Source: Flavobacteriales bacterium
GTDB taxonomy: Bacteria; Bacteroidota; Bacteroidia; Palsa-965
Length of the DNA: 64,000 bases
Assembly: GCA_040377305.1 (NCBI GenBank)
Contig: JBEIPA010000010.1
Coordinates: 96,001-160,000, forward strand
Direction: 5' to 3'
How positions within the stretch are numbered: position 1 is the first letter of the stretch; each line of letters opens with the position of its first letter. This document shows, one piece after another, positions 1 through 64,000 of the stretch. Made by a program: the position numbers and the translations under genes. Below the pieces are notes generated by a model. That model did not search any database, was not told where the DNA came from, and saw only the letters and a program-made list of their open reading frames with translations.

Positions 1-1599
1 TTGCCATGATTGTTGTGGTGCGACGTTAGCCGTTGCAGGAACCCATAAATCTGTTGGAAGGCCAACTCCGGTATTCGACAACAGGTGCAAATACTGATTC
101 ATGATGGTGAAACATGCTTTGAGTGAGGAATTTTCATCGAGCATGAAACGTGCGGCCACGCGAGGCTCAGGACGGAAATAATGTTTCTTCTGCGTGTTGA
201 AGTGACTCAAACGGAAACCTAAATTAATTTTCAAGCGATCGGTGAGTCGCCAGTCGTCTTCAATGTAAATTCCGCTTTCATACGCTTCCAGAATTTTCTG
301 CTTCAACATATTGTCTGGCGCATACGAACTGCGAACAACAATGGCACTCGGATTAAAACGATGATACGTTGAAACCACACCGAACTTAATGAAGTGATCA
401 GGACTTGGGGCAAAATCGAAATCATGCTTGAGACTGAAGTCGCGAATGCCCGACGAATACTTTAACGTGAAGTCGTCATTCTGATAATGCTCTTCGTAAC
501 CGATACCCAGTGTATAATTCGTAAAAATGAAAGACGTATTCGAGAAAAGCTTATCCGTCCATAAGTGATTCCAACGCAAAGTTGCAGTCGCATTTCCCCA
601 ATCCATTGAAGCTTTATCGGAAGCACCGCCTGGCCCGCCATTAAACTTTGCATAGAATTTATCTTTCCCGAAATATCCGCTCAGGTACAAACGGTTATTT
701 TCATTCACATCGTAATTGACTTTCGCATTGAAGTCGTGAAAAAAGTAACCGAACTTTTGATCTGGCGGCAGGAAAGGATATATCAATGCATCGATGTATG
801 TTCTTCTTCCTGATACGAGAAAAGACGATTTGCCTTTGATAATCGGACCTTCCAGCGTTAATCGCGATGAAATAATTCCGATGCCTGCTTCGCCATGAAA
901 CTCTTGTTTGTTTCCCTCTTTCATCTGCATCTCGAGAACGGAAGAAAGTCGCCCGCCGTAACGCGCAGGAAATCCACCTTTCGTGAGCTCAACCGATTTG
1001 AGTGCATCACCATTGAAAACAGAAAAGAAACCGAACAAGTGATACGCATTATACACTGTGGCGTCATCGAGAATGATTAAGTTCTGATCTGCACCGCCGC
1101 CGCGCACATAAAATCCACTACTTCCTTCGTTGCCCGCGTGTACTCCAGGCATGAGCTGGACCACTTTCAAAACATCTTTTTCACCAAGCAGCGCAGGAAT
1201 AGCTTTGATCTGTTCAATGGGAATTGAAACCGTACTCATTTGAGTTCCGTCACTCACGCGTTCTGTCTGCTCATCCGTAATTACAACCGTATTCAATTCT
1301 ACAACCCCGAGTTCAATCGTAATTGTTGTGTCTTTGGTTAGAACAAACTTTGCTTTGTAAGGCTGGTAACCCACGTAGGTCACAAACAAATCAATAGAGT
1401 CTGCCGGAATCGTCAATGAATAGAATCCGTAATTGTTCGTTACTGTTCCGCTCTTGGTTTTGAGATTGACCACGGCAACACCAGGTAGAGATTCCTGCGA
1501 ACTTTTTTCACGTACATAACCGCTTATGGTGTATTTGGTTTGTGCTGAAAGAGTTATTGCAGACAGCAACAGGATCAACGAGGATAAGATTCTACTCAT
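1..1599 (-). CDS. TonB-dependent receptor with N-terminal CarboxypepD_reg-like domain (runs off window start; absent from ORF track)
   Basis: Manual translation from ATG 1599: MSRILSSLILLLSAITLSAQTKYTISGYVREK...TNNYGFYSLT...IPALLGEKDVLKVVQLMPGV...SSGFYVRGGGADQNLIILDDATVYNAYHLFGFFSVFN...KGGFPARYGGRLSSV; signal peptide plus plug motifs. Confidence 0.9.
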   Translation of the reverse strand, partial: MSRILSSLILLLSAITLSAQTKYTISGYVREKSSQESLPGVAVVNLKTKSGTVTNNYGFYSLTIPADSIDLFVTYVGYQPYKAKFVLTKDTTITIELGVVELNTVVITDEQTERVSDGTQMSTVSIPIEQIKAIPALLGEKDVLKVVQLMPGVHAGNEGSSGFYVRGGGADQNLIILDDATVYNAYHLFGFFSVFNGDALKSVELTKGGFPARYGGRLSSVLEMQMKEGNKQEFHGEAGIGIISSRLTLEGPIIKGKSSFLVSGRRTYIDALIYPFLPPDQKFGYFFHDFNAKVNYDVNENNRLYLSGYFGKDKFYAKFNGGPGGASDKASMDWGNATATLRWNHLWTDKLFSNTSFIFTNYTLGIGYEEHYQNDDFTLKYSSGIRDFSLKHDFDFAPSPDHFIKFGVVSTYHRFNPSAIVVRSSYAPDNMLKQKILEAYESGIYIEDDWRLTDRLKINLGFRLSHFNTQKKHYFRPEPRVAARFMLDENSSLKACFTIMNQYLHLLSNTGVGLPTDLWVPATANVAPQQSWQ

Positions 1600-1794
1600 A
1601 GGGCAAAATTCGGACTATTTTCTACTAGAAAGACGTGATTTTCACAACTGGTTGCTTTACAAGAGGCAGTTTGGCAGTAGTGCAGTTGGCCGTCAGGCAC
1701 TAAGACTATTTGAATAGGCGAATTGTTACATTTTTATCAGTTCGACTGCCTCCTGCCCGACTGCTTACTGCCTACTGTAGTATATTTGCGACCT

Positions 1795-3057
1795 ATGTCC
1801 CGCATCCTCATCAAAAACATCCGTCAGCTGATTCAGGTCCGCGAAAATGCACCAGAACGAGTGTCGGGAAAAGCAATGAATGAGCTTCCGGTTCTGGAAG
1901 ATGCATGGCTTGCTATCGACAACGGAATCATTGCCGATTACGGTTCGATGAGCGACTTCCCTGGAATTTCAGATTGGAATGAACTGGAGGTGATTGATGC
2001 CAACGAAGGTTTGGTGATGCCGACTTTCGTGGATTCGCATACACATATCGTATATGCGGGCTCACGAGAAGGAGAGTTTGTGGATCGCATTAACGGTTTG
2101 AGCTACGAAGAAGTAGCTGCACGCGGAGGCGGAATTCTTAACTCAGCAAAGAAGCTTCGCGCAACGAATGAAGATGAACTTTACGAACAAGCCGCTGCCC
2201 GATTGAAAGAGGTAATGCATCTCGGCACGGGCGCAATCGAAATCAAAAGCGGTTACGGACTCGATTTCGAGAGTGAAATGAAGATGTTACGCGTAATACT
2301 CCGATTAAAAACAAATTTCCCTGTCGCAATCAAAGCGACTTTTCTGGGAGCGCATGCCGTTCCATCAGAATACAAAGACGACAAAGCAGGTTACATCAAA
2401 CAGATTGTTAACATCATGATTCCTGCAATTGCTCGTGAAGGGATTGCCGATTACTGCGATGTATTCTGTGAACGCAATTATTTCACCGAAGAAGAAACAA
2501 TTGAAATTCTTGAAGCCGGAAAACGTCACGGACTCAAGCCACGCATTCACGCAAACCAATTAAGTGCATCCGGAGGTGTTCAGGCCGGAGTAAAAGTTGG
2601 CGCGTTGAGTGTCGATCACCTGGAATATGTTGGAGATGCAGAAATTGCGGCACTGCAAAACAGCAATGTTATGCCTACGCTACTTCCGGGTGCGGCATTC
2701 TTTCTTGGATTGCCGTGGCCGCCTGCGCGAAAAATGATTGATGCAGGATTACCAGTTGCTGTTGCAAGCGACTTCAACCCGGGAAGTTCACCTAGCGGAA
2801 ACATGATGCAGATGCTAAGTTTGGTTTGCATCACACACAAAATGACTCCTGAAGAAGCGATAAATGCAGTAACGATTAACACTGCTGCAGCTATAGAATT
2901 GAGCGAAACCCATGGAACAATTACACGAGGGAAAGTTGGATCGGTTATAATTACGAAACCTGTTCCATCGGTTGCGTTTTTGCCTTATTATTTCGGTAGC
3001 GATTTGATCAATCACGTCATTGTGAATGGCAAAGTGATTCGCTCCATTGAAAACTGA
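1795..3057 (+). CDS. hutI: Imidazolonepropionase
   Basis: PTFVDSHTH, EIKSGYGL, DVFCE, HANQ, SDFNPGSS motifs; start moved to ATG 1795 just after TATATTTG. Confidence 0.95.
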   Translation: MSRILIKNIRQLIQVRENAPERVSGKAMNELPVLEDAWLAIDNGIIADYGSMSDFPGISDWNELEVIDANEGLVMPTFVDSHTHIVYAGSREGEFVDRINGLSYEEVAARGGGILNSAKKLRATNEDELYEQAAARLKEVMHLGTGAIEIKSGYGLDFESEMKMLRVILRLKTNFPVAIKATFLGAHAVPSEYKDDKAGYIKQIVNIMIPAIAREGIADYCDVFCERNYFTEEETIEILEAGKRHGLKPRIHANQLSASGGVQAGVKVGALSVDHLEYVGDAEIAALQNSNVMPTLLPGAAFFLGLPWPPARKMIDAGLPVAVASDFNPGSSPSGNMMQMLSLVCITHKMTPEEAINAVTINTAAAIELSETHGTITRGKVGSVIITKPVPSVAFLPYYFGSDLINHVIVNGKVIRSIEN

Positions 3058-3074
3058 AAATTGAAAATCATTAT

Positions 3075-4730
3075 ATGAAACAATTGATCGAATGCGTCCC
3101 TAACTTCTCAGAAGGGCGCGACATGAATATCATCAAGCAAATCACCGACGCCATTGAATCAGTTGAAGGTGTGCGTTTGCTTAACGTTGATCCGGGCAAA
3201 GCAACGAATCGCACTGTCGTGACTTTTGTAGGAGAACCTGCCGCTGTTGTTGAAGCTGCAGTACGCGGAATCAAAACTGCCGGTGAGCTCATCGACATGA
3301 GCAAACACAAAGGTGAGCATCCTCGCATGGGCGCTACTGATGTTTGTCCGTTGATTCCAATTGCAGGAATTTCCATGGAAGAAACCGCGAAGTATGCTCA
3401 ACAACTCGGCAATCGCGTTGGAAAAGAGCTAGGTATTCCGGTTTACTTCTACGAAGCGGCTCAACCGAAAAAAGAACGCAATAATCTTTCGGTGATTCGC
3501 GCTGGCGAGTACGAAGGTTTCTTCAAAAAAATTAAGCTCGCGGAATGGGCTCCTGATGCTGGTCCTGCAGAGTTCGATGCAAAGCGTGGTGCAACTGTAA
3601 TTGGTGCCCGCGACTTTCTCGTTGCATACAATGTAAACCTCAATACAACTTCAACTCGTCGCGCGAATGCCATTGCGTTTGATGTGCGCGAAGCTGGTCG
3701 TACCGAGAAAGACGCAAAAGGAACTATCATCAAGCAAACGCCGGGAACATTGAAATCGGTGAAAGCCATTGGATGGTTCATCGAAGAATATGGCGTTGCT
3801 CAGATTTCAATGAACCTCACGAACATCAATATCACTCCGGTGCATGTTGCGTTTGATGAAGTTTGTCGCAGTGCACAGTCGCGCGGAATTCGTGTGACCG
3901 GCTCTGAGCTTGTAGGCTTGATTCCATTGAACGCTATGCTTGAAGCTGGAAAGTATTTCCTTCGGAAGCAGCAACGTTCTGTCGGTGTTTCAGAGAAAGA
4001 GTTGATCAAAATTGCGATCAAATCGCTCGGACTCGATGAGCTTGGGCCATTCAAACCGGAAGAACGGATCATCGAGTATCTGCTCAAAGACAAAGCCGAC
4101 GCGAAACTAGTGAGCATGACGCTGACCGAATTCGTTGATGAGACAGCAAGTGAAAGTCCGGCTCCTGGTGGTGGATCGATATCTGCTTACATGGGCGCTA
4201 TGGGCGCAGCACTCGGTACAATGGTAGCCAATCTTTCTTCGCACAAACGCGGATGGGACGATCGTTGGGAAGAATTTTCAGTTTGGGCTGAGAAAGGACA
4301 GAAGTACCAGACCGAACTCATTCGTCTTGTGGATGAAGACACGAAAGCGTTCAACGTGATCATGTCGGCATTCGGATTACCAAAAGGTACAGACGAAGAA
4401 AAAGCTGCACGCACAAAAGCGATTCAGGATGCAACCAGATACGCGACGGAGATTCCTTTCCGAGTGATGGAGTCGTGTTTAAACTGCATGGACGTTGCGA
4501 AAGCAATGGCTGAGATCGGTAACCCAAATTCCGTTTCGGATGCTGGTGTTGGTGCGCTCGCTGCACGTTCAGGAGTGATGGGTGCTTATCTTAACGTTAA
4601 GATTAATGCAGCCGGGTTAAGCGACAAGACTTTTGCAGCAGAGATTGTTGCCAAAGGAAAGTCGATTCAGGATAAAGCGATTGCTCTGGAAGCGGAGATT
4701 CTTTCGATCGTAAACCAGAAGATCGGATAA
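3075..4730 (+). CDS. ftcd: Glutamate formiminotransferase / formiminotetrahydrofolate cyclodeaminase
   Basis: ECVPNFSEGR N-terminus, HPRMGATDVCP, C-terminal SPAPGGGS cyclodeaminase domain; next to hutI. Confidence 0.95.
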   Translation: MKQLIECVPNFSEGRDMNIIKQITDAIESVEGVRLLNVDPGKATNRTVVTFVGEPAAVVEAAVRGIKTAGELIDMSKHKGEHPRMGATDVCPLIPIAGISMEETAKYAQQLGNRVGKELGIPVYFYEAAQPKKERNNLSVIRAGEYEGFFKKIKLAEWAPDAGPAEFDAKRGATVIGARDFLVAYNVNLNTTSTRRANAIAFDVREAGRTEKDAKGTIIKQTPGTLKSVKAIGWFIEEYGVAQISMNLTNINITPVHVAFDEVCRSAQSRGIRVTGSELVGLIPLNAMLEAGKYFLRKQQRSVGVSEKELIKIAIKSLGLDELGPFKPEERIIEYLLKDKADAKLVSMTLTEFVDETASESPAPGGGSISAYMGAMGAALGTMVANLSSHKRGWDDRWEEFSVWAEKGQKYQTELIRLVDEDTKAFNVIMSAFGLPKGTDEEKAARTKAIQDATRYATEIPFRVMESCLNCMDVAKAMAEIGNPNSVSDAGVGALAARSGVMGAYLNVKINAAGLSDKTFAAEIVAKGKSIQDKAIALEAEILSIVNQKIG

Positions 4731-4792
4731 TAGATCTCCCATCTGTGCCAAGCACAAAACATTTACACGCGGTTCGCCGTTAAACAAAGTAT

Positions 4793-7108
4793 ATGGCGAG
4801 CATCCGGACATTTATAATGAATCATCCTTGGTTGGGAAGGATCGTATTCTTTTTTCCGGTTCAGCTTATACTTGTTCAATTCAAAAAGAACCCGATACTC
4901 ATCATCTTCTGGTTGTTGCTCACCGGTTTCGTCACGGGAAAGATTGCTGCGAAGTATGGAATCTCACTACTTTTTGTTGATCCTGAATATCTGGGTGAAG
5001 TTGGATTTCTGTCCTTCCTCATTGTAGGATTCGCCTGCGGCGGATTCATCATGGCATACCAGATTTCATGTTACATCCACAACGCTTACCGGTTTCCGTT
5101 TCTCGCGACTGTTAGCCGACCTTTCGTGAAGTTTTGCATGAACAACATGATCATTCCCGGTGTGTTCATTCTTATTTATGGCTGGAACATCATCGATTTC
5201 CTGCGAACGGAACCAATTAGTGCCGGACAAGTAGTTTGGAACCTGACTGGTTTCGTAATGGGCAATCTGTTCTTCATTGTAATCTCTTTATTGTATTTCT
5301 TTCGAGCTGGAAAGGATCTTACTCAGATGTTCGGTATTCACGCAGCCTTCCGTGAAAAGAAAGTGAAGCGCATGATCATGTTCCGCGACCCAAAACTTAA
5401 GCAGTTGACGTGGAAAACAATTCAGATCGGCCAAGAAGCACGCGACTGGCATGTTGAAACCTATTTTATCTCCTTCTTCCGGATACGAAGAGCGCGTCCG
5501 TTCGGTCACTATGATAAAGAGCTGCTTAATCGGGTATTCAAACAGAATCATGGTCGCGCTGTGTTGTTTCAGATTGTAGTAATCATCACCTTGTTGCTAT
5601 TCGGACTGATTCGTGATAGTGAGTACGCCATGATTCCGGCGGCGGCAAGTGTCATGCTTCTCTTCACGCTGTATCTCATGTTCACGGGAATTCTCAATAC
5701 GTGGTTTCGCGGCTGGTCTACACTCGTAACAATACTACTGCTGGTCTTCTTCAACTGGATTGTGCAGTTCGGATTCTTCGGCAACGAAACAAAAGCATAC
5801 GGACTCGATTACACCAAACCTAAGGTTGAGTACTCGATCCACACACTTTCAATTCTTGGTGGCGATACAGCAGCAATCCGCAGAGATTCTCTTGCGACCA
5901 TACAGATGCTTGAAAACTGGTATGCCAAGAATGCAACAGTCGGAAATCCCAAACCGAAGATGACGATTGTATCCTGCAGCGGCGGCGGTTTACGTTCGTC
6001 TTTGTGGACATTCTACACCATGCGTTATCTCGACAGCATTTCCGGAAATCGCATGATGGACAACACGCCGCTCATTTGCGGTTCATCCGGAGGAATGCTT
6101 GGCGCTGCATTTTACCGCGAGTTGTATTACCGCGATGAACAAAACGGAACAATGAATCGTTTCGACCAGAAATACATTGAGGCGGTGAGTACCGACTTGT
6201 TGAATCCTATGGCTTTTTCTGTTGCCGTAAACGACTGGTTCCTTCCACTGCGCAGCTTTAAATATGACAGTGTTTCCTACGGAATGAACCGTGCGTATGC
6301 GTTTGAAGATGCCGTACTAAGAAACACAGAGGGAATTCTCGAGAAACCAATTTCTGAATACCGCGCTCCCGAAGCAAATGCTGAAATTCCCATGATGATT
6401 CTCGCTCCTACGATTGTAAACGATGGACGTAAACTGCTCATCAGTTCGCAAGGCATTTCTTATCTCACAGCCGGACCAAGCAATTTATCAGCAGAGTTTA
6501 ACTACACGCCGGATGGAGTAGAGTTTTGCCGATTGTTTGCGGGCAGACATCCTGAAAACCTGCGCTTCACTTCTGCTTTAAGGATGAGCGCGACGTTTCC
6601 GTATATCACACCGTTAACTGAACTTCCAACGTCGCCATCAATTGAAGTCTTTGATGCGGGCATGCGGGATAACATAGGGACAGACAACGTTGTTCGCTTC
6701 CTGCAGATTTTCAACGACTGGCTTTCGGTTCATACTTCGGGAGTTATCATTGTACAAACCCGTGATAAACGAAAAGTGCGCGAGCCCGAAAAGAGTACAA
6801 CGAACACCATGGTGAATTCACTGTCTCGACCGTTAAACAGTTTCTACAGCAATTTGTTCGGTGTTCAGGATTACAATCACGATCGCGAATTGATGACCGT
6901 AGGCGAATGGTTGAAAGTTCCGTTGGATGTAATTGACTTCGAGCTAAAGAATCAGGAACCCGATGTGATCTCACTGAGCTGGCACTTGACAGAGCGGGAA
7001 AAACTGAGAACAACCAACTGTATGAATATGGAGTTCAACCGGAATAATGTTCAACGTTATCTTCAGCTAACGGCTCGCGGTCGTGTTGAACTGTCGGAAG
7101 CTTATTGA
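4793..7108 (+). CDS. Multi-TM membrane protein with C-terminal patatin-like phospholipase domain
   Basis: Several hydrophobic helices, then SGGGLRS (oxyanion hole), GSSGG (nucleophile) and DAG motifs. Confidence 0.75.
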   Translation: MASIRTFIMNHPWLGRIVFFFPVQLILVQFKKNPILIIFWLLLTGFVTGKIAAKYGISLLFVDPEYLGEVGFLSFLIVGFACGGFIMAYQISCYIHNAYRFPFLATVSRPFVKFCMNNMIIPGVFILIYGWNIIDFLRTEPISAGQVVWNLTGFVMGNLFFIVISLLYFFRAGKDLTQMFGIHAAFREKKVKRMIMFRDPKLKQLTWKTIQIGQEARDWHVETYFISFFRIRRARPFGHYDKELLNRVFKQNHGRAVLFQIVVIITLLLFGLIRDSEYAMIPAAASVMLLFTLYLMFTGILNTWFRGWSTLVTILLLVFFNWIVQFGFFGNETKAYGLDYTKPKVEYSIHTLSILGGDTAAIRRDSLATIQMLENWYAKNATVGNPKPKMTIVSCSGGGLRSSLWTFYTMRYLDSISGNRMMDNTPLICGSSGGMLGAAFYRELYYRDEQNGTMNRFDQKYIEAVSTDLLNPMAFSVAVNDWFLPLRSFKYDSVSYGMNRAYAFEDAVLRNTEGILEKPISEYRAPEANAEIPMMILAPTIVNDGRKLLISSQGISYLTAGPSNLSAEFNYTPDGVEFCRLFAGRHPENLRFTSALRMSATFPYITPLTELPTSPSIEVFDAGMRDNIGTDNVVRFLQIFNDWLSVHTSGVIIVQTRDKRKVREPEKSTTNTMVNSLSRPLNSFYSNLFGVQDYNHDRELMTVGEWLKVPLDVIDFELKNQEPDVISLSWHLTEREKLRTTNCMNMEFNRNNVQRYLQLTARGRVELSEAY

Positions 7109-8826
7109 AGCTTCACCAGATACATTCGTTCCAGACGTTCATCACGGGTTTCCGGATTCAGGAATGGAAACGACAGAAACTGCACCGGAAATCGTTTGTA
7201 TTCCTTCACAGTAGCCAGGTTATACTTCGATTTGAGAATGTCCTGATATCCCGGTTCATCAGTGTAGATCCACATTGCTCCATACTTCTGGATTGTAGTG
7301 TCTACGTCTGTTGAATCGAGGTAAGTGTATCCAACTGCGCTCCGTGAATAGAAGTCGAGCGAGTGCTGAAAGATATCATGGTACATCCTGAATGCTTTCG
7401 GTGGAACATTATTATCAATAACCTCGCGCCCAACTTCATTTGAAACCTGGTACTTGAGCAGTTCGGGATAGAACTGGGAGAAACCTGTGTAGTAAAATGC
7501 GAGGAGAGCAACCAACAACGGAAGCATTATTCTTTCCGCAATTGTTTTTCGGGCAATAAAAAATGCAACACATGCGAAACATAAAAGAAGTACAACAAGC
7601 ATGGTGAGCATTCCTGCACCGGGAAAAATAACGAGCAGGATAAGAAACACCACTGTGAAAAGTGCCACGGCAAAAAACAAACTGAATCCGACCGCAAATC
7701 GTGCCCAGAACTTTCGCAGCGGTTGCAATAAATCGGCCACGAGGAAACGTGCGGCTATTATTGCGGCGAGCGGAAAAGTGATGTAGATATAATGCGGCAA
7801 CTTGTACTTCGAAGCTGAAAGCGCGAGGAAAATCAGAATGAATCCACCAGTTGCAAGCATTTCGTTCAGGTAGCCTGGTTTGAATCTGGATTTGACTAGT
7901 ACAAACAGGTTCTTAAACAGTCCAAGCACAGTGAGAATGCTCCACGGAAAGAATGCCCACATGAATGTATGCGTGAAGAAGAAATTCGTTGCTCCGTTGT
8001 CGAATTTCGTTCCCCAGTCACTATCACCGGTGATGCGACCAAAACTTTGTGTCCAGAAATAGAATTCTATTCCTGACACTCCGGTTTGCCCATTGATGGT
8101 TTTCTCCGGATGCAAATCGTACTGGTTATACAAACCAATGCACATAGGCGTGAGTACGATGGCAACAACGGCGAGTCCGACAATCCACTGCCAGCGAAGA
8201 AAATTCACCCATTGTCGTTTGTAAGCGAATTCACAACTCAATGCAAAAACAGGCATCACCAGTCCAAGCGGACCTTTCGCTAACATCGCAATTCCGATTC
8301 CGGTAAAACCAAGAACAAGCGCCCGCCACGATTTCGTTTTCACGTACAACATCAATTGCCACAATGAAAATGCAAACGCACCCATAAGTAAAGTGTCTGT
8401 CCGCACATCATTCATCATAATGAAGAAGCCAAGACAAGATGCAACCATCAATCCGGCAAGTAAAGCTGTAATACGATTGTAGATAAGCTCCGTCAACTTG
8501 ATAGTAGACCAAACTGCAAGCACTCCGAACAAAAACGAAGGCAATTTGTAAGCGAAATTCGAAATGCCCATGACCCACATGCTCATCGATGAGAGCCAGA
8601 ATAACAAGGGTGGCTTATCGAGATAATCGTTGTAGCGATTGTGGAGTTCCATCCAGTTTCCGGTTTCCACCATTTCGCGAGACATTGAAGCATATTGCGC
8701 CGCGTCCACATCCATGACATCAACGAGCAATCCCGGAATGTAGATGATGAAGAATACAATGGTGAATAGGGCAAGAATACCCGGGCTGATCGTAAAACCA
8801 GAATCGTTTTGTTCTTCGATTGTCAT
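7102..8826 (-). CDS. ArnT/PMT-like (GT39/GT83) membrane glycosyltransferase
   Basis: DVDAAQYA, YLDKPPLLFW, LAKGPLG, KLPHYI motifs; many TM helices. Confidence 0.85.
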   Translation of the reverse strand: MTIEEQNDSGFTISPGILALFTIVFFIIYIPGLLVDVMDVDAAQYASMSREMVETGNWMELHNRYNDYLDKPPLLFWLSSMSMWVMGISNFAYKLPSFLFGVLAVWSTIKLTELIYNRITALLAGLMVASCLGFFIMMNDVRTDTLLMGAFAFSLWQLMLYVKTKSWRALVLGFTGIGIAMLAKGPLGLVMPVFALSCEFAYKRQWVNFLRWQWIVGLAVVAIVLTPMCIGLYNQYDLHPEKTINGQTGVSGIEFYFWTQSFGRITGDSDWGTKFDNGATNFFFTHTFMWAFFPWSILTVLGLFKNLFVLVKSRFKPGYLNEMLATGGFILIFLALSASKYKLPHYIYITFPLAAIIAARFLVADLLQPLRKFWARFAVGFSLFFAVALFTVVFLILLVIFPGAGMLTMLVVLLLCFACVAFFIARKTIAERIMLPLLVALLAFYYTGFSQFYPELLKYQVSNEVGREVIDNNVPPKAFRMYHDIFQHSLDFYSRSAVGYTYLDSTDVDTTIQKYGAMWIYTDEPGYQDILKSKYNLATVKEYKRFPVQFLSFPFLNPETRDERLERMYLVKLQ

Positions 8827-8829
8827 CGT

Positions 8830-10827
8830 TTAATACTTGTGAAGCTCCAACAGCTTCTGTTCAAAACGTGATACGGGCAGGAAGTTCTGTTCGAGTTCAG
8901 CCGCAAAAGGAATTGGTGTATCGAGAGAAGCCACGCGCACTACCGGAGCGTCGAGTGACTCGAAACAATTTTCATTAATCAATGAACTGATTTCTCCTCC
9001 AATTCCTCCTGTTAGTGTGTCTTCATGCAACACAATTACCTTACCTGTTTTGCGAACACTGTTGAAAATAGTTTCAGTATCAAGCGGCAACAAAGTACGC
9101 AAGTCTACAATCTCTCCTTTGATTTGCGGGTGCTTCGCAAGTATGTCTTTCGCCCAATGCACACCGTAACCGTACGTGATGATGGAAACATCGCTTCCCT
9201 CCTGCACCACTGCTGCTTTGCCGATTTCAACATTATAATATCCGTCAGGAATTTCTTCGCTGATACTTCTGTACAAAGCTTTGTGCTCGAAGAACATCAC
9301 CGGATTCGGATCTTCAAATGCGGCAATCAACAATCCCTTCGCGTCATACGGATTTGAAGGGTACACAACTTTCAATCCGGGAGTGTGAAAAAACCACGCT
9401 TCGTTGGATTGTGAGTGGAACGGCCCTGCAGCAACTCCTGCACCTGTAGGCATACGGATTACCACATCGGCATTCTGTCCCCAACGCCAGTGAATCTTCG
9501 CGAGGTTATTTATGATCTGATTAAATCCTTCCGTTACGAAATCGGCAAACTGCATTTCCATCATGGCCTTCATGCCGTTGATAGAAAGACCGAGTGCAGC
9601 TCCTACAATTGCAGATTCACACAACGGTGTATTACGTACGCGTTCCTTTCCGAATTCCTTCACAAATCCATCTGTGATTTTGAAAACTCCACCGTATTCT
9701 GCAATGTCTTGTCCCATAAGAACAAGATTGGAGTGTTTCATCATCGATTGGCGCAAACCATCGGAGATTGCATCAATCAATCGCTTATCCGATTTACGGT
9801 CACTTGGTTCTGCTTGCACAAAAGTGTGAGGAGCAAACAAATCTTTTACTTCCGAATCTGTATCTGCAACCGGACGTGCTTCTGCAAATGCTTTTTCAAG
9901 TCCGGTATCAATTTCGTTTTTAATTTTTGCGCGTGTTGCTTCAACAAATGGTGCATCGATAATTCCCGCTTGCAGCAAGAAGTTTTCGAAATTGGATACA
10001 GGATCCTTCACCGACCATTTGTCCTGAAGTCCTTCCGGATAATATTTTGTTCCGGAAGCCTCTTCGTGCCCGCGCATACGGAACGTTACACATTCCAGCA
10101 GGAATGGACGCGGACGCACACGTTGCTGACGCGTGATATCCTGAACTGCGTGATACACTTCGAGAATGTTGTTCCCATCAACCTGCATGGTTTCCATTCC
10201 GTAGCCAATTCCCTTATCGATAAATTGTTTGCAACGGAATTGTTCGGTTGAAGGTGTCGAAAGTCCCCACTGATTGTTTTCCACAGCGAAAATCACCGGA
10301 AGTTCCCACACAGCAGCCACATTAAGTGCTTCGTGAAAATCTCCTTCACTTGCGCCACCATCGCCGGTGAATACGAGTGTAGACTTCGCCTGTTTCTTCA
10401 GAAGATTTCCGAGCGCAATTCCATCAGCGATTCCGAGCTGCGGACCCAGGTGAGAAATCATTCCCACAATTTTATGTTCCTGTGTCCCGAAGTGAAAAGA
10501 ACGATCGCGTCCTTTTGTAAATCCGTTTGGCTTTCCCTGAAATTGAGAAAACAATTTGTGCAGCGGAATATTTCTCGAAGTAAAAACACCCAGGTTACGA
10601 TGCATTGGAAGAATGTATTCATCCTTATGCATAGCGAGTGCAGAACCTACTGAAGTTCCTTCCTGACCGAATCCGGAAAACCATTTTGAAATTCTTCCCT
10701 GGCGAAGGAGCACGAGCATTTTTTCTTCGATCATTCGGGGGCGAAGAATGTGCACGTAAATATTTTTCAGTTCGTCGTCCGCAAGTTTTTTACGGTCGAA
10801 TTTGATAGTAGTTTCTGCAGTGATCAT
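8830..10827 (-). CDS. Fused 2-oxoacid dehydrogenase E1 alpha/beta (branched-chain type)
   Basis: TPP motif GDGGASEGDFHEALN, FRMRGHEEA, beta-domain NTPLCESAI, GPFHSQ; start ATG 10827 after TACTTTTG. Confidence 0.9.
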   Translation of the reverse strand: MITAETTIKFDRKKLADDELKNIYVHILRPRMIEEKMLVLLRQGRISKWFSGFGQEGTSVGSALAMHKDEYILPMHRNLGVFTSRNIPLHKLFSQFQGKPNGFTKGRDRSFHFGTQEHKIVGMISHLGPQLGIADGIALGNLLKKQAKSTLVFTGDGGASEGDFHEALNVAAVWELPVIFAVENNQWGLSTPSTEQFRCKQFIDKGIGYGMETMQVDGNNILEVYHAVQDITRQQRVRPRPFLLECVTFRMRGHEEASGTKYYPEGLQDKWSVKDPVSNFENFLLQAGIIDAPFVEATRAKIKNEIDTGLEKAFAEARPVADTDSEVKDLFAPHTFVQAEPSDRKSDKRLIDAISDGLRQSMMKHSNLVLMGQDIAEYGGVFKITDGFVKEFGKERVRNTPLCESAIVGAALGLSINGMKAMMEMQFADFVTEGFNQIINNLAKIHWRWGQNADVVIRMPTGAGVAAGPFHSQSNEAWFFHTPGLKVVYPSNPYDAKGLLIAAFEDPNPVMFFEHKALYRSISEEIPDGYYNVEIGKAAVVQEGSDVSIITYGYGVHWAKDILAKHPQIKGEIVDLRTLLPLDTETIFNSVRKTGKVIVLHEDTLTGGIGGEISSLINENCFESLDAPVVRVASLDTPIPFAAELEQNFLPVSRFEQKLLELHKY

Positions 10828-10958
10828 TGTTGTGGCAAAAGTAACACTTCGGTTCGGGAATGGAGAATGTGCGATGAGGAATGAAGGAAGTGGGGATTGG
10901 TAAAAGTTTGCAGCTAATATTATGATCGCATCCCTTACCACATGCTACAGTTACACGC

Positions 10959-10993
10959 AAAAAAAAAGAGAACGCAATCCGTTCTCTTTTTTT
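10959..10993 (-). terminator. Intrinsic terminator (possibly bidirectional)
   Basis: A-run, GAGAACG-caatc-CGTTCTC, T-run, downstream of the 11020-11280 lipoprotein gene. Confidence 0.7.
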
Positions 10994-11019
10994 ACTGTTA
11001 AAGGTTATCCTTCTTCAGA

Positions 11020-11280
11020 TTACTTGATCAGTTTCTTAGCAACTGAATCAGCGTGATTTGCAGCAGCAGTTGAATCAGCAGCCATTTTAGCTGTTGCTTC
11101 AAGAGCAGCGATAGAATCAGCCGCGCGAGTTGAGTCAGCAGCAGCCATAATTTGCAAATTCATAATTGAGTCAGCAGCAGCGATTGAATCCTGCATTTTC
11201 TTTGCAAGGTCTTCAGCGTTTCCGCAGCCAGTAAGAACTGCCATTCCAGCAACGGCAGCTACAGCGAATACTTTTTTCAT
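11020..11280 (-). CDS. Small Ala-rich lipoprotein with six D-S-[I/T/V] sequons
   Basis: MKK signal, lipobox LTGC, repeated ADS. Confidence 0.8.
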   Translation of the reverse strand: MKKVFAVAAVAGMAVLTGCGNAEDLAKKMQDSIAAADSIMNLQIMAAADSTRAADSIAALEATAKMAADSTAAANHADSVAKKLIK

Positions 11281-11382
11281 TTGAGTTGTTGGTCTTTTGG
11301 TTAAAACTTGCGCAAAGATATGTTAAGAAAGCATTGAGCTACATACTTTTCCACTTTTTTTTAACATGATATTGACAAAAGC

Positions 11383-11419
11383 AACAAAGCCCCGAACGTT
11401 AGTTCGAGGCTTTGTTTTT
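11383..11419 (-). terminator. Intrinsic terminator
   Basis: AACAAAGCCCCGAAC-gtta-GTTCGAGGCTTTGTT hairpin after the 11436-11765 gene. Confidence 0.65.
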
Positions 11420-11435
11420 AACCTAAATCCGACGA

Positions 11436-11765
11436 TTATTTCGCGCCAGGACGTGTTCCACCAACTTTCGGTGTTTCAGGGTTTTTAGGAGCCTTAGGCT
11501 TAGTTCCGCCTTTTCCTTTGTTCGCAGCCTCTGTAGAGTCAGCGATACGAGTTGAGTCAGCTACCCACTTAACACGAACTGCTGCCATTGAGTCAGCCAT
11601 ACGAGTTGAGTCAGCCTGAGCTTTTGCTGCCATTTCGATAGCCGCGATAGAATCAGCAGCACGAGTTGAATCAGCGATACGCTTTGCTTCAGCTTCTGCG
11701 TCCGGGCCGCAAGAAACGAGAGCTACCATTGCAGATACTGCAACGAATGAGAAGATTTTTTTCAT
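11436..11765 (-). CDS. Small Ala-rich lipoprotein with six D-S-[T/I/M] sequons and a Lys/Pro tail; paralog of 11020-11280
   Basis: Start MKKIFSF at 11765, lipobox LVSC, repeated ADST. Confidence 0.8.
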   Translation of the reverse strand: MKKIFSFVAVSAMVALVSCGPDAEAEAKRIADSTRAADSIAAIEMAAKAQADSTRMADSMAAVRVKWVADSTRIADSTEAANKGKGGTKPKAPKNPETPKVGGTRPGAK

Positions 11766-11905
11766 TTTGTAATTAGAGTTTTGGTTAACCGGCGGCAAAG
11801 GTATAAGAAATTACCGAACTGCAAAAACTTTTTGATATTGAGTTGCGATAACGTACATTTGCACGGCTTTTGTAACGATAACCCAAAACAACCAAAAACT
11901 ATAAC

Positions 11906-12574
11906 ATGAAAAAACAAATTCTTGCACTCGCATCTATCGCTTTGATTGGTGGAGCTATTTCTTTCACTTCTTGTAAGCAGGACGACATCACAGCTCCTGT
12001 AATCACTGTAACTGGTGGAAATACACAATCTCAGAACCTTCCTAACACTGCAGGAGCTGGTACTTGGACTAACCCAACTGTAACTGCAACTGATGACGAG
12101 GATGGAGATGTTTCTGGTAGCGTAACTGTAACTGGAACTGTTGATCCTAACACAGCTGGTTCTTACACTTTGACTTATACAGTGTCTGATGCTGCTGGTA
12201 ACACTGCAACTGAAACAGTAACAGTAGCAGTCGTTAACTCTGCTGATTTTCTTGAGTCTAATTCTTTCGGTAACTGTCGCGATACTTGTCAGGTTACAGC
12301 TCCTTTCAACTATGATGCTGGCGTAACTGCAAGCAACACAGTAAACGGAAACTTCGTAATCAACAATTTCGGTGGTTTCGGAACTTCAATCAACGTTAAC
12401 GCTGCATTGAGCGGATCTAACATCTCTGTTGGAGCGTCTCAGTCACTTGGTGGTAGCGCTTCAATCGTTGCTTGCAGCGGTGCAGTAACTAGCACTTCAC
12501 CTGCTCAGTTTGGTCTTACTTACACTTGGACTGACGGTTCTTCAAGCGAGGTTTGTATCTCATTGTATCGTTAA
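11906..12574 (+). CDS. DUF5011/Ig-like domain lipoprotein
   Basis: Lipobox FTSC; DITAPVIT...TATDDEDGD...GSYTLTYTVSDAAGN. Confidence 0.8.
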   Translation: MKKQILALASIALIGGAISFTSCKQDDITAPVITVTGGNTQSQNLPNTAGAGTWTNPTVTATDDEDGDVSGSVTVTGTVDPNTAGSYTLTYTVSDAAGNTATETVTVAVVNSADFLESNSFGNCRDTCQVTAPFNYDAGVTASNTVNGNFVINNFGGFGTSINVNAALSGSNISVGASQSLGGSASIVACSGAVTSTSPAQFGLTYTWTDGSSSEVCISLYR

Positions 12575-12591
12575 TTCATAACTGATATATT

Positions 12592-12624
12592 AAAGCCCGC
12601 TCCTGATTCAGGAGCGGGCTTTTT
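12592..12624 (+). terminator. Intrinsic terminator
   Basis: AAAGCCCGCTCCTGA/TCAGGAGCGGGCTTTTT. Confidence 0.8.
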
Positions 12625-12639
12625 CATACTGAAATTTGA

Positions 12640-12975
12640 ATGAAAAAAAAGCATACCCATTCCGGGCTCGTTTATTCTACCAATCGCGACTTCCGTCCCG
12701 ACGAAGAAGAAACCACGCAGAAGTCCATAAGCCCAAACCAGCAGAATCTTAAGGTTTTTCTCGATAGATTGCCTGGCAATAAACTCGTAACGCGCATTAA
12801 CGGTTTCCGTGGTCCTGAATCGGAACTCGATGCTTTGGGCAAGAAACTCAAACAACAATGCGGAACCGGCGGTTCGGTAAAGGAAGGTGAGATTTTATTA
12901 CAGGGCGACAAGCGCGATCAAGTGCTCATGTTGCTTCAAAAGGCAGATTACAAAGCAAAGAAAGCCGGCGGATGA
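12640..12975 (+). CDS. SUI1/eIF1-family translation initiation factor (YciH-like)
   Basis: LVYSTN, KLKQQCGTGGSVKEGEILLQGD. Confidence 0.9.
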   Translation: MKKKHTHSGLVYSTNRDFRPDEEETTQKSISPNQQNLKVFLDRLPGNKLVTRINGFRGPESELDALGKKLKQQCGTGGSVKEGEILLQGDKRDQVLMLLQKADYKAKKAGG

Positions 12976-14039
12976 ACCAATTTACGTCCTTCAATGGAGT
13001 AATTGTTGTTGAGTTGGCTTCCGTATTGGCCGGACCATCAGTAGGTAGCTTCTTCGCGGAAATGGGTGCAACCGTTATCAAAGTTGAAAATCCAAAAACG
13101 CAAGGTGATACCACCCGGAAATGGAAGACTCCAAACGAGGATCCGGATGCACCGGTTTCATCATATTATGCGAGCGCAAACTGGAAAAAGCAGGTCGTTT
13201 ATCTGGACCTGACTCAATCTCGCGACATCGAGAAATTACATGATTACCTGAAGGACGCAACGATTCTTCTGGAGAACTTTAAACCCGGAGACGATATTAA
13301 ATTCGGACTCGACTATCAGTCGCTTAAATCGCTGTATCCCAAATTAATAGTTGGGCACATACAAGGCTTTCCAGACAACGATCGCCCGGCATTCGATGTA
13401 GTGCTTCAGGCAGAATCCGGTTACATTTCCCTGAACGGAAATGGGGGCGAAAATTTCAAATGGCCTCTGCCGATTGTTGACATTCTTGCCGCACATCAGC
13501 TTAAAGAAGGACTATTACTCGCGCTTATTCAGAAGCAGGAAACTCATGAGGGCTGCTTTGTAAGTGTTTCACTTTTTGATGCGGCCATTTCGGCGCTGCA
13601 TAACATCGCTGGAAATGTGCTGATGGGCAATTCCAATCCCACTTCACTAGGCCGATTGCACCCAAACATTGCGCCTTATGGAGAAACCATAACCTCGTCT
13701 GACGGAATAACCCTGGTACTTGCGGTCGGAACTGACAAGCAGTTTACCGAGTTGTGTGTTGTCTTATGTTTATCAATCGATTACCAGAACAAATACTCAA
13801 CAAATACTCAACGTGTTTCAGACCGGACTTCCATGGAGATTGAGCTTCGAAGTAAAGCTTCGGCAATATCTTTTGACGTGTTACAACAAGAGTTGATAGC
13901 TCGTAAAATACCTTTTGGTCGTGTTAAAACGGTGAAGGAAGTATTGGATTCATTACCCGAAGATGCATTTCTTTGCGAGACCATCGAAGGTGTCGATACA
14001 GTGAGAATGAGAACTGGGATTTTCAAAATCGCCCGTTAA
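12972..14039 (+). CDS. CaiB/BaiF family III CoA-transferase
   Basis: VELASVLAGP, GATVIKVE, ENFKPG, FDVVLQAESG, HPNIAPY. Confidence 0.9.
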   Translation: MNQFTSFNGVIVVELASVLAGPSVGSFFAEMGATVIKVENPKTQGDTTRKWKTPNEDPDAPVSSYYASANWKKQVVYLDLTQSRDIEKLHDYLKDATILLENFKPGDDIKFGLDYQSLKSLYPKLIVGHIQGFPDNDRPAFDVVLQAESGYISLNGNGGENFKWPLPIVDILAAHQLKEGLLLALIQKQETHEGCFVSVSLFDAAISALHNIAGNVLMGNSNPTSLGRLHPNIAPYGETITSSDGITLVLAVGTDKQFTELCVVLCLSIDYQNKYSTNTQRVSDRTSMEIELRSKASAISFDVLQQELIARKIPFGRVKTVKEVLDSLPEDAFLCETIEGVDTVRMRTGIFKIAR

Positions 14040-14078
14040 TTCCTACTTTTGTAATAACCTCTGCACCCAATAAAGCTG

Positions 14079-14999
14079 ATGGCAAAAAGGCTTTTACTTA
14101 TATTCTTATTAATTCTGCCTTTAATGGCTTTCTCGCAGCGCAATAAGCGTTACAAGTGGGAAGCATGTGTGGGCTTGGGTGCATCAAACTTTCTGGGCGA
14201 TTTAGGAGGAGCAGATCAGATTGGGACGAACGGATTGAAGGATCTTGAGTTCACACTTACCAAGCCTGGGATTTCCGTAAATGCCCGCTACCGTAAAGGT
14301 CGCTACTGGGCTTACAAAGGTGGTTTCTATTGGGGAACTGTAAGTGGCTACGATTATCTCACCACAGAACGCTACCGACACAATCGCAACCTGCATTTCA
14401 AATCAAATATTTTCGAGTTCTCGGTAATGGGCGAATTTTATTTGACCAAAGAACGACCGGGACACGTTTATCGTTACAAGAAGCTGAAAGGGTGGAAACA
14501 CATAGACATGCAGGTTTACCTCATGGCTGGAATTGGTGGATTCTATTATAATCCTAAAGCTGTTTGGGGAGGAAAGTATATTCCCTTGCAACCACTTGGG
14601 ACAGAAGGACAAGGAATTAAACCCGGCACTAAGAAGTACAGCCGTGTGAGTATTTGTGTGCCTATTGGAATTGGATTTAAGTACGCACTTGATCGTCGCT
14701 GGAGCATTGGACTGGAAATTGGAATGCGCAAAACATTCACAGATTACATTGATGATGTGAGTACTGTTTATTACGATCCAATTGAAATCGGTAACGCGAA
14801 CGGAACCATGGGTGCAGCAGCAGTATACCTTGCAAACCCTACGAACAACGAAGTAAATGCTGCGAACAATGGCGGTGTTAGTCCAACTGCAGTGGGACAG
14901 CAACGCGGAGATGCAAGTGATAATGACTCCTACATGTTCGTACACGTGACCGTGAATTACAAAATCGGGAAGTTCCGTAAGACCAAGTCGAAGTTCTAA
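14079..14999 (+). CDS. Outer-membrane beta-barrel protein (DUF6089/PorG-like)
   Basis: Signal peptide, GASNFLGDLG, RNLHFKS, LQPLGTEGQG, RKTFTDYIDDVS. Confidence 0.75.
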   Translation: MAKRLLLIFLLILPLMAFSQRNKRYKWEACVGLGASNFLGDLGGADQIGTNGLKDLEFTLTKPGISVNARYRKGRYWAYKGGFYWGTVSGYDYLTTERYRHNRNLHFKSNIFEFSVMGEFYLTKERPGHVYRYKKLKGWKHIDMQVYLMAGIGGFYYNPKAVWGGKYIPLQPLGTEGQGIKPGTKKYSRVSICVPIGIGFKYALDRRWSIGLEIGMRKTFTDYIDDVSTVYYDPIEIGNANGTMGAAAVYLANPTNNEVNAANNGGVSPTAVGQQRGDASDNDSYMFVHVTVNYKIGKFRKTKSKF

Positions 15000-15005
15000 G
15001 ACTTG

Positions 15006-15443
15006 ATGTTTACTGTCATACAACCTTCTTCACCACAACAACTCGAAAAGATTTTCGCTTTACGCTTCACCGTTTTACGGGCACCGTGGAATCAGGCCAA
15101 AGGAAGCGAGAGAGATGATGTAGAACATTCCTCGATTCATGCGTTGATTGAAGACCCGGCCGGAAATTGTATAGCAACCGGACGTTTGCAGTTCAACAAT
15201 GAAAACGAAGCTCAGATCCGCTTCATGGCCGTAGATGAAAATTATCGCGGAAAAAAGTTAGGGAAACTGATCCTGGAATTTCTCGAGAAGAAGGCGGTGG
15301 AAAATAATCGCTGGAAGATGATCCTTCAAGCCAGACAGAATGCTGTCGATTTCTACGTTGCGAATGGATATGGTATTGAAGAAAAAACGTTCCTACTCTT
15401 CGACTCTATCCAGCATTACCGAATGAGTAAAAAGCTGAAGTAA
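15006..15443 (+). CDS. GNAT N-acetyltransferase (YiiD/ElaA-like)
   Basis: LRFTVLRAPW, QIRFMAVDENYRGKKLG, AVDFY..NGY. Confidence 0.85.
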   Translation: MFTVIQPSSPQQLEKIFALRFTVLRAPWNQAKGSERDDVEHSSIHALIEDPAGNCIATGRLQFNNENEAQIRFMAVDENYRGKKLGKLILEFLEKKAVENNRWKMILQARQNAVDFYVANGYGIEEKTFLLFDSIQHYRMSKKLK

Positions 15444-16043
15444 CTATTCGTCTTCCTTTTTCCAGCTTTCTTCTTTCTGACTACGCTTACTCAGCTTCGC
15501 TTCCACTTCCACAAATTCCCCAATCACTTCAATCAGCTTACTGCGTTCGGATTTCTCCAGTTGAAATCCCAAACTGATTTCCCGCTCTTCGTAATTGAAC
15601 CGGATTGAATCACAATCGGTATTCCAAAAATCGCCGCCAATATTTCTGAGCCAGTTTGGACTTTCGGTATCTGAACTGCGAAGCTTCTTAATCTTGTTGA
15701 TCTGGTAATCCTGTACCCATCCTCTGCCCTTCACATCCTTCTTATATTTCAATACTCCGTCAGCTATCTTAACTACTTCGTGGCCAAACTGTTTCCAGCG
15801 ATACAAACGAAACAGGACGTAGAAGAAATACAACCAGAACGCGAGCCAGATTAACACGATGATTTTAGTTTTATCGAGCTCTATCTCGGAGAAATTCCAG
15901 ATCATGAACAAGCCGCCAACAACCCACAACAAAAGAATCGCAAGCACAGTCCTGCTCTTCTTTCGGTCTACGACTGAAGAAATCACAATGCTGGTTCCTG
16001 CATCGCTTTGCACCACTGAAATACGATCGCTAAGGATTTCCAT
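15444..16043 (-). CDS. Hypothetical membrane protein (2 TM)
   Basis: 199-aa ORF overlapping the ndh stop; two hydrophobic segments. Confidence 0.65.
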   Translation of the reverse strand: MEILSDRISVVQSDAGTSIVISSVVDRKKSRTVLAILLLWVVGGLFMIWNFSEIELDKTKIIVLIWLAFWLYFFYVLFRLYRWKQFGHEVVKIADGVLKYKKDVKGRGWVQDYQINKIKKLRSSDTESPNWLRNIGGDFWNTDCDSIRFNYEEREISLGFQLEKSERSKLIEVIGEFVEVEAKLSKRSQKEESWKKEDE

Positions 16044-17316
16044 TGATATTCTTTCTGAATGGACGAATGATTAACCGCATGCCGCGATCATAATTGATAT
16101 AGCTCACTATCCAGTTGAACAAAACGACAACACGGTTTCGGAATCCAACTAATGCCATGAGGTGAACGAACATCCACGCCAGCCATGCAATCAGTCCGCT
16201 ACCTTTAATCCACGATGCTTCCATGATCGCACGATTTCTTCCGATCGTTGCCATCGAACCTTTATCCCTGTACCGGAAATTCTTTTGCTGACCGGACTTC
16301 AGGCTGCGCACCAGATTTTTTCCGATTACACTTCCCTGCTGAATTGCCACTTGCGCCACTTGCGGATGTCCTTTCGGATATTCCGGATCACCTTCCATTT
16401 GTGAAGCATCGCCGGCGACAAAAATATTTTCGTAACCGTTCACTTTACAGGTTCGGTCGGTGAGTATTCTGCCCGCTGGCGTAATCACCTGAGGATTCAA
16501 ACCATTAACAGGAACTCCTTTGACACCTGCAGCCCAGATCAATGTCTTTGCATACAAAGTTCGGCCGGCGTTTGTCGTGATTTTAAATCCGTCGTAATCT
16601 GTAACCCGCGTGTTCACCCAGACATCAACGCCCATTTCCTTCAGGTACTCCAAAGCTTTACGCGATGATGTTTCACTGAACGAAGAAAGTACACGCGGAC
16701 TACCATCAATCAGGTGAATCTGCATGCGCTCAAAATCCAGTTCCGGATAATCATTCGGCAATACATGCTTCTTTAACTCAGCCAGTGCGCCTGCAAGTTC
16801 AACACCCGTTGGTCCGGCTCCGGCGATTACGTAATCGAGCAAAGCTTCTTTCTCCGGACCTTCATCGGTTGTAAGTGCTTGTTCGAAGTTCTGGAGAATG
16901 TAGCTGCGCATATCCAACGCTTCACGCACTGATTTCATCTGCAATGTGAGCGCGCGCAGTTTCTCATTTCCGAAAAATGAAGTGTCTGTTCCGGTTGCCA
17001 GTACGAGATAATCGTAATGCAGTTCGCCGATCGTGGTTGTGATTTTGTTCTCTTCAGGATGAAGGTTTGTTACTTCCGCCATCCGGAAATAAAAGTCTTC
17101 GAATCCTTTGAATATTTTACGCAGCGGAAAAACAATAGAATCTGCTTCAATTCCTGCCGTAGCAACCTGATAAAGCAAAGGCTGAAACGTGTGAAAGTTG
17201 TTCTTGTCGATAAGTACGATCTGGAACTTATCGCTGAGCTGCCGAACAATTTCTATTCCGGCAAATCCGCCACCAATGACAACTACACGTTTCTTATTTG
17301 ACTTTGGAACATCCAC
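16030..17316 (-). CDS. ndh: Type II NADH dehydrogenase
   Basis: VIGGGFAG, FQPLLYQVATA, GAGPTGVELAG, AQVAIQQG, YRDKGSMATIGR. Confidence 0.9.
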   Translation of the reverse strand: MDVPKSNKKRVVVIGGGFAGIEIVRQLSDKFQIVLIDKNNFHTFQPLLYQVATAGIEADSIVFPLRKIFKGFEDFYFRMAEVTNLHPEENKITTTIGELHYDYLVLATGTDTSFFGNEKLRALTLQMKSVREALDMRSYILQNFEQALTTDEGPEKEALLDYVIAGAGPTGVELAGALAELKKHVLPNDYPELDFERMQIHLIDGSPRVLSSFSETSSRKALEYLKEMGVDVWVNTRVTDYDGFKITTNAGRTLYAKTLIWAAGVKGVPVNGLNPQVITPAGRILTDRTCKVNGYENIFVAGDASQMEGDPEYPKGHPQVAQVAIQQGSVIGKNLVRSLKSGQQKNFRYRDKGSMATIGRNRAIMEASWIKGSGLIAWLAWMFVHLMALVGFRNRVVVLFNWIVSYINYDRGMRLIIRPFRKNINGNP

Positions 17317-17750
17317 TATAAATTCGATTGAAGCGTGTAAATCAATGCATGCAAAGCAAGACGATAGCTATTCAAACCGAATCCACCTATCGTGCCAACT
17401 GCCTTGGGCGCTACATACGACACATGACGAAACTCTTCGCGTGCCATAACATTCGAGATGTGAACTTCGATTACCGGCGTTTTGATACCCGCTACCGCAT
17501 CGCCAATTGCAACCGATGTGTGCGTGTAACCTCCGGGATTGAAGATGATACCGTCGTGTGTGAATCCCACTTCATGCAGCTTGTCGATGAGTTCTCCTTC
17601 AATGTTGCTTTGGAAATATTCCAGCCCCATTGTGGGATACTCCGCCTGAAGCTGCGCGAAATAATCTTCGAAGCTTTCCGTTCCATATACTTCAGGCTCC
17701 CGCTTTCCGAGAAGGTTGAGATTGGGTCCGTTGAGAATGAGAATTTTCAC
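17316..17750 (-). CDS. aroQ: Type II 3-dehydroquinate dehydratase
   Basis: NGPNLNLLGKREPEVYG, NPGGYTHTS, EVHISN; likely GTG start at 17750. Confidence 0.95.
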   Translation of the reverse strand: MKILILNGPNLNLLGKREPEVYGTESFEDYFAQLQAEYPTMGLEYFQSNIEGELIDKLHEVGFTHDGIIFNPGGYTHTSVAIGDAVAGIKTPVIEVHISNVMAREEFRHVSYVAPKAVGTIGGFGLNSYRLALHALIYTLQSNL

Positions 17751-17833
17751 GGTGTAAAGGTACAGAATTAGGGATTGAGGAATGAGGTATGTGGAATGAG
17801 GGAAATGGAACATTGGATTCGTAAATTCACCGT

Positions 17834-18742
17834 GTGAGTTGGAAAGCAGACATAGCGGGATTCAAGAACTACCTGCGACTCGAAAAATCTCTTTCGGGTA
17901 ATAGCGTGGAGGCTTATCTGCACGATGTGGAGAAACTATGTCAATATTTAGAGTTCAATAAGATTACAACTTCATCAACCGAACTTAAAGTTTCGGAGAT
18001 ACGTGGTTTTCTGAACTGGATCGGTGAACTCGGAATGACAGCTACTTCGCAGGCGAGAATTCTTTCTGGACTTCGCGCATTCTACAAGTACTTGTTGCAT
18101 GAAAACATGATCAACAACGATCCAACAGAGTTGATCGATGCACCGAAGATCGGACGGCAATTACCTGACACGCTTGACGTAGAGGAAGTAGATCGTTTGC
18201 TAAATGCAGTTGACCGCAGCACACCTGAAGGCGAACGTAATCGCGCGATGCTGGAAGTACTTTATGGGTGCGGATTGCGTGTTTCAGAATTGGTTGAGTT
18301 GCGCATATCCCGCATTCACGCGTCTGAATCGTTCATCAGTGTTGTGGGAAAAGGCAACAAGGAACGATTGATTCCGATTGGAAAAACTGCGTTGAATCAC
18401 ATCGAGTTGTATCGCAATTCAATTCGGGTTCATGCTGAAGCGCAGAAAGGTGAAGAGGATATTCTGTTTCTCAACAATCGTGGAAGAAGATTATCGCGGG
18501 TGATGGTTTTTATGATCATCAAGCAACTCGCAGTGCTGGCGCAAATCAAGAAATCGATTTCTCCGCACACGTTTCGTCATTCATTCGCCACTCACCTTGT
18601 TGAAGGCGGAGCGGATTTACGGGCAGTGCAGGAAATGTTAGGCCATGCTTCGATCACGACTACGGAGATTTATACGCATGTTGATCGGAGGTTTTTGAAG
18701 GAGCAGGTGTTGATGTATCATCCGAGGAGTTCTAAGTCCTAA
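17834..18742 (+). CDS. xerD: Chromosomal tyrosine recombinase XerD
   Basis: LYGCGLRVSEL, GKGNKERLIP, HTFRHSFATHL, MLGHASITTTEIYTH; divergent from aroQ. Confidence 0.9.
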   Translation: MSWKADIAGFKNYLRLEKSLSGNSVEAYLHDVEKLCQYLEFNKITTSSTELKVSEIRGFLNWIGELGMTATSQARILSGLRAFYKYLLHENMINNDPTELIDAPKIGRQLPDTLDVEEVDRLLNAVDRSTPEGERNRAMLEVLYGCGLRVSELVELRISRIHASESFISVVGKGNKERLIPIGKTALNHIELYRNSIRVHAEAQKGEEDILFLNNRGRRLSRVMVFMIIKQLAVLAQIKKSISPHTFRHSFATHLVEGGADLRAVQEMLGHASITTTEIYTHVDRRFLKEQVLMYHPRSSKS

Positions 18743-18765
18743 GTTCCAGATTTCTATTAAGTGCC

Positions 18766-19233
18766 ATGTGGAGAATTGGTTTTCTGGCGTCATACTCAAA
18801 ACGATGCTGGATGATTCGCTATTGTACTATATTTTTCCTGCTGATTTTCAATGGCGTAAGCAACGCTGTGTCTTGCCGACTCGTTGACACATCCGAAGCT
18901 TGTGACACGATTATCATCTCAATTGATCAGAAATTAATCCGAACCGTTTCAATTCCCGCGAGCGGGCAATATGATTCGACTACAACTGAGGTAAGAGTGA
19001 TTGTTCAGATCAAGAACGAATGCAACATCCGCATTCAAGTCTGGTACAATTCTCTGTATTATGAATTGACTTTACCTTCGGATTTGCGCGCCTACGGACG
19101 TGTAATTCACTTGAGCATATATACGTCAAAGGTCAAGAAGAGCACACCATCTGTATGCAGTTACGGTGCGCAGGCCGGGCAGCTTGGAGTTTGCGGATAT
19201 GGAATCGTCATGAAATGCGAGCCCAATGAATAA
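18766..19233 (+). CDS. Hypothetical, possibly secreted protein (start may be 18811)
   Basis: ORF fills the xerD-yhhQ gap; signal-like segment after M16; no recognised family. Confidence 0.45.
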   Translation: MWRIGFLASYSKRCWMIRYCTIFFLLIFNGVSNAVSCRLVDTSEACDTIIISIDQKLIRTVSIPASGQYDSTTTEVRVIVQIKNECNIRIQVWYNSLYYELTLPSDLRAYGRVIHLSIYTSKVKKSTPSVCSYGAQAGQLGVCGYGIVMKCEPNE

Positions 19234-19938
19234 CTACTCCGAAACCTTTTCCGCCGCTTCCTCCAGCAAATGCGCCTTCTCATCTCCCAGATATTTCTCC
19301 ACGATCCAGTGGAAGAGATAAATGAGCGGAGTCAATCCAATTGCGATCATTAGTTTGAAAATGTAATTGGTTGCGCCGGTGCTCATCCATTGCGATATCG
19401 TGAAGATTCCGGGAACAACGAATCCGATGAACAAGACAATGAACGTATCGATGAGCTGAGAGATGACCGTTGATCCGGTAGCGCGCAACCAAATGTACTT
19501 CCCTCCAGTTCTCTTCTTGAAATACCAGAATACGAATGAGTCAACGAGTTGTCCGACGAAGAACGCGGTGATACTACCTGCGATAATCCACATCGATTGC
19601 CCGAAGACCGCGTTGAATTGTTCGTCGTTCACAACACCCGGAACAACAAACGCCTTGGGTTGCATGGCGAGGTAGACGATCAGAAATGTGATGGCGATCA
19701 TTACGGATGTGATGACCGAAACCATTCTCAGAATTTTTCTCCCGTAATATTCGTTGATGATGTCGGTTGTAAGAAATACAATCGGCCAAGGCAGAATACC
19801 GACTATAGAAACGTAAGTTCCCATGCTACCGAGATCAATCTGGAACAACTTGGAACTGATCAACTCCGCCGTCACCGCGCAGGTAATGAACACTGCGATG
19901 AGCACTATGAGCAGACGTGTAGGTTTGTTGAGTTTCAT
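19234..19938 (-). CDS. yhhQ: Queuosine precursor transporter (Vut_1/YhhQ)
   Basis: FLTTDIINEYYG, GSITAFFVGQLVD, WLRATGSTVISQLIDT; ATG 19938 preferred over TTG 19977, which lies inside repeat copy 1. Confidence 0.88.
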   Translation of the reverse strand: MKLNKPTRLLIVLIAVFITCAVTAELISSKLFQIDLGSMGTYVSIVGILPWPIVFLTTDIINEYYGRKILRMVSVITSVMIAITFLIVYLAMQPKAFVVPGVVNDEQFNAVFGQSMWIIAGSITAFFVGQLVDSFVFWYFKKRTGGKYIWLRATGSTVISQLIDTFIVLFIGFVVPGIFTISQWMSTGATNYIFKLMIAIGLTPLIYLFHWIVEKYLGDEKAHLLEEAAEKVSE

Positions 19939-19964
19939 CTGAAGTAAATATAAGCACAGATAAT

Positions 19965-20277
19965 CTTGAGGTGCCAAATTGGTACTTCAAGTTGCTGTTG
20001 GGCAGTGCTTTTCCAGTGAAATCTTGAGGTGCCAAATTGGTACCTCAAGTTGTTGTTGGGCAGTGATTTTCCAGTGAAATCTTGAGGTGCCAACTTGGTA
20101 CCTCAAGTTGCATTTTGGTGGTGTTTTACCACTGAAATCTTGAGGTGCCAATTTGGTACCTCAAGTCGCAGGTTGCGGTGTTGTACCATGAAATCTTGAG
20201 GTGCCAATTTGGTACCTCAAGTCGCAGGTTGCGGTGTTGTAACATGAAATCTTGAGGTGCCAATTTGGTACCTCAAG
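19965..20277. repeat. Array of six 27-bp palindromes CTTGAGGTGCCAA[A/C/T]TTGGTACCTCAAG separated by 29-31 bp related spacers
   Basis: Copies start at 19965 (one C>T), 20023, 20081, 20139, 20195, 20251; periods 58,58,58,56,56. Confidence 0.97.
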
Positions 20278-20304
20278 TTGACACAGGATTTAATCAATAC
20301 TTTA

Positions 20305-20312
20305 TATATTTG
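20305..20312 (+). promoter_or_regulatory. Bacteroidota sigma-A -7 element for the ORF6N gene
   Basis: TATATTTG 27 bp after the last repeat and 42 bp before ATG 20355. Confidence 0.65.
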
Positions 20313-20354
20313 CACATATAATTCACTATTTATCCATCTATATACCAATTTAAT

Positions 20355-20930
20355 ATGAAAGCGACAAAAAGATCAGCAATACCGAATGAAAGAATCATGA
20401 ATCGGATTTATTTCATTCGGGGACAAAAAGTGTTGATCGACAAAGATCTGGCATCACTCTACGCCGTTGAAACCAAAACATTGAATCGTGCTGTTCAACG
20501 TAACATCAAAAGGTTCCCGGCCGACTTTATGTTCCAACTCACTCCTGAAGAGACTGAAAACTTGAGGTACCAAATTGGCACCTCAAGCTGGGGCGGTAAC
20601 AGAAGAATGCCACATGTATTCACCGAGCAAGGTGTTGCCATGCTTTCAGGTGTTCTAAATAGTGAGCGGGCAATAATGGTGAACATTCAGATCATGCGCG
20701 TCTTTACGGAAGTCCGCAAAATGTTATTCGATAACTCCGAACTCCGCCTTGCTATTGAGCAAATCAGAAAGAAGACAGAAAACAACACGAAAAATATTGA
20801 AGTGGTTTTCCGGTATTTCGACGACTTTCTCGCGGCAAAAGAAAAAGAGAAACGCAAAGCAAGGAAATCTCCAATTGGATTTAAGCTCCCGAACACGACA
20901 CGAAAAAAAGTGGTTCGCAGAAAATCATGA
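20355..20930 (+). CDS. ORF6N-domain (KilA-N-like) DNA-binding protein
   Basis: IRGQKVLIDKDLASLYAVETKTLNRAVQRNIKRFPADFMFQLT...FTEQGVAMLSGVLNSERAIMVNIQIMRVF; coiled coil and PIGF tail. Confidence 0.9.
   Translation: MKATKRSAIPNERIMNRIYFIRGQKVLIDKDLASLYAVETKTLNRAVQRNIKRFPADFMFQLTPEETENLRYQIGTSSWGGNRRMPHVFTEQGVAMLSGVLNSERAIMVNIQIMRVFTEVRKMLFDNSELRLAIEQIRKKTENNTKNIEVVFRYFDDFLAAKEKEKRKARKSPIGFKLPNTTRKKVVRRKS
20561..20587. repeat. Intragenic copy of the 27-bp palindrome
   Basis: CTTGAGGTACCAAATTGGCACCTCAAG, the exact reverse complement of array copies 4-6; encodes (N)LRYQIGTSS. Confidence 0.97.
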
Positions 20931-20945
20931 GTGCTGTTCTAACTG

Positions 20946-20978
20946 AATCTTGAGGTACCAATTTGGCACCTCAAGATT
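20946..20978. repeat. Downstream copy of the palindrome, extended to 33 bp and overlapping the bioA stop
   Basis: AATCTTGAGGTACCAATTTGGCACCTCAAGATT; core 20949-20975 is the exact reverse complement of copy 2. Confidence 0.97.
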
Positions 20979-22242
20979 GTTTTGCACTCAGAAATTCCTG
21001 AATACTATTAAACACTTTCCGGAGTTGCTCGCTGGAAATGCAATACGGCGGTATCACATAAATCACATTACCAAGTGGCCGGATGATTATTCCGCGTTCG
21101 TGAAAAAATGGCGCGACCTTCTCTCCTACTGCTGCGAGATAACCGTGCTCTTGCGATTTCAACTCAACGGCCAATATGGTTCCACATGCCCGTGCATCTT
21201 TTACAAGAGGGTTTCCCAGAAACCATTCAGCTGCTTCGCGCATTGATTCAATCAGTCCTTGTATCTCGTTCCTGGTCTTCGGCAATTCAAGCAATTCTAA
21301 ACTAGCTACACTTGCTGCGCATGCCAACGGATTGGCGGTGTACGAATGCCCATGAAAGAATGTCTTCGTTCGATCTGCGGTTTCGTATGCAGAATAAATT
21401 TCCTTCGTACACAATGTTGCACCCAGCGGCATGAATCCACCCGTCAATCCTTTTGACAAACAAATGATATCCGGTTTGTGTTTGCAGCCGTCTGTCGCGA
21501 ACATTTTTCCTGTGCGACCGAATCCAGTCATGACTTCATCGGCGATGGTTATCACGCCGTGTTGCTTACACACTGCAATTAAGTTGTCAAGTGCGGCGTG
21601 CGAGTACATGATCATTCCAGCAGCACCTTGCACGATGGGTTCGAAAATGAATGCAGCCGAATTGGCATCGAGGGTTTTCTTAAGCGCGGTTATTGATTCC
21701 TCTTCTCTTCCTGGTACAGGAACCGGGATGTGAATCACTTCAAACAAAAATGGACTGAACGCGTTGCTGAAAACATTTCTTGCACCAACGGACATACTTC
21801 CGAACGTATCTCCGTGGTATGCGTTTTCAAATGCAATTACTTTTGTGCGTGGAGTTACTTTGTTGTGCCAGTATTGGAAGGCCATTTTCAGTGCGACTTC
21901 TACTGAAGTTGAGCCATCGTCACTGTAAAACACCTTGTCCATGTAAGGCAACTGTGATTTCAGTTTTTCGGCGAGAGCTACTGCAGGTTCATGTGTGTAT
22001 CCCGAAAACAACACATGCTCCATCTGATCGAGCTGCTGTTTGATTGCTTTCGTGATATGCGGATTGCAATGGCCGTGAATGTTCACCCACCAGGATGAAA
22101 TGGCATCGATATAGGTGTTGTTGTTTTCATCGAACAACAGTGCTCCTTTGCCACGAACCATGGCAACATTAGGTTCGGTGCCAATTTGTGGTGTGAACGG
22201 ATGCCAGATGTGTTGCTTGTCGCGATCGGAAAGAGAACTCAC
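20971..22242 (-). CDS. bioA: Adenosylmethionine-8-amino-7-oxononanoate aminotransferase
   Basis: IWHPFT, DAISSWWVNIHGH, YHGDTFG, DEVMTGFGRTG, SKGLTGG, HGHSYTAN. Confidence 0.96.
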   Translation of the reverse strand: MSSLSDRDKQHIWHPFTPQIGTEPNVAMVRGKGALLFDENNNTYIDAISSWWVNIHGHCNPHITKAIKQQLDQMEHVLFSGYTHEPAVALAEKLKSQLPYMDKVFYSDDGSTSVEVALKMAFQYWHNKVTPRTKVIAFENAYHGDTFGSMSVGARNVFSNAFSPFLFEVIHIPVPVPGREEESITALKKTLDANSAAFIFEPIVQGAAGMIMYSHAALDNLIAVCKQHGVITIADEVMTGFGRTGKMFATDGCKHKPDIICLSKGLTGGFMPLGATLCTKEIYSAYETADRTKTFFHGHSYTANPLACAASVASLELLELPKTRNEIQGLIESMREAAEWFLGNPLVKDARACGTILAVELKSQEHGYLAAVGEKVAPFFHERGIIIRPLGNVIYVIPPYCISSEQLRKVFNSIQEFLSAKQS

Positions 22243-22856
22243 TTGAGACCGGGCCGGAAAAGCTCAGCGTACTTCGTGATCACATCGCGATTGATGATCG
22301 CTTCTTTCTGAATGTGGCCTAAACATTTCAGTCCGCTGTAGCTGAGAATGATGTCTTCTGAAAGTTTATGTGGAGGTCCATTGAAGATAATTCCCATTAC
22401 AGGAATATTGCGAAACTTCAACGAGTCTATTGAAAGAATGGAGTGGTTAATGCTTCCGAGATAATTCTGAATCACCAACACAACTTCCGCCTTGCACTTA
22501 ATGATAAGATCGACGATGAATTCGCGATCATTCAGCGGAACCATAATTCCACCGGCTCCTTCGATAACGAGAACATTGTCTGTGTTCGGCACTTCAATGG
22601 AATCGAGTGTGATTTGCTTTCCTTCGAGTTCTGCTGCTGCATGCGGTGACATATACTGACGAAGCACATAAGATTCAGGGTGAATTTTTGTGCGCTCGTT
22701 CGTAATGTACTTCTTCAGTTTATCAGAATCGGTTGAGAAGTAACTGCCGGTTTGTACAGGCTTCCAGTAATCGGCTTGCAAAGCTTCGCAGATAATTGCC
22801 GAAGCAACTGTCTTGCCTACATCTGTTCCGATTCCCGTCACGAAAATCCTCTTCAT
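22239..22856 (-). CDS. bioD: Dethiobiotin synthase
   Basis: FVTGIGTDVGKT, YWKPVQTG, IEGAGG, YLGSINH. Confidence 0.96.
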   Translation of the reverse strand: MKRIFVTGIGTDVGKTVASAIICEALQADYWKPVQTGSYFSTDSDKLKKYITNERTKIHPESYVLRQYMSPHAAAELEGKQITLDSIEVPNTDNVLVIEGAGGIMVPLNDREFIVDLIIKCKAEVVLVIQNYLGSINHSILSIDSLKFRNIPVMGIIFNGPPHKLSEDIILSYSGLKCLGHIQKEAIINRDVITKYAELFRPGLK

Positions 22857-22934
22857 ACTGGTAAAGCGCTAGGTAGTTAGGTTGTCAAAAATGGCTTATT
22901 TATCTGAAAAAAGTAAGCGTTTAGGTAAATAATT

Positions 22935-24104
22935 TCAGGATTTATCGACAAGTGACTGAGAAATGGCAGCGATCAGACGATCAATCTCAGCAGTCGTATT
23001 GTAAGAATGCAATATGATACGGAGACGTTCGCTGCCAGCTTTAACTGTCGGAGAAAGAACAGGCCGAACATCCAAACCGGCAGACTGACAAACCTCGGCA
23101 ACATTCCGAACATCGCTATTGCCCGGAACTATGATTCCCTGAATCGGAGAATCGGAGCGAATGAGCTTAGGCTTAAGCATTGATGCAGACACGGCAGTCT
23201 GAAAATAATCCAGAAGTCGTTTCAGGTCAACTCTTGCCTGTTCCGCTTCTTCTGCAAACTTCAGGCTGCAGCGAATTGCAGATAGATCGTGCATGGGCAA
23301 CGCCGTTGAGTAAATAAACGGACGTGCGAAGTTGATGAGATAATTGATCAATGTATGACTTCCGCAAACAGCTGCTCCGTGCACACCAAATGCTTTGCCG
23401 AAAGTAAACAGGCGGGCGAAAACCCGTTTCTCCAATCCTTGTTGCACGCACATTCCTGAACCGTGATCGCCATACACACCACCGCTGTGCGCTTCATCAA
23501 GAATCAGGGCTGCGTTGTAATACTCACAGAGTTCAACCAGTTTTTTCAGATCAGGACTGTCGCCATCCATGGAGTAAATCGTTTCTGCAACAACCCATTT
23601 TTCACCTTCTGATTTTACAAGCAGATCTTCGAGGTGATTCAAATCGTTGTGACGAAATGACCATGCGCGGCAACCCGACATGCGGATTCCATCTCGTACA
23701 GAAGCGTGAATGAGGTCGTCGTATATCACCGTTCCGCTTCGCGATGGCAAAGCACTGAACAATGCAAGGTTCGCGGTATAGCCTGAGTTGAATACGAGCG
23801 AAGAATCGCTGCTGAAAAATTCCGCGATTACTTCTTCGAGATAGTGTGCGTAGGTTGAATCTCCAGAGAGTAAACGTGAACCTCCTGAGCCAATGAATCG
23901 TGCTTCTCCGTTCGATTGCATGCGTACCCATGCATCGTGGCATAAATCAGCAAGCTTACCGGAACGCGCGAAACCGAGGTAATCGTTTGAGGAAAAATCA
24001 GCTTTGGAAAAATCTGCGGGACGAAGTGTACGGAATGAATTCTCGTTGAATCTTTTCCTGAGCCTTTGAGAAAGAATTTCCTCTGGTCCGATATTCGATG
24101 TCAT
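22935..24104 (-). CDS. bioF: 8-amino-7-oxononanoate synthase
   Basis: FSSNDYLG, GSRLLSG, HASVRDG, DEAH, TFGKAFG, RPFIYST. Confidence 0.93.
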   Translation of the reverse strand: MTSNIGPEEILSQRLRKRFNENSFRTLRPADFSKADFSSNDYLGFARSGKLADLCHDAWVRMQSNGEARFIGSGGSRLLSGDSTYAHYLEEVIAEFFSSDSSLVFNSGYTANLALFSALPSRSGTVIYDDLIHASVRDGIRMSGCRAWSFRHNDLNHLEDLLVKSEGEKWVVAETIYSMDGDSPDLKKLVELCEYYNAALILDEAHSGGVYGDHGSGMCVQQGLEKRVFARLFTFGKAFGVHGAAVCGSHTLINYLINFARPFIYSTALPMHDLSAIRCSLKFAEEAEQARVDLKRLLDYFQTAVSASMLKPKLIRSDSPIQGIIVPGNSDVRNVAEVCQSAGLDVRPVLSPTVKAGSERLRIILHSYNTTAEIDRLIAAISQSLVDKS

Positions 24105-24143
24105 TCAGTCAGCAAGTATTTAAGTAGGTACTTCCGGAAGAAT

Positions 24144-24881
24144 CTACTTGAGTTCATCAACTACGGATGGATCGTAACGAAGTCCGATCATCAGCGAGTA
24201 CGTTAGAATATTGTGCTTTACAACTCCGCCGGGCGAATCAACCGCCTGATTCTTGAAATACTTAAACTCGCAAGCCGGACGAAGGAAAAGATAGACGCCT
24301 GGAAATATAGCGATGTCTGCAATAGGACTCAGATTGACGAACGTACTGTTTGCGAGTGCGTCAGATCCGAAAAGATTGATTCTATCTACGTTGTTGAAAC
24401 TGAAGAAACCGAGATTCATGTTCGCGCTGAGTGAATACTTAGAACGTGCTTCGGGCCAGAAGGGAACTTCCATCTGCATGTAGATCTTGTCGAAACGGAA
24501 ACTTTCATCAAAAATGATTCCGCTTCCACCGGTCTGGCTCATCTGATTCTGAAGAACAATTTGTGTGAGAAAGAATTTTTCGAAATTCATGCCCAACCCG
24601 AATCGCAAATTGCCTGCGGGAAAGAGTACACCGAGATCGTAAAACTGGCTTGAATTTTTTGCGCGAAACTTTGAATCGCCGTTCGTAATTGCAGAACCGT
24701 TCTGATCGTAGATTGAAGTTTGGGTAAGCTCGGAAAACCAGTGTGCATTCCCCATTCCGTACGCCACATAAACCAGGTACTTTTCGTTATTCTGTTTCGG
24801 AACTGAATACCATTTCTGTGCAGTAGCCTGCGAACAGAAAATCAGAACGAAAAGTGCGAGTATGTGTAGGCCTTTTTTCAA
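24144..24881 (-). CDS. Hypothetical secreted/outer-membrane beta-rich protein inside the bio cluster
   Basis: TTG start 2 bp after the bioB stop, signal peptide, alternating aromatic beta-strand pattern ending IGLRY. Confidence 0.7.
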   Translation of the reverse strand: MKKGLHILALFVLIFCSQATAQKWYSVPKQNNEKYLVYVAYGMGNAHWFSELTQTSIYDQNGSAITNGDSKFRAKNSSQFYDLGVLFPAGNLRFGLGMNFEKFFLTQIVLQNQMSQTGGSGIIFDESFRFDKIYMQMEVPFWPEARSKYSLSANMNLGFFSFNNVDRINLFGSDALANSTFVNLSPIADIAIFPGVYLFLRPACEFKYFKNQAVDSPGGVVKHNILTYSLMIGLRYDPSVVDELK

Positions 24882-24883
24882 GA

Positions 24884-25888
24884 TTACGTCAGTTCAGGTA
24901 GTGGTAGTCCCGTCGATTCTTTCTTCGCGTATTTAAACGGCTCACGCGAACGTAATCCGAGGATTGAAAACAATTCCATGTCTTGGTTGAATGCCGGATT
25001 CGGAGTAGTAAGCAGTTTATCGCCGGCGAAAATTGAATTTGCTCCAGCCATGAAACAAAGTGCCTGTGCTTCATTCGACATTTCCAGACGACCAGCAGAT
25101 AAACGCACTACAGTTTTAGGCATAACAATTCGCGTAACTGCAATCATGCGTACAATATCCCACGTTGGAACTTTAGGCTGATTCTCCAACGGAGTTCCTG
25201 CTACAGCCACAAGCGAGTTTATAGGAACTGACTCGGGATGCGGTGCAAGTCCGCTCAGCGTTTTGAGCATTCCTAAACGATCTGCAGTGGTCTCACCCAT
25301 TCCGATGATTCCACCCGAACAGATTGTCATTCCTGCTTTTCGCACGTTCTTCAGTGTATCGAGACGATCCTGGTAATTACGTGTGGTAATCACTTCTCCG
25401 TAAAACTCTTCGGATGAATCGAGGTTGTGATTGTATGCATAAACTCCGGCAGCCGAAAGCTTCTGAGCTTGTTCTTCGGTAAGCATTCCCAACGTGCAAC
25501 AAACTTCCATTTCGTGTTTGTTGATGGTCTTCACCATGTCGAGAACGCGATCGAAATCAGAATTGTCGCGCACTTCACGCCACGCAGCGCCTAAGCACAT
25601 GCGCGATGCTCCACCCGCTTTCGCATTAGAAGCTGCTTCTTCAACTTCCGTAACGGAGAGAAGTTTCTGCACTTTCACATTCGTATGGTAACGCGCAGCC
25701 TGCGGACAATACCCGCAGTCCTCAGAACATCCCCCGGTTTTGATAGAAAGTAGCGAGCTCACCTGAACTTCTTGCGGATCGAAGTTTTGGCGGTGAACTG
25801 TAGCTGCTTTGTAAATAAGGTCAAGTAATGGAAGGTCGTAAAGACCAGTCAACTGCTCAAGTGTCCAATTGTGACGGATTTCGCTCAT
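24884..25888 (-). CDS. bioB: Biotin synthase (radical SAM)
   Basis: [41 protein letters not shown]. Confidence 0.97.
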
Positions 25889-26039
25889 AATCAATAATCC
25901 AAAGATAGAAATTTAGCCCTCTTTTACAAGGAATTCGCGTGCGAAGATAAACGTCAGATCGATTCCGAAATTCAGGATTCTGTCATTCAGAAAACTTATC
26001 GAATCGCGAAATTCGGAATTCCGGAATTACATTTGCCGC

Positions 26040-26714
26040 ATGCGCATTGATATCATCACAGTTTTACCCGAGTTGATCAAAGGATCTTTCGAGCATTCCA
26101 TCATGAAAAGAGCTCAGAATAAGGGTTTGGCAGAGATAAATCTGATCCAACTGCGTGATTATGCCACGGATAAGCACAATTCTGTGGATGATTATGCCTT
26201 TGGTGGAGGTGCCGGAATGGTGATGAAGATTGAACCGATTGCTGCCTGTATTGCCGATCTTAAATCGAAACGCGAATACGATGAAGTTATTTATATGAGT
26301 CCGGATGGAGAATTGTTCGATCAACCTATGGCAAATAAGTTATCCACGTTGAAAAATTTAATCATCCTTTGCGGACATTACAAAGGTGTAGATGATCGCG
26401 TGCGCCAGCATTTGATAACGCGTGAAATTTCAATCGGAGATTATGTGTTGTCGGGCGGTGAACTTGCGGCTGCCGTTGTTGCCGATGGAATTATTCGTCT
26501 GCTTCCGGGAGTATTGAATGATGAAACATCGGCATTGAGTGATTCCTTCCAGGATAATTTATTGGCTCCACCTGTGTATACACGTCCGGCGGAATTCAAT
26601 GGATGGAAAGTTCCCGATATTCTTCTGAGCGGCCACGAAGTAAAAATAAATGAATGGCGTCACGAACAAAGTGTTAAGCGCACGAAAGAACGTCGTCCTG
26701 GTCTTCAGGATTGA
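26040..26714 (+). CDS. trmD: tRNA (guanine-N1)-methyltransferase
   Basis: [40 protein letters not shown]. Confidence 0.97.
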
Positions 26715-27292
26715 GGTTGTTGTGTTGCATGTTCAGATGCTTTTTGATTTGCGTCTGCTAGTGCGACGAGAATTTCATCGCGTTCCTTTTTCGAAACAAC
26801 AACTGTGTCTGTAAAACGATCGTGCCAACCTCTATCGCTGAAACACGAGAACGCTTCGAACGGAATAAAGCGAATAAGCGAGCGAGTCAATGCAGTTTGC
26901 GGATCGGGTGGAGTTCCTTTTTTCATCATGACTACTCTGCCGAAAATCATTTTGCCCGGTGTAGAAGCAAATTTCCATTCGAAGAAAGAATAAAAAGCAA
27001 ATGCAATTAACCAACCTGTTGGAGTTATCGTATACGCCAACGCCATTGTGACACTGTAGGACTCATGCACGCCCGAAGCAGAAATAATCGGAAGAACCAT
27101 GCCTATGCCGCTGTTCAGTACGGACAAGATCAGTGCATCAACAAAGAAATGCGAGAACCGTTCGAATCCAGTAATCACTTTCACAGGACGAACGCCCCAA
27201 TAGTCTTCTTTCGTTCGCACACGTTTTCCGGTCGCATCTTTTACTTCTCGCGTCCTCGTTCTTCGCTGTGGAATATTTGTAATGTCGAACAC
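26705..27292 (-). CDS. RDD family membrane protein
   Basis: [35 protein letters not shown]. Confidence 0.85.
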
Positions 27293-27876
27293 TAAATCTG
27301 CGGACCCTGTTGAGCGCGATACTGCTCTGCATTTCTCTGCGTTTCTTCTACTTCCATTTTTGTGATTGCATCAAAGAGCTTATCAGCTTCGTCTTTGTTT
27401 ACCACAAAAGTTTTTGACCATTGGTCGTGCCAGCCACGCGGCCACAAGCAGGAAATGGCTTCGAATGGAACCCACCGGCAAATTGTGCGCAAGAGAATGC
27501 GCGGAAAATCGGGGCGCTCACCATGTTCATCAATTACCACACGACCGAGTAGCATCTTCCCAGGAGTAGATCCGAAAAATCCTTCGAACCCGGCGTAGTA
27601 AATGAAATTATATAACAACGCCAGTGCAATGAGCTTGAGCTGAAGAGCAATAAGTTCATTTGGCTGCATGCTATACATGTCGGGATTCTTGAAGGCAAAG
27701 GCGAGATTGATGAGATAGCTTACGCCTTGCAACACGAGATAATCCAAAATGTAATGTCCGAATCGTGCCCATCCACGAACCACATTCACCTCACGGTAAG
27801 TGTAATACGGCTCGCCCGTGATTTTGTACTTGATTTCAACGATTTCCGTGATTTTATGTCTCCGAAAGTTCTCCAC
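27292..27876 (-). CDS. RDD family membrane protein (paralog of 26705-27292)
   Basis: RFGHYILD, TPGKM, RTICRWVPFEAIS, GWHDQWSKT. Confidence 0.85.
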   Translation of the reverse strand: MENFRRHKITEIVEIKYKITGEPYYTYREVNVVRGWARFGHYILDYLVLQGVSYLINLAFAFKNPDMYSMQPNELIALQLKLIALALLYNFIYYAGFEGFFGSTPGKMLLGRVVIDEHGERPDFPRILLRTICRWVPFEAISCLWPRGWHDQWSKTFVVNKDEADKLFDAITKMEVEETQRNAEQYRAQQGPQI

Positions 27877-27983
27877 CTGATTTTAAGTCGTTAGATTTTC
27901 AAAGAAAGCAAGATTTCTTGCTCTTTTAAGCGAAAACCGTATATTTGCACTCCATTTCGGAAAAATACTAATACAAAGTCGTC

Positions 27984-28352
27984 ATGAACCTGCTTCAATT
28001 TGCTGAATCACAGCTAGTTAATAAGTCAAACCACCCGGGATTCCGCGCTGGTGACACAGTGAATATTCACTACAAAATCAAAGAAGGTGAAAAAGAACGC
28101 GTTCAGCAGTTCACAGGTGTTGTTCTTCAGCGCCGCGGACACAATGCTGTAGCATCTTTCACTGTTCGTAAAATGTCGAACGGAATTGGTGTTGAGCGTA
28201 TTTTTCCTTTGCACTCACCTTTCATTGAGAAAATCGAAGTGAAGAAAAAAGGTGTTGTACGTCGTGCACGTATTTTCTACCTGCGCAACCTTACAGGAAA
28301 GGCTGCACGTATCACGGAGAAAATCCAAACGTCAGAAACTGCAGAAGCTTAA
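27984..28352 (+). CDS. rplS: 50S ribosomal protein bL19
   Basis: [37 protein letters not shown]; promoter TATATTTG at 27940-27947; terminator hairpin near 28374-28400. Confidence 0.97.
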
Positions 28353-28528
28353 GCTACTGTATTCAAATACTTGCAGACCCTGCCAAATGGCGGGGTTTGT
28401 TATTTTTAGGGTTCGCCATTTGTTCATATTTCGTTAATCCCCAATACGCATTGAGGATTTAACTTTACAACAACAGGTGAACATCCTATAGGCTTACGCC
28501 GTAACCACTTGTGCAATTGTTGTTCATC

Positions 28529-29848
28529 ATGCACAAGTACGTCCAACTGCTTCTATTACTTTTCTCACTGGAAGGATTTTCTCAGTCGTCCTTCACAGTA
28601 ATCGGAACGCCGTACACACAGGATTTCAATTCGCTTCCGAACGTAACGGACGGTGCAGATCTCGCAACGTGGACCAACAACAGCACGTTATTAGGATGGT
28701 ACATCGATGAAAATGGTTCAGGGGGCGCAACTTGCAACGCTACATCATGTAACGATCGACCATCCATTGAAGCCACGTACACTACAATGAATAATTCGGG
28801 GAATGCATACATCTATGCATCCGGCGCCGATCGAAGTCTCGGTTCCAGAGCTGCGGGATCAACAGCAACCATTTTCTACGGAGTACGGATACAGAACAAC
28901 ACGGGACAGGCGATTACGTCATTATATGTCGACTACTACGGCGAACAGTGGTCGATTGCAGAAAACGGAGCGAACGTAAATACAAATGCATTTTCATATC
29001 AGGTTGGAACAACTGTTACAAGTTTGTCGGCAGGCAGTTGGACAAATGTACCTGCGCTTGACTTCACGCAAGTGTGGACTAGTTCACAAAGTGCAGGTCT
29101 GGGTGGAAGTGCGTGCGGTGGTTCAAGCACCCAATGCCTGGCGTTGGATGGAAACAATGCAGCGAACCGAAGGCGAATTCAAGGTTGCATAACCGTGTCG
29201 ATTCCCATTGGAGATGAAATAATGCTGCGCTGGAGCGACGTTGACAATGGTGCGAACGATCATCATTTACAGATTGATGATGTGTTTGTTTATCCGTTTG
29301 ATGTTTCGTGTGCTACAGTGCTGCCCGTTGATTGGCTTTCATTCACCGCCGAAAGAGCCGGAGAAACTGCTTTGTTGAAGTGGGCAACCTCGTCGGAAGA
29401 GGATAACGACTATTTCTCCATTGAACGACTTAACGAAAACGGATATTTTGTCAGCATCGGAACCATGAGCGGAAATGGTACCACTTCACAGCCGCATGAA
29501 TATAGTTTCGTCGATGAGACTCCTTTCATGGGAGTGAACTATTATCGGATCCGGCAGGTTGACTTTAACGGTCAATCTACTTTTACAGGTGTGCAACCCG
29601 TTGAATTCGGCGAATCGCCTGCGTTCAGCGCATACGTGTATTACGATGGTGAATTACATTTCCAGCAAGCGAATAACTATGGCAACACCACCATTACTGT
29701 TTTTGCCGACGACGGCCGGGTCTTATCCCGGATTGAGAGTGCTTCTGAAAATGGTGTGCTCGAGCGTCCTTTTGCGAGTGGTGTCTACTTCATTCGCTTC
29801 GAAAACAGGGAGGGAGTAATTATCGTGAAGCAGTTGATTATTCTTTAG
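28529..29848 (+). CDS. Secreted protein with Ig-like LPV domain and probable T9SS C-terminal sorting domain
   Basis: Signal peptide; LPVDWLSFTA...KWATSSE...YYRIRQVDFNG; terminal ASGVYFIR. Confidence 0.8.
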   Translation: MHKYVQLLLLLFSLEGFSQSSFTVIGTPYTQDFNSLPNVTDGADLATWTNNSTLLGWYIDENGSGGATCNATSCNDRPSIEATYTTMNNSGNAYIYASGADRSLGSRAAGSTATIFYGVRIQNNTGQAITSLYVDYYGEQWSIAENGANVNTNAFSYQVGTTVTSLSAGSWTNVPALDFTQVWTSSQSAGLGGSACGGSSTQCLALDGNNAANRRRIQGCITVSIPIGDEIMLRWSDVDNGANDHHLQIDDVFVYPFDVSCATVLPVDWLSFTAERAGETALLKWATSSEEDNDYFSIERLNENGYFVSIGTMSGNGTTSQPHEYSFVDETPFMGVNYYRIRQVDFNGQSTFTGVQPVEFGESPAFSAYVYYDGELHFQQANNYGNTTITVFADDGRVLSRIESASENGVLERPFASGVYFIRFENREGVIIVKQLIIL

Positions 29849-31385
29849 GAATCGTCAGCACTTTGACACCGCTCACTGGGAATAATTCTGACTTAAGAAG
29901 ATCTTGTACTGTAATTCCGGTAGAGATCGATAGCGATAGAAAATTCTCTACACGTTCCTGCAGCGTATTATCCGGGAGAGTTTTGTCGCGTAATTTTTTA
30001 AACTGTGTCGCAAAAACTTCTTCGCGCTGTTTGATCGCACGCATCATCCGCACTTCAACAACCTTCAGCGCATCGCCGGCCTTCTTCATTTCCGCTTCAG
30101 CGAATGCACGCAATGTTGCATCGGCGCGCGAAGCTTTTTCTGCGACGGTTGAACGAAGCAGCGTTAGAATTTCCTGTTCATTCTCCAATGAAAGCTCCTC
30201 TCCTGCCCGATCTGCCAATTTCCTTTTGAGTGCTTCATCGAAATCGGAAGTGAGCTCCTGAACGGTTACGCGATTCTTATGCATCCATTCGAAATCCTTC
30301 TGCGCAATCTGCATTCCGAAAAAACGTGGCTGCAAAACAGGGAACGCAACACGGTAATGCTCGAACATCTTCTTGTACTGAAGCCAGTAAACCAGTTCGC
30401 CCGGTCCACCAACATACGCCACATTCGGTAATATGACTTGCTGGTACAAAGGACGCAAAACTACATTCGGACTAAATTTTTCGGGATTCGTTTTTGCTTC
30501 CTGAATCAGTTCATCTGTTGCAGTATCAATTCGCTTACGGGAAGTTCCTTCGAGGTGAAACAGATTTATTGCACGGGGCTTCACCTGAAGCTCATAACGT
30601 TTGTTCGAAAGAAAAGAGGAAGTTTCCTGCACGCATTTTTCAGCGTTATGATTGACGAGATCATCGTAGAAAATTCCGGCAACAGCTTTTTTAAGCTCAG
30701 CGTCGTCGGGATCAATACAAATGATTGCATCACCAAACAACCAGTGCACGAACTCACGTGTTGCAGCAGCGATTGTTTTTCCCGGCGCGTAAATTTTCTT
30801 GAGCACTGCCGACATTTCCAACGCTTGCGGAGATGACCCTAACAAGCCAGCCATCTCTTCAATGAAGGCTCCAATGTCATTTGTATTTAGACGACCTACA
30901 GCACCTTCCTGCGTAGTATTCCAGGAAATCTTCTTGCCGAACATGGTCACAGAACGAACTTCTTCAACATCGTGGTCTTCTGTTGCCATCCAATACACAG
31001 GAACAACCGTTGCGTTGTACATTTTCGACAACTTATCGGCTAGCTGGATAACGGATGCAATTTTGTACACAAAATAAGACGGACCTCCAGCAATACACAA
31101 TTGATGTCCGGTTGTAACTGTACTGGAATTATTCAGCGAAAGTCTATCGAGCAGAGCCTTTGGCAACAGTTCAGGGTTCGCCTGATATTGTTGCGTTATT
31201 GTATTTACTAAATGGATTCGGTTAATGCCGCTACCTTGTGCCCGGCGAATTGCATAGTCATATCCCTTTTGATCAGGACGAAAATCATAAAGCGTTTCCA
31301 GCTCAGGCAGTCCGTTTACGTAGTCGAGAAACAGACGGGAAAATCCAGTCAGTTGATTAAACGGTAATTCTGAAGCTGTAATCAT
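29838..31385 (-). CDS. bshC: Bacillithiol biosynthesis cysteine-adding enzyme
   Basis: TTGHQ, PVYWMATEDHD, SPNVVLRPLYQ, YVGGPGELVYW, LQERVENF. Confidence 0.92.
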   Translation of the reverse strand: MITASELPFNQLTGFSRLFLDYVNGLPELETLYDFRPDQKGYDYAIRRAQGSGINRIHLVNTITQQYQANPELLPKALLDRLSLNNSSTVTTGHQLCIAGGPSYFVYKIASVIQLADKLSKMYNATVVPVYWMATEDHDVEEVRSVTMFGKKISWNTTQEGAVGRLNTNDIGAFIEEMAGLLGSSPQALEMSAVLKKIYAPGKTIAAATREFVHWLFGDAIICIDPDDAELKKAVAGIFYDDLVNHNAEKCVQETSSFLSNKRYELQVKPRAINLFHLEGTSRKRIDTATDELIQEAKTNPEKFSPNVVLRPLYQQVILPNVAYVGGPGELVYWLQYKKMFEHYRVAFPVLQPRFFGMQIAQKDFEWMHKNRVTVQELTSDFDEALKRKLADRAGEELSLENEQEILTLLRSTVAEKASRADATLRAFAEAEMKKAGDALKVVEVRMMRAIKQREEVFATQFKKLRDKTLPDNTLQERVENFLSLSISTGITVQDLLKSELFPVSGVKVLTIPKE

Positions 31386-31464
31386 GCAGGTCAAAATTAA
31401 GGATAATGATCGGGCTCGGAATTAACAACTTACACTATTGTTGCGCACAATAATAGAATTTGCA

Positions 31465-31555
31465 GGATGGGTTAGCGGTATTTACACTATTGAAGTTGAA
31501 CTGCCTGAAGTAACGAGGCCTGCGCGACTGAACGTTCAGTAATCCGGCACCTATT
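31465..31555 (+). ncRNA. Candidate structured small RNA (unassigned)
   Basis: Nested pairings ATGGGT/ACCTAT, CGG/CCG, TTAC/GTAA, TGAAGTT/AAC(G)TTCA, GCCT/AGGC; followed by a terminator; no ORF. Confidence 0.3.
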
Positions 31556-31592
31556 AAAAAATCCTGCTTCAGTGAGTGAAGCAGGATTTTTT
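31556..31592. terminator. Bidirectional intrinsic terminator
   Basis: AAAAAATCCTGCTTCA-gtgag-TGAAGCAGGATTTTTTT. Confidence 0.85.
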
Positions 31593-31605
31593 TGAAGTGT
31601 AGTCC

Positions 31606-33132
31606 TTAGTTTGCCGTTATCGTAAACTCCACTCTTCGGTTCATCGCCCGTCCGGCATCATTTTCATTGCTGTCAACAGGATTACTTTCTCCGTATCCTT
31701 TTGAGCTTACTCTATTCATGGCTATTCCGTGATTCACGAGATATGTACGTACTGCTGCTGCTCGATCTTCCGACAAACGTTGATTGTCTGCATCGGTACC
31801 AACATTATCGGTATGTCCGGATATTTCTATAGACATAGACGGATTTTCATTCATCATTTTTACCACCCGATCGAGTTCAGGAAAGGATTCTGATTTTAGT
31901 TCAGCTTTGCCCGTTTCGAAAAATATATTGTTTAGTCGCACCACCTGGCCTTTTTCGATAGGGACGAGATAAAGGTCACGTGTAATTTCCTGGTACCCGG
32001 AAAGTGAAGTGAGATCCATGTTTTCACTGAGCGCGTAGTACCCATTCGCAATTGCGTTAAAGCCATAATTCGATCCGAATGGAAGTACGATCTGATAGTC
32101 TCCGGTTTCCTCATTCGATACGGCAGTACCTACTGTGGTCGCACCGGGAAGGAGCTGATAAATTACCGCGGCACTTACTGGTTTGCCGGTTTGTTTATCG
32201 AGCACTTTGCCGCGTATCAGAACTACTGGTTCCGGACGCATTTCTTCCCGCAATTTTACCCTGCAAATATCTGTTCTGTTGGATCCATTGCTCCGTGATA
32301 AATACGCTTCATTTCCTTTAGCCGCAACAGAATACCACGCATCCCAGTCAGAGGAATTCACGTCCGGTCCGAGATTGACGGGTTCACTCCATTTTTGCCA
32401 GGTACTATCGAGCCGTTTAGACATCCAGATGTCGCAACTTCCATATCCGCCGGGACGATCAGATGAATAATACAGTGTAACACCATCTGCAGCGAGGAAC
32501 GGCGAGAACTCTTCGTAACTTTCTGTATTGAGTCCGATTGCGACCGGCTCAGTGTATGAATTTTCATCTTCACGGAAACTGATATAAATGTCATGAGTCT
32601 TTTTCTTCTTTGGAACAAATGCCATTAGGAGAACCGAATTGGAGGAGTGCATATTACTTGAAACCGTTGTTCCTTCCTGATTCATTTTTTCGTAATTCTT
32701 CACTCTAATTCCAACCGGTTCCGTCCACCCGTTTTTTCCTAACGTGCAAAATGAAAACCCATCTTTCTGATACTCACCTTTGGAATAATAACCTTTCAGG
32801 TAACGCGTGTTTCCGTCGGCACTGAACCCAACAAGTGCACTGTAGTATTGCTGATTGAAAGGAGCATTAAGATGTCGTGCTGCACTCCATTCTCCGTTTT
32901 CCAGTTTACACATCCAGATATCCTGGGTATGTTCCGGATGCATGGAATTATCCGGATGGTCTTCGCGGATGAAGAACAACTTTTGTCCGTCTGGAGTAAT
33001 CAATGGGTTCAATTCACTGGTTGGACTGTTCACTCGCGAATCAAGAAACTCCACTGAGTAACCGGGATTGTCACGAAACGATAGCACCAACAGAGCGGCG
33101 CAAAAAATTACAGGCAGACGAAGCGGTTTCAT
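31606..33132 (-). CDS. PD40/WD40-like repeat plus OmpA C-terminal domain protein (PorE-like architecture)
   Basis: SPFLAADGVTLYYSSDRPGGYG; NIFFETGKAEL...GHTDNVG...LSEDRA...NRRVEF. Confidence 0.88.
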   Translation of the reverse strand: MKPLRLPVIFCAALLVLSFRDNPGYSVEFLDSRVNSPTSELNPLITPDGQKLFFIREDHPDNSMHPEHTQDIWMCKLENGEWSAARHLNAPFNQQYYSALVGFSADGNTRYLKGYYSKGEYQKDGFSFCTLGKNGWTEPVGIRVKNYEKMNQEGTTVSSNMHSSNSVLLMAFVPKKKKTHDIYISFREDENSYTEPVAIGLNTESYEEFSPFLAADGVTLYYSSDRPGGYGSCDIWMSKRLDSTWQKWSEPVNLGPDVNSSDWDAWYSVAAKGNEAYLSRSNGSNRTDICRVKLREEMRPEPVVLIRGKVLDKQTGKPVSAAVIYQLLPGATTVGTAVSNEETGDYQIVLPFGSNYGFNAIANGYYALSENMDLTSLSGYQEITRDLYLVPIEKGQVVRLNNIFFETGKAELKSESFPELDRVVKMMNENPSMSIEISGHTDNVGTDADNQRLSEDRAAAVRTYLVNHGIAMNRVSSKGYGESNPVDSNENDAGRAMNRRVEFTITAN

Positions 33133-33134
33133 GG

Positions 33135-34088
33135 TTACTCCTTTTCTATGACCTGACCTTTGTCGTTCGTACCTTCCGGTCGTTTGTAACCAAGTGCCGC
33201 CATTTTTCTGCGCATGAGCGGAAACATGAATGATCCGGTACAGTAGAGTCCATCACCCGGGCGTACACCGACTTCGACGCCTGCAGCAAACGCCTTTTTC
33301 TTTTTTACATTTCTGTCTTCACAAGGCATTCCGTAGAAACCAACCCGAAAACCTATTGGTCCGTTGAGCACATCTTTGTTACCAACCTGTCCACCGCTAA
33401 ATGTTGTAAGATTTCTAACCGGACAAAATATAAGATCCGCGTAAACACGGAACATTCCAGAGCGGGATGCCTGTCCGTCTGTATTTGTATTGATAAAAAC
33501 ATTGCTGACTGTAAACCTTGAAAGGCCAACATAAACACCCACATTGGTGAGGTTCCCCTCAATGTCTGATCCACCTTCGGTCAGTTCGCGGGAGAAGGGG
33601 TTACGTTTGAAATACAGTCCGCCGCGTGCATGAATAAGTATTCGCTGCTGTGCTGGAATGCGTATAAACTTTGTCGTTTCAACGGTCTGTCCGCTCGAGT
33701 TTGTAGATTCTGAAATGGAGAGTACTACTTTTGTATTCTGTTTCGTGCGTGTTCTATCGGTTAGCGTAAACATTCCACCCGCTTCAATCTGCAAAGCTGC
33801 TTTACATTCCTTACCAAAAGCCAGCCTGCCTAGGGTCAATGTTCCATATCGGAACGCATAATCGAATCCGAACCGTTTCTGAACAAAGCCCATACCGGTT
33901 ATTCCAGTGTTGAACGACGATCCATCAATGTTTTTGAAACCGAAGTCCATTTGAAACGGATCCAGAAACATCCAGAAATTGCAGATATCATTCGGATCAT
34001 CGCGGGTTACTTTATAATCGACATTGTTCTGCGCATTTGAAGTAATTACGAGGCAAAGCAACAGAGGCAGAAACAGTATTTTTTTCAT
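33135..34088 (-). CDS. Hypothetical secreted protein, likely co-transcribed with the OmpA gene
   Basis: MKKILFLPLLL signal peptide; stop 2 bp before the OmpA gene start. Confidence 0.75.
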   Translation of the reverse strand: MKKILFLPLLLCLVITSNAQNNVDYKVTRDDPNDICNFWMFLDPFQMDFGFKNIDGSSFNTGITGMGFVQKRFGFDYAFRYGTLTLGRLAFGKECKAALQIEAGGMFTLTDRTRTKQNTKVVLSISESTNSSGQTVETTKFIRIPAQQRILIHARGGLYFKRNPFSRELTEGGSDIEGNLTNVGVYVGLSRFTVSNVFINTNTDGQASRSGMFRVYADLIFCPVRNLTTFSGGQVGNKDVLNGPIGFRVGFYGMPCEDRNVKKKKAFAAGVEVGVRPGDGLYCTGSFMFPLMRRKMAALGYKRPEGTNDKGQVIEKE

Positions 34089-34136
34089 GAGTCTATATTT
34101 GTTCACACAAATGTTGCGTATACGAGCATGTAAAGG

Positions 34137-34154
34137 AATACGGCATTAACCCTA
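34137..34154 (-). promoter_or_regulatory. Putative response-regulator box TAGGGTTAATGCCGTATT
   Basis: 13/18 identical to 37199-37216; both lie 21 bp upstream of a -7-like element. Confidence 0.55.
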
Positions 34155-34213
34155 TTTTTGAGGTACTGTATTGTAGATAAAAAAAGCGCGAAGGGGCGTA
34201 ACCCGGACATCAG

Positions 34214-37201
34214 ATGAAATTTCTTGGTACTTATGTGATGCTATTATTCTCTGTGCTCTCCGGTGCACAGGGCATGCGCTTTTCACATCTCGATCAGAAG
34301 CAGGGGTTGTCGCAGAATACACCCGATTGTTTTTTGCAAGACAGTGAAGGGTTGATGTGGATTGGAACGCAAGACGGATTGAACCGTTACGACGGTTATA
34401 CATTCACTGTATTGCGCTCCGTTCCCGGAGACACCAACTCACTTACCGACAATTTCATTCTTGCGCTGGCTGAAGACTCCGACAATAACATCTGGATCGG
34501 CACGCGTAATGGAATTTGTGTTTACGTTAAAAGCGAAAACAAATTTTATCGATACCGTTCTATTTACGAAGACCCCGATGATTTTCACGCAGCAGTGAGA
34601 AATATCGTCGCGATTAATGAAGGTGGAGTTGTGTTTTGCACAAAGTCACGCAATCTGGTTTCGGTGAAATATGATGCAACCCATCATCACATCATTGCAA
34701 CAGGTTTAGTTGATGAATCGAACGTATATGCATTTGCATACGAAAAACAAACCGGAGAACTGGCGTTTCTGCTTAATGACCGACTCTGTATTGGTTTGCC
34801 GGGAAATGCAACGATTACCTGCTCGTTGAACCTTGCCGGAAAGCCAATCATTTCCATGCTTCTCGACGGAGAACACCTGTTCCTGAATGATAGTCTCAAT
34901 ATCCTCCATATTCCGATTCGCACACAGGGAATACCAGAAACAATTTACACGTGCGACTCCAAGGTGGCATGTATGTCAATTGGTCCAAATCATTCTGTGT
35001 GGATTGGCACACTCGAAGGTTTGCGAGTGATCAATTCCCCATTGAGCTCACCAGTGATTGAAGTCGCAACAGAAAACAAGCTGGACTACTTCGGGCTGAA
35101 CGGAAATCGTCTGGAAGCACTTTACTGCACGCGCGAAAACATCATGTGGGTTGGAACAGTTGGCGGAATCAACATTTACGATCCGCTGCAGAAACGTTTC
35201 ATTGTGCTGGACGGAATCCTGAGTACTCCAACACAGGACGCTATCTGGTTTGTAATGTCTATAGGCGAAATAGTTTTATGGGCTAATGACAAAGGACTGA
35301 TGACGTATAGTGAAAGTCCGCTTCCGCGATGGGTGAATAGTATCCCTAAGGAGTTGCCCTATTCTGCCGGTGGATTTGACTCCAGAAACAGATTGTGGCT
35401 TGGCACGAAAAATCAGGGTGTGATAATCGTGGATACGGCAAATAACACAGTGGATACACGTCTCAAATCGCACCCCGTATTTGCCGGTGTGTCTGTAATG
35501 GATTTTTGTTCGGACAATGGATCCATGTGGATTGCCTCCATAGGCTCGCTTTGTGTTGTACAAGAAAATGACCTGGAAGTAAAAATCATCCGTTCGCGAC
35601 AGGTTCATGCGAAGGACATTTCAACGGCGTATTTCAGTGCCCTTGAAAAAGATGATCAACATCGGATATATGTGGGTACTGCAACGGGACTTGCCGTTTT
35701 TGCGCCTACAGATACCAACGTACAATGGATTGTCAATGATCCTGCGACTCCAAATTCGCTGGCTTATAACATCGTCAATGACCTATTCATCCTTGGCGAC
35801 AATTTGTGGATAGCTACAATGGGTTCCGGACTTGACCGAATGAATATTCGTACCCAGGATTTCATTCACTACTCTACAGGCAACGGACTCGCTAATAATA
35901 CCATTTATGGAATTGAAGCAGGTAACTCCGATGAGTTGTGGTTAAGTTCAAACGAAGGAATGATCCAACTGAATATAAACAATGGCATTTCGCGAAACTT
36001 CACGATGCGGGATGGTTTGACGAGCAACGAGTTTGTGCTAAATAAACATTCTTCCAACAAGAATGCAACGCAACTCTACTTCGGATCGTCAAACGGCCTA
36101 GTGAACTTTTCGCCGGATGATTTTCGCACGCTATCGCCACCCGTTTTGCCGATCATTACCCGGATGACAGTTAACTATAAGCCGCGCACACAATTCATGT
36201 CTGATGAATTACAATTGAAATCTGATGAGCGCAACATAAGTTTTGAGTTTTCCGCAATCGATTTCCGCAATCAGGATAAGATCAGTTACGCGTATAAGCT
36301 TGAAGGATTTGACACAGCGTGGCACAATACCGGAATTGCAGAGCGATCAGCGAATTTCACGAACCTGCCTTACGGTACGTATCATTTCATGGTTCGATAC
36401 CGGATTGGCGGTGGCGAATGGTCTTCTACAATACTTGAGAAGAAAATTGTGATAGCAACTCCTTTTTATGCGACAACCTGGTTCACTATACTGATGATTC
36501 TTGCGGGTATTACACTGATTGCTTTGATCGTACGATACATTTCACAAAGAACACTGCGCAAACAGATCGAAGAATTGCGTGTACAGGAACAAATCAGAAA
36601 TGAAAAGGAAAGAATTTCACGCGACTTACACGACAATGTTGGCGCTCAGCTTACTTATGTGATTTCTTCACTCGATAACTTATCGTACACGTTACAAAGA
36701 AAAAAAGTGGATCTGGAATCGGAAAAACTGGATCAGCTCGGTGAATTTGCGCGCGGTACAATGGATCAGTTACGTGAGAGTATCTGGGCAATTAATTCAG
36801 AACAAATCAAGCTGAGTGAACTTGCAGCAAAGTGGAAACAATATCTCGCACAACTTGCCGATACCCGGAGTAATTTTTCAGGCCAGGTTGCTTTCAGCGG
36901 CACCGATGTAACGCTCAAACCCGCTACGGCAATAGAAGTGCACCGGATTATTCAGGAAGCTATTTCAAATGCATTTCGTCATTCGAACGGCACGAACATC
37001 CTCGTTGAAGTTGATATTGAAAACAATAAACCCTCCGTTTCTGTTATTGATAACGGTCGTGGTATGAGTGAACAACCGGAAAAAGACGGGCATTACGGAC
37101 TCCGCAATATGAAGGAACGGGCCAAACGAATAAACGGCGATCTATCGTTCCGGACAGATTCCAACGGAACGAATGTTCATTTGTTCTGGCATCATAATTA
37201 G
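34214..37201 (+). CDS. Sensor histidine kinase (Reg_prop beta-propellers, Y_Y_Y, TM, HisKA_3/HATPase)
   Basis: GLMWIGTQDGLNRYDG repeats, YAYKLEGFD..W...FTNLPYGTY, ERISRDLHDNVG, QEAISNA, DNGRG, GLRNMKERA. Confidence 0.92.
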   Translation: MKFLGTYVMLLFSVLSGAQGMRFSHLDQKQGLSQNTPDCFLQDSEGLMWIGTQDGLNRYDGYTFTVLRSVPGDTNSLTDNFILALAEDSDNNIWIGTRNGICVYVKSENKFYRYRSIYEDPDDFHAAVRNIVAINEGGVVFCTKSRNLVSVKYDATHHHIIATGLVDESNVYAFAYEKQTGELAFLLNDRLCIGLPGNATITCSLNLAGKPIISMLLDGEHLFLNDSLNILHIPIRTQGIPETIYTCDSKVACMSIGPNHSVWIGTLEGLRVINSPLSSPVIEVATENKLDYFGLNGNRLEALYCTRENIMWVGTVGGINIYDPLQKRFIVLDGILSTPTQDAIWFVMSIGEIVLWANDKGLMTYSESPLPRWVNSIPKELPYSAGGFDSRNRLWLGTKNQGVIIVDTANNTVDTRLKSHPVFAGVSVMDFCSDNGSMWIASIGSLCVVQENDLEVKIIRSRQVHAKDISTAYFSALEKDDQHRIYVGTATGLAVFAPTDTNVQWIVNDPATPNSLAYNIVNDLFILGDNLWIATMGSGLDRMNIRTQDFIHYSTGNGLANNTIYGIEAGNSDELWLSSNEGMIQLNINNGISRNFTMRDGLTSNEFVLNKHSSNKNATQLYFGSSNGLVNFSPDDFRTLSPPVLPIITRMTVNYKPRTQFMSDELQLKSDERNISFEFSAIDFRNQDKISYAYKLEGFDTAWHNTGIAERSANFTNLPYGTYHFMVRYRIGGGEWSSTILEKKIVIATPFYATTWFTILMILAGITLIALIVRYISQRTLRKQIEELRVQEQIRNEKERISRDLHDNVGAQLTYVISSLDNLSYTLQRKKVDLESEKLDQLGEFARGTMDQLRESIWAINSEQIKLSELAAKWKQYLAQLADTRSNFSGQVAFSGTDVTLKPATAIEVHRIIQEAISNAFRHSNGTNILVEVDIENNKPSVSVIDNGRGMSEQPEKDGHYGLRNMKERAKRINGDLSFRTDSNGTNVHLFWHHN

Positions 37202-37245
37202 GGCACTTGACGTATTGTAATCGGACTGTACACCTCCTACTTTTG
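37199..37245 (+). promoter_or_regulatory. Internal promoter of the response regulator: box TAGGGCACTTGACGTATT plus -7 element TACTTTTG
   Basis: Box at 37199-37216 overlaps the kinase stop; TACTTTTG at 37238-37245 is 4 nt before the ATG. Confidence 0.6.
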
Positions 37246-37249
37246 TAGT

Positions 37250-37930
37250 ATGAAAATCAGAATTGGATTGGCCGAAGATGTTCCTCATTTGCAGAAGGCG
37301 ATCAGCGATATGCTGTTCAATTTCGAGAACGTGGACCTCGTGTTTATTGCAGGGAATGGCAAAGCACTTGTAGAGAAACTTGCTACGGAGAAAGTTGATC
37401 TGATTCTGATGGACATCAACATGCCGGAGATGAATGGGATTGAAGCAACCGCAGCAGTCCGCAAACGTTATCCGGAGATCAAGATCGTGATGCTTACTGT
37501 GTTCGACGATGGAGATAATATCTTCAACGCAATTCTAGCAGGAGCAAACGGATATTTACTGAAAGACTCGAAACCGGCACGCTTGCTTACTGCGATAGAA
37601 GATGCCATGGACGGTGGTGCGCCTATGTCGCCAAGCATTGCTACGAAAGCTTTGCAACTACTTCGTGGCGATCGCACAGAGCCGCTTCCTGAGGAAAACG
37701 ATTTTCAGCTTACCAAACGCGAACTGGAAATCCTGGAGCAACTTGCTACTGGCGCAACCTATCAGGAAATTGCAGACAAACTTTTCATCTCTGCTAAAAC
37801 CGTTCGTAAGCATATTGAAAATATTTACGGAAAGCTGCAGGCTCACAATAAGATTGAGGCGATACAGATTGCGCAAAAACATAAGTTGCTGAGTATAGCC
37901 GGAGTTTCTCTCGCGTTTCTGTTCAGTTAA
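37250..37930 (+). CDS. NarL/LuxR-family response regulator
   Basis: LMDINMPEMNG, GYLLK, LTKRELEIL...IADKLFIS.KTVRKHIENIYGKL. Confidence 0.93.
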   Translation: MKIRIGLAEDVPHLQKAISDMLFNFENVDLVFIAGNGKALVEKLATEKVDLILMDINMPEMNGIEATAAVRKRYPEIKIVMLTVFDDGDNIFNAILAGANGYLLKDSKPARLLTAIEDAMDGGAPMSPSIATKALQLLRGDRTEPLPEENDFQLTKRELEILEQLATGATYQEIADKLFISAKTVRKHIENIYGKLQAHNKIEAIQIAQKHKLLSIAGVSLAFLFS

Positions 37931-37950
37931 CGTTTTGCTAACTTTACGGG

Positions 37951-38520
37951 ATGTTGAAACCACTTCCCACCCTTCCCAATCCCTGGATCACACACAAGAG
38001 CGAGAAAGTTTACGACTCGCCGTGGATTGCACTGACTAAACACGATGTTACTAATCCGAACGGACATCCGGGAACGTATTCTGTCATTCACTTTCAGAAT
38101 CTGGCGATCGGTGTGATTGTGTTGGATGAGCAATTGAACACGTGGCTGGTTGGGCAGTGGCGTTATCCGCTTGAGAAATACACCTGGGAAATTCCGGAAG
38201 GCGGTGGAAAAATCGGAGTTGATCCATTGATTTCTGCGCAACGTGAATTACTCGAGGAAACCGGAATCACCGCGAAGAAGTGGACGCAAATTCTGGAAAT
38301 GCATTTGAGTAATTCTGCTTCTGATGAACATTGTTTGATTTACCTTGCTCAGGATCTCGCGTTCGGAGAATCAATGCCGGAAGAAGATGAAGCCCTCGAA
38401 GTTGTAAAGATTCCCTTCGATGAATTTTACCAGCGCGTGGAATCAGGAGAAATTACGGATAGTCTGACTGTTGCTGCGGCACTGAAAATTAAAATCATGC
38501 TGCAAGAGAAAAAAATATAA
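37951..38520 (+). CDS. NUDIX hydrolase (ADP-ribose pyrophosphatase-like)
   Basis: Nudix box WEIPEGG...AQRELLEETG. Confidence 0.9.
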   Translation: MLKPLPTLPNPWITHKSEKVYDSPWIALTKHDVTNPNGHPGTYSVIHFQNLAIGVIVLDEQLNTWLVGQWRYPLEKYTWEIPEGGGKIGVDPLISAQRELLEETGITAKKWTQILEMHLSNSASDEHCLIYLAQDLAFGESMPEEDEALEVVKIPFDEFYQRVESGEITDSLTVAAALKIKIMLQEKKI

Positions 38521-38546
38521 CTGAAAATTGATAGTTGATAACTGAT

Positions 38547-38586
38547 AAAAGAAAGAGCCGATAAGAATACCGGCTCTTTTCTTTTA
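38547..38586. terminator. Bidirectional terminator between convergent genes
   Basis: AAAAGAAAGAGCCG-loop-CGGCTCTTTTCTTTT. Confidence 0.7.
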
Positions 38587-38621
38587 GCTATCAATTTTCA
38601 GATAGCAGCAATTCTGTTTTT

Positions 38622-40802
38622 TTACCACTTAATGTTCATCTCATTCAACAGATAGCCAGCACCCGCGTACTTATCAATCACGAACAATGTATAGCGTACA
38701 TCGAGTGAAATGTTGCGGCAGATATTGGGATCGTAATTGATATCGCTCATGGTTCCTTCCCAAACGCGATCGAAGTTGGTTCCAATCAAATCTCCATTTG
38801 CATCGAGCACCGGACTTCCTGAATTTCCACCCGTCGTATGATTCGATGCAATGAAACAGGTGTGAATTTTTCCATCCTTCGGATCAGCGTATTTGCCGTA
38901 ATCCTTATTGTCCACGAGAAGTTGAATCTTATTCGGCACGATGTAATCTTCCACTTCCGGATGATTCTTATCCTTCGCAATAAGTCCATCCAACGTTGTA
39001 TACCAGCTGTACATGTAGCCGTCTTTCGCCGTCGCATCAGGATATCCTTGTACTTGTCCGTAAGTGACACGCAAAGTTGAATTCGCATCCGGATAGAAGT
39101 TCTTCTCCTTGAAAACAACCATCTGCGCTTCCATATAAATTCTGCTCAGTCGATTAAGTTCATTATTCAACTGCTGGAATCTTGGTAAGATATGCACGTT
39201 AAAGTGTGTGTACAACTGATCCATCAAAACAAAAGCCGGATCATCGGCAATCGATTTCCATTTGGATGCATCGTACGTTTCAAGTAGAGCTTTCACTTTG
39301 TCTTTTTTCGTGAACATGCTTTTGGAATAGATACCGGCGTAATACTTATCCCAGTTTCCCTTGTGTTTCGTCTTCACCTCGTTGAACACAGGAGGTTTCT
39401 TATCCGCAGCCATTCCCTTATCCATCTCTTTAGAAACCGCAACCGCAATTCGTTGATCGAGTTTTGCATTGTAATCTTTGAAATAACCATCAACGCCATC
39501 CTTCAGTGCTTTCAGTGCTGCATCAAATTCTTTCTGATTGATTTTCTCTGCCTTGCTGAGATCAACCAGTTTTCGATAGTTACTGAGGTAACGAACAAGC
39601 TCTATCGACAATGCACCTTCATTCATGTAATCGCCGGCCTGTTGCCACGGAATCATTTCTGCGTGTGTTGCTTTCAATTCAGGTAGTACAGTTCCGTATT
39701 TCTGTTGCAAAGTCTGATCGGCAGCAATTCGTGTGTTGAAAATAGCTTCCATGCTCACCTTTCGCCCTATTGCATCGTTCTGTTTCAAGCCAAGCATTTC
39801 TCCTTGCCATTTCTTCCAGGCATTTGCAGTTCCATTCCGCTTTGATGCATACTGAATCCGAACTTCATCGCTCTTCGCCATTTCTTCACGCATGATGTCG
39901 AGACGAATGGTTCGCAAAGTAACTTTCACCGGATCAGAATAATTTGCAATAAGATCAACTCCGTAAGAACTCAAATACTCTGTTGTTCTTCCCGGAAAAC
40001 CATACACCAGAGTAAAGTCTCCGGCCTTCACGCCACGCGCGTTGATTGAAAGTGATTTCTTCGGAACGTACGGAACATTATTAGCAGAATACGCAGCGGG
40101 TTTATTGTCTGCTCCGGCGTAAATGCGGAACAATGAAAAATCGGCAGTGTGACGTGGCCAAACCCAATTGTCTGTATCGCCTCCGAAGTTGCCAAGCGCC
40201 ATTGGAGGAGCTCCAACCATGCGAACATCCGTATAGGTTTCTGTCATGAACATATAGAAAACATTTCCATAATAGAATGCGCGCACCATTGCGGCCTGCG
40301 ATCCTTTGGAATATGATTTCTCCATCTCCGTCATCTTCGCTTGTATTGCCGCAGTGCGATCTGCTTCATTCATTTCGCTTTTCACTGCCGTCAATACTTC
40401 ATTCGTTACATCCTGCATGCTGATGATGAACATTGCAGTCAATCCCGGACAAGGTTTTTCTTCTGCAGCGTTCATCGCCCAGAATCCATTCGTGAGATAA
40501 TCATTCCCTACACTGCTGTGCATCTGTATGAATGAGAAACCGCAATGGTGATTGGTGAGCAACAAACCTTTCTGCGAGATCAATTCGGCTGTACAACCAC
40601 CGCCGAACTGACAGATTGCATCTTTCAGCGAAGTCTGGTTTACACTGTAAATATCCTCGGCAGTAAGTTTGAACCCGCGCGATTGCATATCGGTAATAGT
40701 CATGCCTTCCAGAAGATTGGGAAGCCACATACCTTCATCAGCATTCAACTTAGGAAAGACGCTTAATGAAAGCGCCGCGAAAAACAGAAGTCGTTTGATC
40801 AT
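38622..40802 (-). CDS. S46 dipeptidyl-peptidase (DPP11-like)
   Basis: DEGMWL, GCTA...TNHHC, NWVWPRHTADF, TGGNSGSP, NFDRVWEG; Arg at the S1 position as in Asp/Glu-specific DPP11. Confidence 0.9.
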   Translation of the reverse strand: MIKRLLFFAALSLSVFPKLNADEGMWLPNLLEGMTITDMQSRGFKLTAEDIYSVNQTSLKDAICQFGGGCTAELISQKGLLLTNHHCGFSFIQMHSSVGNDYLTNGFWAMNAAEEKPCPGLTAMFIISMQDVTNEVLTAVKSEMNEADRTAAIQAKMTEMEKSYSKGSQAAMVRAFYYGNVFYMFMTETYTDVRMVGAPPMALGNFGGDTDNWVWPRHTADFSLFRIYAGADNKPAAYSANNVPYVPKKSLSINARGVKAGDFTLVYGFPGRTTEYLSSYGVDLIANYSDPVKVTLRTIRLDIMREEMAKSDEVRIQYASKRNGTANAWKKWQGEMLGLKQNDAIGRKVSMEAIFNTRIAADQTLQQKYGTVLPELKATHAEMIPWQQAGDYMNEGALSIELVRYLSNYRKLVDLSKAEKINQKEFDAALKALKDGVDGYFKDYNAKLDQRIAVAVSKEMDKGMAADKKPPVFNEVKTKHKGNWDKYYAGIYSKSMFTKKDKVKALLETYDASKWKSIADDPAFVLMDQLYTHFNVHILPRFQQLNNELNRLSRIYMEAQMVVFKEKNFYPDANSTLRVTYGQVQGYPDATAKDGYMYSWYTTLDGLIAKDKNHPEVEDYIVPNKIQLLVDNKDYGKYADPKDGKIHTCFIASNHTTGGNSGSPVLDANGDLIGTNFDRVWEGTMSDINYDPNICRNISLDVRYTLFVIDKYAGAGYLLNEMNIKW

Positions 40803-40991
40803 AATATCCTGCAAAAAAACACCGGAATCGTTCCGATGCATAGTGCGACTAAATTACTCAATAAACCGCCTGGAAGTTGTTAGAAAATGATAAGCGGTAA
40901 ACGCTATTTGCCATTGGGAAGAGCCTCAATTAATCGTGGCAAATCAATGCCGAATCATTCCGTCGGCTGGCTTTAGCTACGTAGCCTCAAA

Positions 40992-41390
40992 TTACCAGGC
41001 TTGTTTCCCGTACTTGACTTCGAGTCGCTTAATGAGCGGGCGTACGATTGCAACACCCGCAAAGAAAAGAGCAAGACCAATTCCGAAAAAGAGCACTATT
41101 CTTTCAGTCGTAGATAATGTACGATCTCCACCATTGATAAGCGAGAATGGCCATACATTCAGATTCAAGACAAGCAACGTAACCCCAATTGCGAACAATG
41201 CACAGATCACTTCCATGCCGCGTGCCACCTTCGATTTCGGTTGCGCCTTCTTCGGTTTCGTACTAGTCTTAGTTCCGATTAATACATTCGCTTTCGACTT
41301 AAGCTTTGCTTTGTTCTCTTCAATGCTGCGACGATTCTTTTCTATAAGTTCGTCTGCTTTCTGCGAGATATTGTCGAACGGGTTACTCAT
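40992..41390 (-). CDS. Hypothetical small membrane protein
   Basis: Charged N-terminus plus two TM segments; overlaps the upstream lipoprotein stop. Confidence 0.6.
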   Translation of the reverse strand: MSNPFDNISQKADELIEKNRRSIEENKAKLKSKANVLIGTKTSTKPKKAQPKSKVARGMEVICALFAIGVTLLVLNLNVWPFSLINGGDRTLSTTERIVLFFGIGLALFFAGVAIVRPLIKRLEVKYGKQAW

Positions 41391-42066
41391 TGACTGGTGC
41401 AGTATAACCGTGTTGTTTCATAAACGCGCGCGCATATTCACTACTCTTCTCGCGATCAATCGGCATGTCGAATGTTTTGGACTTCGATGAATGAGGAACG
41501 AACCCGGATTTTAGAACTGAAAGTACAGTAGTGGTTATGTTAATGTCTTCCATTTCCGACTCTTCAACTGTGAAAATAGAATCGGCTGTCATGTAAGAAT
41601 AACTGTATGCAAGAGACTGAGATGCTATTGCATAAACATCAATTGGTTCACCACTAGGTCGTTTATATAGAACAATGAGAATATCAATATTGTCCGGACC
41701 GTCTTCATAATCACCGGCACTGCTTAAACAGAACCACAATGCATTGACCTCATTATTAATTTCCGAGCGTCCATTACAGTAAATGGACTTATAGGTTGTA
41801 GGATCAAAGCCCGGAGGAAACATTTCATAACCGGTGGCGGAATCAATTTTTAACCCTGGAAGTTTTTGCATTGCTCCCGGTTCTATCAACGTGGGTAAAA
41901 TCACGCGAACTGCAGTAGCAGTCATGTCCGCGTATACGTTAGTGTACAAAATTGTAGTTGTATCAATACGATCGACAGAATCGTGTACATCCGAACTTTC
42001 AACAGGTGGATTGCCACATGAGCACAACAATGAAATCAGAACTATTGACAATAACAACCTCCGCAT
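41383..42066 (-). CDS. Hypothetical lipoprotein
   Basis: Lipobox LCSC; FPPGF...ALWF...IVLY shared with its neighbour. Confidence 0.75.
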   Translation of the reverse strand: MRRLLLSIVLISLLCSCGNPPVESSDVHDSVDRIDTTTILYTNVYADMTATAVRVILPTLIEPGAMQKLPGLKIDSATGYEMFPPGFDPTTYKSIYCNGRSEINNEVNALWFCLSSAGDYEDGPDNIDILIVLYKRPSGEPIDVYAIASQSLAYSYSYMTADSIFTVEESEMEDINITTTVLSVLKSGFVPHSSKSKTFDMPIDREKSSEYARAFMKQHGYTAPVNE

Positions 42067-42100
42067 GAAACGAAGTTAAACTACTTTTTGCAAGTATACG

Positions 42101-42751
42101 CTACTGGAAAAACTTGTCAGCGACGTCCTTCGCTTTGTCGTCAGCCTGATTGTCGGGGCCAAATGTTGAAGTCTGTTCATCACTAATTCCGAAATTGCCT
42201 TTTCCAATTGCAACAGTTTTCGTGGTGACCATTGTTTTGTCGCCTTTGTCAATGAATACTTCCCGCATGAAAGTCGGAGAATCGATTTTTGCATAACCAA
42301 GGCCTACACCTTTTGTAGCTGCGAGATGAGCAACACTCGGCGCATCCTTGTTATACAACACAATCCAAATGTCTTTGTTCTCTGAACCTTGCACTTCCAT
42401 TCTGAACCACAAGGCATGAACAAAGGGCTCAACTTCGTGTTGTGCAATTGCATATACATTCACTTCATCAGGAATACCGAATGCAGGTGGAAATAACTTC
42501 ATTGCGTCTTCGTGAGAAAGTGCAATGTTACTTCCAAACGCGCTGTCGGTGTGAATCCACTTCGGAAAAGTCAGTTTTGCCAGCTGAGCTTTCAGGTCAG
42601 TATAAATTGCCGGAATTTCCGCGGGAGTATGTGTTACTGAAGTCATGACGCTATCGACCACTACTGAGTCGCTATTATCCTGAACGACTTCCGTACCACA
42701 AGAAGCGAGCAGCATAAGAATAGAAAATGTGAACCCGAACGCGCGCAACAT
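42101..42751 (-). CDS. Hypothetical lipoprotein (paralog of 41383-42066)
   Basis: Lipobox LASC; FPPAF...ALWF...IVLY. Confidence 0.75.
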   Translation of the reverse strand: MLRAFGFTFSILMLLASCGTEVVQDNSDSVVVDSVMTSVTHTPAEIPAIYTDLKAQLAKLTFPKWIHTDSAFGSNIALSHEDAMKLFPPAFGIPDEVNVYAIAQHEVEPFVHALWFRMEVQGSENKDIWIVLYNKDAPSVAHLAATKGVGLGYAKIDSPTFMREVFIDKGDKTMVTTKTVAIGKGNFGISDEQTSTFGPDNQADDKAKDVADKFFQ

Positions 42752-42752
42752 A

Positions 42753-44063
42753 TCAAATCACTTTACCGTAGAGATCGAACTCTTCTGCTTTATCAATTTT
42801 CACGTTCGCAAAATCGCCGATGCGCACGTAAGAATCTTTCGCAGCTACGAGCACTTCATTATCCACTTCCGGAGAATCAGCCTCTGTTCTTCCGATGAAC
42901 CAATCCCCTTCTTTGCGATCGAAGAGAACTTTATATGTGTTACCGACTTTCGCCTGATTTACAGCGAAAGAAATTCCCTGCTGCACTTCCATAACAGCTT
43001 CTGCTCTTGCCTGCTTAACTTCTGCCGGAACATCGTCCTTCAACGAATATGCGCCCGTATTTTCTTCATGAGAGTACGTGAAAATTCCGAGACGATCGAA
43101 ACGTGTGTCTTCAATCCAACGCAGCATTTCTTCGTGATCTTGCTCTGTTTCGCCAGGATAACCTGCAATCAATGTTGTGCGCAATGTAATTCCGGGAACT
43201 TTATCACGAATCTGATTCACAAGATCAATCGTCTTCTGCTTCGTGGTACCGCGCTTCATGCTCTTCAGCATGTTGTCGGTAATGTGCTGAAGCGGCATAT
43301 CGAGGTATTTGCACACTTTCGGATTGTCGCGCATCACATCAAGGACATCGAGAGGAAACCCACTCGGGAATGCATAATGCAAGCGAATCCAGTCAATGCC
43401 GTCAACTTCGGAAAGCTTAGTGAGTAATTCACCAAGATTTCTTTTGCCGTAAAGATCCAATCCGTAATAGGTTGAATCCTGTGCAATCACGATGAGTTCC
43501 TTCGTTCCGTTTTTCGCGAGATTCTGCGACTGCGAAACGAGCTGTTCCATCGGAGTCGAAATGTGTTTCCCGCGCATCAACGGAATTGCACAAAAAGAAC
43601 ACGGACGATCGCACCCTTCTGATATTTTCAGATAAGCATAATGCTGCGGTGTGCTGAGAATACGTTCCCCAACTAATTCATGTTTGTAATCGGCCTTTAG
43701 TGTTTTGAGCATGCGCGGAAGATCACGCGTACCGAACCATGCATCGACTTCCGGAATTTCTTTCTCCAGATCGTGCTTGTATCGTTCGCTCAAACAACCT
43801 GTGACGTAAACCTTCTCGACCAGCCCTTTCTCCTTTGCACTTGCAAACTGAAGAATCGTGTTTACACTTTCCTCTTTGGCGTTGTCGATGAATCCACAGG
43901 TATTGATAATTACGATTGCCGCGTCTCCACTTTTACTTTCGTGCTCTACTTCGTAATTGTTTGCTTTGAGCTGGCCCATCAGAACCTCGGAGTCGAAAAT
44001 ATTCTTCGAGCAACCGAGCGTTACCACGTTCACTTTATTCTTGCGTAATGTCTTCGTTTTCAC
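42753..44063 (-). CDS. rimO: Ribosomal protein uS12 methylthiotransferase
   Basis: TLGCSKN, INTCGFI, KISEGCDRPCSFC, WIRLHYAFP, DSPEVD, TRAM domain. Confidence 0.95.
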   Translation of the reverse strand: MKTKTLRKNKVNVVTLGCSKNIFDSEVLMGQLKANNYEVEHESKSGDAAIVIINTCGFIDNAKEESVNTILQFASAKEKGLVEKVYVTGCLSERYKHDLEKEIPEVDAWFGTRDLPRMLKTLKADYKHELVGERILSTPQHYAYLKISEGCDRPCSFCAIPLMRGKHISTPMEQLVSQSQNLAKNGTKELIVIAQDSTYYGLDLYGKRNLGELLTKLSEVDGIDWIRLHYAFPSGFPLDVLDVMRDNPKVCKYLDMPLQHITDNMLKSMKRGTTKQKTIDLVNQIRDKVPGITLRTTLIAGYPGETEQDHEEMLRWIEDTRFDRLGIFTYSHEENTGAYSLKDDVPAEVKQARAEAVMEVQQGISFAVNQAKVGNTYKVLFDRKEGDWFIGRTEADSPEVDNEVLVAAKDSYVRIGDFANVKIDKAEEFDLYGKVI

Positions 44064-44167
44064 GGGGCAAAGATAGCTAAATGAGTTGGGAGATTGGAGT
44101 TGGGAGTTGGTAGAAGGGCACGTTTCACGGGGAGAATAGGCGCTTCTCCTGTTAATTCATGAAAACC

Positions 44168-46273
44168 TTACACCCTTATGCCGATCAGAAGCACATCATC
44201 CACCTGTTCCGCAATTCCCTTCCAGGTAATGAATTCTCTGTGAAGCTTCGCATCCTGCTCCTGCATTTCGTCGGATGAAATTGCAATCAGGTATTGCTTC
44301 AATTGACTGTATTTGTACTTCTTGTTCTTTGGTCCACCAAACTGATCTGCATACCCGTCCGTGAACGTATAAATGACATCACCACTATTCAATTCAATTG
44401 TTTGTTGATTGAAGGACTTGTTTTCCACCGCTCCGATACCAACTGGTTGTTTGTCTGCTTTGTATTCCAGTATCTCTCCATTTCTAAACAGCCATAAACT
44501 GTTGTTAGCTGCAGCAAAGCATAATTCAGTTTGCTTACGATCAATCCGGCAAAGAACCATGTCCATCCCATCCTTATTCTCTCCGCTGATCCCTTTTTGT
44601 TTCAGAGAACTGATTATACGATCACGCATCATGTCCAATATCCGGCCTGGTTCGGTCAACTTTCTCTCGATGACGACTTCATTCAGCAGGGCCATGCCGA
44701 GCATACTCATAAATCCACCAGGAACTCCGTGTCCGGTGCAGTCTGCAGTAGCGTAGAATACATGCGTTTCGGTTTCTGCTACCCAATAAAAATCGCCGCT
44801 GACAATATCCTTTGGCCTGTAATGCACAAATGAATTTCTGAAATGGGTTCTGAACTGATCCACACTTGGCAGAATTGCCGACTGAATACGACTTGCATAA
44901 TTTATACTATCGGTGATGTCTTTGTTCTTGCTCTCAATTTCAAGATTCTGCAGTTCTACTTCTTCCTTTTGTGATGCAATGAGCATCTTTTGCCTTTGCG
45001 ATGTGCGGTATCGATTGAACACGAAGACCAGGAAGAACAATGCGAGCAGGAGAAACGCTGCTCCTGAGTAAATAATAATCCATTTTCGCTTTTTATCCTC
45101 CTCGTAAATAGCATTGTTCTTATCCTGTTCTGCTTTATCAAGTTCTTTCTGCTTTTCAAACTTGTAATTCATTTCCATGCGAAGCATTTCATCTTTCTGG
45201 CTGTCCCTTTTCAGACTGTCGCTTACTTCGAGATAGCGCTTTAGATTATACAATGCCTTTTCCGTATTTCCGGTTTGCTCGTATAAATCACTTAGTGATT
45301 TATAGGCTTCCATAATGCGGTCCGTCATTCCCTTCTCCGTTGATAGTACTAACGAGCTGTCAAAGTACAATTCCGCCATTGCATAATTTTTCAATCCGTT
45401 TGCACTGTTCCCCACGGCTACATACTGCGAAGAAATCAAACGATCGTCTTTAAATTTTTGTGCAAGAGCCAACGAATGCAAACCCGAGGCAAGCGCTTCA
45501 CTGTACTTTCCCTGGTTGCTGAGAATAATGCCTTTCATTCCTAAAGCGTATCCCAGATTCTCGCTTTCTGCCTGACCATTCACGGCAAGACAGTTCTCAA
45601 TCACCATTAAGGCCATGGAATCATCATCGAGCAGTTGGTACGTGTTTGCTATATTGTAATAGGTTGTACCGACACTTTCGGCGTTACCATACACAGTGTC
45701 TAATCGTAATGCAGCGCTATACATATCAAGTGCCTGCCTGTGCTGTCCGGATAAATTATACAAGTTCCCCAGGCTGCTGTAAGCGGAACTTAGAATTGCG
45801 CTGTCCCCAAGTGCACGTTTGATTTCTATGGACTGAATGCAATAATCAAGCGCACCTTTATAATCGCCAAGAAATGCTTTTTGATTTCCAACTCCCTGTA
45901 ATGCCGAAGCCTGTGTTTTTTTGTCGCCCACACTGTCCGCTAATACCGACGCAGCATCAAATCCACGCATTGCTTCTACGTATTGTCCGCCCATCGCAGC
46001 TAGCACTCCCGTCTGATACTGCGCGCGCGCTTCTCCACGAATGTAGTTCCTGCTTCTGGATGCTTCGAGTGCATTCTCTATGTAGAAACCGGCGGAATCC
46101 ACTTGATTCTTTTTCCGATACATCGCACCGAGCTCGATCTGCGCATCAATAACGGCAGTGTCGGACCTCGATGATACAATTACCTCCCGAAGGGAATCCA
46201 GCTTTCCCTGTTGTGCCAGCAGACAACATGGCATCACTACAATCAGACTCAGCAAGAAGCTTAGTTTACGCAT
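44168..46273 (-). CDS. TPR-containing membrane sensor with SpoIIE/PP2C phosphatase domain
   Basis: Signal, TPRs, TM, DSINYASRIQ, PKDIVSGDFYW, DCTGHGVPG, DGMD, TDGYADQFGG, QVDD. Confidence 0.9.
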   Translation of the reverse strand: MRKLSFLLSLIVVMPCCLLAQQGKLDSLREVIVSSRSDTAVIDAQIELGAMYRKKNQVDSAGFYIENALEASRSRNYIRGEARAQYQTGVLAAMGGQYVEAMRGFDAASVLADSVGDKKTQASALQGVGNQKAFLGDYKGALDYCIQSIEIKRALGDSAILSSAYSSLGNLYNLSGQHRQALDMYSAALRLDTVYGNAESVGTTYYNIANTYQLLDDDSMALMVIENCLAVNGQAESENLGYALGMKGIILSNQGKYSEALASGLHSLALAQKFKDDRLISSQYVAVGNSANGLKNYAMAELYFDSSLVLSTEKGMTDRIMEAYKSLSDLYEQTGNTEKALYNLKRYLEVSDSLKRDSQKDEMLRMEMNYKFEKQKELDKAEQDKNNAIYEEDKKRKWIIIYSGAAFLLLALFFLVFVFNRYRTSQRQKMLIASQKEEVELQNLEIESKNKDITDSINYASRIQSAILPSVDQFRTHFRNSFVHYRPKDIVSGDFYWVAETETHVFYATADCTGHGVPGGFMSMLGMALLNEVVIERKLTEPGRILDMMRDRIISSLKQKGISGENKDGMDMVLCRIDRKQTELCFAAANNSLWLFRNGEILEYKADKQPVGIGAVENKSFNQQTIELNSGDVIYTFTDGYADQFGGPKNKKYKYSQLKQYLIAISSDEMQEQDAKLHREFITWKGIAEQVDDVLLIGIRV

Positions 46274-46280
46274 CCGGCAA

Positions 46281-48416
46281 TCAGATTTTAATTCCAATAA
46301 TTAAAACATCATCCACCTGCTCCAAATTACCTTTCCAATGTATGAATACATCCAGCAATTTTTCGTGCTGATCATTCATGTTCATGGACGAGTTCTCCTG
46401 CAGCAATTCCTTCAAGGGTTTGTACTTGAACTTCTTGCCTTTGTCTCCACCAAACTGGTCAGCGAATCCATCAGTAAATGTGTAGATAATGTCGCCTTTC
46501 TCAAGCGAAACCGAATGACTCGTGAAGCTGACACCGGAAGTCGCACCAATTCCAACCGGTTGCTTGTCCGGATTGTAAACCGTGATTACACCTCTTCTGC
46601 AAATCCACACCGGATTGTTCGCAGCTGAGAACAGTAAATGATTGGTCTTCTTATCTATTCTGCACAGCACCATATCCATACCGTCTTTGTTCTCTCCTGA
46701 TTCTCCGGTTTGACGCAATGCAGAAATTACTTTATCGCGCATTTGATTGAGTACTTGCGAGGGTTCAATCACCTGATGATCGTTCACAATTTCATTCAGC
46801 AACGAAGCTCCGAGAATACTCATGAATCCTCCCGGAACTCCATGACCTGTGCAATCGACTGTTGCGTAAAAGATATATTCTTCCGTTTCTGACAGCCAGA
46901 AAAAATCTCCACTTACGATATCCTTTGGCTGATAGAGAACAAAGGAATCGCGCAATGCGCGCTGCATGAGATCGGATTGAGGTAAAATTGCCTGCTGAAT
47001 TCTACGTGCGTATGTAATGCTGTCGGTGATACTCTTGTTCTTTTCTTCGATGACCGATTTCTGGATTTCCATCTGGTCGCGCTGCGTTTCTACTTCCGCT
47101 TTCTGTTGCTGAATCAGAATATTCTGCCTGCGTGTTACTTGCGCGCGATTGTACAGGAACCATGCAAATGCGATCGCAAGAAGTAAAACCAGTGAACCTA
47201 ATCCTATCCAGATTTTCTGCTGCTGCAGTTTCGCTTCGGTGATTGCATCCTTCGCATCCTGTTCTGCTCTCTCGAGTTTTTGTTGCGCTTCGAAATTCGA
47301 TTTCATCTGCTTGCGGGCAATTTCCGTTTGCATGTCCACATCGGTGAGGCTATCGCGGTACGTGACGTACAACTCATAATGAACAAAAGCGCTGTCCCAC
47401 TTTTTGATCTTCTGAAAATAGGCGGTATAACTTCGGTGAACTTCCTGAAGGTTCTGAAGATCGTCCATTTGATACGCGCATGTTCTCGCTTTATCGAGAT
47501 AAATCTCAGCCTGCTCGTGTTGATTACGCTCTACAAATAAGTTGGCCAGATGCATGTACTCGACAATCATTATGCGCATATCCTGTTGATCTTCTGCGAT
47601 GACCAGTGCCTTCCGGTAATAGAACTCCGCCGAATCCAGTTTCTTGTCATCAAAGAAAATGGAAGCCATCAATCCATACGAGTATGCCTGAATTTGGTTG
47701 TAGCCGACACTATCAGCAATCTGTATCGAACGCTTGAGGTAGTACCATGCTTCGTTATCCCGTTTCAGGAGGTGAAGTGAATTACCCATGTTGAAATAAT
47801 CATCGGTAAGCTTCGCATAATCGCCAAAACGTTTGTGAATGACCGCAGCTTGTGAGAAATAGGTCAACGCCGTGTCATACTGATTCATGGAGTGATACAC
47901 GTTGCCGATGTTGTTCAGTGCAGAAGCCATTGCAAGGCTGTCGCCTATTTCACGTTTGATACGCAAACACTCCAGATGCAAATCAATGGCGCCTGTCTGA
48001 TCACCCATCATTCCCAGTAGTCCGCCCATTGCTGTAAGGACAGAAGAGTAATTCTTCAGATCGCCAATCGACTTCAGCGTGTCGCGGGCTGCAGAATAAT
48101 AGTGAAGAGCGGAATCAAGATCTCCAACGATGAAATGTGCAATGCCGATGTAATAGAGAGATCGTCCAATCCCATTAGCATACTTCAATTTCTGCGAGAG
48201 ATCAAATGCTTTCTGCGCGTAAATCTTCGACGTGTCACTATAACCCGCCTTGCGGTATTCGTAAGACAATTCGATGTAAGCCAGTACAACAGAAGTATCT
48301 GTTTTCGAAGTTTTGATCACACGACTCAGTGAATCGATCTTCACTTTGTTCTGCGCCGACAAATTTCCATTGAGAAAACATGCTACCCAAATAAATATGC
48401 AGGCGATTTTTCTCAT
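46281..48416 (-). CDS. TPR-containing membrane sensor with SpoIIE/PP2C phosphatase domain
   Basis: Same architecture and motifs as 44168-46273. Confidence 0.9.
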   Translation of the reverse strand: MRKIACIFIWVACFLNGNLSAQNKVKIDSLSRVIKTSKTDTSVVLAYIELSYEYRKAGYSDTSKIYAQKAFDLSQKLKYANGIGRSLYYIGIAHFIVGDLDSALHYYSAARDTLKSIGDLKNYSSVLTAMGGLLGMMGDQTGAIDLHLECLRIKREIGDSLAMASALNNIGNVYHSMNQYDTALTYFSQAAVIHKRFGDYAKLTDDYFNMGNSLHLLKRDNEAWYYLKRSIQIADSVGYNQIQAYSYGLMASIFFDDKKLDSAEFYYRKALVIAEDQQDMRIMIVEYMHLANLFVERNQHEQAEIYLDKARTCAYQMDDLQNLQEVHRSYTAYFQKIKKWDSAFVHYELYVTYRDSLTDVDMQTEIARKQMKSNFEAQQKLERAEQDAKDAITEAKLQQQKIWIGLGSLVLLLAIAFAWFLYNRAQVTRRQNILIQQQKAEVETQRDQMEIQKSVIEEKNKSITDSITYARRIQQAILPQSDLMQRALRDSFVLYQPKDIVSGDFFWLSETEEYIFYATVDCTGHGVPGGFMSILGASLLNEIVNDHQVIEPSQVLNQMRDKVISALRQTGESGENKDGMDMVLCRIDKKTNHLLFSAANNPVWICRRGVITVYNPDKQPVGIGATSGVSFTSHSVSLEKGDIIYTFTDGFADQFGGDKGKKFKYKPLKELLQENSSMNMNDQHEKLLDVFIHWKGNLEQVDDVLIIGIKI

Positions 48417-49774
48417 AGCTGAATTCCGATTATCAGTACATCATCCACCTGTTCGAGATTGCCTTTCCATTGAGTAAAAGCGTATTCCAAAGAACTACCT
48501 CGTTGCTCCACATCCATCGAAGCGAGACCCGCTATTTTGTCTTTCAACTGCGCGTGCTTAAATTTCTTACCACGCGGACCGCCGAACTGATCGACATATC
48601 CGTCCGTGAATAAATAGAAAATATCTCCCGGTTTCGAATCCCACTGATGCAGTGTAAATGGTTTTGTGTCTCCTTCGTGAATACCAATGGGTTGCTTGTC
48701 GGCTTTGAATTCATGCAACATGTTTTCCCGCCAGATCCACACCGGATTATTCGCGCATGCAAATTGCACCTTTCCCGTTGCGAAATCGAACTGCGCAACT
48801 ACACAGTCCATTCCGTCTTTACCCTTTTCCTCTGCACCATCCGGATTTAATGAACTGATGATTTGTTCGCGCTGTTTGTTCAACAAAAGATCAGGTCGTT
48901 CAATCTTTTGTTCGGTTATCAATTCACGAAGAATGGAAATATTAAGCAGAGACATGAAAGCTCCGGGAACGCCGTGGCCTGTACAGTCGCCTACGCATAA
49001 CACGAATTTTCCCGAAGGCGTTTCGGCTGCGAAATAAAAATCGCCACTTACAATGTCTTTGGGTTTGTAAAGTATAAAGTGTTGAGGGAGATTTTTTTTC
49101 ATCAACGCTACCGGGGCGAGAAGTGCCGACTGAATACGTCGCGCGTAGTTTATACTATCTGTAATGGCTTTACTCTTTTCCTCGATCGCTTCCTTCTGTT
49201 CTTCAATTTGCGTAGCATACTTGCGGTTCTCATTCTTGAACATACGAATGGCAAGAAACACGAGCAATAACACGAAGGGAACATTTGGATAGCCGAGCCA
49301 ACGTTCAGTATTGGTTACAGCATAATATGGAGTAACATGATCCAGCAGGTAAACATTGCCCAGCATGATGACCACCGTTATACCGAAATACCACATGATT
49401 GTTTTGCGGTCATCAAACAGAATATTGCAGGCAATCGGAAGAAACATGAAATAATAATACGAATTCGTAACCGCTCCGAAAATGAAACTGAACGCACTGA
49501 GGAAAACGAAACCGTACCACATGCCAAAGTGAAATGCCATTGAATACCTCCGTTTGCTGACCATGATCAGAATGGCCGCACTTTGCAGAACCGAATAAAC
49601 TGTAGCAATTGTTGCGAAGTAATATTCCTTGGCAAACGCAAGAAAGAAATAGAAAACGGAAATAACGAGAACCGTGAAAATCGCCGTATTGTAAACGCGT
49701 AATCGGTTTCTGAGCACAAAGCTTTCACCTTCTGCAATTCCGGTATTGACGATACGGTTGTAAAACTGTTTCAT
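48413..49774 (-). CDS. Multi-TM sensor with SpoIIE/PP2C phosphatase domain
   Basis: About 5-6 TM helices then PKDIVSGDF, DCTGHGVPG, DGMD, TDGYVDQFGG, QVDD. Confidence 0.9.
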   Translation of the reverse strand: MKQFYNRIVNTGIAEGESFVLRNRLRVYNTAIFTVLVISVFYFFLAFAKEYYFATIATVYSVLQSAAILIMVSKRRYSMAFHFGMWYGFVFLSAFSFIFGAVTNSYYYFMFLPIACNILFDDRKTIMWYFGITVVIMLGNVYLLDHVTPYYAVTNTERWLGYPNVPFVLLLVFLAIRMFKNENRKYATQIEEQKEAIEEKSKAITDSINYARRIQSALLAPVALMKKNLPQHFILYKPKDIVSGDFYFAAETPSGKFVLCVGDCTGHGVPGAFMSLLNISILRELITEQKIERPDLLLNKQREQIISSLNPDGAEEKGKDGMDCVVAQFDFATGKVQFACANNPVWIWRENMLHEFKADKQPIGIHEGDTKPFTLHQWDSKPGDIFYLFTDGYVDQFGGPRGKKFKHAQLKDKIAGLASMDVEQRGSSLEYAFTQWKGNLEQVDDVLIIGIQL

Positions 49775-49823
49775 CAGTCGACGCTAGCCGACTCTAATCT
49801 ACGAAAATGAGAATGGGATTTAC

Positions 49824-50777
49824 TTATTTCGTGAAGAGGGAATTCACGAATTCTTTCTTGTCAAATAGCTGCAAATCGGTCATTTTCTCACCTACACCGA
49901 TGTAGCGAACCGGAATCTTGAACTGATCGGAAATCCCGATTACTACGCCACCTTTTGCAGTTCCGTCGAGCTTTGTGATTGCCAGTGCCGTTACGTCTGT
50001 TGCCGCTGTGAATTGCTTGCATTGCTCAATTGCATTCTGTCCGGTTGAACCATCGAGTACCAGGAGAACTTCATGCGGAGCATCCGGCACAACCTTTTGC
50101 ATGACTTTACGGATCTTCCCAAGTTCAGCCATGAGATTCACTTTATTGTGAAGACGACCTGCCGTGTCGATGATTGCAATATCTACACCTTTCGCCACTG
50201 CCGAACTCACCGTATCGAAAGCAACGGAAGCAGGATCAGCGCCCATACCCTGGGAAATAATCGGAACATCAACGCGCGATGCCCAGACTCCCAGCTGATC
50301 AACCGCAGCAGCACGGAAAGTATCTGCAGCGCCAAGCATGACATTTTTGCCAGCTTGCTTGAATTGATAAGCGAGCTTACCAATTGTAGTTGTCTTGCCA
50401 ACACCATTCACACCGACAACCATAATTACGTATGGCTTCTTCCCCGAAGGAATATCAAACTCCGCCGAGTCGGACGATTTATTTTCTGAAAGTAGTGTTG
50501 CAATTTCATCGCGAAGAATAGAATCGAGTTCGGACGTGTTCACGTATTTATCGCGAGCTACTCTTTCTTCAATGCGGCGGATAATTTTCAGTGTTGTTTC
50601 TACACCTACATCAGAAGTGATGAGAACTTCTTCGAGATTGTCCAGCACTTCTGCATCGACTTCCGATTTCCCAACTACCGCGCGCGCAATTTTCGAGAAG
50701 AATCCTTCCTTGGTTTTTGACAAACCCTGATCAAGACTTTCCTTTTTCTCCTTATTGAAAAAACCAAAAATGCCCAT
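49824..50777 (-). CDS. ftsY: SRP receptor FtsY
   Basis: GVNGVGKTTT, DTFRAAA, DTAGRL, TKLDGTAKGG; ATG 50777. Confidence 0.97.
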   Translation of the reverse strand: MGIFGFFNKEKKESLDQGLSKTKEGFFSKIARAVVGKSEVDAEVLDNLEEVLITSDVGVETTLKIIRRIEERVARDKYVNTSELDSILRDEIATLLSENKSSDSAEFDIPSGKKPYVIMVVGVNGVGKTTTIGKLAYQFKQAGKNVMLGAADTFRAAAVDQLGVWASRVDVPIISQGMGADPASVAFDTVSSAVAKGVDIAIIDTAGRLHNKVNLMAELGKIRKVMQKVVPDAPHEVLLVLDGSTGQNAIEQCKQFTAATDVTALAITKLDGTAKGGVVIGISDQFKIPVRYIGVGEKMTDLQLFDKKEFVNSLFTK

Positions 50778-50855
50778 AAAGAATGGTGTAGTATCAGAAA
50801 CAACGAAAGCTCCTTTCATTGAAAGAAGCTTCGCGCTTTATCTTAACAGATAAAA

Positions 50856-51014
50856 TTATTTTTTATTCGCAAGGAAATCTTTGATGTGGTCGTTATGAAC
50901 CACTTCTTCCTTGAACGCGTATGCTCCAGTCTTAGGCGACTTAACCATTTTGATAACGCGGGTGAACTGTTTTCCTTCACCGGTTTTGAGTGTTGCAACT
51001 ACTTTCTTTGCCAT
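50856..51014 (-). CDS. DUF4295 protein (Bacteroidota ribosomal protein bL38); absent from ORF track
   Basis: MAKKVVATLKTGEGKQFTRVIKMVKSPKTGAYAFKEEVVHNDHIKDFLANKK (52 aa) between rpmG and ftsY. Confidence 0.9.
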   Translation of the reverse strand: MAKKVVATLKTGEGKQFTRVIKMVKSPKTGAYAFKEEVVHNDHIKDFLANKK

Positions 51015-51036
51015 GACGCTTAGCTATTAACGGTGA

Positions 51037-51219
51037 TTACTTGATCTCTTTGTGAACCGTTTTCTTTTTCAGAATCGGGTTGTACTTTTTCTTCTCGATA
51101 CGGTCAGGTGTGTTCTTCTTGTTCTTCGTTGTGATGTAACGAGAAGTTCCCGGAAGTCCGCTGTCTTTGTGCTCTGTGCACTCCAGAATAACCTGGATGC
51201 GATTGCCTTTCTTAGCCAT
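51037..51219 (-). CDS. rpmG: 50S ribosomal protein bL33
   Basis: [16 protein letters not shown]...[23 protein letters not shown]; own promoter TACCTTTG at 51247-51240. Confidence 0.96.
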
Positions 51220-51478
51220 TTTTCTACTTAATTGGACGGCAAAGGTAATTAAATAACTTAGATTAATGACACAAAACGCACGTTTTTCCTTCAAATGCGC
51301 CTTTAACCGGTGAAATAAAGGAGAAATTCAGGCTATCTGGGCGCAAATTATTCCAAAAACGCGGATTAAAGAAAGGGTAGAGCCGTCACGAAACTGAACT
51401 AAAAAGAAAATTCCTCATCGTAGCATCTTTGCAATAAAGACGGTCGATGAGGAATTCAGTTCCGTTATTCTTCGATAA

Positions 51479-53137
51479 TTAGTGCTTAACCACTTTCATC
51501 GTTGTTACAACATCATCCTGTGAAGTAACCTGCACGAAATAAACTCCGGCAGCTTCATTCTCTAACGACATTGATTCATTCAACTGTTGAGGCGCGAAAG
51601 CAAATACAATCTGACCAGCTACGTTTGTTACAGTAACTGTCTTTGCAAGCGCATCTGTAGTGAGCACAAATACACCATTTGTTGGATTCGGATACACTGA
51701 AATATTCTGAACGTGATTTGCTTCAATACCTGTGGAGAGAATAATTTCGCAGGCAGAGGTGTCAGAACAAATACCGTTGTTAACGATTACAGCATACGAA
51801 CCATTCACAGTTGCGGTAAATGATTGATTCGTTTCTCCAGGAATAGCCTGCATCGTGTTACAATCAATCCACTGGTAAGTTGCGGCTGAATCAAGTGCAG
51901 AAATTGTTTCATTCACCACCATTACTGCAACATTCACCGTATTCATGATCAATGTAATTGTATCGGCATCAACACAGCCATTGTTGTCGGTTCCAATCAC
52001 TGCATAAGTCATAGTTGCATTAACTGTAAAGGGAACCCCGTCGGTAATGCCGTTATCCCAAGCATAGGTTGCAGCACCTGTGCCATTCAAAGTATGCATA
52101 GAACCTTCGCAGATGACGGTGTCATTTCCAGCACTAACAGTCGGCAAAGCATTGTAAACGATATTTACAGTATCAGTTTTTGTGCAGCCGTAGCCGTCCA
52201 TCACAGTAAGAATATAATCCTGCGTCATGAATGGGTAAAAAGGAACACCATCAGTTACCGCCTGATCCCATAGGTATTGCATAAATCCATTTCCTGTTCC
52301 GGCACCGGTGAGTGTTGCACTATCACCCGCGCAAATCGCGAAATCGTTTCCTGCGTTGGCAGTTGGCGTTGAAACCGTAATTGACAAGGTATCATTCAAC
52401 AGCGAAGGACATCCGGGCATGTTTACCTGAACGGTATAAACAGTACTCGCGGCAACGTTCTCTACGATGGATGGAGTTACAGCTAACGTGCTCCATGCGT
52501 AAGTAGGGCTTCCTGGTGTGGTATAGTGAATAACTCCGTTCCACACGCGTGGACGAAACACGCCGCCACCATTGCTGAACGGATATTCCATGCCAACACC
52601 CTGCAGGAAAGTAATGTTTGCATCACTCGCATACGTTGTACCTTCCACACTTCCATCCGTATAATTCAGACTCACCGTCGTATTAGTCGAGGTTACATAA
52701 AAAGAATAAGTCTGACCGGCGGGAATAGTAACGTTTACTGATACTGGGACAGCTGTTGGGCTCCCAAACGGTTGTGCAATTACTGCAGCAGAACCTATCA
52801 AAGTCCAACCGGCAGCTGAAGTTTCGAAACCGGCATACGGGGTAGTTCTGTAGTAAATTTCAATGGTTGTATTGCTCATCGGGTGTGCGTCGAAAGAAGT
52901 GATCATTACTGTGTTGGTTGCAGCAATGTCAAACATATTACCACGATGGTTGTTTCCACCTGCAAATGTTGAGCTGAGTGAAGTTCCTGGCCCGACCGCA
53001 TTTGCGGTTAATGTTGTAGGGGCTCCAGCGCAAACAGTGTCGTTGGTACTTGCAGAGATATTTACTGTGCATTGTGCCTGCAAGTGTGATGCAGCCAACA
53101 ACGCAACGCAAATAGTAATCGCGTATAGTTTTCTCAT
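51479..53137 (-). CDS. T9SS-secreted protein with Ig-like repeats
   Basis: Signal peptide, ANAGND/VSAGND Ig repeats, CTD VYPNPTNG...AGVYFVQV. Confidence 0.85.
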   Translation of the reverse strand: MRKLYAITICVALLAASHLQAQCTVNISASTNDTVCAGAPTTLTANAVGPGTSLSSTFAGGNNHRGNMFDIAATNTVMITSFDAHPMSNTTIEIYYRTTPYAGFETSAAGWTLIGSAAVIAQPFGSPTAVPVSVNVTIPAGQTYSFYVTSTNTTVSLNYTDGSVEGTTYASDANITFLQGVGMEYPFSNGGGVFRPRVWNGVIHYTTPGSPTYAWSTLAVTPSIVENVAASTVYTVQVNMPGCPSLLNDTLSITVSTPTANAGNDFAICAGDSATLTGAGTGNGFMQYLWDQAVTDGVPFYPFMTQDYILTVMDGYGCTKTDTVNIVYNALPTVSAGNDTVICEGSMHTLNGTGAATYAWDNGITDGVPFTVNATMTYAVIGTDNNGCVDADTITLIMNTVNVAVMVVNETISALDSAATYQWIDCNTMQAIPGETNQSFTATVNGSYAVIVNNGICSDTSACEIILSTGIEANHVQNISVYPNPTNGVFVLTTDALAKTVTVTNVAGQIVFAFAPQQLNESMSLENEAAGVYFVQVTSQDDVVTTMKVVKH

Positions 53138-53361
53138 CCTTTATTATTTTTAGTTTTTGAATTCGTGAATCCTGACTGTAAACGTCAGGATTTCTTCATG
53201 AGTTGGTTTTTAGGTGGGCAAATATACTTAACGGGGAAATCGCCCACCTCGGAATTACCGCAAAATGTTTGTGGAAACTAGTTTGGTGTACGGCAGAGAC
53301 GCAATTTTCCTGTGGGCCTAGAAAAGGCAGTTCAGTTTCCAATGCAAAATCCTAAGGATTG

Positions 53362-53955
53362 TTACTTCGGTTTGCAGTAAAACCGAAGTGTGCTGTTCTT
53401 CTTTTCGATTCCGGGCCAGTAATGGATCCTGAAATCAATCGCAACAACACCGCATGTCTTAACTTCATCGATGTGAATTTCGTCCTGCAATGCGTTCGCA
53501 GCGCTTGTTATTGAAGGATTGTGACCAACAAACATTACAGTGTGATAATCCGTGCTTGTCGACCGGATCCGTGAAATGAGCATCTCGCTAGAGCACGCGT
53601 ACAAAGCACTGTCCCATCGTACCAGTGAAAATGGGTATCCGATTTTGGTACATATAATTTCAAGCGTTTGTCTCGTTCTTACAGAAGGACTTGAAACAAT
53701 AAGATCGATTTTGAGATGGTGCGCCTTGATAGAGTCGGCCATCTCCTTTGCTTCCAATCTTCCACTCGAATCAAGAGGACGCGTAATATCAGGAATTGAC
53801 ATATTGCTCTTGTCAGACTTTGCATGCCGCAAAAGAATCAATGTGTTCGGTTGAATCGTATCGACATTAACCACTGATTTTATTGCACGCTCCGGCTTCA
53901 TCGCAAAGGAAATTGCAATTAATACCACGGCGCAGACAAAAATCGTCTTTCTCAT
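53362..53955 (-). CDS. SixA-like histidine phosphatase with N-terminal signal-like segment
   Basis: LLRHAKS, SSPSVRTRQT, FVGHNP. Confidence 0.85.
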   Translation of the reverse strand: MRKTIFVCAVVLIAISFAMKPERAIKSVVNVDTIQPNTLILLRHAKSDKSNMSIPDITRPLDSSGRLEAKEMADSIKAHHLKIDLIVSSPSVRTRQTLEIICTKIGYPFSLVRWDSALYACSSEMLISRIRSTSTDYHTVMFVGHNPSITSAANALQDEIHIDEVKTCGVVAIDFRIHYWPGIEKKNSTLRFYCKPK

Positions 53956-55355
53956 TTCTTGTTGAGATAACTGTCTTCCGCCATCATTTTCTCCACTGCA
54001 TCTGTCGTTTTCGGAACAGATCCCGATAAATTTTCCGGCTCTCCATCCGTAATGAGAATGTCATCTTCAATACGCACGCCAATATTCCACCATTTCGGAT
54101 CGCAGGGACTGCCTGCTGGAATATAGATTCCGGGCTCAACGGTAATTACGTTACCCACTTCAAGTGGACCATACAATCCGGCATCGTGCACGTCAAGTCC
54201 GAGATAATGTGAGCTTCCATGAAAGAAATACGTGACGTACTCATCGTCATTCTCGATAATACCAAGCTTCTTCAGTCCTTTTTTAATCACCGCAACTGCA
54301 GCTTTGTGCGGATCGCGGAACTCATTTCCCTTTTTGCATTTTGCAATACCAGCAAGCTGGGCTTCGAGAACGAGGTCGTAAATAATTTTCTGTTCCGGAG
54401 AATATTTTCCATTCGCAGGAAGTGTACGCGTGATGTCAGCCGTGTAGCCGTGATATTCTGCACCGCAATCGACAACGATGAGATCGTTGTGATCCATGGG
54501 CTTTCTGTTGGTTACATAATGAAGAATGCAGGAATTTTCACCGGCACCGCAAATGCTCGGATAGCCGCATGCTTCTGCACCGCGTTTCATGAACTCATAT
54601 TGAATTGCAGCCTGTACCTGGTATTCTGTCCACGTCGAATCCATGGCACGCATCAGTTCCATGTGTGCTTCATTGCTGATTTCAATAGCACGGCGGAGCA
54701 AAACCATTTCAGCAGGCGTTTTTATCTGACGAAGGATAGCCATGCACTGCTCCAGTTGCTTTGCATCTACGTTTTTGGACTTCTCCGTTTTCTTCCGGAA
54801 GTGCTCCATCATCGTATACAGATCGGCGTAATCGTTCGGATCATCATGAACATCGTCGTTCAGTGGAGCACACAAGACTTTCGTGAATTTCTTGTAGTCG
54901 ATTACCAGAGACATGAAGTCTTTTCCTTCGAGAACCGAATTGATACGTAGTTGCGTTTTTGCTCCCGTTGTTCCCAGTCGTTTGCCCGTCCACGATTCCA
55001 ATTTAGGACTGCGTTTTTGTACGAAGAGAATTTCATCCGTAAACAAAGAATCGATCTTGCGCTTCTCCTTGAAAACAAGCAGCACAGCATTTGGTTCGCG
55101 TAGTCCGGTGAGATAATACAGGTTCGGATCCTGGTGAAAATCGAACACTACATCATTCGCACGGGTGTGAACAGGATTCGAGAAGAAAACGGCCACGGAA
55201 CTATCGGGCATCAAAGCGCGCAATGCATCGCGGCGTTCTTTGTGGAATTCGGGAGAGAGCAAATCGGTATCGTAATCGGCTCCTTCTGGTTTCCCGGAGA
55301 AACAGAGTACGAGAATGAAAAGTGAAAACAGGTAGACGCGGAAGCGATTTCGCAT
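53952..55355 (-). CDS. pepP: Xaa-Pro aminopeptidase (M24B) with signal-like N-terminus
   Basis: FHQDPNLYYLTG, DCGAEYHGYTADITRT, HGSSHYLGLDVHD, TVEPGIY, GVRIEDD. Confidence 0.88.
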   Translation of the reverse strand: MRNRFRVYLFSLFILVLCFSGKPEGADYDTDLLSPEFHKERRDALRALMPDSSVAVFFSNPVHTRANDVVFDFHQDPNLYYLTGLREPNAVLLVFKEKRKIDSLFTDEILFVQKRSPKLESWTGKRLGTTGAKTQLRINSVLEGKDFMSLVIDYKKFTKVLCAPLNDDVHDDPNDYADLYTMMEHFRKKTEKSKNVDAKQLEQCMAILRQIKTPAEMVLLRRAIEISNEAHMELMRAMDSTWTEYQVQAAIQYEFMKRGAEACGYPSICGAGENSCILHYVTNRKPMDHNDLIVVDCGAEYHGYTADITRTLPANGKYSPEQKIIYDLVLEAQLAGIAKCKKGNEFRDPHKAAVAVIKKGLKKLGIIENDDEYVTYFFHGSSHYLGLDVHDAGLYGPLEVGNVITVEPGIYIPAGSPCDPKWWNIGVRIEDDILITDGEPENLSGSVPKTTDAVEKMMAEDSYLNKK

Positions 55356-55415
55356 GATTAAAAGTACAAAAGCTAAAAGATACCCGCGCTACCGCTCATC
55401 ACAAGGGTGCGTATA

Positions 55416-55448
55416 AGACCTTAAAGGTTTTTAAAACCTTTAAGGTCT
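55416..55448. repeat. 33-bp REP-like nested palindrome
   Basis: AGACCTTAAAGGTTTT-T-AAAACCTTTAAGGTCT; each half is itself ACCT-nnn-AGGT. Confidence 0.7.
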
Positions 55449-55470
55449 GTGTGTGTGCGCGCAGGTTTGT

Positions 55471-55506
55471 AAAAAAAAAACGCCCCGTCATTTCTGACGA
55501 GGCGTT
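55471..55506 (-). terminator. rpmB intrinsic terminator
   Basis: Minus strand AACGCCTCGTCAG-aaa-TGACGGGGCG followed by T10. Confidence 0.8.
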
Positions 55507-55541
55507 GTGTTCCCGATTATTATCAGGATTGTATAATTCGA

Positions 55542-55778
55542 TTACTGAATGTAACCTTTAGCTTTTGCTTTCTTAATTGCTGCAGCAAGACCGATCTTGT
55601 TGATGGTACGCATGCCTGATGTAGTCACGCGAAGAGTGATCCACTTCTTTTCTCCTTCAACGAAAAAACGCTTCGTGTGGATGTTAGGCTGGAATGTGCG
55701 CTTGGTTTTAGCGTTCGAGTGCGACACTTTATTTCCTGAAATTGTGCGCTTTCCTGTGATTTCACAAACTTTTGACAT
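55542..55778 (-). CDS. rpmB: 50S ribosomal protein bL28
   Basis: MSKVCEITGK...GNKVSHSNAKTKRTFQPN; promoter TACATTTG at 55812-55805. Confidence 0.96.
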   Translation of the reverse strand: MSKVCEITGKRTISGNKVSHSNAKTKRTFQPNIHTKRFFVEGEKKWITLRVTTSGMRTINKIGLAAAIKKAKAKGYIQ

Positions 55779-55915
55779 GACTTCTTGCTTTATAAATTGG
55801 AGTGCAAATGTAGGTTTTTTCTCTTCTTCCAACAAAATTAGTTGTAAAAAGGTCAAAATCGACCAGAATACGGGATTAGAGAAGGGAAAATGAGCACAGA
55901 AGCGCGATCAATCGA

Positions 55916-56842
55916 TCAATCTTCCCAATATTTTGTCCCATAGCGATCAATATACCCCTTCCCAAAACAGCTTTCGCAATCACCAGTCCTGAACCCAACA
56001 AACGCCAATCCGTTTGGTTCAAAGTCGTAAGCGGTTAAAAATTGAGGTTCATAAACGACGGTGCCTTTGGCATCTTTGAAACCGATGAGCTTATCATCGG
56101 CGACAAACGATTGCATCCCATATTTCAGTTGATGGTAGCTCCAATCTTTTAGTTCAGATTGGCATTTGAGTGTATCGCCCAAATAAATTCCCTTGGTATT
56201 GTAATACATCGAAGTGAAATAATCGGTGCGCACTTCCCAGGTTCCGCAATCGGTTGAAGTAACCCAGTAATAGGTGAAAGGAATTATCACGTTCCCTGCA
56301 GTATCTACTACTCCCCACTTGCCATTTTTACACATTGCAAATTGCCCGGAGTCGCCCATGGACTGAGGGAAGTCGCCACGGTTTTTATAGATGAATGGAA
56401 TTACAATGCCGCCCAATGAATCGAATACTCCACATTTTCCTTTGCCTTTCATGGCTTCGAGATACGGTCCTCTCCAGGTGAGCCACTCATATTCAATAGG
56501 AATTACAATCTGACCTGCAGCGTTTACCGCGCCCACATCTCCGTAGGAGGCTCTCCTGATTTCGCGCAAACCGTGATGTTCTTCCGACTCAATCCAATAA
56601 TACAGCGGCTGAACAATAACCTTCCCTGTTCGATCGATAATTCCAAACCGTCCGTTTTTTTGCACGACGGCCGTGGTCTTGCCGAATACATCAGCACGAT
56701 CCCACGCAGGTTCAATGATGATCTTCTTTGTGCTATCGCAATAGCCCCAGAGATTTCCTTTGCGATAAGGAATCAGATCGGGCAAACGAGCCTCCGCAAG
56801 GGAAACAATACAAAACAAAACAGCTGCGAATACAATTCTCAT
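55916..56842 (-). CDS. WG-repeat secreted protein
   Basis: Signal peptide; repeats GRFGIIDRTGKVIV, GKWGVVDTAGNVII, GYIDRYG. Confidence 0.8.
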   Translation of the reverse strand: MRIVFAAVLFCIVSLAEARLPDLIPYRKGNLWGYCDSTKKIIIEPAWDRADVFGKTTAVVQKNGRFGIIDRTGKVIVQPLYYWIESEEHHGLREIRRASYGDVGAVNAAGQIVIPIEYEWLTWRGPYLEAMKGKGKCGVFDSLGGIVIPFIYKNRGDFPQSMGDSGQFAMCKNGKWGVVDTAGNVIIPFTYYWVTSTDCGTWEVRTDYFTSMYYNTKGIYLGDTLKCQSELKDWSYHQLKYGMQSFVADDKLIGFKDAKGTVVYEPQFLTAYDFEPNGLAFVGFRTGDCESCFGKGYIDRYGTKYWED

Positions 56843-57029
56843 AGTCCTATAACGAAGAAACAGCCATTGCGATACATCTCTTCCATCCCCAAAACGTGTG
56901 ATTGTCAACAATTACACTTATTCATTTGTTCAGAACACCTATCAGTCCGAATACATGGCCATTGGCAAAAACTATTAATTTCGGCAACGATTCCGATAGC
57001 TGTCGGGAAGCTGAACGTCGAACGTTGAT

Positions 57030-58454
57030 ATGGTATTTGCAAGCCTCGTCTTCCTTTATATTTTTTTGCCGCTGAATCTTATTCTGTACTACATGACGAA
57101 AAACGCCATGTATCGGAATATTGTTCTCACCCTCTTCTCGTTCATATTCTACGCCTGGGGAGAACCACTTTGGATCATGCTGCTCGTCGGTTCGGCTTTT
57201 GTTGACTGGGGAAATGCACTGTGGGTCGATAAAGCACGAGGAACGAAATGGGCGAAAGCCGGTGTCTATTCCTCCGTCATCTTCAACATAGGATTGCTCG
57301 TCCTGTTCAAGTACAGCGGATTCCTTTATGAAAATGTGAATTACATTTTCGGAACGAAGCTCGAGATTCCTGATTTTGTTTTGCCTGTCGGAATTTCGTT
57401 CAAAGTTTTCCAAACCATTTCTTATGTAGTAGATGTATACCGCGGCGACATCCGTACACAGCGATCGTTCCTGAAGTATATGATGTTCATTAGTCTCTAT
57501 CATCACTTGGTTGCAGGACCAATTGTGCGATACGCGCATATTGCACATGAGGTTGATAATCGTCGTTTCCGTATTAAAGACATTTCCGCCGGCATTAATC
57601 GCTTCTGCATTGGTTTGTTCAAGAAGGTTTTCATTGCAAACGTTGCCGGTCAATTCGTGGTCAAATACATGGACGGTGATCTCAGCCAACTTGCAACATC
57701 AGAAGCCTGGTTTGGAGTGATCATGTTCTCCGCGCAAATTTATTTCGACTTCTCTGGCTATTCCGACATGGCTATTGGTCTTGCGAAAATGTTCGGATTC
57801 CACTTCAAAGAGAATTTCATTTATCCGTACATCGCCAATTCAGCAACCGACTTCTGGAGACGATGGCACATTTCACTCGGCACCTTCTTCCGCGATTACA
57901 TCTACATTCCATTGGGCGGCAACAAACGCCGTTGGGTATTGAACCTGTTCATCGTCTGGTTTCTAACGGGTTTATGGCACGGCGATTCCTGGAATTTCAT
58001 TCTGTGGGGATTATATTTCGGAGTGCTGATTTTCCTCGAGCGCCTGTTTCTCCAGAAGGTGCTGAACAAAATTCCGCGCGTCATATCGCACGTTTATCTG
58101 TTGTTTGTTGCTGTGCTGGGATGGGCATTGTTTCACATGACCGACTTTAGCCGACTGAAGAAATTTTTTACCATCCTGTTCGGTAATTCAGCCATTGAAA
58201 ACTGGAGGCTTCCGTTCCGAATTACGCTGCAGGAAAATGTGTTTTGGATTGCATTGACACTCATCCTCAGCATGCCGGTTTACAATGTCGTGATGAAGTT
58301 TATACGTAGTCGCGCAAGAAAAATGAAAACACTAACTCCACTAGGCGTGACTTCGTGGTCAACGTCAATGGTATTTGATTTCGGCGTCTTGTTCATCTGC
58401 ACAGCAATGCTCGTAGAGAACAGTTATAATCCATTCCTCTATTATCGGTTCTGA
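57030..58454 (+). CDS. MBOAT O-acyltransferase (AlgI/PatA-like)
   Basis: LPVGISF, AGPIVRY, QIYFDFSGYSDMAIG, FWRRWHISL, TGLWHG. Confidence 0.93.
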   Translation: MVFASLVFLYIFLPLNLILYYMTKNAMYRNIVLTLFSFIFYAWGEPLWIMLLVGSAFVDWGNALWVDKARGTKWAKAGVYSSVIFNIGLLVLFKYSGFLYENVNYIFGTKLEIPDFVLPVGISFKVFQTISYVVDVYRGDIRTQRSFLKYMMFISLYHHLVAGPIVRYAHIAHEVDNRRFRIKDISAGINRFCIGLFKKVFIANVAGQFVVKYMDGDLSQLATSEAWFGVIMFSAQIYFDFSGYSDMAIGLAKMFGFHFKENFIYPYIANSATDFWRRWHISLGTFFRDYIYIPLGGNKRRWVLNLFIVWFLTGLWHGDSWNFILWGLYFGVLIFLERLFLQKVLNKIPRVISHVYLLFVAVLGWALFHMTDFSRLKKFFTILFGNSAIENWRLPFRITLQENVFWIALTLILSMPVYNVVMKFIRSRARKMKTLTPLGVTSWSTSMVFDFGVLFICTAMLVENSYNPFLYYRF

Positions 58455-58456
58455 TC

Positions 58457-59860
58457 ATGGCTAAAAGAGGAACATTTAAAATGCGTCGCGCACTGGCTTA
58501 CCTGCAGTTCGTAGTATTTGGTGCTGTGTTGTCTGCGGTTGGTGTGTGGTTTTTCCTGACACCGAAACTCGCAACATCTGATGAAGAGAAAAGAAAACTC
58601 GCGCAGTTTCCGCAGTACAGCGACGACTCTCTTTTCTTCGGTCACTACATTGATAGCCTCGATCTGTATGTGGCGGATCATTTCCCGATGCGAAATGAAT
58701 GGGTCGATTTCGCAACGAAGCTGAAAGGTTACCGTGGAATCAAGAATGATGAAATTGCATTCTACGACGCATCTGACATCAAGAAAAATGATCCGGTTGA
58801 AACGGTTAAGCACACGGATACGATGGGCGGAGATTCTGCAGTGGTTGACACAGCTGCAGGTCCTCCGGGAGAAGAAGTGAACAATCTCTTCATCGTTGAA
58901 GGTCGTGCGATGGAAATCTTCGGTGGCAATTGCAAGATGGCGGAATCGTATGCAAAAGCGATCAACAAATACCAGACGGAACTTGGATCAACCGGCGTTC
59001 GTATTTATGATGTTGCTGTTCCGTCGTCGATCGAATTCTTCGCACCGAATCAATACAAGAAACAATATTCAACCGAGAAGAAGAATATTGATTGTGTGTA
59101 TGGGGCGCTTGATCCTACGGTTAAAGGTGTAGATGCGCACGGAGCTTTGCTGGCGCACACGCGTGAGAATATTTATTTCAGAACGGATCACCACTGGACA
59201 GGACTTGGTGCGTATTACGCATATACGGCCTATTGCGAATCGGCCGGACTTACCGCATTGCGTTTGGATCAAATGGAGCACAAACAGAAAACAGGATATC
59301 TCGGTTCTTTGTATTGGTTAACCCGGGATGCGCGATTGAAAGACGCACCGGATACTGTTGATTACTGGAAAATTCCAGGAAAGTACACTTCAACGTGTTA
59401 CAACAAAGGAAGTATGACCAAAGGCTTTAAAGGCTCCATTTATGCTGAAGGTGCGAGTGGCGCGAACGGATATGGCGTGTTTCTTGGAGGAGATTGGCCA
59501 TTGATGAAGATTGAGAACGATGTGAAGAACGGCAAGAAGTGTGTACTCGTAAAGAATTCTTATGGTAATCCATTCGCGACCTATTTGCCGTATCACTACG
59601 AAACCGTGTATGTGATTGATTATCGTTATTACACCGGCAGTCTGAAACAATTGATTATCGATGAGAAAATTACTGATTTGGTTTTTCTGAATGGCGTGTT
59701 CTCAATTAACACTTCCTGGCACATTCAGATGGTTGGCAAAATCATGAATGGTGTTGGTAAGTCCGTTCCTAAAAATCCGGTCGACGACACCACAAAACCG
59801 AAGAAAGACAGTATCATTGAGAATAAGAATGATACCATTCCGAAAAAAGATCCGGAGTAG
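58457..59860 (+). CDS. DHHW-family (AlgJ/AlgX-like SGNH) periplasmic O-acetyltransferase component
   Basis: N-terminal TM, EKRKLAQFP, YFRTDHHWTGLGAY, VKNSYGN, IDYRY. Confidence 0.85.
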   Translation: MAKRGTFKMRRALAYLQFVVFGAVLSAVGVWFFLTPKLATSDEEKRKLAQFPQYSDDSLFFGHYIDSLDLYVADHFPMRNEWVDFATKLKGYRGIKNDEIAFYDASDIKKNDPVETVKHTDTMGGDSAVVDTAAGPPGEEVNNLFIVEGRAMEIFGGNCKMAESYAKAINKYQTELGSTGVRIYDVAVPSSIEFFAPNQYKKQYSTEKKNIDCVYGALDPTVKGVDAHGALLAHTRENIYFRTDHHWTGLGAYYAYTAYCESAGLTALRLDQMEHKQKTGYLGSLYWLTRDARLKDAPDTVDYWKIPGKYTSTCYNKGSMTKGFKGSIYAEGASGANGYGVFLGGDWPLMKIENDVKNGKKCVLVKNSYGNPFATYLPYHYETVYVIDYRYYTGSLKQLIIDEKITDLVFLNGVFSINTSWHIQMVGKIMNGVGKSVPKNPVDDTTKPKKDSIIENKNDTIPKKDPE

Positions 59861-59894
59861 TCCGATTTTTTATCGGGTTGAAATCGAAAAGTAA

Positions 59895-61433
59895 ATGAGG
59901 AGAAGGAATAAAATATTGGTTGGAGGATTTGGCATTGTTGCCATGTGTTGTGTTGCCGGTTGGATTTTCGGTTTTCAAACATGCAATGCGGTTCAGAGTG
60001 CAAATGAAAATCCACCGAAGTCGAAGTTTCAGGTAACGCTTGATACGTCGATTGCGCCTGTCATTCACCTCGAGTATAATTTTATTCAGTTTTATTCGCG
60101 GGCAGCACTCGACAATTTTTACAAAGCGTGGAACACCACCGGTGAGCATAAGCTTTCTGTTGTACATCTCGGTGATTCACATTTGCAGTCGGATTATTTC
60201 CCGGGGCAAATCCGGAAAAATCTTCAGGGCTTGCATGGTGATGGCGGAAGAGGAACGTGTTTCCCCTATTCGGCTGCAGCAACGTATTCTTCGAATGAAT
60301 ACAAGTCGGAACACACCGGAGAATGGGAATGGGGAAAGAGTTTGCGCCTTCCACCAAAAGTTCCGCTGGGTGTAATCGGAATGGCCGTTCGTACTTCGAA
60401 AGCCGGAAATGGATTCACGTTGACATTCGATGATCCGGTTCCTAACACATACGATCGTTTGCGCATTTACTGCAAGAAGCAACACAACAGTTTTGATCTG
60501 CAAGTTGATTTCGGTGATGGCAAACCCGTGACAGTTGCGATTGATTCTTCTTCAACAGATTCATTGCCCTACTACGAAATCAAAATGCCGGCAATGGGTA
60601 ACGTGTTGAAGACAACAACCGTGAAGGCAAACGCTTTTGAAACTGAATTCGAGTTTTATGGATTCACCATGGAGTGTTCGGAAGACAAAGGCGCAGTGGT
60701 TCACAACTGTGGTGTTGGTGGTGCGATGTATCGTTCCATTCTGTATGAAGCACTTTTCCAGCAGCAGCTTCCTACGCTGGAGCCGGATATTGTAATCGTT
60801 GACTTCGGAACAAACGATTATCTCTATGACGATAGCATCAAAACTGATCTTGATACGCAGATTGTGCAGACCATTCAGCGTATTCGAGCGGTGTGTCCGA
60901 ATGCAAGCATTATTCTTACCTCTGCGCAAGACATGTATTGGAGAAAAGTGAATCTTGAAAAAGGTGAAGACTTTTCTGACCTCATTCACAGCATTGCAAA
61001 GAGGTACGATTGCGGAATGTTCGATTGGTACTGGGTTTCCGGAGGACGTACTGCGATGTCGCGTTTCATGGACAAAGGTTATGCGAATCCGGATGGAATT
61101 CACATGTCGCCCAAAGGTTATCGTCTCAAAGGCGATTTGCTTACGGATGCTATGGTGAAAACTGTTAAGTGGATGGAAGATAATCCGACCGGCGATTCAT
61201 TGGTGTGTAACACAGATTCGATTTCCGCGTTTCAGAAAAAAGTGCTGTTGTCAGATTCTACGCGCAACTCTCCATTGGGGAAACCATTCCCTCACTATGT
61301 AAAGAGCGGTGAAACACTTGGAGGTATTGCACGAAAATACGGTGTTACTGTTGCTCAAATTAAAAAGTGGAACAACCTGAAAAGCGATCGGATTAATGTG
61401 AAGCAGCGGTTGTTGATTTATCGGAAGAAGTAG
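59895..61433 (+). CDS. SGNH/GDSL hydrolase with C-terminal LysM (Ape/PatB-like)
   Basis: HLGDSH, GVGGA, FGTND, DGIH; LysM VKSGETLGGIARKYGVTVAQIKKWN. Confidence 0.85.
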   Translation: MRRRNKILVGGFGIVAMCCVAGWIFGFQTCNAVQSANENPPKSKFQVTLDTSIAPVIHLEYNFIQFYSRAALDNFYKAWNTTGEHKLSVVHLGDSHLQSDYFPGQIRKNLQGLHGDGGRGTCFPYSAAATYSSNEYKSEHTGEWEWGKSLRLPPKVPLGVIGMAVRTSKAGNGFTLTFDDPVPNTYDRLRIYCKKQHNSFDLQVDFGDGKPVTVAIDSSSTDSLPYYEIKMPAMGNVLKTTTVKANAFETEFEFYGFTMECSEDKGAVVHNCGVGGAMYRSILYEALFQQQLPTLEPDIVIVDFGTNDYLYDDSIKTDLDTQIVQTIQRIRAVCPNASIILTSAQDMYWRKVNLEKGEDFSDLIHSIAKRYDCGMFDWYWVSGGRTAMSRFMDKGYANPDGIHMSPKGYRLKGDLLTDAMVKTVKWMEDNPTGDSLVCNTDSISAFQKKVLLSDSTRNSPLGKPFPHYVKSGETLGGIARKYGVTVAQIKKWNNLKSDRINVKQRLLIYRKK

Positions 61434-61498
61434 GCAAGTCACTAAGTATTTAAGTAGGCAAGTCTGTTGAAATTATACGTGAGCCTTGCACGACTCGC

Positions 61499-62752
61499 CT
61501 ACTTAGTAACTTTCTCACTTAAGACTTTGTAAAGCATCATCAACGCTGTCTGTCCGCTTCGCTGAATATTTCTCTCGCGGTTGTCTCCGAACTGAAACAC
61601 CTTCGCTTCTACTCCGTCTTTCGAAGCGACAGCAATCCAAACAGTGCCTACGGGTTTTTCGGTTGTTCCTCCACCGGGTCCTGCAATTCCGGTTGTGGAG
61701 ATTGCAAAATCGGCTCCGAGTTTTTTGCGGACATTTTCTGCCATCATAATGGCTACTTCCTCGCTCACCGCTCCAACTTTATTCATGAGTTCCATCGGAA
61801 TTCCTAACAAACTCTCTTTCGCTTCGTATGCATACGTGAGTGTACTTCCTATATAGTAAGCAGAACTGCCAGCCACAGAAGTGATGAGATGTGAAATGTA
61901 TCCGCCGGTGCAACTCTCTGCAGTAACTACCGTTTGTTTCCGTTCGGTAAGTATTTTTCCAACGATTTCCTGAATGGAAGTGTCTTCGGTTGCAAAAATA
62001 TATTTGCCAATCAATGCCGGCAGTTCAGCAATCTTCGCATCTACTTTCTTCTGCAATTCATCACGATCGCCACCATGCGCTGTTAAACGCAAACGAACTT
62101 GTCCGGGCGAAGGAAGATAAGCAAGTCCGATATTGAGTTTCCTCACGGATGCCTCCCATTCTTCCAATGTATCAGAAAGCCAGGATTCACCAATACCTTG
62201 TGTCATCACCGTGCGATGGTAAATTGCCGGCAATGAAAACTTCTCACGCAGTTTTGGCAGAACACTATCTGTGAACATCGATTTCATTTCATACGGAACT
62301 CCCGGCATGGAAACAATAATCTTACCTTCTCTTTCAAACCACATTCCTGGCGCTGTTCCGTTTGCATTGTAAACAGGAATGCAACCTTCGGGAATTTCAC
62401 ATTGCGTTCTGTTCGTTGGCGTTACTTCGCGGCCAAACTTTGCGAACAATTCTGTGATGTGCTTCAAAACTGTTTCATCGAAACGCATTTTCATCCCGAA
62501 GTAACTTGCCAGTGTTTGTTTCGTGAGATCGTCTTTGGTTGGACCAAGTCCGCCCGTGAGCAGAATTATGTCTGCACGTTTTTGTGCTTCGGTGAGCGCT
62601 TCCTTAATATGGTCCGGAGAATCGGAGACCGCGGTTTTCTGAACAACACGAATGCCGTTAAAGGTTAACTGTTGACCAAGAAAAGCAGAGTTCGTATCCA
62701 CGACCTGCCCGATTAATAGCTCATCGCCAATTGTAATTATCTCTGCGTTCAT
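61499..62752 (-). CDS. cinA: CinA (MoCF-binding plus PncC NMN deamidase)
   Basis: IGDELLIGQVVDTN, TGGLGPTKDD, AESCTGG, TTGIAGPGGG. Confidence 0.95.
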   Translation of the reverse strand: MNAEIITIGDELLIGQVVDTNSAFLGQQLTFNGIRVVQKTAVSDSPDHIKEALTEAQKRADIILLTGGLGPTKDDLTKQTLASYFGMKMRFDETVLKHITELFAKFGREVTPTNRTQCEIPEGCIPVYNANGTAPGMWFEREGKIIVSMPGVPYEMKSMFTDSVLPKLREKFSLPAIYHRTVMTQGIGESWLSDTLEEWEASVRKLNIGLAYLPSPGQVRLRLTAHGGDRDELQKKVDAKIAELPALIGKYIFATEDTSIQEIVGKILTERKQTVVTAESCTGGYISHLITSVAGSSAYYIGSTLTYAYEAKESLLGIPMELMNKVGAVSEEVAIMMAENVRKKLGADFAISTTGIAGPGGGTTEKPVGTVWIAVASKDGVEAKVFQFGDNRERNIQRSGQTALMMLYKVLSEKVTK

Positions 62753-62980
62753 TTACGCGAAGGTACATAGCCAATAGCTGATAGCTGAAAACTGAGTTGT
62801 GATTTTGAGCTTTTGTTGAAGTTCAATACCTATTTCCACGGATCAGCTATCAGTTTTCAGCTATCAACTCTCATTTTGGCAAACAATTTGTATGTTTATG
62901 TACTTCAACCACTAACCATTTTGTAATCCTGCTGTAAACCATCAGGATTTACCAATTCAAAAATTGAAAAACATACTCCA

Positions 62981-63727
62981 ATGAGTAAAAAATTAGCCGT
63001 ATTAATTCTTGCCTGTGGAGTCCTTTTCGCAGCATGTAAAGACCTTGAAAAATTGGCTGCCGATGGGCAAAAAGCTCTTGAGCAGGCAGGTGGAGCCGGT
63101 GCTCTGACCAATGGAGAAGCCGTAAACGGACTTAAAGAAGCCCTCAAACAGGGTGCAAACAAGTCGGCAAGCTCTGCTTCACAAACCGACGGTTTCTACA
63201 AGAACCCAGCGATCTTTATTCCCTTCCCTCCTGCTGCACAGAAGGTGAAAGACAATGCATTAAAAGTCGGATTGTCGGCTCAGGTGACCAAGTTTGAAGA
63301 AACGCTGAACCGCGCTGCAGAAGAAGCTGCTAAATCGGCGGCACCTGTGTTCATCAACGCCATTACATCAATGACGCTGGGTGATGGACTCGGAATCCTA
63401 CGCGGATCTGATACTGCTGCAACAAACTATCTCCGTACAAAATGTACCGACTCTTTGATGTTCCGTTTCCGTCCTATCGTGAACAACGCAACAAAGAAAG
63501 TTGAACTCACCAAATACTGGACTCCACTTGCAACTGCATACAACAAGATTCCACTGGTGACTCCAATCAATCCGGATCTGGATGCTTACGTTTGTGAGCG
63601 GGCGATCAGCGGATTGTTTAAGCTGGTGGGCGACGAAGAGAAGAACATTCGTACAAACCCGCTTGCACGTACTTCTGATATTCTGAAAAAAGTGTTCGGA
63701 TCGAAAGAGAATCCGCATAATAAGTAG
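62981..63727 (+). CDS. DUF4197 lipoprotein
   Basis: Lipobox FAAC, GLKEALKQG, LNRAAE, GLFKLV..EE..IR.NP. Confidence 0.9.
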   Translation: MSKKLAVLILACGVLFAACKDLEKLAADGQKALEQAGGAGALTNGEAVNGLKEALKQGANKSASSASQTDGFYKNPAIFIPFPPAAQKVKDNALKVGLSAQVTKFEETLNRAAEEAAKSAAPVFINAITSMTLGDGLGILRGSDTAATNYLRTKCTDSLMFRFRPIVNNATKKVELTKYWTPLATAYNKIPLVTPINPDLDAYVCERAISGLFKLVGDEEKNIRTNPLARTSDILKKVFGSKENPHNK

Positions 63728-63762
63728 GAAGTTATTAAGTCATTAAGTAGGCGAGTCGATAA

Positions 63763-63811
63763 ACTCAAATAGAAAAACCGGACCTCTACGATCCGGTTTT
63801 TCTATTTGAGT
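63763..63811. terminator. 20-bp perfect stem between convergent genes
   Basis: ACTCAAATAGAAAAACCGGA-9nt-TCCGGTTTTTCTATTTGAGT. Confidence 0.75.
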
Positions 63812-63864
63812 ATATATAGGAACTATTTTGACTTGCCTACATAAAAACTTATTGACTTAATGAC

Positions 63865-64000
63865 TCAGAACGTATACGCTCCACCCATATCAAGTCCGTC
63901 AAACTTCCCAACGCTTGGCTTGATGCTCAGCACTGGAATCTTGGAGTGATTCACAATTTGTTTTGCACGATTGCCCAGGAAAATTCCGTTCATCGCTGAC
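63865..64000 (-). CDS. Universal stress protein, C-terminal fragment (runs off window end)
   Basis: Manual translation ...GIFLGNRAKQIVNHSKIPVLSIKP...TF*. Confidence 0.7.
   Translation of the reverse strand, partial: SAMNGIFLGNRAKQIVNHSKIPVLSIKPSVGKFDGLDMGGAYTF

Follow-up and report, generated by a model that had tools for sequence, protein, structure and literature searches.

Palindromes in and around an ORF6N gene covary with its predicted helix and are likely binding sites of the encoded protein

A 64,000-nucleotide stretch of a Flavobacteriales genome (hereafter, the window) contains an ORF6N gene and eight matching copies of a 27-bp palindrome. These eight palindromes are likely binding sites of the ORF6N protein itself, as judged from the covariation of their inner bases with residues 41, 42, and 45 of the protein, and the predicted binding probably serves self-control. 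The palindrome is a feature of the whole family and is not special to this locus; the window is a clear-cut example, as its eight sites all match and a concerted switch is seen at a sister locus.

A first-pass annotation had placed six copies upstream of the gene, one in frame within it, and one 18 bases past its stop codon. A pattern search of the window confirmed all of these positions (starts at 19965, 20023, 20081, 20139, 20195, 20251, 20561, and 20949), and the chance expectation for the pattern was 0 in 100 shuffles. The observation that the motif did not recur elsewhere in the window could be extended to the whole 5.17-Mb genome, in which just these 8 copies were found when up to 4 mismatches were allowed. 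The upstream array (19965..20277) consists of six palindromes in 56–58-bp tandem units, with start-to-start spacings of 58, 58, 58, 56, and 56, and all six match the helix code described below; copy 1 (19965) has one mismatch more than the other copies. The inner asymmetry GTGCC..GTACC of the six upstream copies is found in the opposite orientation, GTACC..GCACC, in the internal and downstream copies. The array linkers were 61–97% identical to each other, compared with 93–100% for the palindromes. Because the linkers are related yet less conserved than the palindromes, the array is a tandem expansion and not a repeat-plus-unique-spacer arrangement; a CRISPR array, which requires unique, unrelated spacers, was therefore rejected. 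A REP/BIME origin, which requires copies dispersed genome-wide, was also rejected, since the 8 copies lie at one locus and a profile search gave 13 family matches in the genome, 12 of them at ORF6N loci. The suspicion that the motif is a genome-wide REP unrelated to ORF6N was thus not borne out.

The in-frame palindrome (20561..20587) encodes L70-R-Y-Q-I-G-T-S-S78, which forms the end of helix 64–74 and the start of a low-confidence loop. The downstream palindrome (20949..20975) includes the stop codon (20971–20973) of a convergent bioA-type gene. A promoter-like TAnnTTTG element, TATATTTG (20305..20312, plus strand), with a putative promoter role, lies 27 bases past the last array copy and is also present at −54 in the related genome G211; we take TAnnTTTG to be the Bacteroidota −7 promoter consensus. 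A sigma-70 promoter scan gave matches at chance level only. In a host-regulon scan, the inner 15–17-bp core was found nowhere in the host beyond this locus and half-sites occurred at Markov expectation, so that the only predicted target of the protein is its own locus. Two further perfect palindromes were observed in this genome: one that lies away from any ORF6N gene and shares the CAAATTG centre (G000:C15:85521), and one of another type with AACCTTAAAGGTT arms (G000:C30:238195), which is present in L008 too.

The possibility that the array is a misassembly was checked against contigs from two studies. Contigs from run X1, possibly the window's own source, covered 19500–20162, 20193–20274, and 20249–21400 with zero differences, and contigs from run X2, from another study, covered 19701–20162 (2 differences) and 20133–20218. 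The contigs of the two studies cover most of the array; none of them spans it whole, and the exact copy number depends on the genome assembly.

The array, the gene, and the downstream copy lie together at 19939..20975, between the bioA-type gene and a Vut_1 gene. In the relatives G204, G156, and G210, which have an empty site, the bioA stop codon overlaps the Vut_1 start codon, indicating that the array, the gene, and the last copy are one insertion, which begins 26 bases before the first palindrome and ends at the downstream palindrome. Among 22 same-genus loci, a few of which end at contig edges, G211 was the only other one with an ORF6N gene at the Vut_1 site. The flanking genes belong to the biotin pathway and to housekeeping functions. 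In the four neighboring genes scanned, an XerD-like integrase 1.2 kb away was detected and, aside from it, no reverse transcriptase or dedicated recombinase. In G209, the insertion between bioA and Vut_1 is a different small ORF of 68 aa (L039:1280-1486) with no Pfam match above cut-off, which suggests that this junction takes up small genes repeatedly. In G218 (L045:408-1501), bioA and Vut_1 lie ~1.1 kb apart without an ORF6N match.

The insertion boundaries and the empty sites of the relatives would also fit a small mobile cassette whose ends are the outer palindromes, used in insertion or excision. Gene fragments that stop at the palindrome (L028, L074, and L125) and the patchy occurrence of ORF6N, which was present in 89 of the 201 genomes examined from this class, speak for such a cassette. 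However, copies on both sides were found at just 3 of 146 genes, no target duplication was seen in the empty-site alignments, no spread in the genome was detected, and no catalytic family or fold was matched by the ORF6N protein in Pfam, PHROG, NCBIfam, PADLOC, or fold searches. The cassette could still describe how the unit moved, but it leaves the helix code unexplained, and we regard it as very unlikely indeed. For lack of a catalytic match and of spread in the genome, the earlier suggestion of a minimal selfish element also went unsupported. An insertion sequence or MITE was rejected on the absence of a transposase match together with the rarity of both-side copies and the lack of a visible target duplication. 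ORF6N fragments start or stop at or near the palindrome in L012 as well as in the three loci above, hinting that the palindrome is a rearrangement hotspot.

The ORF6N gene (20355..20930, plus strand) encodes a protein of 191 aa that matched Pfam ORF6N (PF10543) with an E value of 4.7e-35 and 120.2 bits, above the curated cut-off of 27.8. Three PDC-S05 models of PADLOC matched the protein (best E 4.7e-63), which places it within PDC-S05 by HMM, and its PHROG matches were anti-repressor families. No match was obtained in NCBIfam, a PDB sequence search returned coiled-coil noise only, and the BstA family was absent among the Pfam, PHROG, NCBIfam, and PADLOC matches. The protein model has a compact alpha/beta N-terminal domain and long C-terminal helices (104–141 and 145–169). 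Its matches to APSES and related winged-helix folds were weak (Dachshund Z 5.3, Ski Z 4.9, Mbp1 Z 3.9; best Foldseek E 0.07), and nothing exceeded background. As the matches to DNA-binding domains are weak (Z 3.9–5.3), the assignment of the predicted helix 40–49 (TKTLNRAVQR; codons at 20472..20501, plus strand) as a recognition helix rests mainly on covariation, that of K41, T42, and R45 with bases ±7/8, ±5, and ±4, respectively. Homologues of the protein number in the thousands. A fusion to a Rha domain (PF09669) is seen in the close homologues P0006, P0007, and P0087. ORF6N genes often occur in tandem (L188, L190, L024, L016, L033, L316, L201, and L264), and the neighbors usually differ in palindrome variant.

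The palindrome was analyzed in a family sample of 139 loci chosen by protein alone and containing 146 full ORF6N genes; the loci comprised 110 of ~190 class-wide matches, a genus set, and the paralogues, with loci of unpublished genomes excluded. The class and genus tallies and the palindrome profile include a few unpublished genomes (G094, G180, and G208), and the main counts are independent of them. The arms paired at 10 or more of 12 positions in 119 of the 138 ORF6N genes with an anchor, compared with 1.2% of synonymous-codon controls, and a control region of the same genes had paired arms in 0 of 146. Eight of the 119 internal palindromes sit in another reading frame. At ±4, the paired fraction was 0.93 against 0.33 expected, and the variable positions covaried, whereas the three central bases were uncoupled (0.69 paired vs 0.68 expected). 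Sense-strand mismatches were A-C in 29 cases and G-T in 21, giving no bias toward RNA wobble (G-U) pairs. The covariation of the arms, the uncoupled centre, and the absent G-U bias together indicate that the constraint acts on DNA.

These data bear on whether the palindromes act as RNA hairpins, either terminators or processing sites. Three upstream copies score as terminator-like, and across the family many downstream copies begin at most 35 bases past the stop codon. Besides lacking a G-U bias, however, the palindromes show one mismatch here that is G-U on opposite strands in the upstream and internal copies, Rfam gave only sub-threshold matches to miRNA models, and hairpins leave the helix code unexplained. 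An RNA role is therefore considered extremely improbable.

Exact matches to the 25-mer were obtained across many phyla: of at least 122 (42 with short flanks), 89 lay in ORF6N genes, 16 beside one, and 17 had none in view, so that, among the matches listed, 105 of 122 fall within or next to such a gene. A similar picture emerged from tandem arrays identified by their DNA pattern, 31 of 35 of which lay in or beside ORF6N genes. In a search for phage decoys, the exact 25-mer was present on just 2 viral contigs, each of which also encodes an ORF6N protein. Arrays of three or four copies with no ORF6N in the fetched flanks were seen in L216, L229, L244, and L248, one of them on a viral contig.

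What the palindrome tracks is the predicted helix of the protein. The code was derived from 304 distinct genes, 276 of which had a parsable helix (28 of 304 were dropped because the helix pattern failed). For residue 45, 158 class and viral genes with one internal site were used, 10 of which were left unscored; the residue predicted the base at ±4 in 147 of the 148 genes that could be scored (Q→A, E→G, R/K→C), an in-sample figure because the rule was drawn from the same gene table, with only the flanking-copy and other-frame tests examined after it was fixed. Reading of G by R/K and of C by E is standard recognition chemistry. On a tree built without the helix and palindrome columns, there were 43 base changes, 43 residue-class changes, and 43 joint changes. 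In 74 disjoint nearest pairs, both had changed in 29, neither in 44, the DNA only in 1, and the residue only in 0 (p 1e-19). Residue 41 tracked ±7/8: of 162 half-sites that go with T40-K41, 161 had G at −7 and 149 had G at −8 (pair test p 2e-8). Position ±5 loosely tracked residues 42 and 45, and no residue explained the outer bases ±10 to ±12. The code was matched in 67 of 71 cross-phylum loci chosen by the exact 25-mer, and a matching site was present in cis in 255 of 268 genes, the other 13 being without a fully matching site. The site therefore covaries with the residues of its predicted reader, as in an autoregulatory pair.

Copies flanking the gene were present at 49 of 146 genes, mostly 20–140 bases before the start or just past the stop, and were absent at 97 of 146; the three genes with copies on both sides all tracked the internal copy fully. 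The expectation that flanking copies follow the internal one held here, in G211, and in L208, and it held above permutation, but family-wide only a minority did so: 4 of 18 upstream (p ~0.006) and 4 of 9 downstream copies (p ~0.01) lay within 2 mismatches of the internal copy. Beside an intact internal site, 17 of 54 upstream half-sites matched the code (17.4 by chance), compared with 15 of 28 downstream half-sites (9.3 expected). With upstream copies at chance level, many flanking copies appear to be relics or to serve other proteins. A flanking copy matched the code in 19 of 22 genes without a matching internal site and in 24 of 77 with one (p 5e-6; both sets include loci chosen by DNA pattern). 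The spacings of non-coding copies peaked at 42–44 and 63–64 (21-bp period, R 0.58), the search pattern having a floor of 42; helical phasing of the copies was set aside on account of this floor and because the spacing of the present array (56 and 58) lies off both peaks.

The covariation could also arise with no binding at all, if residue 45 coevolves with residue 75 or the two belong to one recombined block, and if the palindrome is a by-product whose symmetry is maintained by template switching. Residue 75, which the palindrome encodes, tracks ±4 as well as residue 45 does, the uncoupled centre resembles a hairpin loop, flanking copies could be left over from former internal ones, and template switching is reported to perfect inverted repeats in bacteria (PMC5941160). 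However, the code also holds for all 9 of the 9 sites that lie in another frame and encode an unrelated peptide. At genes that lack an internal site, 16 of 16 half-sites of the neighboring non-coding copies fit it (4.7 expected); these come from 7 genes, 3 of them probably orthologous. Furthermore, the columns between the helix and the palindrome scarcely track ±4 (best p 6e-4, compared with 4e-15 at residue 45), and matching flanking copies are preferentially kept by genes whose internal copy has been lost or no longer matches. We consider an origin without binding to be very unlikely.

A different role for the array, as a cassette reservoir from which the encoded peptide is diversified, had been among the first proposals for this locus. 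The peptide is variable across 120 close homologues, arrays elsewhere hold mixed variants (L100, L231, and L222), and hybrid palindromes with arms from two variants exist (L128 and L181; also observed in L170 and L239). Every copy here, however, is the gene's own variant, and the scanned neighborhood offers no reverse transcriptase or dedicated recombinase apart from the XerD-like integrase. A site that changed without its helix was found in only the one pair of 74 noted above, indicating that the gene does not tolerate replacement of its site by a stored variant. The cassette store is largely refuted and has, in our estimate, a highly improbable standing.

Binding by the gene's own product, the preferred explanation, agrees with the sites of this locus and its relatives. 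Residues K41, T42, and R45 predict GG at −8/−7 and C at −4; in the 16 half-sites of the eight copies, C at −4 and G at −7 were found in 16 of 16 and G at −8 in 15 of 16. Residue 45 differs among the three ORF6N paralogues of this genome, being R, E, or Q, and the corresponding sites are of the C, G, and A type. The second paralogue (L002:1559-1680; G000:C24:77195-77300) carries the palindrome in frame at three places, separated by 39 and 42 bases; two of these copies match its E45 helix (G sites), the middle one being a Q-type variant. In G211, the orthologue is 76% identical and the helix has changed from KTLNRA to RNLNKA. Its copies (two upstream, one internal, and one downstream) are all of another, T-rich variant with TTGATGTTCC arms (one arm TTGAAGTTCC), and R41, N42, and K45 are accompanied by T at −8 and −5. 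As helix and copies are both altered, the concerted change follows the helix. The earlier proposals that gene and repeats behave as one unit and that the protein recognizes a site in its own coding sequence are supported by this covariation, the latter strongly at the level of sequence.

A mechanism can be proposed in which an ORF6N dimer, suggested by the long C-terminal helices of the model, would read the two half-sites. Binding within the gene and next to the promoter may limit the gene's own expression or tether the protein at its own locus; a bound site within the gene could block elongation, and the last array copy lies 27 bases from the promoter-like element conserved in G211. The upstream array may have arisen by tandem duplication of the site plus linker and would add binding capacity. 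Template switching from one arm to the other probably maintains the symmetry at the outer positions (±10 to ±12). Differing helix/site pairs would prevent cross-talk of paralogues in one cell. The purpose could be self-repression alone or the self-restraint of an anti-phage protein.

Sites within the binder's own gene are already known, including the lambda ori iterons in gene O, parS in spo0J, lac O2, and the PurR box in purB. In these, as here, a binding site overlaps coding sequence and is sometimes arrayed. What is new is a site that forms a constant part of the binding domain's coding sequence across many phyla and diversifies together with its reader by a three-residue code; no partner gene for replication, partition, or metabolism is linked to the ORF6N gene. 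The REP and Rickettsia palindromic elements are also short palindromes, some of them in frame in genes, but the ORF6N palindrome is not dispersed as they are, with its genome and cross-phyla matches concentrated at ORF6N (12 of 13 and, among those listed, 105 of 122 exact matches). RacA with ram and pSK1 Par with its centromere are alike in architecture, with a winged helix and a coiled coil acting on clustered sites, although the fold matches to them were weak and within background (pSK1 Par Z 4.1; RacA E 0.66), and their sites serve segregation and lie outside the gene's codons. Clustered palindromic sites are reported to enhance RacA binding (PMC4914108).

A close parallel is BstA, a KilA-N-like defence protein that is suppressed by a cognate DNA element, aba, overlapping its own gene (Owen et al. 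2021, PMC8585504). Both systems combine a small protein, KilA-N-like in BstA and putatively so here, with a short element that overlaps its gene and that acts, or in the case of the palindrome would act, as DNA; in BstA, variant proteins have cognate elements and multiple copies suppress in trans (PMC8585504). The aba element, however, is 63 bp long and includes a direct repeat at the gene start; the text of the paper contains 'palindrom' 0 times, its passages covered here report no recognition code, and BstA is presented as a prophage gene with shown abortive infection (PMC8585504). The ORF6N gene has biotin-pathway and housekeeping genes as neighbors. One PDC-S05 gene reduced T7 and T5 plating ~1000-fold in E. 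coli (10.1101/2024.09.26.614923), although this tested member has a RhuM and not an ORF6N domain, and a DNA site is unmentioned in the portion of the preprint available (10.1101/2024.09.26.614923). A profile comparison of ORF6N and RhuM, based on a single sequence, showed no similarity. Visual inspection of RhuM-family loci (L331–L357), without a control, showed a related palindrome close to the start of the domain in 23 of 26. Given the PDC-S05 match, the protection conferred by a RhuM-type member, and the BstA/aba precedent, an aba-like role for the ORF6N palindromes is plausible by analogy. Far more tentatively, ORF6N proteins, with RhuM and their kin, might be undescribed single-gene anti-phage sentinels that are bound to the palindrome of their own gene and freed when the site is lost or out-competed, with orthogonal pairs set by the three-residue code and arrays serving as amplified self-restraint sites; we hold this broader scenario to be possible but doubtful.

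The palindrome and its code are real and family-wide, and apparently unpublished; no description of either was found in the full-text literature covered, which consisted of main texts, mostly of papers outside subscription. ORF6N genes, which are common but had no known target, gain a predicted target and a code, legible in the sequence itself, that links residues to bases. Small DNA readers whose 25-bp sites are orthogonal represent a rare model of protein–DNA coevolution under a double constraint, as the site is also made of codons, and they are a possible source of orthogonal repressors. The finding is also a starting point for understanding how single-gene defence candidates, PDC-S05 among them, may avoid harm to the host.

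What the first reader, a model, noticed from the sequence alone, without database searches (positions are those of the whole stretch)
20553..20590. The intragenic palindrome is codon-compatible in both orientations, and the array copies read as in-frame peptide variants
Seen: the gene reads GAA AAC TTG AGG TAC CAA ATT GGC ACC TCA AGC TGG (ENLRYQIGTSSW). Flipping the 27-mer gives LRCQFGTS without a frameshift or stop, which is exactly copies 4-6. Copies 2 and 3 read EILRCQIGTSS and EILRCQLGTSS; the downstream copy reads LRYQFGTSR. The left flank (TGAAA[T/A] before copies 2-6 and the gene copy, TGAAT before the downstream copy) is in direct orientation, while the asymmetric core positions are G..T upstream and A..C in and after the gene. 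That pattern looks like core inversion or conversion within fixed arms. From my unverified recollection, ORF6N homologs vary here (LRSQFATS, LKSQIVTS, LRCQIGTS) in ways that keep a DNA palindrome, implying selection on the DNA rather than only the protein. Inference: hairpin-mediated inversion or gene conversion could switch this segment, which lies C-terminal to the predicted HTH.
Basis: partly seen in the sequence, partly recalled or inferred. Interest (0 to 1): 0.8.

Follow-up and report, generated by a model that had tools for sequence, protein, structure and literature searches.

The report
Gene carrying its own operator inside
A 27-base DNA palindrome lies in frame inside this gene and in seven copies around it, and across related genes its bases change in step with three amino acids of the protein's predicted DNA-reading helix, so the protein most likely binds its own gene, and the proposed peptide switching by inversion is likely not what the palindrome is for.

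Summary
In detail: the 27-mer at 20561-20587 lies in frame in an ORF6N gene, and its flip equals array copies 4-6. Selection on the DNA is confirmed: 99 of 108 homologous genes keep a palindrome at the same codon, with compensatory changes. Switching is not supported: among Arg45 genes asymmetric at this pair, 13 of 13 keep one orientation; close relatives and available contigs show no flipped allele. What the data show instead: in 153 non-redundant genes the palindrome bases track residues 41, 42 and 45 of the predicted recognition helix, including synonymous codons, genes reading the palindrome in another frame, and non-coding copies. Most likely the protein binds its own gene and promoter as a self-repressing cassette, here inserted between bioA and vut. 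No other cognate site was found in the genome. Binding is inferred, not measured. I found no paper describing this; this scan reported the same self-operator on three other genomes (seen after my own result).

The parts
20355..20930 (+). ORF6N-domain gene (191 aa; P0001): predicted small alpha/beta DNA-binding domain, long C-terminal helix, terminal IGF motif
   Evidence: Pfam PF10543 aa 16-100, E 4.7e-35; PADLOC PDC-S05 E 4.7e-63; model mean pLDDT 80.8 with helix 104-169
20475..20489 (+). Codons 41-45 (Lys41, Thr42, Arg45) in predicted helix 40-49: the inferred specificity residues
   Evidence: Covariation with palindrome bases across 153 genes; coordinates; helix
20561..20587 (.). Intragenic 27-bp palindrome (13+1+13, one mismatched pair), encodes residues 70-77; inferred operator
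   Evidence: same codon position in homologs
19965..20277 (.). Tandem array of six copies (starts 19965, 20023, 20081, 20139, 20195, 20251; period 58/56 bp), core inverted relative to the gene copy; inferred promoter operators
20949..20975 (.). Downstream copy; it contains the TGA stop codon of bioA (20971-20973, minus strand) and marks the right edge of the insert
20305..20312 (+). Possible -7 promoter element (TAnnTTTG, Bacteroidota consensus recalled, not from a call), 27 nt after copy 6; tentative
   Evidence: Motif match; the sigma-70 scan found nothing here
20874..20882 (+). C-terminal Ile-Gly-Phe motif, conserved across the family; role unexplained
   Evidence: G175 invariant in A1; [IVMLF]G[FY] in 174 of 186 complete non-redundant genes
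19234..19977 (-). vut (Vut_1 transporter family), left neighbour; copy 1 lies over its start region
   Evidence: PF02592; synteny
20971..22242 (-). bioA-like class III aminotransferase (name from gene order with bioD/bioF/bioB-like ORFs and from recall), right neighbour
   Evidence: PF00202; synteny

Best explanation
The palindrome is most likely the DNA binding site (operator) of the ORF6N protein that the same gene encodes, and the protein likely represses its own gene by binding this site and the copies at its predicted promoter and 3' end. Shown: the site sits at a fixed codon in nearly all sampled homologs, and its bases follow helix residues (Lys41 with G at -7; Gln45, Glu45 and Arg/Lys45 with A, G and C at -4; residues 42/45 with -5). 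Inferred: a dimer, joined by the long C-terminal helix, puts one recognition helix on each half-site; the A/T-tract centre is read by shape; bound protein blocks the promoter and hinders elongation. Because the operator is inside the coding sequence, gene and site move as one unit into new places (here between bioA and vut). Specificity has been re-set many times in evolution, likely so that paralogs and newcomers are not cross-silenced. Hairpin template switching or conversion likely helps to keep the arms matched and to copy the site into the flanks, with a single flip in the ancestor of this array, but as slow evolution rather than a working switch.
For: Fixed-position palindrome in 99 of 108 unique genes against 37 of 44,736 control positions. 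In 153 non-redundant genes the top covarying columns are 45 and 42 for bases -5/-4 (z 56, 38; next 46 at 15, all others under 7) and 41 for -8/-7 (z 27). Lys41 goes with G(-7) in 96 of 96 genes on both arms; Glu45 with G(-4) in 31 of 31; Gln45 with A in 55 and 56 of 57; Arg45 with C in 41 and 38 of 41. Synonymous test: Gly75 is GGA in 21 of 21 Lys45 genes and GGC in 38 of 38 Arg45 genes, also with Phe72 fixed (21 against 6). On a tree built without the helix and loop, residue 45 needs 68 changes (shuffled mean 80); independent pairs go the same way for Arg45 12 of 12 (p 5e-4), Gln45 9.8 of 10, Glu45 7 of 7, Lys41 9.3 of 12, never the opposite way, while controls are null. Outside the training set: 4 of 4 genes that read the palindrome in another frame obey the code; 26 of 44 genes have a matching non-coding copy against 12.8 by permutation, 0 of 10,000; 16 of 16 further genes have a matching site, 3 of them only outside the coding sequence. 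The syntenic ortholog in G015 has Arg41/Asn42/Lys45 and all four of its palindromes are of the Lys45 type. DNA between helix and palindrome carries no signal. The pairings fit general amino acid-base preferences (recalled: Arg/Lys-G, Gln/Asn-A, Glu-C).
Against: No binding or expression data. 18 of 44 genes have flanking family palindromes that do not match their own helix, and only 45 of 161 genes with enough flank have any flanking copy, so promoter operators are not general. Some genes have lost the in-gene site (for example L006, L009, L042, L046). The fold assignment is weak: best matches are Ski/Dachshund domains at Foldseek E 0.12 and Z 6.2. The promoter call is tentative. The rule was fitted on the 153 genes (151 match on at least one arm), which were pre-selected for a palindrome with a CA-N3-TG core. 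Autorepression alone does not explain why the site must be inside the gene or why specificity changes so often.
Confidence: 0.68

Rival explanations
1. Same protein-DNA recognition, different purpose: the protein is an anti-phage or toxic effector and its own sites act as a self-immunity mark or sink that keeps it inactive, as aba does for BstA; loss or dilution of the sites on infection releases it.
For: Strong match to PADLOC candidate PDC-S05. One PDC-S05 representative, described as having a RhuM domain, cut plating of T7 and T5 about 1000-fold (PMC12881386, passages), and RhuM genes also carry an in-frame palindrome at a fixed offset (8 of 9 parsed). No cognate site elsewhere in the genome. 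Fast specificity change fits conflict. BstA has cognate aba elements overlapping its gene (PMC8585504, passages).
Against: The tested PDC-S05 protein was not described as ORF6N. This locus is not in a defence island; among 78 neighbouring ORFs of a sample of loci most named hits are housekeeping or unrelated, with a few restriction-modification genes. No catalytic domain was found.
Confidence: 0.18
2. The protein-bound palindromes serve the movement of the cassette: they mark its ends or recruit host recombination, so the gene spreads without a transposase.
For: Terminal copies lie at both edges of the insert in G000 and G015, one supplying the bioA stop codon; the insert is in 2 of 28 vut loci of the genus. 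ORF6N genes split conserved gene pairs elsewhere (pheS/pheT L081, ftsW/murG-like L129, topoisomerase pair L023, hsdM/hsdS L020). Some genes hold tandem in-frame units of different types, several at exact 27-nt spacing.
Against: Most genes have no flanking copy by my filter (45 of 161). No dedicated recombinase: the nearby xerD-like gene is also beside vut in relatives without the cassette.
Confidence: 0.07
3. One reading: hairpin-mediated inversion or conversion from the array switches the peptide (Y/C, I/F/L) as a working diversification device.
For: The copies occur in both orientations and fold as DNA hairpins (z -3.9 to -6.9). Centre trinucleotides come in reverse-complement pairs (AAT 54/ATT 49, AAA 12/TTT 14, with no ATA or TAT), and centre-only A/T differences occur in 5 of 51 near-identical pairs. 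Template switching is a known source of arm homogenisation and spacer inversion (PMC8604942, abstract).
Against: Polarised asymmetry, 13 of 13 (p 2.4e-4, not corrected for kinship); the flipped arm pair was not seen in any gene for the six commonest asymmetric types although the peptide would be acceptable. No flipped allele in contigs, clusters or near-identical genes. Arrays are rare; peptide identity is not what is conserved (other-frame genes). The centre pattern also fits a preference for A/T tracts without TpA steps (inference).
Confidence: 0.04
4. The covariation needs no DNA binding: helix residues contact the palindrome-coded peptide inside the protein, or helix and palindrome are swapped as one DNA block, or the palindrome is an mRNA hairpin.
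For: Most base changes in the site also change a residue; a stem with a 3-nt loop is possible, and pair 1 does not covary.
Against: Synonymous codons follow the helix; other-frame genes and non-coding copies obey the code; codons 47-68 carry no signal; in L032, L073 and L024 a non-cognate unit lies between the helix and the cognate one; no excess of G-U-type mismatches on the sense strand (7 against 17 A-C).
Confidence: 0.03

Closest known systems
ORF6N domain family (Pfam PF10543); PHROG 4792 'anti-repressor'; PADLOC candidate PDC-S05
   Same: P0001 matches all three.
   Different: None of the papers my searches listed describes a target site, an intragenic palindrome or a recognition code. 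The one tested PDC-S05 protein was described as RhuM-domain (PMC12881386, passages).
Helix-turn-helix repressor/operator pairs with diverging specificity and operators inside genes (lambdoid cI/Cro immunity types, lac O2, gal OI; recalled, no call)
   Same: Dyad site, specificity residues on one helix face, copies at the promoter, likely autorepression.
   Different: Here the main site is in the protein's own coding sequence, at a fixed codon across many phyla, it encodes part of the DNA-binding domain, and no other target was found in the genome.
HK022 Roi (Clerget and Boccard 1996; paper not held; only the reference and one sentence seen in PMC3430580; 'binds a site in its own gene' is recalled)
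   Same: Phage antirepressor-type protein recalled to bind its own gene.
   Different: The ORF I take to be Roi (241 aa, between P and Q) is Rha-like plus ANT, shows no profile similarity to A1 (probability 0.1) and has only a short imperfect palindrome after its helix.
BstA with its aba element (Owen et al. 2021, PMC8585504, passages)
   Same: Single gene with a cognate DNA element overlapping the gene; variants are cognate-specific; KilA-N-like domain reported.
   Different: aba is 63 bp with terminal direct repeats at the gene start; direct binding was left open in the passages read; BstA has shown abortive-infection activity, P0001 has none shown.
Template switching at quasi-palindromes (Abraham and Hazkani-Covo 2021, PMC8604942, abstract)
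   Same: Can homogenise arms and invert spacers inside coding sequence.
   Different: A mutational process; it does not predict coupling to helix residues 70-90 nt away.
Rickettsia palindromic elements and REP sequences (recalled)
   Same: Palindromes that read in frame inside genes.
   Different: Those are dispersed over many genes or intergenic sites; this one was found only at its own locus.

Membership tests
ORF6N (PF10543) | Profile match above the curated cut-off | tested here: met
   120.2 bits against 27.8, full profile 1-86
PADLOC PDC-S05 | Match to the family models | tested here: met
   Three models, best E 4.7e-63 over residues 6-169
PADLOC PDC-S05 | Anti-phage activity | not testable with these tools
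   Reported for one RhuM-domain representative only
HTH repressor/operator pair | Dyad site whose bases depend on recognition-helix residues | tested here: met
   Comparative evidence only:
HTH repressor/operator pair | Known DNA-binding fold | tested here: inconclusive
   Ski/Dachshund domains rank first by Foldseek (E 0.12, prob 0.96); Z 6.2, rmsd 3.0, 82 aligned
HTH repressor/operator pair | Operator at the promoter | tested here: inconclusive
   Copy 6 ends 27 nt before a recalled -7 motif; no transcript data; upstream copies in other loci cluster 25-100 nt before the gene
HTH repressor/operator pair | Physical binding and repression | not testable with these tools
   Needs binding and reporter assays
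Invertible phase-variation switch or shufflon | Both orientations of the segment present among genes or close strains | tested here: not met
   13 of 13 one orientation; none; rare alleles not excluded
Invertible phase-variation switch or shufflon | Dedicated site-specific recombinase | tested here: inconclusive
   A xerD-like gene lies 1.2 kb away but is also beside vut in relatives without the cassette
CRISPR array | Unique, unrelated spacers | tested here: not met
   Units are 90% alike over the whole period; spacers after copies 4 and 5 are nearly identical
CRISPR array | cas genes | not tested
   Only five window proteins were scanned against Pfam
REP / Rickettsia palindromic element | Dispersed copies across the genome or in unrelated genes | tested here: not met
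   All 8 copies at one locus
BstA/aba | Cognate DNA element overlapping the protein's own gene | tested here: met
   By covariation; architecture differs from aba
BstA/aba | KilA-N-like domain | tested here: inconclusive
   Only weak fold matches were obtained
BstA/aba | Abortive infection suppressed by the element | not testable with these tools
   Needs phage assays
HK022 Roi (Rha-like + ANT) | Sequence similarity and domain set | tested here: not met

The most novel reading that the evidence does not exclude
ORF6N (and probably RhuM and Bro-N-like) genes are a large class of one-gene conflict cassettes that carry their own recognition mark inside the coding sequence. The protein reads that mark with a three-residue code, uses it as self-immunity or a sink that holds an anti-phage activity in check, and escapes cross-talk by repeatedly re-coding helix and site together, with new in-frame 27-bp units added beside old ones as intermediates and terminal copies bounding the moving cassette.
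Probability: 0.2. Interest if true: 0.9.

Novelty: new variant of a known kind. Interest (0 to 1): 0.72.

Why it matters
It gives a very common uncharacterised family (7,991 relatives among the 7,999 candidates scored; a candidate defence family in PADLOC) a predicted target and a simple, testable recognition code read straight from genomes. A protein whose binding site is written into the DNA for its own binding domain, and whose helix and two half-sites have changed together dozens of times, is a natural data set for how protein-DNA specificity evolves, and a possible source of orthogonal repressor/operator pairs. It also suggests how PDC-S05 proteins could be controlled.

Tried and rejected
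Reads: only contigs were available, no RNA holder listed. Run X1 (may be the source) and X2 (another study, contig over 20384-20709, no differences) show the window's allele; X3 laid nothing. This cannot exclude rare alleles. Homodimer prediction (residues 8-178, two copies): no answer, score 0.24 against a mark of 0.42, controls not folded. Solved relatives by sequence: nothing meaningful. Fold searches gave only weak matches and listed no KilA-N/APSES chain among the rows shown; absence there excludes nothing. The ESM Atlas returned only ORF6N clusters. Sigma-70 promoter scan: chance level. Cross-regulation by paralogs as the reason for non-cognate flanking sites: looked at in passing in 20 extra regions; the one other G029 paralog is Lys45-type and does not match the upstream site of L004; not resolved. 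The careful tree did not finish; the quick tree (116 columns, 19 starred branches of 150) was used. Rows dropped: 8 of 121 profile hits and 14 of 296 lacked the anchor motifs; 60 of 282 genes were left out of the covariation set (no single palindrome at offset 33, or truncated), and 222 were reduced to 153 at 90% identity; 11 of 55 genes with a flanking palindrome were dropped as not family-like or lacking the helix, 3 of 20 regions gave no parsable gene, one gene had Thr45 (no rule) and one parse was spurious. The Roi paper was not held. Literature searches that found no description of this feature: (open-access library only). Not seen: Supplementary Data 4 of PMC12881386 and the supplementary tables of 10.1101/2024.01.29.577857, which would show which PDC-S05 cluster was tested and how the family was built. 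CRISPR, REP-like element, mRNA hairpin and block exchange were considered and rejected for the reasons given in the membership table and rivals.

Full report
Observation. The gene at 20355-20930 encodes a 191-aa ORF6N protein. It holds a 27-bp odd palindrome at 20561-20587; six copies lie upstream in a 58/56-bp tandem array and one lies downstream. The flip of the gene copy equals copies 4-6 and the flip of the downstream copy equals copy 2. Eight copies were found against 0.00 expected, and no further copy in the genome at up to 4 mismatches. Codon compatibility of the flip says little: three bases change, and 147 of 153 homologous palindromes also flip without a stop. The array copies are in different frames with stops between them.

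Setting. In the genus, a vut match was found in 25 of 27 genomes. Of 28 loci around it, 25 also show bioA, and only 2 (this genome and G015) have an ORF6N gene or family palindromes there (one locus, L281, is from the unpublished G012). The insert is bounded by palindrome copies in both genomes, and here the downstream copy supplies the bioA stop codon. The genome has two more ORF6N genes, each with its own palindromes in the same loop, one with three in-frame units. In a Pfam scan of 78 ORFs next to ORF6N genes in other loci, the neighbours are varied, and several genes sit between normally adjacent housekeeping genes.

The palindrome is a family trait. From 110 loci, 113 of 121 profile hits could be anchored; of 108 unique genes, 99 have at most 3 mismatches in 12 pairs at the same codon, against 37 of 44,736 control positions. 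In the 100 best, pairs 2-13 are 89-100% complementary with several pair types each (pairs 4 and 5: 94 and 93 observed against 34 and 40 expected), pair 1 does not covary, and the centre is A or T in 99. G-U-type mismatches on the sense strand are not favoured (7 against 17 A-C), which speaks against an mRNA stem.

What the palindrome tracks. The model has a helix at 40-49, a helix at 64-74 followed by a loop (the palindrome codes residues 70-77), and a long helix at 104-169; fold matches are weak, to Ski/Dachshund domains. With 270 loci, 282 of 296 hits were anchored, 222 had one palindrome at the standard offset, and 153 remained below 90% identity. In these, bases -5/-4 covary with residues 45 and 42 (z 56 and 38; residue 46 at 15; others under 7) and bases -8/-7 with residue 41 (z 27). 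Lys41 goes with G at -7 in 96 of 96 genes on both arms; Glu45 with G at -4 in 31 of 31; Gln45 with A in 55 and 56 of 57; Arg45 with C in 41 and 38 of 41; Lys45 with C in 21 of 22. This window's protein has Lys41, Thr42, Arg45, and every one of its 8 copies has the predicted half-site on one arm and a one-base variant, also seen in other Arg45 genes, on the other.

Controls. Kinship: on a quick tree built without helix and loop, residue 45 needs 68 changes (shuffled mean 80); independent pairs on well-supported branches go the same way for Arg45 in 12 of 12 (p 5e-4), Gln45 9.8 of 10, Glu45 7 of 7, Lys45 5.4 of 6 (p 0.06) and Lys41 9.3 of 12, never the opposite way; three control pairings are null. 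Peptide contact: Gly75 is coded GGA in 21 of 21 Lys45 genes and GGC in 38 of 38 Arg45 genes, also when residue 72 is Phe (21 against 6); 4 of 4 genes that read the same core in another frame obey the code. Block exchange: the signal lies in the first two positions of codons 45 and 42, and codons 47-68 carry none; in three multi-unit genes a non-cognate unit lies between the helix and the cognate unit. Non-coding copies: 26 of 44 genes have a matching flank copy against 12.8 by permutation, 0 of 10,000 (one of the 26, L016, is from the unpublished G012), including genes that lost the in-gene site; but 18 of 44 do not match, and only 45 of 161 genes with enough flank have any copy. New genes: 16 of 16 with a residue covered by the rule have a fully matching site, 3 only outside the coding sequence (same genus or class as part of the training set). 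The syntenic G015 ortholog, sister to this gene on the tree, has Arg41/Asn42/Lys45 and four palindromes all of the Lys45 type.

The switching idea. If the core flipped often, asymmetric arms would appear in both orientations. Among Arg45 genes asymmetric at pair 5, 13 of 13 deviate on the left arm (p 2.4e-4, kinship not corrected); for the six commonest asymmetric arm pairs the flipped form was not seen although its peptide is acceptable; overall 16 of 56 genes with a compatible flip have it in another gene, in rarer types. My reading is that the arm base that is synonymous follows the binding optimum and the other bends to the protein. Among 51 near-identical gene pairs (many are viral near-copies), 12 differ in the palindrome, 5 only at the centre base, none by inversion of an asymmetric core. 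Eight protein clusters of 2-15 members show no flip-type pair. Contigs of two runs show the window's allele, which cannot exclude rare variants. In favour of some inversion over long times: the copies fold as DNA hairpins, centre triplets come as reverse-complement pairs, and all 7 non-coding copies here keep the gene's asymmetry, six of them inverted, so the site was copied from the gene and flipped at least once before the array expanded (inference). Template switching can do this (PMC8604942, abstract).

Mechanism. Shown: fixed in-frame palindrome, compensatory change, helix-to-base code, concerted change at a syntenic locus, no other cognate site in the genome at up to 2 mismatches in the inner 17 bp. 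Inferred: a dimer binds the dyad with one helix per half-site; binding at the array and in the gene represses the gene; the built-in site makes the cassette self-regulating wherever it lands; specificity is re-set to avoid cross-silencing among paralogs. Why expression needs such control is open; the match to the candidate defence family PDC-S05 and the conserved C-terminal IG[FY] motif point to a conflict role, and a BstA/aba-like sink is the main rival.

Comparison with what is known. Member of ORF6N/PDC-S05 by profile. PDC families were defined by embedding in defence systems and left untested (10.1101/2024.01.29.577857, passages); one PDC-S05 representative with a RhuM domain protected against T7, T5 and T4 (PMC12881386 and its preprint, passages); PMC12988326 (passages) adds only distribution. 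It works like a repressor/operator pair; operators inside genes and the HK022 Roi precedent are recalled, the Roi paper was not held, and the Roi-like ORF is not detectably related. BstA/aba (PMC8585504, passages) is the closest tested case of a cognate element in a protein's own locus. It is not a shufflon, CRISPR array or REP-like element on the features tested. RhuM genes show an in-frame palindrome at a fixed offset too (8 of 9 parsed from 30 loci; 8), so the design may be wider. Nine searches of the open-access library (listings only) found no description of it. Three earlier notes of this scan report the same self-operator on other genomes; I saw them, and they are not independent support.

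Verdict. Real feature; first reading half right. New variant of a known kind, interest 0.72; binding remains to be measured.

Noticed in passing
G000:C15 about 85406-85813, minus strand (outside the window): An ORF with a Bro-N-like look (label recalled, not scanned) holds an in-frame palindrome with the same CAA-W-TTG centre as the ORF6N site.
   Followed up: partly
L320-L349 (RhuM loci): RhuM genes carry an odd palindrome at a fixed offset after their helix, with varied arms (8 of 9 parsed); helix covariation not tested, sample too small.
   Followed up: partly
window 20874-20882: Conserved C-terminal [IVMLF]G[FY] motif in 174 of 186 genes; it recalls the IGF loop by which ClpX docks on ClpP (recalled, untested).
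   Followed up: partly
G000:C24 about 76900-77570; L024, L032, L073, L095, L121, L131, L137, L302, L307, L312: ORF6N genes with two to four in-frame palindrome units of different specificity types, several at exact 27-nt spacing; possible intermediates of specificity change.
   Followed up: partly
L020, L075, L089, L147, L183, L263 and others: Upstream non-coding palindromes of the Gln45 type lie before genes whose helix is Arg45 type; relic sites or cross-regulation by paralogs, unexplained.
   Followed up: partly
L306 (G015:C242): A gene with Thr45 and a fifth site type (CT at -5/-4).
   Followed up: no
L005, L008, L021, L028, L117, L141, L188: Two or three ORF6N genes in tandem, each with a different helix and its own matching palindrome.
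   Followed up: partly
window 18766-19233: A 155-aa ORF without Pfam match between the xerD-like gene and vut; no hit in the other 27 vut loci of the genus.
   Followed up: partly
G000, many contigs: Several dispersed REP-like palindrome families (types beginning ACCCTGCAAG, AAACCTTAAAGG and AAAAAATGGC) in the palindrome list.
   Followed up: no
window 17779-17810 and 44083-44110: Short intergenic tandem repeats.
   Followed up: no
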